Virus record (IMG/VR): IMGVR_UViG_3300008255_000350
Span: 1-30,262 of that record
Direction: 5' to 3' (one strand)
Length of the DNA stretch: 30,262 nucleotides
DNA from: a virus
Lineage: Duplodnaviria > Caudoviricetes
Shown here: one piece after another, positions 1 through 30,262 of the stretch
How the letters are laid out: each line of letters opens with the position of its first letter
Position numbering within the stretch: position 1 is the first letter of the stretch
Notes under the pieces: generated by a model
What the model saw: the letters and a program-made list of their open reading frames with translations, nothing else
Databases searched by the model: none
Told to the model about the DNA's origin: nothing
Program-made: the position numbers and the translations under genes

Positions 1-392
1 ACCTCCTCCCGGCCGGTGTTGATTGCCGCATCCAGGCGCTTGTTCTCTTCTTCTTCCCGCCTGCGCCGCTCTTCCTCCCGCCTGACCCGCTCTTGCTCTG
101 TCAGGTAATCTGACATCTGCTTTTTTACAAGGCGCTCAGCTTTTGCAAGTGGGGACCTGAAGCGGTCTATCTCAATTACGACAGCTTTTCTCTTTTCCTC
201 TGCTGCGCGCTTTAAGTCCTGCGCCTCTTTCAGCGCGGGATCAAAGTGTTCCTCCACCAACTTGACCGTTTGTTTGCAGGCGACAAGGAGCCGGTTCGCT
301 TCATCGAGTGAGCCCTGATCCCTGACCGTGACCGACTGGAGATTGGCGACGACTGATTCAACTGTTTTTTGGAGATCTTTCTTTTCTGTCAT
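1..392 (-). CDS. Partial phage coiled-coil protein (MTEKKDLQKTVESVVANLQSVTVRDQGSLDEANRLL...), runs off the left edge
   Basis: Read manually, not in the ORF track. ATG at 392 overlaps the recT stop (ATGA); open to the window edge; E/R-rich coiled coil (EQERVRREEERRRREEEE). Confidence 0.75.
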   Translation of the reverse strand, partial: MTEKKDLQKTVESVVANLQSVTVRDQGSLDEANRLLVACKQTVKLVEEHFDPALKEAQDLKRAAEEKRKAVVIEIDRFRSPLAKAERLVKKQMSDYLTEQERVRREEERRRREEEENKRLDAAINTGREE

Positions 393-1192
393 TCCGCCGC
401 CACCTCATAGTCTCCGTCGATGGTGTCGAGGTTCAGCTCCGGGTCGTCGGGATTGATCCGGTAAGCGCGGTTGTCGGCGCTTGCGGCGGTGGCGATCTCT
501 ACAGACTTGGGGGCGTAGCGTAGCAGGTCGATCATCACGGTTTTGCACGCCATCTGATCGAAGTTCGTCTGCCAGGGGCCAGAGGCGAAAGACTTGCTGT
601 ACTGCTTTGCGTGCTTCTCGACCTTATCCCGAGACCACACACGGAAATCATAACCGCCGTTAGTCAGCTCATACTGAGCGTAGAAAAACACGGTATTCCC
701 GGTCGGGGTTTTCGATGGGTCGTGGATGAGCTTCGGATTCAAGCCGTATGAGTATTCAAACGTGTCCGCCTCATCCACTGCCATGGCAGTCAGCCTCCGG
801 TACTGCCCGGTTCGGTGCGCAAGGTCAACGATCCCCTTGTACCCCATCTGAAACTGAGCATCTACGCGGCCGAGCTTCCGGTTCTCATACGGGATTATGT
901 AGCACTGCCCGAGGGGTGTATTCGGTTCGAGTCCGAGCTGCGCCGCCTGCATGATTGACCACATGAGAGAGAGCGCGTCAGCCTGTCCGAGCTTCGGGTT
1001 GTTCCTGACGGCGGTCAGGGCGACGCGGGCAAGTCTCTCGGTTGTGACATGCTTCGGGAGCGCCTTCTCGAGCTGTGGCTTGAGCCTTTCGATCATTGCG
1101 CCGATACTGTCGCTTTTTTTCGCGACAGACTGCGGCTTGCTGTTCGTGGTGGCGGTATTTTTTCCGGCCTCTTGTGTTCCGTCTGCTTTCAT
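389..1192 (-). CDS. recT: RecT-family single-strand annealing recombinase
   Basis: Motifs ALPKHVTTERLAR, AAQLGLEPNTPLGQCYIIPY, QFQMGYKGIVDLAHR, PWQTNFDQMACKTV; AAGGAG RBS; next to a YqaJ exonuclease. Confidence 0.93.
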   Translation of the reverse strand: MKADGTQEAGKNTATTNSKPQSVAKKSDSIGAMIERLKPQLEKALPKHVTTERLARVALTAVRNNPKLGQADALSLMWSIMQAAQLGLEPNTPLGQCYIIPYENRKLGRVDAQFQMGYKGIVDLAHRTGQYRRLTAMAVDEADTFEYSYGLNPKLIHDPSKTPTGNTVFFYAQYELTNGGYDFRVWSRDKVEKHAKQYSKSFASGPWQTNFDQMACKTVMIDLLRYAPKSVEIATAASADNRAYRINPDDPELNLDTIDGDYEVAAE

Positions 1193-1201
1193 GTTTTCTC
1201 C

Positions 1202-2176
1202 TTAAATGATCTTCACGGACATACGTCCGCTCTCTGTTAATCCGACCCGGTGGTGATCTGTGACCCCATACCGTGACCGGCCCATAGCCTGGATTATCTT
1301 TTGCTTGACCTTCTCGCGTTCGTCGGTCCGGTCGTCAATCTCAACCTTGAGATCGATGTACCGGAGGATGTCGTTCTCATACCCTGAGAGGTCGATTGTG
1401 GTATCATCCGAGAAAGCCCGCTCCTGCATGAGAGCGTCATAGTCGGCATCCGATCCACCAGGGAGTGGGAAGTAAAGCGGGTCGTTCATCTGGATGATTT
1501 CCCACAGGTCAGCCTCGGCGGCGTTCAGACGTGAGATAAACTCATCGTTCCGGGTGACGATTCTCAGCACGCGGATATTTCCGATGAGTCCGAAAGTCCA
1601 CCATTCATCAAGGCCGGTCCCTGCCATGTAGTGCTGATCTTGGCAGTAGTAGGGGTCAGGTAATTCGTCCCCATCTTTCCCGCCCCAGTTCTTCAGCTGG
1701 TAGGATGATCCGGTCTTGATCTCAAGACCGACGGTTCTGGCCTTCGGCTCCATCTTCATCCCGTCCGCTCCGAGTGATAGTTCTGCCCGGTCGCATATGT
1801 TCAGGAATCCATCAGGATTGATAATCTGCCACGGTCTCTCTATATTTCTGTACATGTGAGTCGGGTCCATTACCTGTACTTCGATTCCGAACTGATCCCT
1901 GACGAACGGCGCTACCATCTCCCGGCGGATAAACGATTCAAGGATGTTTCCGACCTGGATTACTTCTTTGTCCGAGATATCCGGGGGCGTGTATCTCCCG
2001 GTCTTTTCCATGCAGACTGTCAGGGGTGAGCCGTAATCCGACATCCCCATGCAGGCGGCGGCGTCTGATCCTCCGATACCTTGCCGCCGGAGGGCAAGCC
2101 AATCCTCATGGGAAAGATCTGCGTAGGCTGCGATGGGGGTGCATTCGGGGAGGTTAATCATTTTCCTGCTTTCCAT
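1202..2176 (-). CDS. YqaJ-like viral recombinase / lambda-type exonuclease (start may be 2161)
   Basis: WLALRRQGIGGSDAAACMG, NPDG, LEIKT, PDPYYCQDQHYM motifs; upstream of recT. Confidence 0.92.
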   Translation of the reverse strand: MESRKMINLPECTPIAAYADLSHEDWLALRRQGIGGSDAAACMGMSDYGSPLTVCMEKTGRYTPPDISDKEVIQVGNILESFIRREMVAPFVRDQFGIEVQVMDPTHMYRNIERPWQIINPDGFLNICDRAELSLGADGMKMEPKARTVGLEIKTGSSYQLKNWGGKDGDELPDPYYCQDQHYMAGTGLDEWWTFGLIGNIRVLRIVTRNDEFISRLNAAEADLWEIIQMNDPLYFPLPGGSDADYDALMQERAFSDDTTIDLSGYENDILRYIDLKVEIDDRTDEREKVKQKIIQAMGRSRYGVTDHHRVGLTESGRMSVKII

Positions 2177-2423
2177 TCTTCACATGGTTAACAGGAACGA
2201 ACCCTCTCTTTTTGTTAAAACGTGAACGAGCTATAGCATTCTTAACCGTTCTTGCAACAGTCCGCTTAAAAATCTTGATACCGAGAGTGCCTTTCATTGT
2301 GGGGTTGGCCACTAGTGTCTCGGTTTTCTTCTTTGATCGATTATAGACTGCCTTTTTTTTACCGGGCTTACTCCCGCCGAAACAGCCTCTTGCTGATTGC
2401 GCTTTTTTCTTATTTCCGTTCAT
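2154..2423 (-). CDS. Small, very basic (Lys/Arg-rich) hypothetical protein
   Basis: 89-aa ORF with AAGGAG upstream; overlaps the next gene start; no recognised domain. Confidence 0.6.
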   Translation of the reverse strand: MNGNKKKAQSARGCFGGSKPGKKKAVYNRSKKKTETLVANPTMKGTLGIKIFKRTVARTVKNAIARSRFNKKRGFVPVNHVKNGKQEND

Positions 2424-3196
2424 CCCCTGCTCTCCTTAAAATTGCCCGGCGGCGACCTCTTTAACTTCTCCGCCGGGCGAGACTATGGCGTACACTATCG
2501 CTAATTCAGACCTTGCCTCCCCTTTGCTGGCGCATAAGCAACCATTTGATTTTTCACCCATACGGGCTATGGCGCCCGCCGGAATCGAACCGGTCCGCGG
2601 TAGGTCGCCAGCCTACGGGCCCAAAGTTGCCACCTGATTCCCCGGTGGCCCGGTAGGCAATACCCTTTAATCGTGCAGATTCTGCCTATCACTACACGAC
2701 GATCTGGTTTCTACCAGCAATACCCGGTTTCTACCGGCAATAGTCAGCCTCTTCTGACATTACAACCTTTAAGGGTTTAACCAGTGCCCGGGCACTCGAA
2801 CCCGGTGTGTGCCCCGACCCTCGCACCTCTCCACGGGAAACCGCCTCTACCCTTTGCAGCCTCACTGGTTGGCACGTTTAGCTTTGCATGGAAGTTGCCA
2901 GTCCATTGTGCCGGGTACGTCTCCGGCGCGGGGCTTTCACCGCTCGTGGTGCCGTTTTAACCCGTCAACGGGCTATACAGGGCGACGGGAATCGAACCCG
3001 CCGGAGGCTGCTGACCCTCCTGCCTTTCCCTGTAGGCGGAAAACGATAGAAAACCGCCAAGTATAAGATACGGCAACGCCGTTTGTCGGCAGCTGGGGCA
3101 TGATCCCCGCTTCTGCGGTGCGTACTCTGTTCCGCTTCCGCGCCCCTGGCAGGGAGCTTACTGCACTCCTGGGACCGACTGCCGTCTTTCCGGCTG
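2424..3196 (-). ncRNA. Putative structured RNA region with several tRNA-like (closing stem + T-arm) modules
   Basis: No credible ORF; dense hairpins; GGTTCGATTCC T-arms in 2570-2622 and 2976-3034, GGTTCGAGTGCC in 2779-2870; no complete cloverleaf found. Confidence 0.6.
2703..2742. repeat. Tandem 20-bp duplication, each copy a hairpin
   Basis: TCTGGTTTCTACCAGCAATA / CCCGGTTTCTACCGGCAATA; two of the three differences form a compensatory stem pair. Confidence 0.85.
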
Positions 3197-3487
3197 TCAA
3201 AAAACATTCTCCTTGACGTCCATGACGCTACGCGCCACAAGAAGGTTCTGACCTCGTGAAACAAGATTCCTGATCATTCCTACCTGCTCAAGTCTCAATT
3301 CCTCCCCAGGCTTCTTAACCTCGATCCACCAGAGCGAACCATGCCTGCTGATTACCAGAAGGTCCGGTGTCCCCGGAGGGCAGAGCCGGATATTATTCCG
3401 CGCCCTGCCGGAGTTCAGCCGGAACACTAAGAATCTGTTCAGCTCCAAGTATTCGACTATCTGCGCTTGGATTTCTGATTCGGTCAT
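3197..3487 (-). CDS. VRR-NUC domain (PD-(D/E)xK) nuclease, 96 aa
   Basis: MTESEIQAQIVEYL...GTPDL...WIEVKKPG...EQ. Start reassigned to ATG 3487 (AAAGGAG RBS); the longer track ORF merely translates repeat array C. Confidence 0.88.
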   Translation of the reverse strand: MTESEIQAQIVEYLELNRFLVFRLNSGRARNNIRLCPPGTPDLLVISRHGSLWWIEVKKPGEELRLEQVGMIRNLVSRGQNLLVARSVMDVKENVF

Positions 3488-3500
3488 TTCGGTCTCCTTT

Positions 3501-3586
3501 GCCTGCCTTGCCCTGCCTTGCCTTGCCCAGCCATGCCTTGCCATGCCCTGCCCCGCCTTGCCTGCCACGCCCAACCTAACCGGGCC
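3501..3586 (-). repeat. GGY-NN pentamer array C (18 GGY triplets)
   Basis: Minus strand: GGC cc GGT ta GGT tg GGC gt GGC a GGC aa GGC gg GGC ag GGC at GGC aa GGC at GGC tg GGC aa GGC aa GGC ag GGC aa GGC a GGC; fills the intergenic gap. Confidence 0.95.
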
Positions 3587-3588
3587 TG

Positions 3589-4065
3589 CTAAACCGTGAC
3601 GGCCTCGCGCGCCATGTCGAGATGGTGCTGCGCCGTGTCAAGTTCTACCTCTGCGAGATAGCGGTAAACCCTCGCCTTCCGCGACAGCTCCCCGATTGAT
3701 TCCTTGATCTCCCCGAGGATCTGCTTCCTCATGTCTTTGTCGCCGAGAATTGTCCTCGTCGGCATGTACTGGCGCTGATTGTCCACGATGACGGATTCGA
3801 AAGCGCGGTATTCAACGTCCGCTCTGTCCTGGTATTCGTCTACCGTTACGATCCCGCGTATTACCTGCCCAGCTTCCTGGATTCTGTGGAGCCGGGCCGC
3901 TTCCGCGTCGTCCCACGTGAAACACTTATGCAGCTCTGTCTCTTCATCCTCCGCGAAACTGACGATCTCCTCAGGAATCAGTGTTCCGATACTTTCCAGC
4001 TCTTCCCCGATGAGTTCAGCATTTGCCTTGAACCGCGCCCCGCTTTTCCATTTGTAAACGCCCAT
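3589..4065 (-). CDS. Conserved phage hypothetical protein, candidate partner of the RAMP-like protein
   Basis: 158 aa, AGGAGG RBS; motif PEEIV...ELHKCFTWDDAEAARLHRIQEAGQVIR resembles a phage family I recall as LHxxFEWDDxxAAxxYR; flanked by arrays B and C. Confidence 0.8.
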   Translation of the reverse strand: MGVYKWKSGARFKANAELIGEELESIGTLIPEEIVSFAEDEETELHKCFTWDDAEAARLHRIQEAGQVIRGIVTVDEYQDRADVEYRAFESVIVDNQRQYMPTRTILGDKDMRKQILGEIKESIGELSRKARVYRYLAEVELDTAQHHLDMAREAVTV

Positions 4066-4111
4066 CGTTTACCTCCTGTAATGTGTTCGGTATCGCCTAT
4101 GGCTACCGATT

Positions 4112-4162
4112 GCCTGCCCTGCCATGCCGGGCCTTGCCATGCCGCGCCACGCCTTGCCTGCC
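4112..4162 (-). repeat. GGC-NN pentamer array B (11 GGC triplets) followed by a hairpin at 4087-4109
   Basis: Minus strand: GGC a GGC aa GGC gt GGC gc GGC at GGC aa GGC cc GGC at GGC ag GGC a GGC, then TCGGTA-GCC-ATA-GGC-GA-TACCGA. Confidence 0.95.
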
Positions 4163-4173
4163 AAGCGGCGGCG

Positions 4174-4764
4174 CTACTGCGCCACCACCTCAAAACGTCC
4201 GAATGTTCCGTCTTTCTCAGGCCGCCATTCTCCGACACCTACGCCGTACCCGGCAGCGTGGAGCATATTGACGATCTGATCAAAAGACGTGATTGAGCTG
4301 TTGTAGCTTATGTTCAATTCAGCTTCCCAGCCGACGACCTGGCCCCGGAATCGTATGTCGGCGGTTGCGCCGTTCAGCCGGACCATATCCTCCCGGGGGT
4401 GGACCTCGCCCTCTACCGGCACAAGCTCCCGATCGTCGCGGGTGCAATACTCGCCATGAACGAAAAACGATGTCCGAGCGTCGGTCATTACAAGGCCGAT
4501 CTGCTTTGCGCCGCGGATCATTGCCTTCTTGAAAGCATCAGCTGGGAACCCGAGCCTGTCGTCGTCGAGCCGGTACACGCTGGCTTCGTACTGTTCTTCC
4601 GGTGACTTCGCTTCTTTTTTGACAGTTTTTTTCATTTGCTTGTCGAGCATTTCCTTCCGCGCCTTCTCGCTCCATCGGTGCATGATGAGCGGGGAAAGCC
4701 CCTTGATCTTGATTGTCGCCGTCTCCACTTTGATCTTCTGAAGTTCTGCCGTTTTGGTAGCCAT
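4174..4764 (-). CDS. Solo RAMP / Cas7 (Csm3)-like RNA-binding protein, 196 aa
   Basis: RAMP signatures in the right order: IKIKGLSPLIMH (cf. L-x-T-x-SPLHIG), LGFPADAFKKAMIRG (cf. IPGSSLKGALR), C-terminal Gly-rich loop GYGVGVGEWRPEKDGTFGRFEV; TAAGGAGG RBS. Confidence 0.75.
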   Translation of the reverse strand: MATKTAELQKIKVETATIKIKGLSPLIMHRWSEKARKEMLDKQMKKTVKKEAKSPEEQYEASVYRLDDDRLGFPADAFKKAMIRGAKQIGLVMTDARTSFFVHGEYCTRDDRELVPVEGEVHPREDMVRLNGATADIRFRGQVVGWEAELNISYNSSITSFDQIVNMLHAAGYGVGVGEWRPEKDGTFGRFEVVAQ

Positions 4765-4855
4765 TTGCTACCTCCTTACTGTGTGTTACCGCGTTGTCAA
4801 CGACTGCGGTATAAGACGCCGGGGAATTGCACCCCGGTACGCTTACCGTCTTTTT

Positions 4856-4916
4856 GCCTGCCTTGCCTTGCCCAGCCATGCCTCGCCTCGCCGTGCCCTG
4901 CCCCGCCTCGCCTGCC
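4856..4916 (-). repeat. GGC-NN pentamer array A (13 GGC triplets) followed by a T-loop-like hairpin at 4815-4850
   Basis: Minus strand: GGC a GGC ga GGC gg GGC ag GGC ac GGC ga GGC ga GGC at GGC tg GGC aa GGC aa GGC a GGC. Confidence 0.95.
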
Positions 4917-4921
4917 ATATC

Positions 4922-5035
4922 CTACCGCCTCACAAGCTCCTCGCCTGCCTTCTTCTGCCAGTAGATCGCGCTTTGTATCTTGCCAGCTTTCAAGAACATC
5001 AGGGAGAGCCGGAGAAACCTGTCGTACTTGCTCAT
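4922..5035 (-). CDS. 37-aa hypothetical protein (MSKYDRFLRLSLMFLKAGKIQSAIYWQKKAGEELVRR)
   Basis: Below the track cutoff; ATGA overlap with the upstream ORF, GAGG RBS; stops 5 nt before array A. Confidence 0.6.
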   Translation of the reverse strand: MSKYDRFLRLSLMFLKAGKIQSAIYWQKKAGEELVRR

Positions 5036-5226
5036 CGTATGACCTCTTCGAAAACAAGCTGACTATTGACGTTCAGGAATTGTTCAAAGGTCTCAGCCGG
5101 GTGGTACCCCGTAATCTCCCGGACTTCCTTCTGATCGCACCCTTTCAGCTTCAAGCGTTCGGTCTGCCGGTAAATTATTCCGAGTTCGTTTATCGGGCGG
5201 GGTGAGGGATTTTCAAACATCTTCAT
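5032..5226 (-). CDS. 64-aa hypothetical protein
   Basis: ATGA-coupled on both sides; GGAGG upstream. Confidence 0.65.
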   Translation of the reverse strand: MKMFENPSPRPINELGIIYRQTERLKLKGCDQKEVREITGYHPAETFEQFLNVNSQLVFEEVIR

Positions 5227-5384
5227 GAGGCCTCCGGGCGGTTTGCCTGTTCCATCGATTCGACATGCTCCTCAAGCATGATTTCAACCTGCTTCGTAAA
5301 CGAACGCCTCTCGCGCTGTGCGATCTCAAGCACCGTATCGGCTATTCGTTTATCCATCGATATTGTCTTTGTTATCCTGTCCAT
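5223..5384 (-). CDS. Ribbon-helix-helix (Arc/CopG-like) regulator, 53 aa (MDRITKTISMDKRIADTVLEIAQRERRSFTKQVEIMLEEH...)
   Basis: Read manually; alternating N-terminal beta strand, helix, then A-x-x-E-x-R-S-F-x-x-Q-V pattern typical of Arc-like proteins; first gene after a promoter. Confidence 0.75.
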   Translation of the reverse strand: MDRITKTISMDKRIADTVLEIAQRERRSFTKQVEIMLEEHVESMEQANRPEAS

Positions 5385-5390
5385 ATGATC

Positions 5391-5428
5391 AGTATACACC
5401 CTTTCAAAACATTGTCAATTTTTTTTTT
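5391..5428 (-). promoter_or_regulatory. Strong sigma70-type early promoter
   Basis: A10 tract directly upstream of TTGACA (5418-5413), 16-nt spacer, TATACT (5396-5391), then 6 nt to the ATG at 5384. Confidence 0.8.
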
Positions 5429-6278
5429 GCGAATTATTGATATTTAATGAATCAATGAATTCTGCGTCGTCGACCTGGCTGTGGTCATAGAATCGCTTTG
5501 TCACCCTGATATCGGCGTGCCCCAGCTCTTCAGATGCTTTGGAGATTCCCAGGCGTTCAGAAAGAAGTGTTCCCCGGCAGTGCCGTATCATGTGGGCCGA
5601 TGTCCGTTTACCTATCGTCCGCTCAGCGTGGCGCCGGATGGCGGTTGTGATGTGCATCCTGTCGTATGGGGCGCCCCTGTGGTCGAACAGGTATTTCTCC
5701 CCGGAGAAGTATTCCACGATTTTGTCATAGAGTTCTGCCGTGCACCTTATGGTCCGCTCTTTGTTCCCCTTGCCGGTTATGCGGATGTAGCAGAGTTCCC
5801 CGGATCGCCTCACATGCCGGTGCTCAGTCCAGAGCGCCTCGGATATCCGGCAGGATGATTCCCAGAGGAAGCGGATAATCAGGGCCAAGTGTCCCGGGGC
5901 CGTTTCGATCAGCTTTGCCACCTCTTCGGGGGTCGGCACCGCGTCGGCCTTCTTGATACCTCCGTGCTGCTTCTTTGACTTGAGCTTGCCCAGGGCCCGC
6001 TCAACCTTGAACCGCTGCGCCTCGGTCATGTCCGAGTTGTCGGCGGCTATCCTGATTGCCTGCTTGATCGCCTTCAGGTGCTGGTTGTAGGCGGCGGCAC
6101 CCAGGGTCAGCTCCCGGAGATAGTGAGAAGCCCCTGACACGATGTCATGCCCTGATTCCTCCAGATACTTCTGATACCGGATTACCGCGTGCCGGTACTG
6201 CTTGTTGACCATGTTTTCAAGGCGTGACTGAGGAAGCCCGCCAGCGCCTACCAATTCCCGATTGTTACCCTTTGGCAT
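5415..6278 (-). CDS. Tyrosine recombinase (XerC/D-like, no arm-binding domain)
   Basis: Catalytic set: CRISE (R), GKGNKER (K), HMIRH (HxxR), LGH, FYDH (Y); 287 aa; GGAGG RBS. Confidence 0.92.
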   Translation of the reverse strand: MPKGNNRELVGAGGLPQSRLENMVNKQYRHAVIRYQKYLEESGHDIVSGASHYLRELTLGAAAYNQHLKAIKQAIRIAADNSDMTEAQRFKVERALGKLKSKKQHGGIKKADAVPTPEEVAKLIETAPGHLALIIRFLWESSCRISEALWTEHRHVRRSGELCYIRITGKGNKERTIRCTAELYDKIVEYFSGEKYLFDHRGAPYDRMHITTAIRRHAERTIGKRTSAHMIRHCRGTLLSERLGISKASEELGHADIRVTKRFYDHSQVDDAEFIDSLNINNSQKKN

Positions 6279-6336
6279 AGACCCTCCGTATATTGCCTCC
6301 TGCCTTCGCTGGTGGCCCTGTGAGCTACTTTCTCAG

Positions 6337-6365
6337 ACTATATCATAGAGGGATACCTCTTGCAA
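6337..6365 (-). promoter_or_regulatory. Promoter of the recombinase gene
   Basis: TTGCAA (6365-6360), 17-nt spacer ending in TGA (extended -10), TATAGT (6342-6337). Confidence 0.65.
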
Positions 6366-6387
6366 CGTACTACCCCTTATGTTGTAT
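6360..6387. other. dif-like 11-6-11 recombination site
   Basis: TTGCAACGTAC-TACCCC-TTATGTTGTAT; arms are 7/11 inverted; right arm matches the XerD arm TTATGTTAAAT at 9/11. Confidence 0.5.
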
Positions 6388-6435
6388 TGGTAAAATGGGG
6401 CGTGTTGTTAATTTCGGGGGTTAATTTATGGGGAG

Positions 6436-6465
6436 AAATAAAAGCCGGGGGCCAAAACCCCCGGC
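6436..6465 (-). terminator. Rho-independent terminator ending the late operon
   Basis: Minus strand GCCGGGGG-TTTTGG-CCCCCGGC followed by TTTTATTT. Confidence 0.85.
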
Positions 6466-6503
6466 AAAGGCTCAGGTGGCGGAGAAGAACCGCCAGGACC
6501 GGG

Positions 6504-6743
6504 TCAGTCTCTTGTGAGCTTCTTATATCTCGCCCGCGCAGTCTTATCGCTCACTCCGAGCATTTCGGAAAGCTGGTCTTTGTTTTTGATAGGCCAGTAC
6601 TTTATGAGTATGGCATCCTCTTCTGCCGTCCAGACCTTACCCGGGCGAATATTGGAATCGTCTATCTTTTCTATTTGCTCCAACATCTCGGGCGATATGG
6701 TGAGTTTATCCGCTGGTGTTATTTCTTTCCTTTGGTCAGACAC
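6504..6743 (-). CDS. Small SANT/Myb-like HTH protein
   Basis: WTAEEDAILIKYW...LSEMLGVSDKTARARYKKL; GTG start with GAGGGAG RBS. Confidence 0.75.
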   Translation of the reverse strand: MSDQRKEITPADKLTISPEMLEQIEKIDDSNIRPGKVWTAEEDAILIKYWPIKNKDQLSEMLGVSDKTARARYKKLTRD

Positions 6744-7528
6744 GTGTACTCCCTCTTCGCGTAGTTTTTGATAGGCATGAGAATCGGGCGGATGAAAGCC
6801 TCCCGGCTCTTCGGGTCAATCTCAATCAAGGTGAATCCAAAGTCGTATTTCCATGTCCTGAGGCGCCGGGTAAAGCTTGACTGTTTCGGTCCCCTGAGTT
6901 CTAAGGCGGGCGCGGTGTAGACTGTCCGCATGATTCCCCGGGCGCTGTCGGCTGTCCTGACTTCGAAACAGTAGTGAACGTGAGCCCGGAGAAGGATGTC
7001 GGCTGCCTGGTAATCCTCAAACTCAGATTGCAGGATGTCATTGATCAGCTCTTTTTGCATTTGGGTCTGCTGGCCGTATGGGATATCAGACCTGCCGACT
7101 ACATGCCGGACATGGATCCTCCTTCCGTATATTTCAAGCCTGAGTTCATCCTGTGCCTTGATTCCAAACTCACGGGCAATCTGATCTTCGTAGGCGGTAT
7201 GGCCGTCGGTGTGAAAACCTGTACCCCTGACGATATGCACGCGGTCAGCTTTCGGGAGCATGATGATTCTCTCGGCCATGAGAGCCTGCTCCCCGACATC
7301 GGTTGCCAGGTGGCTGGTGGTCTCTTTGTACCCCGGTCCGTCGATGGCATCCCCGTTGACGATAAGTTCGTCCACACGACCTATCTGCTTCACAGCGTCA
7401 GCGTAGAAGTTCCACGCGGGTACCTGCCATGATTTGCAATCCTCCCGGTGCCACTCTGGTGGAGTGAGGCCGAGAAGGTGCCCGGCGTGCATATCGTTAA
7501 TCAAGAGGATTCTGTGGTAACCTGGCAC
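6719..7528 (-). CDS. Calcineurin-like metallophosphoesterase
   Basis: DMH (DxH), NGDAIDG (GDxxD), GTGFH replacing GNH, VRH, AHVH (GHxH). Confidence 0.82.
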   Translation of the reverse strand: MPGYHRILLINDMHAGHLLGLTPPEWHREDCKSWQVPAWNFYADAVKQIGRVDELIVNGDAIDGPGYKETTSHLATDVGEQALMAERIIMLPKADRVHIVRGTGFHTDGHTAYEDQIAREFGIKAQDELRLEIYGRRIHVRHVVGRSDIPYGQQTQMQKELINDILQSEFEDYQAADILLRAHVHYCFEVRTADSARGIMRTVYTAPALELRGPKQSSFTRRLRTWKYDFGFTLIEIDPKSREAFIRPILMPIKNYAKREYTCLTKGKK

Positions 7529-7830
7529 TAAAAGAAGAGCCTCACAACCTCGGGCAGCATTGACATGAGGCCGATGATTAAGCCGTAGACAACAAGCCGC
7601 CTGTCAAAAGTATCGCCCCTCTTTCTGTTCCTCTCATCCATGGCAATCTTGACAGGGCAGGTCAATTCCCGGTTGAGAACGATATCTGTCACCCGCTCAT
7701 TGAGTTGCTTGATATCTCCGGCCTGCTCTTTAACGGCCTGGATAAGACCGTTTCCGCAGACGATAGTATGGAGCTCGGTGATCTTTGAGTTCATGTCGAT
7801 GATTTGTCTGTCCAATTCTTCGCGCTCCAT
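7528..7830 (-). CDS. Coiled-coil protein with C-terminal TM helix (lysis-associated / holin-like)
   Basis: C-terminal hydrophobic LVVYGLIIGLMSMLPEVVRLFF; follows the spanins. Confidence 0.6.
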   Translation of the reverse strand: MEREELDRQIIDMNSKITELHTIVCGNGLIQAVKEQAGDIKQLNERVTDIVLNRELTCPVKIAMDERNRKRGDTFDRRLVVYGLIIGLMSMLPEVVRLFF

Positions 7831-8075
7831 TATTCCGAGTATTCCGCTCTGATGGCTTTATATTTCTTCTCGACCGCTTCCACGTCGATATAAAACTCGG
7901 CTATCTGAATCCAAAGCTCTACCGGGATTATTACTGTCCCGGCTTCATCGTCGTATTCAACGCCGAAAGGAGCCGGTGGATCGGGGAAATCAATCTCCGG
8001 CGGGAGGATCGTCTCCGTCACTATTTCCGGCGAGCTTACGCATGATATCAGTAGCAGCGCGGCCAGGATTATCAT
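7830..8075 (-). CDS. o-spanin (Rz1-like lipoprotein)
   Basis: MIILAALLLISC lipobox, Pro-rich linker; overlaps the 3' end of the i-spanin in another frame (start 8075 or 8111). Confidence 0.75.
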   Translation of the reverse strand: MIILAALLLISCVSSPEIVTETILPPEIDFPDPPAPFGVEYDDEAGTVIIPVELWIQIAEFYIDVEAVEKKYKAIRAEYSE

Positions 8076-8307
8076 CAGACCGGACTTTACGTTTCTTGTC
8101 GGCTGTCTCACGGTTTACCTCCTCAATGGCTTTTATGATGTGATCGCGTTTTTTTATCTCATCTTTAAGAGTAGACACCTCTCTCCGGTGGGCGCGGTCT
8201 TTGGCCTGCATCTGCTGAGAGAGCTTCATTGATTTTTTAAGCTGTGCCACGAAAAGCCAAATGGCGCCCGCCGAAACTGCGCTTGCGATTATCGCCCAGG
8301 TTATCAT
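7990..8307 (-). CDS. i-spanin (Rz-like)
   Basis: N-terminal TM (MITWAIIASAVSAGAIWLFVA) then coiled coil; GGAGG RBS before ATG 8307. Confidence 0.75.
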   Translation of the reverse strand: MITWAIIASAVSAGAIWLFVAQLKKSMKLSQQMQAKDRAHRREVSTLKDEIKKRDHIIKAIEEVNRETADKKRKVRSDDNPGRAATDIMRKLAGNSDGDDPPAGD

Positions 8308-8579
8308 GTTTCCTCCAATGTGCATTGACCTTTTACTACCCGCCACTCATTCGCGTAATCGCGGTTGTGCAATCTTACGTTCATCGTGGCTGCGTAAACC
8401 GTTTGATCGTATTCACTCCGGGTAGTGCAGAGCCTTTCATAGATCTCCGTCTCCCCCTCAAAAATATAGACTGTGTTTTCCGCTGGCTGCCAGATCGGTT
8501 CAGGGATTACCGGAGCCTCGAATATCTCAAAAAGCTGAGCGCAAGCGATAAGGATCAGGCTAAGCCAAACGAACCGCAT
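8304..8579 (-). CDS. Hypothetical exported/lipoprotein-like protein
   Basis: MRFVWLSLILIAC signal-like N-terminus; stop overlaps the i-spanin start. Confidence 0.55.
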   Translation of the reverse strand: MRFVWLSLILIACAQLFEIFEAPVIPEPIWQPAENTVYIFEGETEIYERLCTTRSEYDQTVYAATMNVRLHNRDYANEWRVVKGQCTLEET

Positions 8580-8790
8580 GCCGGAACCCGGTGTCGCGCG
8601 AGAGCATGGCACAGCGGAGAGCTGCGGCTTTCATAACCTGATCTTTCTCATCTTCGAGAAACTCACGATCCTGAATCACTTCGAGAATCTCCCGCTCTTG
8701 ATCGACGGTCTCTTTGGTTCCGTCCTCTTTTGTCTGTTCGACCTGTACCGTTTCCATTTCGCCTGTGTGCTTGATTATTTCAATTTTCAT
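8560..8790 (-). CDS. 76-aa acidic hypothetical protein
   Basis: AAGGAG RBS; directly after the tail fibre gene. Confidence 0.7.
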   Translation of the reverse strand: MKIEIIKHTGEMETVQVEQTKEDGTKETVDQEREILEVIQDREFLEDEKDQVMKAAALRCAMLSRDTGFRHAVRLA

Positions 8791-8800
8791 ATCGATCTCC

Positions 8801-9886
8801 TTATGCTACGTATGATCTGCCAAAAAGATAGACATATGCCGCCATGTTGCGGGGGCGGGTCTCGCCTGCGGTTGTTGCGGATACTCGTGCATCCGGGGAG
8901 CTGGCTGAATCAAACCACATAGTTTTTATAGTGTCACTTCCAACAAGCCCTGTATTTCTCCGCGGGCCGGAAGCGTCAGATACAGCAAAAGCACCGTTGG
9001 TTGTTACACTCGCCCCTTCTGAAGCCCCCATCACGAAAATTGCTCCTGCTGTCAAATCCCCTGTGATCTTTTGCATCTGATCGAGCTTACGGAATCCACT
9101 TACACGGTCAGAGCCTTCGGACATAATCGCGTATCCGTCGATGGCAAAGAGGCGGGCAGTAGTCGTTGATCCTGCGACGCGGTGGCGATAGAAGGAGGCT
9201 GTAGCGGTTACGCCTCCCGAGTTATTGGATGCGGCATAAGCAAAGGAGATTGTACGGGCGAGTGTGTCAACATCGGTGATTGCGTAATCCCCAGCTGCAA
9301 TGTCACCGATGGCAGAGGCGAGCGTGATTGTCTGCCAGTTGCCGTATCCTCCGTGGGAGAGGTTATCCTCTCCGAGCACACCGAGAATTCCGTTCTCAGC
9401 GTCGGTATCGGAAAAGGTAAGCGTGGCAACGTTTGAGACGATCGCCCAGTTCGTCACGCTGAATTGATACTTCTCCCCGGTCTTATTGTGCATCCAGTAT
9501 GCAGGGCGAGCGCGGAGAAGCGGTACAAGGTCCGGCCAGTTGGTGGAGGAGATGTCTTCGTAGCTCTCAATCTCCGAGAGGCAGACAGCCGGGTTGAAGT
9601 CGTCCGGGTTGTCTTTGTCGAAAGCAGAGGGAGCCTCATACTCTTCCGAGGCATAGACTTCACCGAGCCTTTTACCGTACTGCACTGCAAGGCCTTTGAT
9701 TGCCGCGAGGATATATTCATTACTTCCCGCCGCCTCTGCAATCCCGAGCGCATCCTGAATACCGATAAGCTCAGACTGAGCATCGTTCATAAAGTCGGCT
9801 GTAATCTGCGTTCCCGTCGGGTTCGTGATAGGGTCGTAGTCTACAAACTCATTTGAGACGTGCCCCGGTCCTGCTATCTTTCTCAT
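8801..9886 (-). CDS. Tail fibre protein
   Basis: N-terminal Mu-S-like GTQITADFMNDAQSEL; C-terminal DQMQKITG...GAF...ETRPRNMA fibre-tip motif; follows the baseplate genes. Confidence 0.82.
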   Translation of the reverse strand: MRKIAGPGHVSNEFVDYDPITNPTGTQITADFMNDAQSELIGIQDALGIAEAAGSNEYILAAIKGLAVQYGKRLGEVYASEEYEAPSAFDKDNPDDFNPAVCLSEIESYEDISSTNWPDLVPLLRARPAYWMHNKTGEKYQFSVTNWAIVSNVATLTFSDTDAENGILGVLGEDNLSHGGYGNWQTITLASAIGDIAAGDYAITDVDTLARTISFAYAASNNSGGVTATASFYRHRVAGSTTTARLFAIDGYAIMSEGSDRVSGFRKLDQMQKITGDLTAGAIFVMGASEGASVTTNGAFAVSDASGPRRNTGLVGSDTIKTMWFDSASSPDARVSATTAGETRPRNMAAYVYLFGRSYVA

Positions 9887-10518
9887 TCTCTTCCTCTCCC
9901 TACTTCCGCGAGGCCGACCATTGCGAGGCCGGTCTCAGATGTCTTCGACAGCTCTAAGACTGTCACGTTGTAAACCGCTATGTGAGTAAGCGGCGCTATC
10001 CTTTCTAAAATGTTCTGCACGCCAGTAAGATCGTAAGCCGTCGATACTTCGCCGGTCACCCGGTAATAGTAAACGGGGTACGTTCCATCCTGTGCACCGA
10101 CCGGTATCCATGATGGATAACTTGTGACGAACATCTGACCGACAACGCCGTAGCCAACCATGTTGTCAGGCTCGCTTTGATATTCCTCAAGCGTCACATT
10201 CGGGTAGGCTACCTGCAAGATCGATTCGATGTACTCTTTTGACTGTCCGCCGATTGCGGTAAATGCCTGGCGCGCCCTGCGACGTAGAACCGATTTGTCC
10301 TGTGTTGAGTCATAAGAAATCCCGAGCTGAGCGTACCACTGCTGCAAGGTGTCATCCGCTGTACCCGGGTTGCCCTCGGTTATGACGGCCATAAGAAAAA
10401 CCCGGAGGCGTTCGAGTGATTCGGCGAGAGCGTCGATGAGATTACCGAGGCTGCCCGTGAGTAGCCATGTAAGCCCGCGGGGGAATGCGCTTCTGAGTGC
10501 CGACCTCATCAGACCCAT
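9883..10518 (-). CDS. Baseplate wedge protein, Mu gp48-like
   Basis: FPRGLTW, EGNPGTADDTLQQW, GGQSKEYI, RIAPLTH motifs; after baseplate J. Confidence 0.82.
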   Translation of the reverse strand: MGLMRSALRSAFPRGLTWLLTGSLGNLIDALAESLERLRVFLMAVITEGNPGTADDTLQQWYAQLGISYDSTQDKSVLRRRARQAFTAIGGQSKEYIESILQVAYPNVTLEEYQSEPDNMVGYGVVGQMFVTSYPSWIPVGAQDGTYPVYYYRVTGEVSTAYDLTGVQNILERIAPLTHIAVYNVTVLELSKTSETGLAMVGLAEVGRGRE

Positions 10519-11594
10519 GTCAGCGTCCTTAAAACTGCGAGTTCGGAATCATCAAGCTCATAGCTTGTGATCGATGATCCCCCGGCGTTCTTCAGGTCCA
10601 CGGTTGCAACCTGGGCGCCGGCGTCCGCTGTAATTTTTGCAAGCTCCACCTGAGAGACTGTATGTAAGTCATTCGGCTGATCGTCATATTGCAATGGCCG
10701 CCGGGCGTACATGTAGGTCTCAATCGCCGATTCAATCGCCGACTTGACCGCTGCGGTGTTCGGGCTTAAGTTCGCAATATCAACGTCAAAGTTCAGCTCA
10801 GTAAAAGCGATGGCCGAGACTTGAGCGTTCATCGGCTTTCTCTCCGGGTCTCCTACATACGCCTCTACCTCAGCGAGTTTCGTGCTGTCCGGTATTCGGT
10901 CTGCCGGGTCTGCTACATCGAGAAGCGGATAGACATTTACAAAGCCCGCTGTCGGTTGAAAAGCGAATGCTTCGGCAATGCCTGATACCTCGGTTGCCCA
11001 GAGAACATAGTCCGCTACCGCCCCGCCCTGCGGCTGATTTTGCTGCCGGAAAAGTATGCGGGCCCGGTACGCTATAAGGGTCTCTTGATTCTCCCCCGCC
11101 TGAGTTACCGTGAGGACCGTGACGGTATTATCTACCCCGGCGATGGGAGAGACGATTGTCAGCGTGTCGGAAACATCAAGGTCAACGTCCGCCCCGCCTT
11201 CGAGTGATTCGAGTTTGATTGTCCCCGTCGTGGTGAAAACAAGGGCCTCGGTTACCTGATAGACTACCCCGTCTTTCTGATAGAGCGTCCCGACCGGGAC
11301 CGTAGCGCCTGTCCCGGTTATCGTCGCTGTCCCTATCCACTGCTGCGCGGGGGTGCGGATAAGTCCATACTCTGCTCCCCTGAGTGCCAGGGTGTCGTCG
11401 TCCATCGTGAGGGTAAATATCTGATCATAGAGCCATGCCCCGAGGCGGTAGAGAAGATGGAGAGTCCCGGCCAGTGCCGTTGCCAATACACGCCATACCG
11501 CGCGGGGAAGGAGGGGCGCGGCCTGCCCTGTTTTCGATTCGATGTCTGAAAGTATATCGTCTCGGATTTCCGCAATCGTCGGAATGGTTATCAT
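10509..11594 (-). CDS. Baseplate J-like protein (Mu gp47)
   Basis: PTIAEIRD, LRGAEYGLIRTPA, YRARIL...QGGAVADYVLWATEVSGI. Confidence 0.9.
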   Translation of the reverse strand: MITIPTIAEIRDDILSDIESKTGQAAPLLPRAVWRVLATALAGTLHLLYRLGAWLYDQIFTLTMDDDTLALRGAEYGLIRTPAQQWIGTATITGTGATVPVGTLYQKDGVVYQVTEALVFTTTGTIKLESLEGGADVDLDVSDTLTIVSPIAGVDNTVTVLTVTQAGENQETLIAYRARILFRQQNQPQGGAVADYVLWATEVSGIAEAFAFQPTAGFVNVYPLLDVADPADRIPDSTKLAEVEAYVGDPERKPMNAQVSAIAFTELNFDVDIANLSPNTAAVKSAIESAIETYMYARRPLQYDDQPNDLHTVSQVELAKITADAGAQVATVDLKNAGGSSITSYELDDSELAVLRTLTWV

Positions 11595-11998
11595 AAGAGC
11601 GTGACCTCCTGAGCGTCCCAGTTAAGGGAGTAAGCAAAATTGACAGTCTCATCCGGCTTTACAATCTTGACCCGGAGATTAAGCCTTCCGCCCGGTTTTA
11701 TTTCCGCTTCGACTTCTATCTCATCGGCTATCCCTATATCAGTCATCCATGCCAGGGATGAGCGGGCCGCTTCGATGGCATTGTTCCGCGTCTCGGTTGT
11801 GAGCTGCCCTGACATTATATCCGGGAGAGTAGAGGTATACCGTTCATTTACATCGCTGATTGCGTTGCCCCAGTAGGGCCCGGTGAAGAGGGATAGGAAT
11901 ACCGCGTTTGATATTCCGTCGGCCATCTCCGGTTTGCCATTCAGAATGGTGATATCCGGGGTGCTGTTTTCAATCGTGAGCTTTAGGTCTGCCATCAT
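11591..11998 (-). CDS. Baseplate protein, Mu gp46-like
   Basis: AVFLSLFTGPYWGN, ARSSLAWMTDIGIA. Confidence 0.85.
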   Translation of the reverse strand: MMADLKLTIENSTPDITILNGKPEMADGISNAVFLSLFTGPYWGNAISDVNERYTSTLPDIMSGQLTTETRNNAIEAARSSLAWMTDIGIADEIEVEAEIKPGGRLNLRVKIVKPDETVNFAYSLNWDAQEVTLL

Positions 11999-12492
11999 CC
12001 CCCCGTTTTTATTGTTGTGGTCTCTGCTGCCGAGATATCAAGCGTCAGCGTTCCCGGCGTTCCTGACCCGTCTGTCTTTGTCCCGAGTGCCGTGTTGAGC
12101 GCCGTAATCATCCCCTGAAGTGCAATATCAAGCTCTGCATGAGTAACGAGGGTTTTATCATCCCCGTTGAGTTCAATGTCGCCGGTGTTCGTCAGGTTCA
12201 TTTGAGCCGCGACGGTGTTACCTGCGGCATTCGTTGAGAACAAAATCGTCTCCCCGGTCGCCGGGTTAATTTCGACCCGGTAATTATGAGAGGCGATTAT
12301 TATGCGCCCGGTTCCTACAGGGAGTTCTATCACCCTGTCGCCCGCTGGCGGGTTTGAGACTACGCCCGGAGGATGGTAGAGTTCTGATTCCCGCTCTGCA
12401 ATTGCTGTCGCGGTTTTCACAATGACAGAATCACCGGGGGCATTCCCCTTGGTCCCGATCCTGCTACCTGTAACCCGCGTCAATCCTCCCAT
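11995..12492 (-). CDS. Baseplate spike, Mu gp45-like
   Basis: HPPGVVSNPPAG, GETILFS; sits between the hub and gp46-like genes. Confidence 0.75.
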   Translation of the reverse strand: MGGLTRVTGSRIGTKGNAPGDSVIVKTATAIAERESELYHPPGVVSNPPAGDRVIELPVGTGRIIIASHNYRVEINPATGETILFSTNAAGNTVAAQMNLTNTGDIELNGDDKTLVTHAELDIALQGMITALNTALGTKTDGSGTPGTLTLDISAAETTTIKTGG

Positions 12493-13520
12493 GGCAATAC
12501 CTCCGGGTATGTGTTGGAGTATGTTTCGGGGAGAGCGAGGTCGAGAGATGTTATCTGTCCGCCTGATTCATCGAGCTGAAGAGTTGCGCGACGAACGATC
12601 AAGAGAGTCGGCTTGACGATAAATGCACCTGGGGCTCTAACCCTGGCAATATCTCCTGCTCTCCAAAGGTCCGCACCGTGCCTCCATCCCCTGACTGTCG
12701 CATTGCAGGTGTAACTGTCGATCATTGCCAGCGACCTTGCGAGGCGTGCGGCTGCATCGTAGTCGGTCGATTCCTGCCGGGGCGATATGATCTTGGTACC
12801 CCTGATGTTTATCGGCATCCTACGGTCTCTCACGGTAGCCGATATATCGGGGTTGCCATCGGTCGAGGCGACGATAATGTATTCACTGTGCAGCTTTGTA
12901 ACATCGTGCCCGGTCGAGATTGATATTACGTTCGGGTTACCTTCGACAATATCCGCTACCGGTTTACGGTCTGATATGGTGACATACTCAAGAGTACCGC
13001 CTGCCGTCGGCCGGGCAAAATAGCCGTTTGCTGAAGCGAGGATTGAAAGAAAATCGAATATCGATTGACCCGGCTCTATCTCAACGTCTGCGAAAGGCGC
13101 GGTATCCGGTATCGCCTTGACGGTGTACGGGAAAGCGATCTTCTGCGCGATCTGATTGAATGTGAGGCCTGAGAACTGGAACGGAGGACCGGCGGACCAG
13201 TCTATCAGGACACCTGTCACCCCGCGCCCCTGCAGGATGGCCGACCTCTCGCCCCCGGCAGTCGTAAATGATGGGAGTTCGAGGTACCCGGTAATGATCT
13301 TTTCATTGTCGGCCTTCACAACGATCTGCTGATTCTCGTACGGGCGGAACCGGGCTATATTCTCAGCCGTCGGGTTCCACGGGATCGCAAAACTGAAAGC
13401 ATCTGCCCCGGAATCAATCGAGCGGACTACCTGAAGCCCGGACCAGCCTGAGACGCGCTCCCCGGATATAACTTCCCCCGCCTGAGTACCTCCGATTTCG
13501 ATGTAGATATTGCTACTCAT
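12480..13520 (-). CDS. Baseplate hub protein, Mu gpP (gp44)-like
   Basis: GWSGLQVVRSID, ITGYLE, GRGVTGVLIDWS, IEPGQSIFDFL, VRGWR...LWRAG; start set at ATG 13520. Confidence 0.85.
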   Translation of the reverse strand: MSSNIYIEIGGTQAGEVISGERVSGWSGLQVVRSIDSGADAFSFAIPWNPTAENIARFRPYENQQIVVKADNEKIITGYLELPSFTTAGGERSAILQGRGVTGVLIDWSAGPPFQFSGLTFNQIAQKIAFPYTVKAIPDTAPFADVEIEPGQSIFDFLSILASANGYFARPTAGGTLEYVTISDRKPVADIVEGNPNVISISTGHDVTKLHSEYIIVASTDGNPDISATVRDRRMPINIRGTKIISPRQESTDYDAAARLARSLAMIDSYTCNATVRGWRHGADLWRAGDIARVRAPGAFIVKPTLLIVRRATLQLDESGGQITSLDLALPETYSNTYPEVLPWED

Positions 13521-14754
13521 ACCAGCGCACCTCTCGGCCACGGGGAACGAGGAGTATCTCGGGGCCCGTCAGGGCGTTGTATTCAATGAACTGATCGAGA
13601 GTATCCTCGAAATTGTCGAGGTCTTCATACAGGGTGAACACAATGTTCAAGGGTGTTGCATCCTCGGTGAGAGTCTTTTTCTTTTCCGCCGGTAGGCCGA
13701 GGCTCCTGTCGATTAGGTTTGAGACCGCCCGGGCCGCCGCCGATTCTGCCGAAAGGCGGCTTACGTGATCTGAATAAAAGCCGCCTGCGGTCTCTACCGA
13801 TTCGAGGGTAGATGCAAGCCCAGAGTTCAGGTCGTTCAATTTCGATATGATCGAGGCTGCTTCCGCCCGCGTCCTGATCGTCCCGTCGATGGTTGATTCA
13901 GCCGCTGCCGCCTGGATCGCGTTGACCTGAGAGGCGTTTACAAGTCCGACCATCTGACCGTAGGCGGTCGTCTGAGAAACAAAGCCCGAGACGATCGTGG
14001 TATAGAGCGCCTCATATCCTTCAATCTTGGATTGAATCCCGGTAACTGTTCGCGCCGGGAGACGGTAGAGCGTCAGGAGTTCTGCCATCAGGTCAGCGGG
14101 GGCTGTTATCAGGGTGTCAATCTCATTGGTGATCGTGGTGATTGCCGCTTGTATGTCTTCCTGTAGTCCATCGACCGCCGCCGAGACGGTAGCAAATGCG
14201 GCCTTTGTTTTCGTAAGCCCTGAGAGGACAGATGCTTTCAATCCTGCGAGCGCCCCGGGATCCGTTATCTCCGTGCCGTAGAGTGAGTCGGCAATATCAG
14301 AGGCGGCCTGCTCTGCATCGGCTGCAATCTGTAGGTCGGGTGCGGCTTCAATCTTTGGGTATTCATCTGACCCCTCGGGGGCCAGGATAAAATCTATATT
14401 GAATACTGCGCGGCCTGCGCCTTCTACGAACTGCTCCACCTGGGTACGGGGGTTCGGCAGTACCCTGAGGTTCCCCCACCTTGGATGGTTGAGAATCCCG
14501 GGGCCGATCTCGTGCATGGCTTCCCAGAATCTATCTGCCTCAATGTCATAATCAGACCCGCTGATGTAGCAGACGACAGGATAGACCGGGGTTATGTTGC
14601 CTAGGTCCTGAACGGTCCCGCCGTCTGTTCCCGGCGCTTCTATGACCGGGGCCTTCTTGCCGCCCGCCCTGGATACATCATCAAAAGAGAGGGAAAAGGA
14701 TTTCCCTGACGGAGAGGTATACGTCATTGTCCTGAGGCGATCTGTCCAACTCAT
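13513..14754 (-). CDS. DNA circularisation protein, Mu gpN-like
   Basis: MSWTDRL, VQDLG, GPGILNHPRWG; C-terminal LysM-like segment. Confidence 0.85.
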   Translation of the reverse strand: MSWTDRLRTMTYTSPSGKSFSLSFDDVSRAGGKKAPVIEAPGTDGGTVQDLGNITPVYPVVCYISGSDYDIEADRFWEAMHEIGPGILNHPRWGNLRVLPNPRTQVEQFVEGAGRAVFNIDFILAPEGSDEYPKIEAAPDLQIAADAEQAASDIADSLYGTEITDPGALAGLKASVLSGLTKTKAAFATVSAAVDGLQEDIQAAITTITNEIDTLITAPADLMAELLTLYRLPARTVTGIQSKIEGYEALYTTIVSGFVSQTTAYGQMVGLVNASQVNAIQAAAAESTIDGTIRTRAEAASIISKLNDLNSGLASTLESVETAGGFYSDHVSRLSAESAAARAVSNLIDRSLGLPAEKKKTLTEDATPLNIVFTLYEDLDNFEDTLDQFIEYNALTGPEILLVPRGREVRWYE

Positions 14755-16139
14755 GGGCGTGCCTGCGAATAGCCGTAGTTTAGGGAGACGCCGGGGGCCT
14801 GCCCGCGCTGCCTGACTGTTGAGTTCTGAGGGAGGCCACCGACATTTATATCAACGGTAGATCGTGATTCCGAGACCGACCGAGATTCATTCATGCCTTG
14901 ATTTGCCGACACAAGGCCGCGCATTTCTGGCCGTCCGGCACCGCGTCCGCCGTAAAAATCCCGGCCCTCTTCGGTCGATTCCCCGCCGAGTCCTATGATA
15001 TTCCCGACAGCTTTGGCAAGCCCTGTGATCTTTTCCCATATCGCTTTGATCCTGTTCCACGCGTTTTCAAAGCTCATAACGATACCTTCCCAGAGGCCGC
15101 CTAAGAATATTTTTACCTTGTCCCAGTTTTTTGCGTAGAACCAGATTGCACCGACAGCCGCTGCGACTGCTGCAACGATAAGGCCTATGGGGTTAGCAGT
15201 GACCGCGATGTTAAAGGCGATCTGTGCCGCCTTCGCGATTACCATGACAGCTTGAAAGGCTTTTATCGTTGCCATGATCGCCTTGAAAGCGACGACTGCC
15301 GCAAGGATTGCAGGGATCGTTCCGTTCTGCCACTGCTCTGCGAGAAACTTGGCGGCCCTGGTGATCCCTTCAATGAAGCCCTGTATCTTCTGGTTGATCA
15401 GGTCTTGATTAGCTGCTGCCCAGTCTGCAAGATTTTGGATCAGCGGCTGCACTGCTGTAACGAGCGGGGCTATTGCATTATTTTTGACAGCCGTGACCGC
15501 GCTTTTCAAATTGGTGAGAGAGTCTACAAACTTCTCTGACCCTTCGGCGGCTTCGGTCGTTACAATGTTACCGTATTTTCTGGCTTCTTCCCGGAGAGCT
15601 TCGACTCCATCGGCGCCATTCTCAGCCATCGTTATGAGCTCTTGACCGGCCCTACCGAATGCCGCCTGTGATAGGGCGGCGCGGTCCATCGGGTTTTTTA
15701 TACTCGATATCTCGTTTACAAGTAGATTGAACGCTTCCTCGTTGGATTCCACATTTTTCAATTGCTCTGCAAGAGCCGGATTTGATTTGTTCAAGAATGT
15801 CGTAAGGGTTCCAGTTCCCACCCGGAGGTCTCCGACATTTCGGTTAAGCTTTTCAAGAGATTTGGTGAGAGTTTCAGACGATACCCCGGATCGTTCGGCG
15901 GCAAAGCGTAGCTCCTGCAATGCTTCGGCAGTTACTCCAACACGCCTGGAAGTCTTTGCTATCTCGTCGCCAGCCTCGGCAAACTTAAGAGTTGACCTCG
16001 CTACCGCGAAAGTAGCGGCGGCCATACCTGCACCGACTGCAATGGAGAAACGTTTGACGTTCTGCTGCATCCGGCGGACCGGGCCTGACATTCGGTCAAC
16101 GGCATTAAAGGTTGTGGAGACTGTCGGCTTCTTTGCCAT
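14751..16139 (-). CDS. Tape measure protein (short, 462 aa)
   Basis: AVDRMSGP start, LQELRFAAERSGV, ANPIGLIVAAVAA, W-spaced helical repeats. Confidence 0.88.
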   Translation of the reverse strand: MAKKPTVSTTFNAVDRMSGPVRRMQQNVKRFSIAVGAGMAAATFAVARSTLKFAEAGDEIAKTSRRVGVTAEALQELRFAAERSGVSSETLTKSLEKLNRNVGDLRVGTGTLTTFLNKSNPALAEQLKNVESNEEAFNLLVNEISSIKNPMDRAALSQAAFGRAGQELITMAENGADGVEALREEARKYGNIVTTEAAEGSEKFVDSLTNLKSAVTAVKNNAIAPLVTAVQPLIQNLADWAAANQDLINQKIQGFIEGITRAAKFLAEQWQNGTIPAILAAVVAFKAIMATIKAFQAVMVIAKAAQIAFNIAVTANPIGLIVAAVAAAVGAIWFYAKNWDKVKIFLGGLWEGIVMSFENAWNRIKAIWEKITGLAKAVGNIIGLGGESTEEGRDFYGGRGAGRPEMRGLVSANQGMNESRSVSESRSTVDINVGGLPQNSTVRQRGQAPGVSLNYGYSQARP

Positions 16140-16819
16140 TACTGATATCTCCTCAATTTCTGATTGGCGATCTTGTTGAACTGAGCCTCAATAAACTGAG
16201 CTGTGCCGAACCGCTTGATCGCATCATCGTGGAAATTGCTATCCGGGATTTTCACCTCGTTGTGCTCAAGGTTACGGAGCATCATGAGTTTCTTGTTATT
16301 GTTCCGTCGCTCATAGATGCCGAATGCTGACCGGCCCTTGGGCTTCCCGATAAATTTCTTCCCCCATTCGCCAAAGTCTCCACGGGTAAGAGCATCCGAG
16401 GCATTCAGACGGTACGCTCTGCGGATAGATTTGTTCAGGTTTTTCCCGGTCCTGATATTTACCGTTGCAATCGGGACCGGCCCGCCTGATATGCTCCGTT
16501 TCGTGTGACCCTCCTGCATCCAGAGGTAAGGCGAGTATGTTCCGGTCCTGGAGAACATCTTGTTGATATTGTTACCCGTCGCTTTGTTGAGAGCCTGGTA
16601 CGGGCGCGCCCTGCCGGAAGTCATGGAGCGGATAGTAAACTGCGTGCGGACTATCAGGCGGCTTTTCACATTGCGTATCTGTAGCTTTGTCGAGGCGTCG
16701 GCTGTACGGTTCAGCGTCTCGGCCATCGCTTCCGGAAGCGCGGTCTTACTGATAAGGTCCAGCTGTAGCATCGCTGATCGAGTTTCTACAGTTACCGGAA
16801 AAGCTACGCTACCTTTCAT
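16139..16819 (-). CDS. Basic tail-completion/neck protein (lambda gpZ-like)
   Basis: AMAETLNRTA motif, basic; ATG 16819 overlaps the stop of the frameshifted chaperone frame. Confidence 0.55.
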   Translation of the reverse strand: MKGSVAFPVTVETRSAMLQLDLISKTALPEAMAETLNRTADASTKLQIRNVKSRLIVRTQFTIRSMTSGRARPYQALNKATGNNINKMFSRTGTYSPYLWMQEGHTKRSISGGPVPIATVNIRTGKNLNKSIRRAYRLNASDALTRGDFGEWGKKFIGKPKGRSAFGIYERRNNNKKLMMLRNLEHNEVKIPDSNFHDDAIKRFGTAQFIEAQFNKIANQKLRRYQ

Positions 16820-16977
16820 TCCCCTGCATCCCTTTTGTAGAGCCTGATAGCTCCTTCGTACCACGCCATAATCTCTGATAATCTCAAGCCGTTAATCTCC
16901 GACGGCTGCATCTTGAATCTGTCGGCGACCGTGAGGGAAACTTCCCAGAGGTCAGCCGCCGACATCAGGAGAAAAAA
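16816..16977 (-). CDS. -1 frameshift extension of the tail assembly chaperone (...FLLMSAADLWEVSLTVADRFKMQPSEINGLRLSEIMAWYEGAIRLYKRDAGE)
   Basis: Slippery G-GGT-TTT at 16980-16974; open -1 frame with PSEI..L.L.E...W pattern typical of gpE'/gpGT extensions. Confidence 0.8.
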   Translation of the reverse strand, partial: FFLLMSAADLWEVSLTVADRFKMQPSEINGLRLSEIMAWYEGAIRLYKRDAGE

Positions 16978-17339
16978 CCCAGTACCAGAGAGGCGAGAGT
17001 CATATCCCTCATTTTCATGCGGGAGAGAATCGCCTCCGGCTGCTTTGAGATTTGAGATAAGAGCTTTAGCGACATCATAAACTCATCTTTAACCCTGCTT
17101 GCGTTCTTCAGCTGATCGACTGTCGGCTCTGCAATGTCGAGGTGGATTATCTCTTCCCCGTTTTCAAGTTGGATCGGGACGTTCAGGATGATCGTAAATA
17201 GCTGGCTCCCAGGATCGTAGGTCAGTCTCTCTGACCCTATCGCCCGCGCTATCTTCTCCCTGTCCGGCCCGACCATTTCCGTGTCGAATGCTTTCAGCCA
17301 CTCATCAAGCAGTTGATATGCCTTCTCCTGACTTATCAT
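16965..17339 (-). CDS. Tail assembly chaperone
   Basis: After the tube gene; EPTVDQL motif; ends LGFFS over the slippery site. Confidence 0.85.
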   Translation of the reverse strand: MISQEKAYQLLDEWLKAFDTEMVGPDREKIARAIGSERLTYDPGSQLFTIILNVPIQLENGEEIIHLDIAEPTVDQLKNASRVKDEFMMSLKLLSQISKQPEAILSRMKMRDMTLASLVLGFFS

Positions 17340-17350
17340 ATCTGCCCCCC

Positions 17351-17734
17351 CTATATCTGTTCGAACTTCGGGCCGAGGGCGGTAATCTCTACCTGCCCGG
17401 TCCCGGCGTTTCCGTCAACAACATCCTGGATCGTCAGGTTCCCCCGGTAGGTCGCCCCGCTTGCCATGGTCATGTAGCAAGGTACTGCCACGCCTGAGTT
17501 GGCCGCGGTCTGAAGAAACTCAAGATCATTTTTATCGGGGTCCACCTGAAGCGGGAGAGTGTCGAACCCTCCGAGCTTCCGCCGCTGTATAGTATGATCG
17601 CCTCCGTTCCCTGTCGGGGTCGTTTCGTTCGTAAACCCGGCCAGACGGTAGACAACATCGGCCCCGGTTATCGTGGCGAAAAGTCTGTTGTTGATCGAGA
17701 CTTCAAGGAGGTCTCCACCTTTTACACTTGCCAT
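17351..17734 (-). CDS. Tail tube protein
   Basis: 127 aa, beta-rich, directly after the sheath gene. Confidence 0.82.
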   Translation of the reverse strand: MASVKGGDLLEVSINNRLFATITGADVVYRLAGFTNETTPTGNGGDHTIQRRKLGGFDTLPLQVDPDKNDLEFLQTAANSGVAVPCYMTMASGATYRGNLTIQDVVDGNAGTGQVEITALGPKFEQI

Positions 17735-17747
17735 CTATTCTACTCCC

Positions 17748-19226
17748 TTAGACCAGAAAGGCCCATTCAAGTTTGGCGGCGAGAATCCGTAGGCCCGCAG
17801 AGGGGACATCGGGAATCAAGAGGTCAATCCGGCCCGCATTCGATCCGTTGATCTCGGCTGTCATGGCATCGACAATGTTGTCCCGGTCTGTCGAGAGGCC
17901 ACGCTCTACCCAATCATCGACAAGCCCTATCCCACGAGCCTTGACCATGTTCGGCGTGACAGCGTAGGAGGGCACAACGCCTGATCCATTCGCAACCACG
18001 ACAGCGCGGTCAAACGGGGATGAGAGAAACGCCTGTTCGAGGGCGTAAATCTTAAACTGAAGGTTCGGAATGATGATGGTAAACCGCCAGTCGGTTGTGG
18101 CCGCTCCCGCTGCCGTGGTGGTGCGGGTGGTTACAAGGTCGCCGACCGTTACCGTTCCATCGGACTGATTGTAAGTGTGCGAGCCTCCGGCGACGACCGC
18201 CGCGTCCCTCTCGGTGTAGGATAGATCATTGGTTGATCCTTCGATCACGCTGGGGAGGGTGAGGTTCTTCATCGGGCGGCCGGGGGTCGCCTGCTGATAC
18301 CGTGCGAAGATCGCGGTCAGTGCTGCTGATATCATGTAGGCGGGGGGGGGCGAGCCGTGGACAGGGACAAAGGTAGTCCATTCCGAATTCCGGCTGTCGA
18401 GAGCCGTCAGATAATCGGCATACGTCCCGGTGTACCCGGTGAATCCTGCAAAGGGCCGTTTTACTCCGGGGTCTACCCGTGCGGCGCCTGCTGCCTCAAG
18501 GGCATCGAGGGGGGTGTCGGCATTGTAGGGAGAGGCGATTTCCGTGTACCAGGTGTCGCCCAGGTTACCGAGGGCGGTAGTCAATACCGGGTCGGTTGCG
18601 CCTGCTACGACATCGCCGATATCGGTGACGGTCGCGGCAAGTCCTGCCGGGGTTGATTCGGTATCTGCCCGGTTGATTTCAAGCTGAATCTGATTTCCTG
18701 CTTCTCCCTTCCATCTGACGGTGAAGGTCACGGTGCCGGTTACGTTCGCGGCGGTGACGGGGAGGTCGAGGTTTGCGTTGACGGCTGCTGCAACGGCTGC
18801 GCCTACCTCAGTAGCGGTATCATCGACAGCGACGGCAACGGGTACATTTACGCCTCCGACATAGACCGAAAGGGTTCCGGCTGCGGTCGCAGTGCCGGTC
18901 AGTGCAATTGTTCCCGTGGCTGCAACGGCTGCCCCATCATCAGCGAGCGGGAGCGCATAGACCGGGACGCCGCCTGAATTGTCTATGATCTTTTCGATCA
19001 TCGCGGCAAGCATGGACCCTCGGCCGTAGCGGTCCCAGGCGTCCGAGACGCTGAGTATCCTCTGGGCTACATTGACAGTCGGGCTCTTGCCTGAGTTGTA
19101 CTGGCCGGGAACAAGAATCTTGCGGGGGATAACGGCTGAACCCGTACCCCTTTTGACGGCTTCCTCTTCGACGAAAACGGCCGAGGCTGCTGCCGTCGGG
19201 GAAACCAGGTTAAAAGTAATAGCCAT
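17748..19226 (-). CDS. Contractile tail sheath, Mu gpL-like
   Basis: YGRGSMLAAM, AATGTIALTGTATAAGTL, WKGEAGN, C-terminal RIDLLIP...GLRILA. Confidence 0.93.
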   Translation of the reverse strand: MAITFNLVSPTAAASAVFVEEEAVKRGTGSAVIPRKILVPGQYNSGKSPTVNVAQRILSVSDAWDRYGRGSMLAAMIEKIIDNSGGVPVYALPLADDGAAVAATGTIALTGTATAAGTLSVYVGGVNVPVAVAVDDTATEVGAAVAAAVNANLDLPVTAANVTGTVTFTVRWKGEAGNQIQLEINRADTESTPAGLAATVTDIGDVVAGATDPVLTTALGNLGDTWYTEIASPYNADTPLDALEAAGAARVDPGVKRPFAGFTGYTGTYADYLTALDSRNSEWTTFVPVHGSPPPAYMISAALTAIFARYQQATPGRPMKNLTLPSVIEGSTNDLSYTERDAAVVAGGSHTYNQSDGTVTVGDLVTTRTTTAAGAATTDWRFTIIIPNLQFKIYALEQAFLSSPFDRAVVVANGSGVVPSYAVTPNMVKARGIGLVDDWVERGLSTDRDNIVDAMTAEINGSNAGRIDLLIPDVPSAGLRILAAKLEWAFLV

Positions 19227-19237
19227 CTGCTATCCTC

Positions 19238-19801
19238 CTATGGTGATATGAGCGCCGACCACTTATCGGCCGTGACGCTTATCGAGTCGATATCAGTACC
19301 GGTCACGGGAGTCGGTTCCCATTGGGTGCTGATCGTTATAACCATGCGAGCGGCGGCGAAACCGCGCTCTCCAATTTCTTCAGGCAGGAGCGGTGTTATG
19401 GAGTCGAGCCGCTTCTCTGCGATTGTTCCGGCTGCCATGCCGAGGCGGTAGTTGCCGGATGGGAAAAGAGCCTCAATCAGTTGACCGTATAGGTAGCGAA
19501 TTCTCGCACCGGCTGCTTCATTGGCATTGGTAAAGGCTGCGCCGTCTTTCTCTCCCCGGGCCTTGACGATCATGTCGAGGTTGTAGGGGACAGAGAGTTT
19601 CATGTTGCCGTGAACGGTTTGTTCCATGGCCGAGACCGTGCCCATGTGAAGCATGACGATGACAGCGGATGAGTCAGCCGGTAGGTCGCGGAATCGATCG
19701 GCGAGAACCGTGAAGCCGTAGGGTGAGACCTGGGCGGCTGCGTAGGTTTCAAGCGTCGATTTGAGGGCATCGAACACAAGGTCAAAATCTGCCTTACTCA
19801 T
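19238..19801 (-). CDS. Probable tail terminator/neck protein
   Basis: Position immediately before the sheath; size 187 aa. Confidence 0.6.
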   Translation of the reverse strand: MSKADFDLVFDALKSTLETYAAAQVSPYGFTVLADRFRDLPADSSAVIVMLHMGTVSAMEQTVHGNMKLSVPYNLDMIVKARGEKDGAAFTNANEAAGARIRYLYGQLIEALFPSGNYRLGMAAGTIAEKRLDSITPLLPEEIGERGFAAARMVITISTQWEPTPVTGTDIDSISVTADKWSALISP

Positions 19802-20147
19802 CGACTACCTCGTCGAACACTTCAACGTCGAAAGTGACAAAGCTCATTGTCCGGTCAAACTTCGGCGACATTACGCGCCCGGTGATTGCCGTCCCTTCGC
19901 TGTCGGTCGTTTCTACGGTCCATTGCTCAGTCGGGGATGAGGCGGGCAGTTCTGCAATTGGGACAACGACGGTCGTTCTCGGTTCGTAAATCTTCGCCCC
20001 GGTGTCAGGGTCGATGGTGAGATCGTTCCGATAGATGCGGCCGGTAAGCGCATACTCTACCGAGCTGGGACTGATGAGAGTTACCGCGTCCCCGTCGGCT
20101 ATGAGATTTGCTTTAACGTCCGCTACCGCCTGCGCCCGGATGCTCAT
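19794..20147 (-). CDS. Head-tail joining protein (gpFII-like)
   Basis: 117 aa beta-rich, IDPDTG motif; synteny. Confidence 0.6.
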   Translation of the reverse strand: MSIRAQAVADVKANLIADGDAVTLISPSSVEYALTGRIYRNDLTIDPDTGAKIYEPRTTVVVPIAELPASSPTEQWTVETTDSEGTAITGRVMSPKFDRTMSFVTFDVEVFDEVVDE

Positions 20148-20281
20148 TTTTTAGGCTCTTCCTTTTTCGTCTCGGTTTCCCGGACCGGCATCAGGCCGAG
20201 GGCCTTTGCCTTTTCGTCGGGGATAAAACCTTCGAACTTCTCCCTTCCGACATGGATGGTTACGCCCTTTGCGAGTTTCAT
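20144..20281 (-). CDS. 45-aa hypothetical protein (MKLAKGVTIHVGREKFEGFIPDEKAKALGLMPVRETETKKEEPKK)
   Basis: Read manually; ATGA-coupled on both sides, exactly filling the gap. Confidence 0.75.
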   Translation of the reverse strand: MKLAKGVTIHVGREKFEGFIPDEKAKALGLMPVRETETKKEEPKK

Positions 20282-21054
20282 GCGCTGGCCTTTTTCTGAG
20301 CTTTCGGCTTCTCGGCTTCGACCTTGGGAGCCTCGGCCTTTTTCTCTTTGACGATCTCGACCTTTCCCTTGGCCTGCATCTTGTGCGCTATCTCAGCGTC
20401 CATCTGCGCAAGTCGGCCGTCTTTATACTTGACCTGTACCTTCATGTATTCGTCTCCTGTTACGAAAGGCGGCTTTCCCGCCCATTTCTCCCAAACCTTC
20501 AAATACTCATCATCGAAAATGTGCGGCCTTCCGGCTGCATACTTCCGGGAATATTCAAGGGCTGAGAGATTGCTATTGATAAACCAGAGGTGATCAAAAC
20601 CGATGAAGCGGATATTCTCATCGCCGTAGGTCTTTACGATGTTGCGCCACCGGTCTATCCAGTTATGCTTGAGCTGTTTCTCAAGCCCCGGGGAATGGAT
20701 GTCCGGCCCTCCGAGGTCAAAACCGCACAGTGCTATTGCGCGTCCCTCATGGAGAGCCTGAGCAACCAGAGTTGTCCCTGAGTCCTTACGGAACCCGGGA
20801 GGGCAGGTAAAGGCTTTCTCAGTTGCAGAGCCTCCACCTATGTGCCCGCCCCAAATTTCATAGGATAGACCCTGATCGTCTCGGTATTGCCTTGCTTCGA
20901 TCATGACATCATCGTGGCCGCAAAGCCTCGTGAGTTTATCGCCATGATCAAGATAGGCGCGGTTGCATCCCCACACCTCGCCCGGCCAATCTCTTATGAG
21001 ATCGACGTAGGCGAGGCGGGAAATCCCGTTACCGAGTATCAGGGTCTCGGTCAT
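20278..21054 (-). CDS. Sialyltransferase (GT42/GT29)/Maf/MptE-like protein with Lys-rich C-terminal module
   Basis: LILGNGISR...VWGCNRAY...DSGTTLVAQALHEG..IALCGFDL parallels CstII motifs IAGNGPSL...FRCNQFY...TSGVY..A...G..EIYLSGIDF. Confidence 0.62.
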   Translation of the reverse strand: MTETLILGNGISRLAYVDLIRDWPGEVWGCNRAYLDHGDKLTRLCGHDDVMIEARQYRDDQGLSYEIWGGHIGGGSATEKAFTCPPGFRKDSGTTLVAQALHEGRAIALCGFDLGGPDIHSPGLEKQLKHNWIDRWRNIVKTYGDENIRFIGFDHLWFINSNLSALEYSRKYAAGRPHIFDDEYLKVWEKWAGKPPFVTGDEYMKVQVKYKDGRLAQMDAEIAHKMQAKGKVEIVKEKKAEAPKVEAEKPKAQKKASA

Positions 21055-21950
21055 CAGCTGTTGACCGTCTTTACAGCGAGGTGGGGCAGGCCGTAGCCGC
21101 CGTTACCGCGATAGTCAGCGCCGAATACCCACTCTTTCGAATGGTTGGTTTTCTCCATCGTGGGCTCTGCGGCTTTGCGGAGCTGGAACACGAGGGGCTT
21201 GATCGGCTCATTGGCGGCCAGCAGGTACCAGTCGTTCGCGTCGTCAGCGTCAAGCTTCGGCGAGGCAACGACCTGGATGTCGCTGTAGGGGTTGTACACT
21301 CCCTGGATGGACGCCGAGGCGTCAAACTGAGACTGCACCAGACGCCGGAACTGGCGCTCAAGAGCTTTGGGACAGACGATCATGCTGCCGTTTATATTCA
21401 ACGGTTCGCCCTGATCGTCGGCAAACTTTGCCATGGCAACCAGCGCGCTGTTGAGATCGGTCTCCAGCTGCGCGAGGGTAGTGCCGGTACCGGCAAGCAG
21501 GTTGTCGATGGTGCGCGGTGCTGACACATCCGAGAAGAACGCAACGCCGTCATAGGCGAGAGCAGAATCCCCGTTGATCAAGAGGTTTATCATGAGAATC
21601 TGCGGGTGCATCATGATCCGCTGTGCGAGCTGCTGCGGGAACATCTGGAGAGCGCCGGTCTGGTCATCATCGAGATCGTTCTCGTTTATGGGGACAGCGG
21701 TCTGCCAGTCAAGGTTCTTGATCGTATAATCGTAGTCCTTGAACTGCGTCGCGTTGCGGGTGCCGAGCCACTGCTGGACAGCGGGCATTGCGCCTACCCA
21801 TCCGAGCTTCTCATAAGCTCCGGTAGATTGGATCGGCATTGCGGCGCCGAGGATTCCGGGGGCCTGATCGCGGGCCGCTTGGAATCTCATCATTTCCTGA
21901 GCGAATCGGGCGTACAGCCCTTTTTCCAGTACAGTCGGGTTAAAAGCCAT
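21054..21950 (-). CDS. Major capsid protein, Mu gpT-like
   Basis: LGWVGAMPAVQQWLGTR, YTIKNLDW, DLDDDQTG, YDGVAFF, WYLL...IKPLVFQLRK, FGADYRGNGGYGLPHLA. Confidence 0.92.
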   Translation of the reverse strand: MAFNPTVLEKGLYARFAQEMMRFQAARDQAPGILGAAMPIQSTGAYEKLGWVGAMPAVQQWLGTRNATQFKDYDYTIKNLDWQTAVPINENDLDDDQTGALQMFPQQLAQRIMMHPQILMINLLINGDSALAYDGVAFFSDVSAPRTIDNLLAGTGTTLAQLETDLNSALVAMAKFADDQGEPLNINGSMIVCPKALERQFRRLVQSQFDASASIQGVYNPYSDIQVVASPKLDADDANDWYLLAANEPIKPLVFQLRKAAEPTMEKTNHSKEWVFGADYRGNGGYGLPHLAVKTVNS

Positions 21951-21962
21951 TATATCGCCTCC

Positions 21963-22394
21963 TTACGCGATCCGGTCGTAGAACCGGAGATCGAAGAGCA
22001 GGTACCCGGTCTTGAATCCGATCGCGCGGATACCGACGGTCTTACTGCCTGCGGTCTGAGTGAGGGTGTCGTCGGCGGAGATGTAGAAAATCTCGCCTAC
22101 GTCGGACTGAGCGGCTCCGGTAAAAGGGAGCCAGACAAGGCCGCGCTTGAATACACCCTTTACGGTGTTTGAGGCGCCGATGGTCTTGGCGTCTACCCTG
22201 TCGCCGTCGTCATAAACTCCAGTCAGGATACCTGCGGGGATCAGGTCTGCGGTGTCCGAGGGGACAGCTGCTTTTCCGTCGGCGTCTACGATGAGAAGCG
22301 CCCCGGCGTAGTAGATGTCGGAGTCTGCGAGAAGCAGATCAATCTCGTCCTGATCGCGCCTGAAGGTCAGTTCCCTCTTGTCGGTAAGTGCCAT
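21963..22394 (-). CDS. Head decoration / capsid cement protein
   Basis: MALTDKR...IYYAGAL...QSDVGEIFYISADDTL; between protease and capsid genes. Confidence 0.78.
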   Translation of the reverse strand: MALTDKRELTFRRDQDEIDLLLADSDIYYAGALLIVDADGKAAVPSDTADLIPAGILTGVYDDGDRVDAKTIGASNTVKGVFKRGLVWLPFTGAAQSDVGEIFYISADDTLTQTAGSKTVGIRAIGFKTGYLLFDLRFYDRIA

Positions 22395-22397
22395 AAC

Positions 22398-23681
22398 TTA
22401 CGCCTCCTTCCGCATGAATCTGCGGTATTCTTCAAGGCTCATCCCGGCAATCTTCGCCGCCTGGATGTCCTCGGCACTGAGATTGTCAAGGCTTTCGGCA
22501 GTCTCGACATCCGGGGGATTTTCCCCTGAAAGTTTTCCGTCGCGGATCGCCACCATGATCTGAGTGTTGATCTCGGGAACGGTCTTTCCGTCAGCCTTCG
22601 CCTTAGCGATTACTTCGGCGAGCTTGGGGTTTTTCGGGTCGGCTTCGAGCTGCTCATCGAGTGCCCGCTGGCGTTCCCGTTCCTTCTTGACGCCGATCTC
22701 CACCGCCGAGGCGAACACGTCGGCGTGTTCTGTTTCGAGTGCTTTGATATCCATTGCACCCTCCTTGATTGATTCCGCCTTGGCGGCGGGTCCCTCACTG
22801 GCAACGCCAGCACTATCTTCTACCGGGTCGATAACATCTCTCCGGTGATAGGTCTTTACTTCGTCGATCATCCCGGCTGTGAGAGCCTGCTCTGCGAGTA
22901 GGACAGCTCCCCGGCCATAATCTTTGTTGACTGTTTCGACTGACACACCCCTGCCCTCTGCTACGCTGGATGCAAAGAGATTGTGCAGGTCGTCGAGAGT
23001 TGAAACGAGCTTCACCTGGTCGTTTTCGTTCGAGAGGTCGAGTCGCTTGTCGGGGGCATCGGTCGAGGTGAATACCCTCCGGGTTATTCCGGCATTCTCA
23101 AGCATCTTTGTATCGTCGTAACTCTCAACGGCAACGCCGATTGAACCGATACGGGCGCCGATGGAATTGGCTACGATCTTGTCGGTCTGCGATGCAAGCC
23201 AATAGGCGGCGGACGCTGCCATGCCGTACACGTTCGAGCTTGTCGGCTTCCAGATCATCCTGATCGCGTTCGCTGCTTCGGCTACTCCGTCCACATACCC
23301 GCCGGGGGAGTCGATATCGAATACGACAGCGCCGACTTCTTCGTCAGCGTCTGCAGACTGAGCTGCTGCGATGATAAAGCCGTACTCAGTCAGGGCTTCG
23401 GCGGTGTAGGCCCCGCATACATCGGTCGATGCGCGGGGGGTAAGTTCCCCGACAATAGGGATATGAGCGTTACCGTCTGCGTCGATGGTATAGGACTTCT
23501 TCGCCTCATCAGGATTTCGCGGGGTTATGTTTATCGCGGAAACTTGCGCCATGAAGTCTTCCCGCGCCTGCCGCATTTCCTCAGCGTTCTTAAAGGTCCG
23601 GGCAAGCGCCCATATCTCCCGGCGGTCATCAAGAAGCTTGGAGAGAAATCCCTGTTCCATTGCGTATATTTTTGTATTCAT
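22398..23681 (-). CDS. S49 prohead protease with C-terminal scaffold (lambda gpC/Nu3-like)
   Basis: DIDSPGG, MAASAAYWLAS, IGSIGV; internal AAGGAGG + ATG at 22754. Confidence 0.92.
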   Translation of the reverse strand: MNTKIYAMEQGFLSKLLDDRREIWALARTFKNAEEMRQAREDFMAQVSAINITPRNPDEAKKSYTIDADGNAHIPIVGELTPRASTDVCGAYTAEALTEYGFIIAAAQSADADEEVGAVVFDIDSPGGYVDGVAEAANAIRMIWKPTSSNVYGMAASAAYWLASQTDKIVANSIGARIGSIGVAVESYDDTKMLENAGITRRVFTSTDAPDKRLDLSNENDQVKLVSTLDDLHNLFASSVAEGRGVSVETVNKDYGRGAVLLAEQALTAGMIDEVKTYHRRDVIDPVEDSAGVASEGPAAKAESIKEGAMDIKALETEHADVFASAVEIGVKKERERQRALDEQLEADPKNPKLAEVIAKAKADGKTVPEINTQIMVAIRDGKLSGENPPDVETAESLDNLSAEDIQAAKIAGMSLEEYRRFMRKEA

Positions 23682-23908
23682 CAGCTCTTCCTCAGTTTTT
23701 CTACAACGCCGATACCGAGGAGGCCCCCGGATGTCATGCCGATACCACCGAGAATCCCCGCGACATTCACGCCGAGGTCATTGCCGGTGTAGACCGAGAA
23801 AACCGAGAGACCGATTCCGGTCAGGATGTAGAGAGAGAATCCCACCGCGCCGAAAATTCGCTTCCCAGATGTGTTGCCGTCTGAATCCTGGTACCATTTA
23901 TTCGCCAT
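23681..23908 (-). CDS. Two-TM membrane protein, candidate holin
   Basis: SGKR then two hydrophobic helices and a basic C-terminus (EKLRKS); close to the endolysin. Confidence 0.65.
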   Translation of the reverse strand: MANKWYQDSDGNTSGKRIFGAVGFSLYILTGIGLSVFSVYTGNDLGVNVAGILGGIGMTSGGLLGIGVVEKLRKS

Positions 23909-23910
23909 GT

Positions 23911-24714
23911 TTAATCCTCCACCACGTGACCGCGTATGACATTCCAGAACCGGGTGAGACCTGTGAGATTTGCCGCGATTACCATTTGGAATTCGTGCAC
24001 CTCGGAACCGCCGATTCTTACCGATACGCCGTCACCATTTTGACTATTGAAATTGCGCTTCGCGTTGAAGCCGTACACTCCCGCCGGAGCCTTGTCTGAA
24101 TACATCGCCCAATCGCAATGACGTATGTAGCATCCGTTATCTACTGCGGTGAATATGTTGTTGCACCTTTCGTTTACTACCCGGTAAATAACTCCTTCAA
24201 TGGGAGCTGCAAGTCCGCCGAACTTTCCGTCATCCATCGCTGTATCATCGAGCATGTTTACCGATAGAATATTGATGTCCCAATGGACCCCAGGAGGTGG
24301 CGCCATTGAGAAAACTACCGGAGTTACCGATCCGTCGATATTGCCATCATGAGAAACGCGCTTTACAGTGGCATCTGTCTGGAATGCAAAGCAGAGCGGA
24401 TTGACGATGGTGATTGTGTTGACGTTTACTGACAGTACTCTTGACTGATACTGCCGTGTGTCGCCGTCGTCTATTTCGATCATTTCGCCAGCCGTAAATC
24501 CGTGGCCCGGCTCCAGCTCTATTGTCCTGTCGTCAAACTCAAGAGGGGCCGCGAGGGTTGCTGTGCCGAGCTTGTGTGTCAAGAATCGGTCCACAATATC
24601 GGTGTACTGATCCTGAAGATACACGTCGTTAATCTGCCGACCATTTGCGCCGACTACCGCCTCAACATTCTTTGTTCGGGCTTCGTTGATAAAAGGGGTT
24701 CCGCCGTAATCCAT
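23911..24714 (-). CDS. Hypothetical beta-rich protein, possibly structural
   Basis: 267 aa; TIELEPGHGFTAGEMIEI segment; translationally coupled to its neighbours. Confidence 0.65.
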   Translation of the reverse strand: MDYGGTPFINEARTKNVEAVVGANGRQINDVYLQDQYTDIVDRFLTHKLGTATLAAPLEFDDRTIELEPGHGFTAGEMIEIDDGDTRQYQSRVLSVNVNTITIVNPLCFAFQTDATVKRVSHDGNIDGSVTPVVFSMAPPPGVHWDINILSVNMLDDTAMDDGKFGGLAAPIEGVIYRVVNERCNNIFTAVDNGCYIRHCDWAMYSDKAPAGVYGFNAKRNFNSQNGDGVSVRIGGSEVHEFQMVIAANLTGLTRFWNVIRGHVVED

Positions 24715-25151
24715 CAGCGTACCGCCTCAAGATGTGGATAATCCGGGGGCTGCCAATCTGCGCCGCAACTGAATCCAACAGAGCGGGCAATGTCCAGAGC
24801 CCTGAGCCATTCTGGTCCGCCAAAGTCCCAATTGAGACGACCGTCATTTACGACTGCGATATCAAGGGCTCTGCCTGAAAGGTGATTAGAATTGAGTGTT
24901 CGGGTTACTTTCCGCTTGCATTCGCCATCGGTGAATCTCCATGCGTATTTAGCGCCGAGGTCCTGGAGGAGCTGTATGTTTTTTGCATCGGTCGGAATTC
25001 TTCCACGGAGGAAATAGACCACCTGCGCCTCAAGGTCTCGTTTCGTTTCGGTGACAGCGATATTCAAGCCTTCGACATGGCAACGGTTGAGAAACTGCTC
25101 TGCCATCTTCCGGGCTTCCGGGGTCAGACTCTCGAGGTCACGGTGAAGCAT
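24714..25151 (-). CDS. M15 family peptidase (L-Ala-D-Glu type endolysin)
   Basis: ETKR...Q, SNHLSGRALDI (SxHxxGxAxD), GADW..PDYPHLE. Confidence 0.9.
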   Translation of the reverse strand: MLHRDLESLTPEARKMAEQFLNRCHVEGLNIAVTETKRDLEAQVVYFLRGRIPTDAKNIQLLQDLGAKYAWRFTDGECKRKVTRTLNSNHLSGRALDIAVVNDGRLNWDFGGPEWLRALDIARSVGFSCGADWQPPDYPHLEAVR

Positions 25152-26724
25152 TGCCGCCCTCCTGATCTGTGTCCGGTGTGTTTACATCGAGTGCGAGTTC
25201 TGGCTGAAGCGGGAGATTCGCCGCTTTCCGCATTTCGTTCTCGGTCTCAAGGCGTTTGATATTTTCCCGGAACCCTGAGCCGTTGTAGAGCTTGGCCTCT
25301 CTCTCGTTCGTAGTGTGCCCGAGGTCGAGCCGGGTCTTTACCGCGTTGACTTCCTTCACGGGGTCTACTACTGGGCGGCTGATTCCGTCCCATGTGCCAT
25401 GGAGCCACGCGCGGCGGGCTATCGGCAGGTTCCGGAATCCGGGGGCGTTGATATGACCTGCCGCGACTTCCTCGGAAAACCACGCTTCAAAAATGGGATC
25501 GAGAAATCCGAAAGCGAAGTCAGACCGGCGGCGGATGATATTGTTCCAGAAGAAAAGAATCTCCGCCCGGGCGGCTGAATAGCTTGATTGAAACTTCTGA
25601 CGGTAGGCCGAGAGCGGCATACCGATTGCCGAGCAGATCATGTTCTCGTGGATCTCAATGAACTTATCGTAATTCGGGTTCGGGTGCTGCGGCTGGAAAG
25701 CCTTCATGCTCTGACCCTTGCCGAGGTTCTGCATGATGAGGGCCCGCTTCCCTATCTGGACTTCCCGCAATCCCCCGCCTACTTCGTCGGTGGTCGTGTC
25801 GCTGGTTGACCCGGTAGGTCGTATCGGTATTTTCTTCTCACCGCCGACAGCCGTCTCAATTGAGGCAAGCCAAAGAGCCGAGGCAATAGAATTCTCAAGT
25901 TCTGAAATAGACATCTCTGTCAGGCGGTCGAGTTCGTAGACCATGGCCGCGAGTTCGGGGAATCCCCGGAATTGATCAAGCGTTTCCGAGTTGGCATCGT
26001 AGACTACAAAGCGGCGGCCTGACCTGGGGCCGAAAAATGGAACACGCTTAAGGGGTGCTCCCCACTGAGAGAGATCTTCTCGAATATGGATTGCAACCAT
26101 TCTCCCGGTTGAATCGTATTCGATCCCCTCTTTGATCTTTCCGCCCCGGGCCTTTATGCCTTCGAGGGTGATATTGTCGATGGGGCTCTGTATCTGATCG
26201 TTTGAAAGCATCTGAACCGTGAGGGGGTTCATCCTGTCGGGGGAGTTCATGTACCGGCAGATTCCGAATATCTCTCCCTCTTTCACGCGGAGTGCGTAGG
26301 CGCTTGCCTGCATCTGCTGGAAAGACTGCATCCCGCGAGAGTCCATTTCTTTGGAGGAGGTCGAGAGTTTCCAGCGGCTCTCCACATCCTCAGTCCATGC
26401 GTATTTCTGTTCGTCGGTCCAGTCGGATGCGCCGGGGATCATGCTCCAGAGGGGGGAGCATTCCCGTGTGAGGCCGGTATTGACTACATTGTCAACGAGG
26501 CGACGTACGATTCCGCGAGCTATCAGGGAGTCTGAATACACTCCCCGGGCATTCTCCCTCTGCCGGGAGTAATCGGTAAAGGCTGATTCTGTGTAGGTGA
26601 TATTTCCGTATTTGGTTTTCCCCGAGTTGAAAGAATGGGAAGACCTACGGTCCGAGTCGTGGTGATAGTGGTGGACGGTTTCTTTAATCCCGACACGCTC
26701 ACGGATTTTTTTAATAATTCCCAT
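25138..26724 (-). CDS. Portal protein, lambda gpB family
   Basis: IARGIVRRLVDNVVNTGL, GIEYDSTGR, QFRGFPELA, SSYSAARAE, VDPVKEVNA. Confidence 0.93.
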   Translation of the reverse strand: MGIIKKIRERVGIKETVHHYHHDSDRRSSHSFNSGKTKYGNITYTESAFTDYSRQRENARGVYSDSLIARGIVRRLVDNVVNTGLTRECSPLWSMIPGASDWTDEQKYAWTEDVESRWKLSTSSKEMDSRGMQSFQQMQASAYALRVKEGEIFGICRYMNSPDRMNPLTVQMLSNDQIQSPIDNITLEGIKARGGKIKEGIEYDSTGRMVAIHIREDLSQWGAPLKRVPFFGPRSGRRFVVYDANSETLDQFRGFPELAAMVYELDRLTEMSISELENSIASALWLASIETAVGGEKKIPIRPTGSTSDTTTDEVGGGLREVQIGKRALIMQNLGKGQSMKAFQPQHPNPNYDKFIEIHENMICSAIGMPLSAYRQKFQSSYSAARAEILFFWNNIIRRRSDFAFGFLDPIFEAWFSEEVAAGHINAPGFRNLPIARRAWLHGTWDGISRPVVDPVKEVNAVKTRLDLGHTTNEREAKLYNGSGFRENIKRLETENEMRKAANLPLQPELALDVNTPDTDQEGGNASP

Positions 26725-26954
26725 CAGCGCCTCACCTGGATTGATACGATACCCGCGTCAGACTGCAATTCCTCAAGGCGCTCTTCCCAATAGCGGCGTG
26801 ACGCTTCGAGAGCAGAGAGAGATTCCCGCGTCACCTGGACATCGCCCATTGAGTCGTTGAGACGGTAAGACCGACCTCCGGAGAGGACGTTGTCAATTGC
26901 GGTTTCTATCGCGGTAATTTTCGCTTCGATCTCGGCAACGGTGTAATGCGCCAA
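26724..26954 (-). CDS. Head-tail joining protein, lambda gpW-like
   Basis: AIDNVLSGGRSYRL...VTRESLSAL; TTG start with GGAGG RBS; precedes the portal. Confidence 0.82.
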   Translation of the reverse strand: MAHYTVAEIEAKITAIETAIDNVLSGGRSYRLNDSMGDVQVTRESLSALEASRRYWEERLEELQSDAGIVSIQVRR

Positions 26955-26976
26955 TCCTACCTCCGGTTTTGGGCAT

Positions 26977-27002
26977 AAAAAAACCGCCCTGTTTAGGCGG
27001 TT
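26977..27002 (-). terminator. Rho-independent terminator upstream of gpW
   Basis: Minus strand AACCGCC-TAAACAG-GGCGG followed by T7. Confidence 0.75.
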
Positions 27003-27023
27003 AAAAACAATTCAGGCGGTAAG

Positions 27024-27149
27024 CTACCCGGCCGGAACACGGTGCAGCTTTTCTTTTCTCAGCGGTTCGCCGTGGACATAAATGCGCCCCCGGTAAACAT
27101 GCATATCTGTCCGAGGCTGCATTGCCTCGATAAGATCATAGACCATCAT
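27024..27149 (-). CDS. Possible 41-aa protein (MMVYDLIEAMQPRTDMHVYRGRIYVHGEPLRKEKLHRVPAG)
   Basis: Starts 4 nt after the previous stop and ends just before the terminator; no clear RBS. Confidence 0.4.
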   Translation of the reverse strand: MMVYDLIEAMQPRTDMHVYRGRIYVHGEPLRKEKLHRVPAG

Positions 27150-27153
27150 GTCT

Positions 27154-27423
27154 TTATGCGATAACTCTGCCGGCGAATGAGTCGAACTCATCATCGAATG
27201 ATAGGGCCTTGATCGACCTGTTTCGGTTTCTGTAGCTTGTGCGTTCTGCGAGGCGCTTTGCAATTTCCTTACACTCCTTGATCTTTTTGGGGGTACCATC
27301 GATCAAGAGGAGAAATACTTCCTGTTTATAGTCGTCAGACTCAATCAGGTGGTTTCGAGAGCAAAGCGTGGATAGGTAGTCGATAAATGAAGAATTGTAC
27401 CAAAGACTTTCAACGTCCACCAT
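27154..27423 (-). CDS. Sigma70 region-2-like protein (ECF-like N-terminal half)
   Basis: SDDYKQEVFLLL (cf. AEDLxQEVFLxL), IAKRLAERTSYRNRNR (cf. IARNxxxDxxR), LSFDD (cf. SLD); GAGGGGAG RBS. Confidence 0.55.
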   Translation of the reverse strand: MVDVESLWYNSSFIDYLSTLCSRNHLIESDDYKQEVFLLLIDGTPKKIKECKEIAKRLAERTSYRNRNRSIKALSFDDEFDSFAGRVIA

Positions 27424-27504
27424 TTTTTTCTCCCCTCATATAGCTACTGGAAGAAAAAAGCGGTTTTACTCACTTTTTTGCGTAAAAACTTTTATCAGGT
27501 TTAA

Positions 27505-27759
27505 TCACGTTTGATCTATTTTTAAATATTCCTTTATCTCGCCGCATTTCTTTGAGATTATCCTACTTACCTTCTGCTGAGGTATGTCAAGCATGACAGC
27601 CGTTTCCTCCTGCGTATACCCCATCGAAACATAATAAAACGAGAGCTGCACCTCTTCCGGTTTGAACCGTAGCAGGAGAAACACGTCTTCAATCTTGCGT
27701 TCTGGTAAGCCGTACTCTCTCAGAATGTCGCGGAGTGTGATCTTCTGAATCTCTGTCAA
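27505..27759 (-). CDS. Sigma70 region-4-like HTH protein
   Basis: YYVSMGYTQEETAVMLDIPQQKVSRIISK; start overlaps the terminase stop. Confidence 0.72.
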   Translation of the reverse strand: MTEIQKITLRDILREYGLPERKIEDVFLLLRFKPEEVQLSFYYVSMGYTQEETAVMLDIPQQKVSRIISKKCGEIKEYLKIDQT

Positions 27760-29690
27760 TTTTCCCCTCCCAGGTAATCCCAGAAATTAGACCATGGGAG
27801 AATCTCTTCTTCTCCCAAAATATCCTCGTTTCTCATGACCGATTGAACGTACTCGCGGTAAGCGTAGACCATGGCAAGGGCGTACTTCCGGCAGTCCAGC
27901 TGCTCATTCCTCCCGGTAGTTTTCCAGACCATTTTGGCGGTCCCGTTTCGGTCATGCTCTAAAACTCGCTGTTCATTCGTCAGCTGAATAAAATGTTGCC
28001 GGGAATAATCAATCGGGAAATGGCAGAATCCTCGCGGGGAGACCCCTGATTCATACCGGCCCTTTGCGATAAACTGATAGACTTCCTGCTTGAAAAGATT
28101 GTCATTCACATCTATGCGGTAGTGCCTATGGCCGACACACTCAGCCGGGTTGATGTAGGTCCGGTCTTTGTTCAGGTAGTGCTGCCCCATGACAGGGTGT
28201 ACCCCTGATTCAAAAGTATCGCAAAATGTGTAAACGGTCTCTGAGATAAACCCGGCATCAATTGCCGAGAGTGTCGGCTGCATCCCGGCGTAATTTGTCG
28301 TTATTATTTCCCGCAAAGCTGACCAGCATTGATCATCTAGGTTTGAAGTGTTACCGGGTATTACGTGATAATTTATTGACCAGCTTTCGAAGTCGCGGCC
28401 CCATGCTACAATCTCGCATTCGATTCTGTTCTCCTGGATGTCCGATCCTATGGTAATCATCAGCGGGCGGGCGTCCTGCGGTAAGGATCCTGCGTGATAG
28501 GTTCTCTCCTGTGTAAGCAGCGCCTCAATCTTCGGCTTCCCTCCTCGGTCTTCAAACGGTTCTCCGAGAAAAGTATTTACCCAGTTTTGAAACTTGAGCT
28601 TCTGGAAGTTCTCATGCTTGATCTGTAGGTATTCAATTACCGCATTTTCCCAGCTGCGGAATCCGACAGGGGAGAGTAATCCGGGGATATGATAGCTCCT
28701 CATACCTGGACGGCGCGGGTTTGCCGTCGGCCTCCACTCCCCGCGAGGGAGGAAAAAATCCTTATCTCGGTTGGTCCATTCTCCGCCGCACTTCTCGCAG
28801 ATATACCTGACAGATGATGATGTTATCTCTCCATCTTTGTTGACTTCACAGATGAGCATGTCGTCTTCATCGTGGTCAAAATGTAGCCCGCCTGGTTCAT
28901 CTTTCTTGCCCCATTTGAGAAACTGCATATGACCGCAATGCTTACAGGGTACAAAGTATTTCCGCTGGTCGCCCTCTTTGTAGAGCTGAAGGATTTTCGA
29001 ATTGTGGGAGAATAGCGGGGTCGATCCCCAGAGTATTTTATAGCTCTCGGTGAAAGCGTCGACGCGGCGGCGGATCAAATATACCGGGTCCCCCTCCTTC
29101 CCGGTCGAGTCGCGGAAGGAATCTACCTCATCCACATTGACCTTCTTAAAACTCATCGACCTGAGCTTGGCGCCTGAGTTCGGACCGGCTGCAACAAGAA
29201 AGCCGCCGGGGAATTCTTTCCGGGTTTTTATGTCGCCGGTCTTCCGTTGCCCTTCGCGCTTTGATTGCGTCCCGATCTTGTGGGCGATCCCTGAATTATT
29301 TATCATCGAGTCAATGCGGAGTTCCATCTGAGTATCGGCAAGGCCAGCGTCACCTGTAACGTAAAGCATGGGCCCCGGGGCGATGTCGATTGTGTAGCCT
29401 ATCCAGTTCTCAATTCCGCCGACGGTAAACATTATCTGCGTTCCCTTCATGACGGCTACTTCCCTGACAGGTGAGCTTTCCGAGAGGCAGTCTACAATTT
29501 CCCGCATGTAGGGGCACACATCGAAAGAGTACGGGCCGGGGTATGGCGTCAGTCCTTCTGAGAGTGTCCGGTGTTCCTCTGCCCATTCTGAGACGGTTAT
29601 TCTTTCAATCCGAGTCGGGCAGGTAGCGAATAATTCAATCAGCCATTCGAGGGATTCGCGGCGCTTTTCTGCGGTGAATATCTCGCTCAT
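27756..29690 (-). CDS. Terminase large subunit, lambda GpA family
   Basis: VSEWAEEHR, PYMREIVDCL, MKGTQIMFT, VDEVD Walker B, STP, CKHC/CEKC, YHIPGLLSP, RNEQLDCRKYA. Confidence 0.95.
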   Translation of the reverse strand: MSEIFTAEKRRESLEWLIELFATCPTRIERITVSEWAEEHRTLSEGLTPYPGPYSFDVCPYMREIVDCLSESSPVREVAVMKGTQIMFTVGGIENWIGYTIDIAPGPMLYVTGDAGLADTQMELRIDSMINNSGIAHKIGTQSKREGQRKTGDIKTRKEFPGGFLVAAGPNSGAKLRSMSFKKVNVDEVDSFRDSTGKEGDPVYLIRRRVDAFTESYKILWGSTPLFSHNSKILQLYKEGDQRKYFVPCKHCGHMQFLKWGKKDEPGGLHFDHDEDDMLICEVNKDGEITSSSVRYICEKCGGEWTNRDKDFFLPRGEWRPTANPRRPGMRSYHIPGLLSPVGFRSWENAVIEYLQIKHENFQKLKFQNWVNTFLGEPFEDRGGKPKIEALLTQERTYHAGSLPQDARPLMITIGSDIQENRIECEIVAWGRDFESWSINYHVIPGNTSNLDDQCWSALREIITTNYAGMQPTLSAIDAGFISETVYTFCDTFESGVHPVMGQHYLNKDRTYINPAECVGHRHYRIDVNDNLFKQEVYQFIAKGRYESGVSPRGFCHFPIDYSRQHFIQLTNEQRVLEHDRNGTAKMVWKTTGRNEQLDCRKYALAMVYAYREYVQSVMRNEDILGEEEILPWSNFWDYLGGEN

Positions 29691-30196
29691 TCTAACTCAA
29701 GTTTTATGATCTTCTGTACCTCATCCTGCGCGTTCTTAATTGTCTTTTCGATTGACTTCCCGACCTCTTTCTCGATTCGGTCACGGAGTTTATTATCACC
29801 ACGTGCTACCCTGTTTCCGATCTGGAGAAAGTTGTTTTTTATCCCTGAGATAAAAGCGCCGAAGCCGATGGCAACATCATTGCGGTAGATCAGGCTGTAG
29901 GATTTTTCCTCGTGCTCCCGGTCGAGCTTCCGATTCTGTTTTTCTATTCTGAGGATTTCGACTTCCGTCTTTTTAGCGTCGAGTTCTTCCTGACTTAAAT
30001 CACCGTGGTCTGACTTGATGGTCTTTTCGAGGTCGCGGATTATGCTGTCGACCGCCGGAGATATGACATAGTTCCAGACTTCCGAGTTTAACAGGTCATA
30101 GTTCCCGCTCTTGGTCTTAGGTAAAGTAGCCCGGGAGACGGTTGACGGGGTGCATCCTCGAAGCTCTGCGACCTGGGCGCGGGTTACTTCAATCAT
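29687..30196 (-). CDS. Terminase small subunit (Nu1-like)
   Basis: N-terminal HTH (TRAQVAELRGCTPSTVSR), coiled coil, ATGA-coupled to the large subunit. Confidence 0.8.
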   Translation of the reverse strand: MIEVTRAQVAELRGCTPSTVSRATLPKTKSGNYDLLNSEVWNYVISPAVDSIIRDLEKTIKSDHGDLSQEELDAKKTEVEILRIEKQNRKLDREHEEKSYSLIYRNDVAIGFGAFISGIKNNFLQIGNRVARGDNKLRDRIEKEVGKSIEKTIKNAQDEVQKIIKLELE

Positions 30197-30262
30197 GACG
30201 TGCGTTCGCTCCCTTGAAAAAAATTGACTGTGGTGAAAAAGAAAATGCCCTTGCGACTAACC

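Follow-up and report, generated by a model that had tools for sequence, protein, structure and literature searches.

A cassette of T-arm-bearing mini-modules in the leftward early operon of a phage carrying a Vipr-like gene

The stretch of DNA analyzed here (hereafter, the window) comprises 30,262 nt of a Caudoviricetes record (IMGVR_UViG_3300008255_000350), which is linear, 30.3 kb long, and an estimated 73% complete. A protein family scan revealed a lambda-type terminase and portal, a Mu-like capsid, a contractile tail, and an integrase-family gene (5415-6278). The stretch is present in an aquifer run, which may be its source, and in a cold-spring run; one RNA run had no contig on it, an outcome that says nothing either way. 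Starting at a strong promoter-like site, the leftward early operon passes three tracts of GGY/NN repeats along with genes for a Vipr-like protein and an accessory protein, continues through VRR-NUC, and beyond a gap of 773 nt holds a basic orphan ORF, yqaJ, and recT. The site at the operon head is sigma-70-like (5391..5418, minus strand), an assignment that is a consensus match only (11/12). The Vipr-like protein (196 aa; 4174..4764, minus strand; PHROG 4652) matched the SUSP1 Vipr PDB chain in a phmmer search (E 2.5e-4), and the accessory-type gene (158 aa; 3589..4065, minus strand) also follows vipr in locus L001. The VRR-NUC nuclease gene (3197..3487, minus strand; Pfam PF08774) bounds the gap with its stop codon. 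The orphan ORF directly after the gap (89 aa; 2154..2423, minus strand) belongs to no family and matched only itself; it is very basic and might encode an RNA-binding protein, for which no support was found. Its likeness to the RNase P protein, seen by eye, was dismissed, given no family, no homologue, and atlas matches below 0.8. Downstream of the gap lie the YqaJ exonuclease (1202-2176, minus strand), whose closest named relatives are members of the Spirochaetia, Marispirochaeta (58%) and Oceanispirochaeta, suggesting that the phage host is likely a spirochaete, and RecT (389-1192, minus strand). A single YqaJ query found no related viral locus, and a YqaJ alignment query returned 80 distant loci (28-40% identity), none of which carried the gap's contents by short-word BLAST. 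No close relative of this phage was thus found.

The gap, at 2424-3196, is the largest in the window between credible genes. The original prediction described it as ORF-poor, but six ORFs do overlap it: two on the minus strand (99 aa, 2965-3264; 75 aa, 2973-3200) and four on the plus strand (50-85 aa). The possibility that a short ORF is translated across the gap draws on the 75-aa frame, the TTG start of which overlaps the VRR-NUC stop codon and has AAGGAG upstream; however, a search made with the 75-aa and 99-aa frames returned no Pfam family and no homologue for either, and we regard this reading, jointly with that of an attP core taken up below, as extremely improbable. As predicted, three modules consisting of a T-arm and a closing stem around a non-tRNA interior were present on the minus strand, accompanied by trailers behind module i (TAGCCCGTTGACGGGT) and module iii (TAGCCCGTATGGGT) and by all the other hairpins that had been named. 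A scan for T-loop hairpins counted 3 in the 773-nt region, whereas 75 of 5,000 dinucleotide shuffles contained one and none contained two or more. In each module, the T-arm and the closing helix form a stack of 11-13 bp in total.

ARAGORN detected 0 tRNA genes and no tmRNA in the window, and the best Rfam match, to tRNA-Sec, was sub-threshold (25.8 bits for module i and 17.1 bits for the stretch ending in module iii, against a cut-off of 47); therefore, the modules are not tRNAs. They carry a T-arm with a TTCRA loop on an acceptor-like stem, without a cloverleaf with a D-arm and anticodon arm or an above-cut-off score. A D-loop-like loop bearing GG and the acceptor/T-arm stack are kept, while the D-stem, a normal anticodon arm, and an encoded free CCA are lost. 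The proposed tmRNA- or YrlA-like domains likewise failed to match in Rfam, and no Ro60 or DUF3800 gene was recognized among the 19 window proteins scanned. Sub-threshold Rfam matches to Zeta-pan, DUF2693-FD, and RAGATH-36 (E 3.9-7.6) were treated as chance.

A further suggestion, that a single large ornate RNA of the GOLLD or ROOL kind takes up the whole 770 nt, fits the size and phage context of those RNAs as given in PMC5737381 and 10.1101/2024.12.08.627333, and ROOL and GOLLD adjoin related mini-modules in L084 and in phage Weiss13, respectively. However, the region matched no GOLLD, ROOL, tmRNA, or YrlA model, folded only slightly above its shuffles as a whole (z -1.35), and was covered to a maximum of 7% by any record in a BLAST search of 50,697 phage and 72,556 plasmid records. 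Its pieces recur singly, in unrelated phages and in different neighborhoods. Because no record matches the whole length and the pieces are found separately, the gap looks like a mosaic cassette of mini-modules and spacer hairpins; a single large RNA appears very unlikely, ranking only above the short-ORF and attP readings.

Module i (2976..3034, minus strand) combines a 7-bp closing stem, a D-loop-like AAAGGCA, a 5-bp hairpin, and a 6-bp T-stem with a TTCGATT loop and a bulged G. This structure is the minimum-energy fold both alone and in context, where the T-stem reaches a probability of 0.9, and the D-loop-like loop falls within the top 0.25% of window 7-mers under a loop profile derived from actinophages, a profile that gives no support for modules ii or iv. 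No full-length homologue was found for module i; the sole match to its pattern, L292, was rejected as having the same frame around a different interior. In Rfam, the module aligns weakly, below threshold, with the 3' half of tRNA-Sec, and 22 nt of it are identical to the attP-region sequence of mycobacteriophage L5 and its relatives, which we take to be the 3' half of tRNA-Gly. The presence of the integrase-family gene could suggest that module i is an attP core; however, its 3' end, CCCTGTA, is unlike that of a tRNA and pairs with its own 5' strand, and the module lies 2.4 kb from the integrase gene.

Module ii (2779..2870, minus strand) is the least certain of the set. It comprises an 8-bp closing stem, a 57-nt interior ending in GGCACACA, and a 5-bp T-stem with an 8-nt loop and a bulged G, but this arrangement is not the minimum-energy fold, with in-context probabilities of 0.04 for the T-stem pairs and 0.0 for the closing stem. 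No full-length homologue was identified; an exact pattern of its 5' part gave 0 viral matches, and a looser pattern gave 47 loci in metagenomes, one of which (L274) is the same phage. The other loci were rejected as chance coding matches or PyrR elements (RF00515 in 2 of 20 scanned). In runs X1 and X2, deeply covered contigs from other organisms matched the window only at 2847-2912; part of this stretch resembles a PyrR binding loop, probably by chance.

Module iii (53 nt; 2570..2622, minus strand) has a 7-position acceptor-like stem, a hairpin with a CTGGCGA loop, and a 4-bp T-stem capped by TTCGATT. It lies 5 kcal/mol above the minimum-energy fold, with in-context probabilities of 0.03 for the T-stem and 0.0 for the closing stem. 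The predicted CCA is present at its end but includes the last paired base of the stem, so that no free tail exists, and it is replaced by GTCT and GCGG in two homologues. A pattern made from the two loops of this module matched 13 viral loci: two close homologues (L231 and L238), eight copies of a related mini-module of the L232 type (including one identical duplicate type), another related module (L243), and a tRNA-Leu-like gene (L241). In an alignment of three rows (the window, L231, and L238, both found by this same pattern; L241, L243, and the eight L232-type loci were left out), pairing holds in 38 of 39 cells and both sides differ in 3 of the 13 pairs, a level of covariation reached by 22 of 500 shuffles. 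A G.G mismatch at position 2 of the stem is kept in the homologues. In L231, the module stands directly after a stop codon and is enclosed by a longer stem (z -3.8); in L238, one pair is broken and the module possibly lies within the end of a short ORF. These comparisons are suggestive only, but they point to conservation of module iii with compensatory changes across three unrelated contigs. In the genome collection, a pattern for module iii returned 1 match, an apparent antisense of a gatC-like gene that was rejected as chance. An unannotated tRNA in Bordetella phage IFTN2 (L225 2043-2116; Rfam, 64 bits) has acceptor ends resembling those of module iii. A 49-nt mini-module with a GCTGGCG loop and an TAGCCCGT trailer was seen upstream of ROOL and tRNAs at L084 1661-1709 (minus strand) and in the L232-L242 type.

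The spacers between the modules are themselves structured. The cassette opens with the hairpin GCCG-GAAAGA-CGGC (3176..3199, minus strand; z -5.1), look-alikes of which were noted by eye in L069 and L112, and closes with a long G+C hairpin before the next ribosome-binding site (2444..2478, minus strand; z -2.95). Two tandem GGTAGAAACC hairpins also fold at 2704..2737 (minus strand). A weak promoter-like site just before module i (3060..3089, minus strand; 9/12) is at chance level, with 2 such sites found against 1.7 expected. Module i is followed by a trailer hairpin (2959..2975, minus strand; z -3.4) and then by a 49-nt twin hairpin with GGTGAAAGCC and GAGACGTAC loops (2910..2958, minus strand), which is conserved in phage tRNA/tmRNA clusters. 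This motif is 48/49 identical in L230 and is conserved in L227/L229, L228, phage P1, and Bordetella phage IFTN2. It lies 4-6 nt upstream of tRNA-Asn in P1 and of an Rfam tRNA in the Bordetella phage, where, as in the window, it stands upstream of recombination genes (exoVIII-recT). Of the 54 cells aligned for its stems, 53 are paired, and a single change is compensatory. In L227, the motif is found near a tRNA and a phage-borne permuted tmRNA (692-1084, minus strand).

The trailer TAGCCCGTATGGGTGA behind module iii (2554..2569, minus strand) recurs in other phages, where it lies 3' of tRNAs or of tRNA-like genes. A T-loop followed by TAGCCCGT was found at 85 loci representing 43 distinct contexts, 13 of which continue with NNGGGY, compared with approximately 0.3 expected by arithmetic. 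Ahead of this hairpin, ARAGORN calls a tRNA in 8 contexts and Rfam alone a tRNA-like gene in 2, while the remaining 3 have a T-arm element called by neither, and ROOL is present in one of the trailer neighborhoods (L084). Modules iii, with the same trailer, and i, with a longer variant, show the 11-12-nt spacing seen in 8 of the 13 contexts, a placement that fits their occupying the slot used by tRNA genes before the trailer hairpin.

Such occupied tRNA slots, the poor folding of modules ii and iii, the 22 nt shared with the L5 attP region, and the weak tRNA-Sec likeness of module i would all be expected if the modules were relics of a phage tRNA cluster, now in decay and without a function. 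However, the closing stems have been re-formed around deletions, module iii shows near identity and compensatory changes among three unrelated contigs, and the 49-nt motif is retained at 48 of 49 positions in another phage, all of which makes decay quite improbable, though we place it above the single large RNA.

A fourth, more compact module was detected outside the gap, between the first repeat tract and vipr. Module iv (40 nt; 4813..4852, minus strand) consists of a 6-bp closing stem, a 9-nt loop, and a 6-bp stem with the T-loop variant TGCAATT; it is the minimum-energy fold (z -2.4) and ends 48 nt before the vipr start. The adjoining tract (4857..4927, minus strand) is the first of three guide-like GGY/NN tracts, the others lying at about 4108-4178 and 3492-3582, and its repeat code is that of VIPR guides in 10.64898/2026.04.26.720920. 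The same preprint describes structured 3' tails on VIPR guides and hammerhead ribozymes in some arrays, so module iv, which follows the first repeat tract, resembles the latter in being a potential processing element beside a guide RNA. Thus, module iv could be a candidate guide tail or processing site, in what is a single case. The word "tRNA" is absent from the main text of the two VIPR preprints searched (10.64898/2026.04.26.720920 and 10.64898/2026.10.15.759431).

In contrast, the cassette has no general link to VIPR. Neither the cassette nor a compact module was present in any of 58 other vipr loci, on either strand, and 3 compact matches within those loci proved to be tRNAs or tRNA ends. 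Locus L001, the Vipr of which is 85% identical to that of the window, lacks the cassette and places the system among head genes; at L001 1601-3560, the VIPR locus, with long repeat arrays, sits between the terminase and portal genes. In the window itself, the strong promoter at 5418-5391 and the lack of any minus-strand terminator-like site within 2100-5600 make the predicted co-transcription of the cassette with the array system plausible from layout. A near-identical phage contig in run X2 joins 3496 to 4859, so that vipr and the accessory gene are missing and the cassette is kept. The join links the first repeat tract to the third and may reflect either a genuine repeat-to-repeat deletion or an artifact of assembly; pieces carrying vipr are also present in that run, at lower depth.

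Through a weak BLAST match between module ii and Streptomyces phage Yosif, we arrived at a 40-nt element repeated in gaps among the early genes of actinophages, which consists of a 5-bp stem, an 11-nt loop with an invariant GG, and a 6-bp T-stem with a 7-nt T-loop. Five actinophages were examined, comprising Yosif and stretches of Oaker, phiHau3, Weiss13, and Neville, in which 9 (in right-arm gaps), 8, 5, 14 (13 used), and 1 copies were counted, respectively. Across the five, the copies lie at L293 18901-23826 (minus strand), L294 7383-13696, L295 1876-6680, L296 7996-8039, and, in Weiss13, L297 693-8045. A BLAST search with one copy found 717 places in 149 phage records at E <=1, some of them short or chance matches, and the phages bearing the element infect Streptomyces, Mycobacterium, and Gordonia. 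The 28 copies that share one length are paired at every one of 308 cells, partly by construction because the copies were chosen by a stem scan, and both partners vary in 10 of the 11 pairs; the GG of the loop, the T-loop, and the C just after it are invariant. The element has no anticodon-like arm at all and no Rfam match. Looser mini-modules, five or six in number, occur one per short-gene gap before a repeated ribosome-binding motif at L243 450-1962 and L307 1483-1523, and some of the L243 copies contain an inserted hairpin, as module i does.

Within the window, the strict actinophage model (R1) gave partial matches only, in modules ii, i, and iii, with the loop and T-arm of module ii scoring 17.5 bits; modules i-iii thus are not members of the strict 40-nt family. 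They share with the element a frame of closing stem, GG loop, and T-arm, and the first seven loop bases of module i equal those of one Weiss13 copy, but they contain inserted hairpins or bulges and are followed only by frames of 9-21 codons rather than by genes. Module iv equals the element in length and in its 48-nt spacing to the next start, with a 6 + 9 + 6 architecture and a variant T-loop. A second model (R2), built from 18 modules of other phages, some of them found with patterns taken from modules i and iii, ranked modules iii (25.2 bits), i (21.9 bits), and iv (19.5 bits) first to third in the 30-kb window and module ii fifth (13.5 bits); the same model scores the 3' halves of ordinary tRNAs at 14-21 bits and sets module i in the wrong closing frame.

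The placement of the actinophage copies bears on whether the modules are uncut cis elements, that is, compact elbow-like structures to which a host or phage factor binds or which impede nucleases, stabilizing or antiterminating the early transcript and setting the translation of the next gene. Of 35 copies, 30 end 35-60 nt upstream of an annotated start (median, 46 nt), while the distance to the previous stop is variable; module iv shares this position, and one Yosif copy is preceded by what appears by eye to be a promoter-like sequence. Against such a role, modules i-iii precede no genes and occupy a slot of tRNA genes, and we consider it unlikely, although the least unlikely of the alternatives to the reading that follows.

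That reading, to which we assign about an even chance, is that the modules are tags for RNase P/Z-type processing, by which small stable RNAs would be released. It is favored by the retention of the acceptor/T-arm stack and the GG, by the precedent of RNase P substrates, and by the frame shared with T4 rnaC. The host, as a likely spirochaete, would be expected to possess RNase Z. Hairpins composed of an acceptor stem and a T-arm are RNase P substrates, measured by a 12-bp ruler from the T-loop, and the phage M3 and C4 RNAs are listed among such substrates in PMC11143913. Counting against the reading are window stacks that, at 11 or 13 bp, miss this ruler, the lack of a free CCA, the low in-context pairing of modules ii and iii in energy models, the three-sequence basis of the module iii covariation, and the searches that gave no full-length homologue of module i or ii. 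Under this model, the early promoter would transcribe the cassette together with the early operon, the GG loop is predicted to dock on the T-loop to form a tRNA-elbow-like fold, and host RNase P would cut the 5' ends of the modules, with RNase Z or exonucleases cutting their 3' ends. RNAs of roughly 50, 60, and 90 nt would be released along with spacer RNAs, and the downstream yqaJ-recT message would gain a new, protected 5' end. The original prediction had spoken of processed tRNA mimics, the mimic part of which fits the comparative evidence, namely, the compensatory pairs of module iii, the tRNA slot before the trailer, and the rnaC precedent.

Released modules might instead, or in a compatible second step after processing, act as decoys that titrate tRNA-targeting defense enzymes, engaging them by acceptor arm and elbow and not by an anticodon. 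The early-operon position beside a conflict system (VIPR) is consistent with this, and PMC5389517 places irregular tRNA polycistrons near toxin-antitoxin loci. One reading of the module iii loop is as a 7-nt anticodon loop, but it also fits the D-loop-like GG motif (top 1-2% of 7-mers, weak support that depends on the chosen register). The specific proposal of decoys for anticodon nucleases is weak because what is conserved is the D-loop-like GG and the T-arm rather than an anticodon arm, which the 40-nt relatives lack, and because CCA is not conserved. We judge decoys in general to be improbable, ranking them after cis elements.

The elbow and acceptor stack kept in these stripped-down modules, set against the anticodon arm and CCA that were dropped, points to processing or elbow binding rather than decoding. 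The cassette is a real feature, a variant of tRNA-framed phage small RNAs, and the 40-nt minimal element hints at a wider class, apparently absent from catalogues. A broader and more tentative idea, which we hold possible yet doubtful, is that a portable minimal tRNA elbow of ~40-60 nt provides RNase P/Z punctuation of early transcripts across several host phyla, dividing them into single messages and small RNAs, with module iv freeing a VIPR guide, the window holding a clustered form, and the actinophages a one-per-gene form. If RNase P/Z did cut the tags, few natural punctuation signals would be smaller, and the tags could serve as a compact means of releasing multiple RNAs (multiplex release); if punctuation is their role, they would form an uncatalogued RNA class approachable in cultured phages such as phiHau3 and Oaker. 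The repetition of the 40-nt element in cultured actinophages makes the question testable at the bench.

In the literature searched, outside of which most subscription papers lie, neither the modules nor the 40-nt element was described, and no role was found assigned to T4 rnaC or to odd non-coding stretches of phage tRNA clusters. The available portion of PMC4324244 does not mention repeats like the 40-nt element, and six of nine supplement files of PMC10690425 contained none of the six motifs. Because many tRNA-like candidate RNAs of phages are reported in PMC10690425, the class may be among its alignments or in the supplement of PMC5737381. GOLLD and ROOL are likewise phage non-coding islands near tRNAs, but the window's cassette is mosaic and matched no covariance model, although the same search recovered ROOL in L084 and GOLLD in L297 and neither in the window. 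The GOLLD RNA of mycobacteriophage Weiss13 (L297 13312-13771; 187.6 bits) is unannotated in its record. The allo-tRNAs and irregular tRNA polycistrons described in PMC5389517 resemble the cassette in their tandem irregular genes, 4-bp T-stems, and weak tRNA-Sec likeness, but they form full cloverleaves with a long V-arm and an anticodon arm, whereas the window modules lack even a D-stem.

Of the known RNAs, T4 rnaC comes closest. The tRNA-like domain of tmRNA, YrlA, and mascRNA have an acceptor-like stem, a T-arm, and a D-loop-like GG, with no normal anticodon arm; the window modules differ in having no tag ORF, no G3-U70, and no free CCA. T4 rnaC (species 1 RNA), which lies within the T4 tRNA cluster and bears the annotation "small, stable RNA," is presumably made by tRNA-processing enzymes; T4 rnaD, another small stable RNA of that cluster, has no T-arm in its fold. 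T4 rnaC is 139 nt long with long AU-rich hairpins, whereas the window modules span 40-92 nt and have unlike interiors, and its cluster encodes true tRNAs, of which the window has none. The window's cassette does carry spacer motifs of phage tRNA clusters. What the modules have in common with rnaC is a closing stem around a non-tRNA interior and a T-arm, the latter being CCGGG/CCCGG at the 3' end of rnaC.

Follow-up and report, generated by a model that had tools for sequence, protein, structure and literature searches.

The analysed stretch of DNA (30,262 nucleotides; the window) is the whole of a phage record that is about 73% complete. The record includes portal, terminase, Mu-like head and tail genes, RecT, YqaJ, VRR-NUC and an integrase-like gene. 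Its minus strand carries three tracts of GGY-NN pentamers, A, B and C, each with GGCAGGC at either end. Tract A (4856..4916, -; brackets 4916-4910 and 4862-4856), read from the sequence as a predicted vrRNA, lies upstream of the vipr gene and has 10 NN units (GA GG AG AC GA GA AT TG AA AA). Tract B (4112..4162, -) sits between vipr and an accessory gene and has eight NN units between its brackets (AA GT GC AT AA CC AT AG). Tract C (3501..3566, -) has 11 (AA GG AG AT AA AT TG AA AA AG AA) and reaches into the ribosome-binding site that precedes VRR-NUC (ATG at 3487). In all three, the core opens with TGGCAGGC and closes with GGCAGGCAA. GGY triplets number 13, 11 and 18 in A, B and C, or 42 in all, and the consecutive GGYNN units number 11, 9 and 11, whereas 200 dinucleotide-Markov copies of the window gave no run longer than 4. 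Spurious ORFs cross the tracts; translated as peptides, the guides resemble Vipr, the accessory protein and the neighbouring proteins no better than chance.

A short block of four NN (CC TA TG GT; 3567..3590, -) precedes C and includes two GGT triplets. At its opening stands a degenerate AGCAGGC, which shares letters with the TAG stop of the accessory gene, and the closest relative, L001, also has an array starting at TAG-CAGGC. Only 6 of 125 in-phase units in relatives have four NN or fewer, and the block is likely a truncated guide. GGCAGGC is found six further times in the window beyond the three cores. Upstream of guide A, 33 nt away, there is another GGCAGGC; the units in between (4917-4949, -) are degenerate and out of phase, possibly a decayed guide. 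The original prediction, made from the letters of the window, gave the codes of A, B and C, the CC TA TG GT block, the brackets and the 42 triplets, all of which we reproduced exactly. It overlooked that vipr and the accessory gene lie between the arrays and that the system (VIPR) is already published.

The gene between A and B (vipr; 4174..4764, -) encodes a RAMP/Cas7-like protein of 196 aa. A phmmer search with this ORF matched PDB 36pp_D, ‘SUSP1 Vipr protein’, at E=2.5e-4, and a profile of 55 sequences matched the same chain at E=1.4e-10, its sole PDB match at E<=0.1. The AlphaFold model (pLDDT 92) gave 88 Foldseek matches at E<=0.001, with Csm3 and type VII Cas7 chains at the top. The protein is a small stand-alone RAMP with an RRM core, a thumb and a G-loop (GVGEWRP), homologous to a known Vipr. 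Its GGY-contact residues are conserved by alignment: H29, R140, E179, W180 and R181 align with SUSP1 H17, R138, D177, W178 and R179 (E179 being a change from D to E), which the accessible part of the SUSP1 report assigns to GGY binding (10.64898/2026.04.26.720927). R140, W180 and R181 are invariant in the 55 homologues and H29 is at least 90% conserved. The equivalent of SUSP1 K33 is ambiguous, as two alignments disagree.

Between B and C lies the accessory gene (3589..4065, -; 158 aa), which is vap-like and conserved beside vipr. Of 58 related viral loci, 52 have a homologue no more than 3 kb from vipr, as a vap gene should. The protein matches phrog_15946, a family whose function is not known. 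Foldseek found no match to its fold at E<=0.001, with weak winged-helix rows, and VIA-align matches cover the C-terminal helical hairpin only (Z<=7.4). Its matches among cultured phages are to Mycobacterium and Gordonia phages only, which have the same gene pair and bracketed arrays. In mycobacteriophages the vipr-vap-array module (L135:1395-2855) is a present/absent insert before an excisionase gene, found in 27 of 201 matching records, and annotations there give the arrays as hypothetical proteins or include them in the vipr ORF.

RecT and YqaJ (389-2176, -) and VRR-NUC (3197-3487, -) lie just downstream of the module, the RecT/YqaJ genes at a distance of 1.3 kb. In the 58 relatives, none of the three was seen next to vipr. 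The stretch from 2400 to 3200 has few ORFs and several hairpin-like and GAATCGAACC motifs; a tRNA-Sec-like Rfam match at 2977-3033 is weak (E=0.06, below gathering), and ARAGORN found no tRNA. A sigma-70-like promoter match (5391..5418, -) fits 11 of 12 consensus positions and lies upstream of two small ORFs and the module; it is a candidate only, with two such sites found and 1.5 expected. The small ORFs (5223-5399 and 5032-5226, -) lie between this candidate and guide A and have no Pfam or PHROG match; the first presumably resembles a ribbon-helix-helix regulator. The neighbouring integrase has no close relative in viral contigs (best 30%).

We interpret the tracts, together with vipr and the accessory gene that lie between them, as a phage VIPR module in which each bracketed tract is likely one guide RNA, with a probability of about 0.9; this kind of system was published in 2026 (10.64898/2026.04.26.720920). 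The locus is minimal, with a vap-like accessory gene and no cas genes, and its tandem GGY/NN pentamers are adjacent to vipr and hypervariable at NN. The guides hold 10, 8 and 11 NN, and 9–16 repeats are typical of VIPR guides.

The brackets were surveyed in relatives as unique segments of at most 120 nt running from GGYAGGY to GGYAGGY, of which 38 of the 58 related viral loci supplied 168. Pentamer phase was kept in 125 segments, where one in five would be expected, and 43 were out of phase; 104 of the in-phase segments held 8–13 NN. The brackets delimit whole guides, and their role as unit boundaries, proposed in the original prediction, holds in relatives. The spacer base of the bracket is A in 116 of 127 cases. 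Comparing arrays among relatives bore out the gain and loss of whole bracketed units: the cultured phage Donkeykong has two more of them than Brocalys. The same comparison spoke against the flanking letters that had been counted as bracket parts (TGGC at the opening and GGC-AA at the close), since T precedes the bracket in 40 of 116 cases and AA follows it in 31 of 116; the conserved part is GGYAGGY. The proposal that variation sits at NN is borne out as well. Position entropies in relatives are 0.43, 1.01 and 1.27 bits for G, G and Y and 1.91 and 1.95 bits for the two N, so the outcome that would have counted against it, GGY varying as freely as NN, was not seen. Among the relatives' units, 22% have a degenerate second G, a position that is looser there than in the window. 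Of the 58 loci, 49 have arrays on the same strand as vipr and six on the opposite strand.

In the bracket, GGC-AG as a last unit has its G in common with the following GGC, and GGCAGGC would thus mark the end of one guide and the start of the next. Successive guides are offset by a 1-nt overlap in the window and in relatives. From the wording of a figure legend, we infer that GGCAGGC corresponds to the ‘1-nt overlap’ of published staggered arrays: the legend of fig. S18 has processed vrRNAs with ends set by 1-nt overlaps (10.64898/2026.04.26.720920). A term search for ‘GGCAG’ in the supplement text of that paper gave no matches, and staggered arrays are not among its architectures confirmed by sRNA-seq (10.64898/2026.04.26.720920).

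We consider cutting of the RNA at the bracket probable and capping the lesser alternative. If capping is correct, the module would still be VIPR, and the bracket would be a phase break that stops filament growth, so that several independent filaments form on one long, unprocessed operon transcript. This is a real possibility, well short of an even chance. It fits closing brackets that are followed by no conserved tail or hairpin: neither a shared sequence nor a common fold was found in the tails of the three guides (z = -0.7, -2.0 and +1.5). Guide C continues directly into the ribosome-binding site of the next gene, no ribozyme or other Rfam family reaches gathering score in 2200-6700, and no processing enzyme was identified. 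Processed ends at 1-nt overlaps, as in the fig. S18 legend, argue against capping, although without sRNA-seq for the staggered architecture (10.64898/2026.04.26.720920), and so does the retention of both brackets by isolated single guides in the window.

The NN pairs of a VIPR guide recognise double-stranded DNA while passing over each third base of the target, and the complex acts by repressing transcription (10.64898/2026.04.26.720920). Decoding was tested with 17 guides from six cultured phages under four skip rules against nine phage loci (435,600 bases, both strands). One guide stood out. A guide of Florinda matches the tape-measure gene of Che8 at 19 of 20 bases with a skip of 1 (L139:665-718 and L142, minus strand, 961-932), and the match is wobble-aligned: the base passed over is the third of the codon. 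Against this guide the tape-measure gene of Florinda itself scores 14/20, and about 1000 shuffles of the guide reach 16 at most. The Che8 stretch is found at 96% identity or more in eight records of four phages (Che8, Squirty, Minnie and Wachhund). GT, not AG, follows the last NN (n=1), so the AG of the bracket is not matched in the Che8 target. The other 16 of the 17 guides gave no standout, and none exceeded its own shuffles by more than 2. A larger set of 112 guides had no match of at least 90% at skips 0–2 in 745 kb of related loci, with a weak excess at skip 1 (5 vs 1 at >=85%). The decoded Florinda guide supports the earlier view of the cores as spacer-like, with their information in NN. 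In the gapped-pattern search proposed with that view, one of 17 guides from cultured relatives stood out at skip 1, and no credible target was found for the window's own A, B and C.

Targets of A, B and C were sought in viral, genome, metagenome and related-phage collections, and none of these searches gave a credible one. The large-collection scans used skip-1 patterns; skips 0, 2 and 3 were tested locally. Guide A as a whole had no exact skip-1 locus in the viral collection and none in five vipr-related records. Its units 3–10 matched 25 loci at 17 sites, none extending past two of four further bases. Guide B as a whole matched 17 viral loci, about what we estimate chance to give for 16 bases. 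Units 1–9 of guide C matched 11 viral loci; the best (21/22; L064, L066 and L067, which are one sequence) lies in a long tape-measure-like ORF of a phage with 38% GC, but has its skip at codon position 2. Units 2–11 had no exact skip-1 locus. The whole of guide C matched three genome and nine metagenome loci at seven distinct sites, all in AT-rich cellular DNA (26–45% GC), including radC and starts of PC4-family genes; the three named genomes are Clostridia or Fusobacteriales. We took these 12 exact matches as chance hits of an A-rich pattern, a judgement made without a shuffled control in those collections. With two to three mismatches allowed, A, B and C had no match in 19 capsid-related phage records. 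The window itself had been searched by eye for a self-target, with none seen, and a computed scan agrees: at skips 0–2 the best matches outside the arrays are at the level of shuffled guides, and at skip 3 every guide matches its own array alone.

By analogy, rival Spirochaetia phages would be the expected target class. Two named homologues hint at a Spirochaetia host without placing the phage: one of Vipr (65%), named from a Spirochaetia bacterium, and one of the capsid protein (63%), from Marispirochaeta aestuarii. The target collections are poor in Spirochaetia phages, with 28 capsid-related loci. In both runs analysed, X1 and X2, many unrelated contigs with GGY/NN arrays of 80–90% likeness pile onto the guides (4110-4162 and 4856-4916), which indicates that other VIPR arrays are common in both samples.

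Guides A and C resemble each other more than unit shuffling would give (p=0.003). Among guide pairs in relatives, 1 of 178 from the same locus and 4 of 5708 from different loci score as high, in support of the kinship that the original prediction had proposed. They differ at 10 positions in a register of 1350 nt, the distance between their opening brackets. Their longest identity is 27 nt and their in-register identity is 15 nt, a tract at 4894..4908 in A that is identical to 3544..3558 in C.

A contig from a second study (run X2, contig 8, 18 kb) is identical to window positions 3000-3496, continues with 12 letters and resumes at 4859-5600 with nine differing letters. The implied offset is again 1350. 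The contig apparently represents a near-identical phage without 1350 nt that hold vipr, guide B and the accessory gene. Two of the nine differing letters are displayed, and both named changes (4889 and 4893) are to the letters of C; 4909 is not listed as changed. On the simplest reading this sister phage carries one A/C hybrid guide, in which the start of A is joined to the units of C, with a presumed crossover within 4894-4908/3544-3558 in this one contig. Short contigs from this run match vipr and A without a difference (4473-4705 and 4681-4908), so vipr-bearing and deletion forms both seem to be present. The second of these departs from the window at 4908, the edge of the 15-nt tract, with 21 letters that are not displayed, and could be the reciprocal product of the crossover. 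An origin of the junction in assembly collapse is unlikely if assembly words were 31 nt, as we assumed, because the in-register identity of A and C is only 15 nt and their longest identity 27 nt.

From this contig we tentatively suggest, as a less than even proposition, that recombination between guides rewrites VIPR guides. Crossovers in short shared GGY/NN tracts would make hybrids and pop the vipr-vap cassette out (or in), possibly aided by the phage RecT/YqaJ, and the X2 phage, with a solo guide of A units 1–3 and C units 4–11, would be a snapshot of the process. If true, this would be a route to guide diversification and to the birth of orphan vrRNAs. Loss of vipr-vap that leaves solo guides is already published (10.64898/2026.10.15.759431, accessible part). 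The literature searched, apart from the breakpoint tables of that paper, yielded no description of a crossover inside the repeats giving a hybrid guide. How VIPR guides change is likewise not explained in the portions of text covered, and the apparent A/C crossover offers a concrete, checkable mechanism.

The X2 contigs also bear on a second and improbable alternative, that the module is decaying and its guides are relics being lost by recombination, with no live targets left. The failure to find targets, the four-unit stub and the decayed bracket at 4949-4943 are what decay would leave; vipr is present in none of the 19 capsid-related phage records; and in X2 the presumed deletion form has a greater depth (8.6) than the contigs with vipr (2.9–5.2), contig depth being a weak measure. 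Set against this, all 42 triplets are intact GGY, the vipr and accessory ORFs are open and 85–95% identical to many homologues, and few Spirochaetia phages are in the target collections. That the tracts are slippage-derived microsatellites or translated low-complexity repeats unconnected with the neighbouring gene is very improbable: spurious ORFs run through them and some relatives' arrays are annotated as hypothetical proteins, but variation is confined to NN, the tracts accompany vipr on the same strand in most related loci, a relative's unit decodes to a rival phage's gene, and the relatives' position entropies and the Vipr match of the neighbouring gene contradict this reading.

A functioning VIPR module would operate as follows. 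The candidate promoter at 5418-5391 would transcribe the module, and the transcript would be cut or capped at the brackets to give three guides. Vipr protomers, one to each pentamer, would line every guide, whose NN pairs would recognise rival DNA in twos, with each third base passed over, and so block transcription. The accessory protein may assist silencing. The targets would be phages or prophages competing in the probably Spirochaetia host, and the outcome would be repression, which we infer since no nuclease is evident in the module. Through their short identity, A and C could also recombine, with loss of vipr and the accessory gene and a single hybrid guide left behind.

As a discovery the main finding adds little, being a further example of the 2026 VIPR system. 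It has some value for the staggered architecture, which the founding paper left without experimental confirmation: the bracket is a unit boundary across 38 loci, and one mycobacteriophage guide is decoded at a 1-nt skip. The host of these cultured mycobacteriophages is M. smegmatis, which allows a direct test of processing at the bracket.

Among known systems, the Cas7/Csm3 backbones of class 1 CRISPR share with Vipr the RAMP fold with a G-loop and the logic of an RNA-guided filament; the code in the window differs in being non-contiguous. Membership of class 1 CRISPR-Cas was considered and rejected, with no repeat-spacer array in window positions 1-9000 and a Pfam scan of 36 ORFs giving no cas domain (in a record about 73% complete).

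VIPR-null phages with solo vrRNAs, going by the accessible part of their description, have lost vipr and vap and kept a guide, as we suggest for the X2 phage; there the loss is a single inherited event, with no mention of a crossover within repeats that would create a hybrid guide (10.64898/2026.10.15.759431). The type II VIPR of SUSP1 (PDB 36PP; 10.64898/2026.04.26.720927, accessible part) is alike in its homologous Vipr, its GGY-binding residues and its pentamer code, although the two Vipr proteins are distant in sequence, as the pairwise E-value indicates. SUSP1 guides end in a conserved pseudoknot tail, and the conserved structured 3' tail that follows each guide in type II VIPR (SUSP1, P. 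fulva) has no counterpart after the guides of the window.

The published staggered arrays of VIPR differ from the window in two respects (10.64898/2026.04.26.720920). They form one long array, whereas the guides here are single, bracketed on both sides and interleaved with genes, and the text of that paper does not spell the boundary as GGCAGGC. They agree with it in being a phage locus of vipr and one accessory gene, with GGY/NN pentamer guides of 8–11 units, a 1-nt phase break and no self-target.
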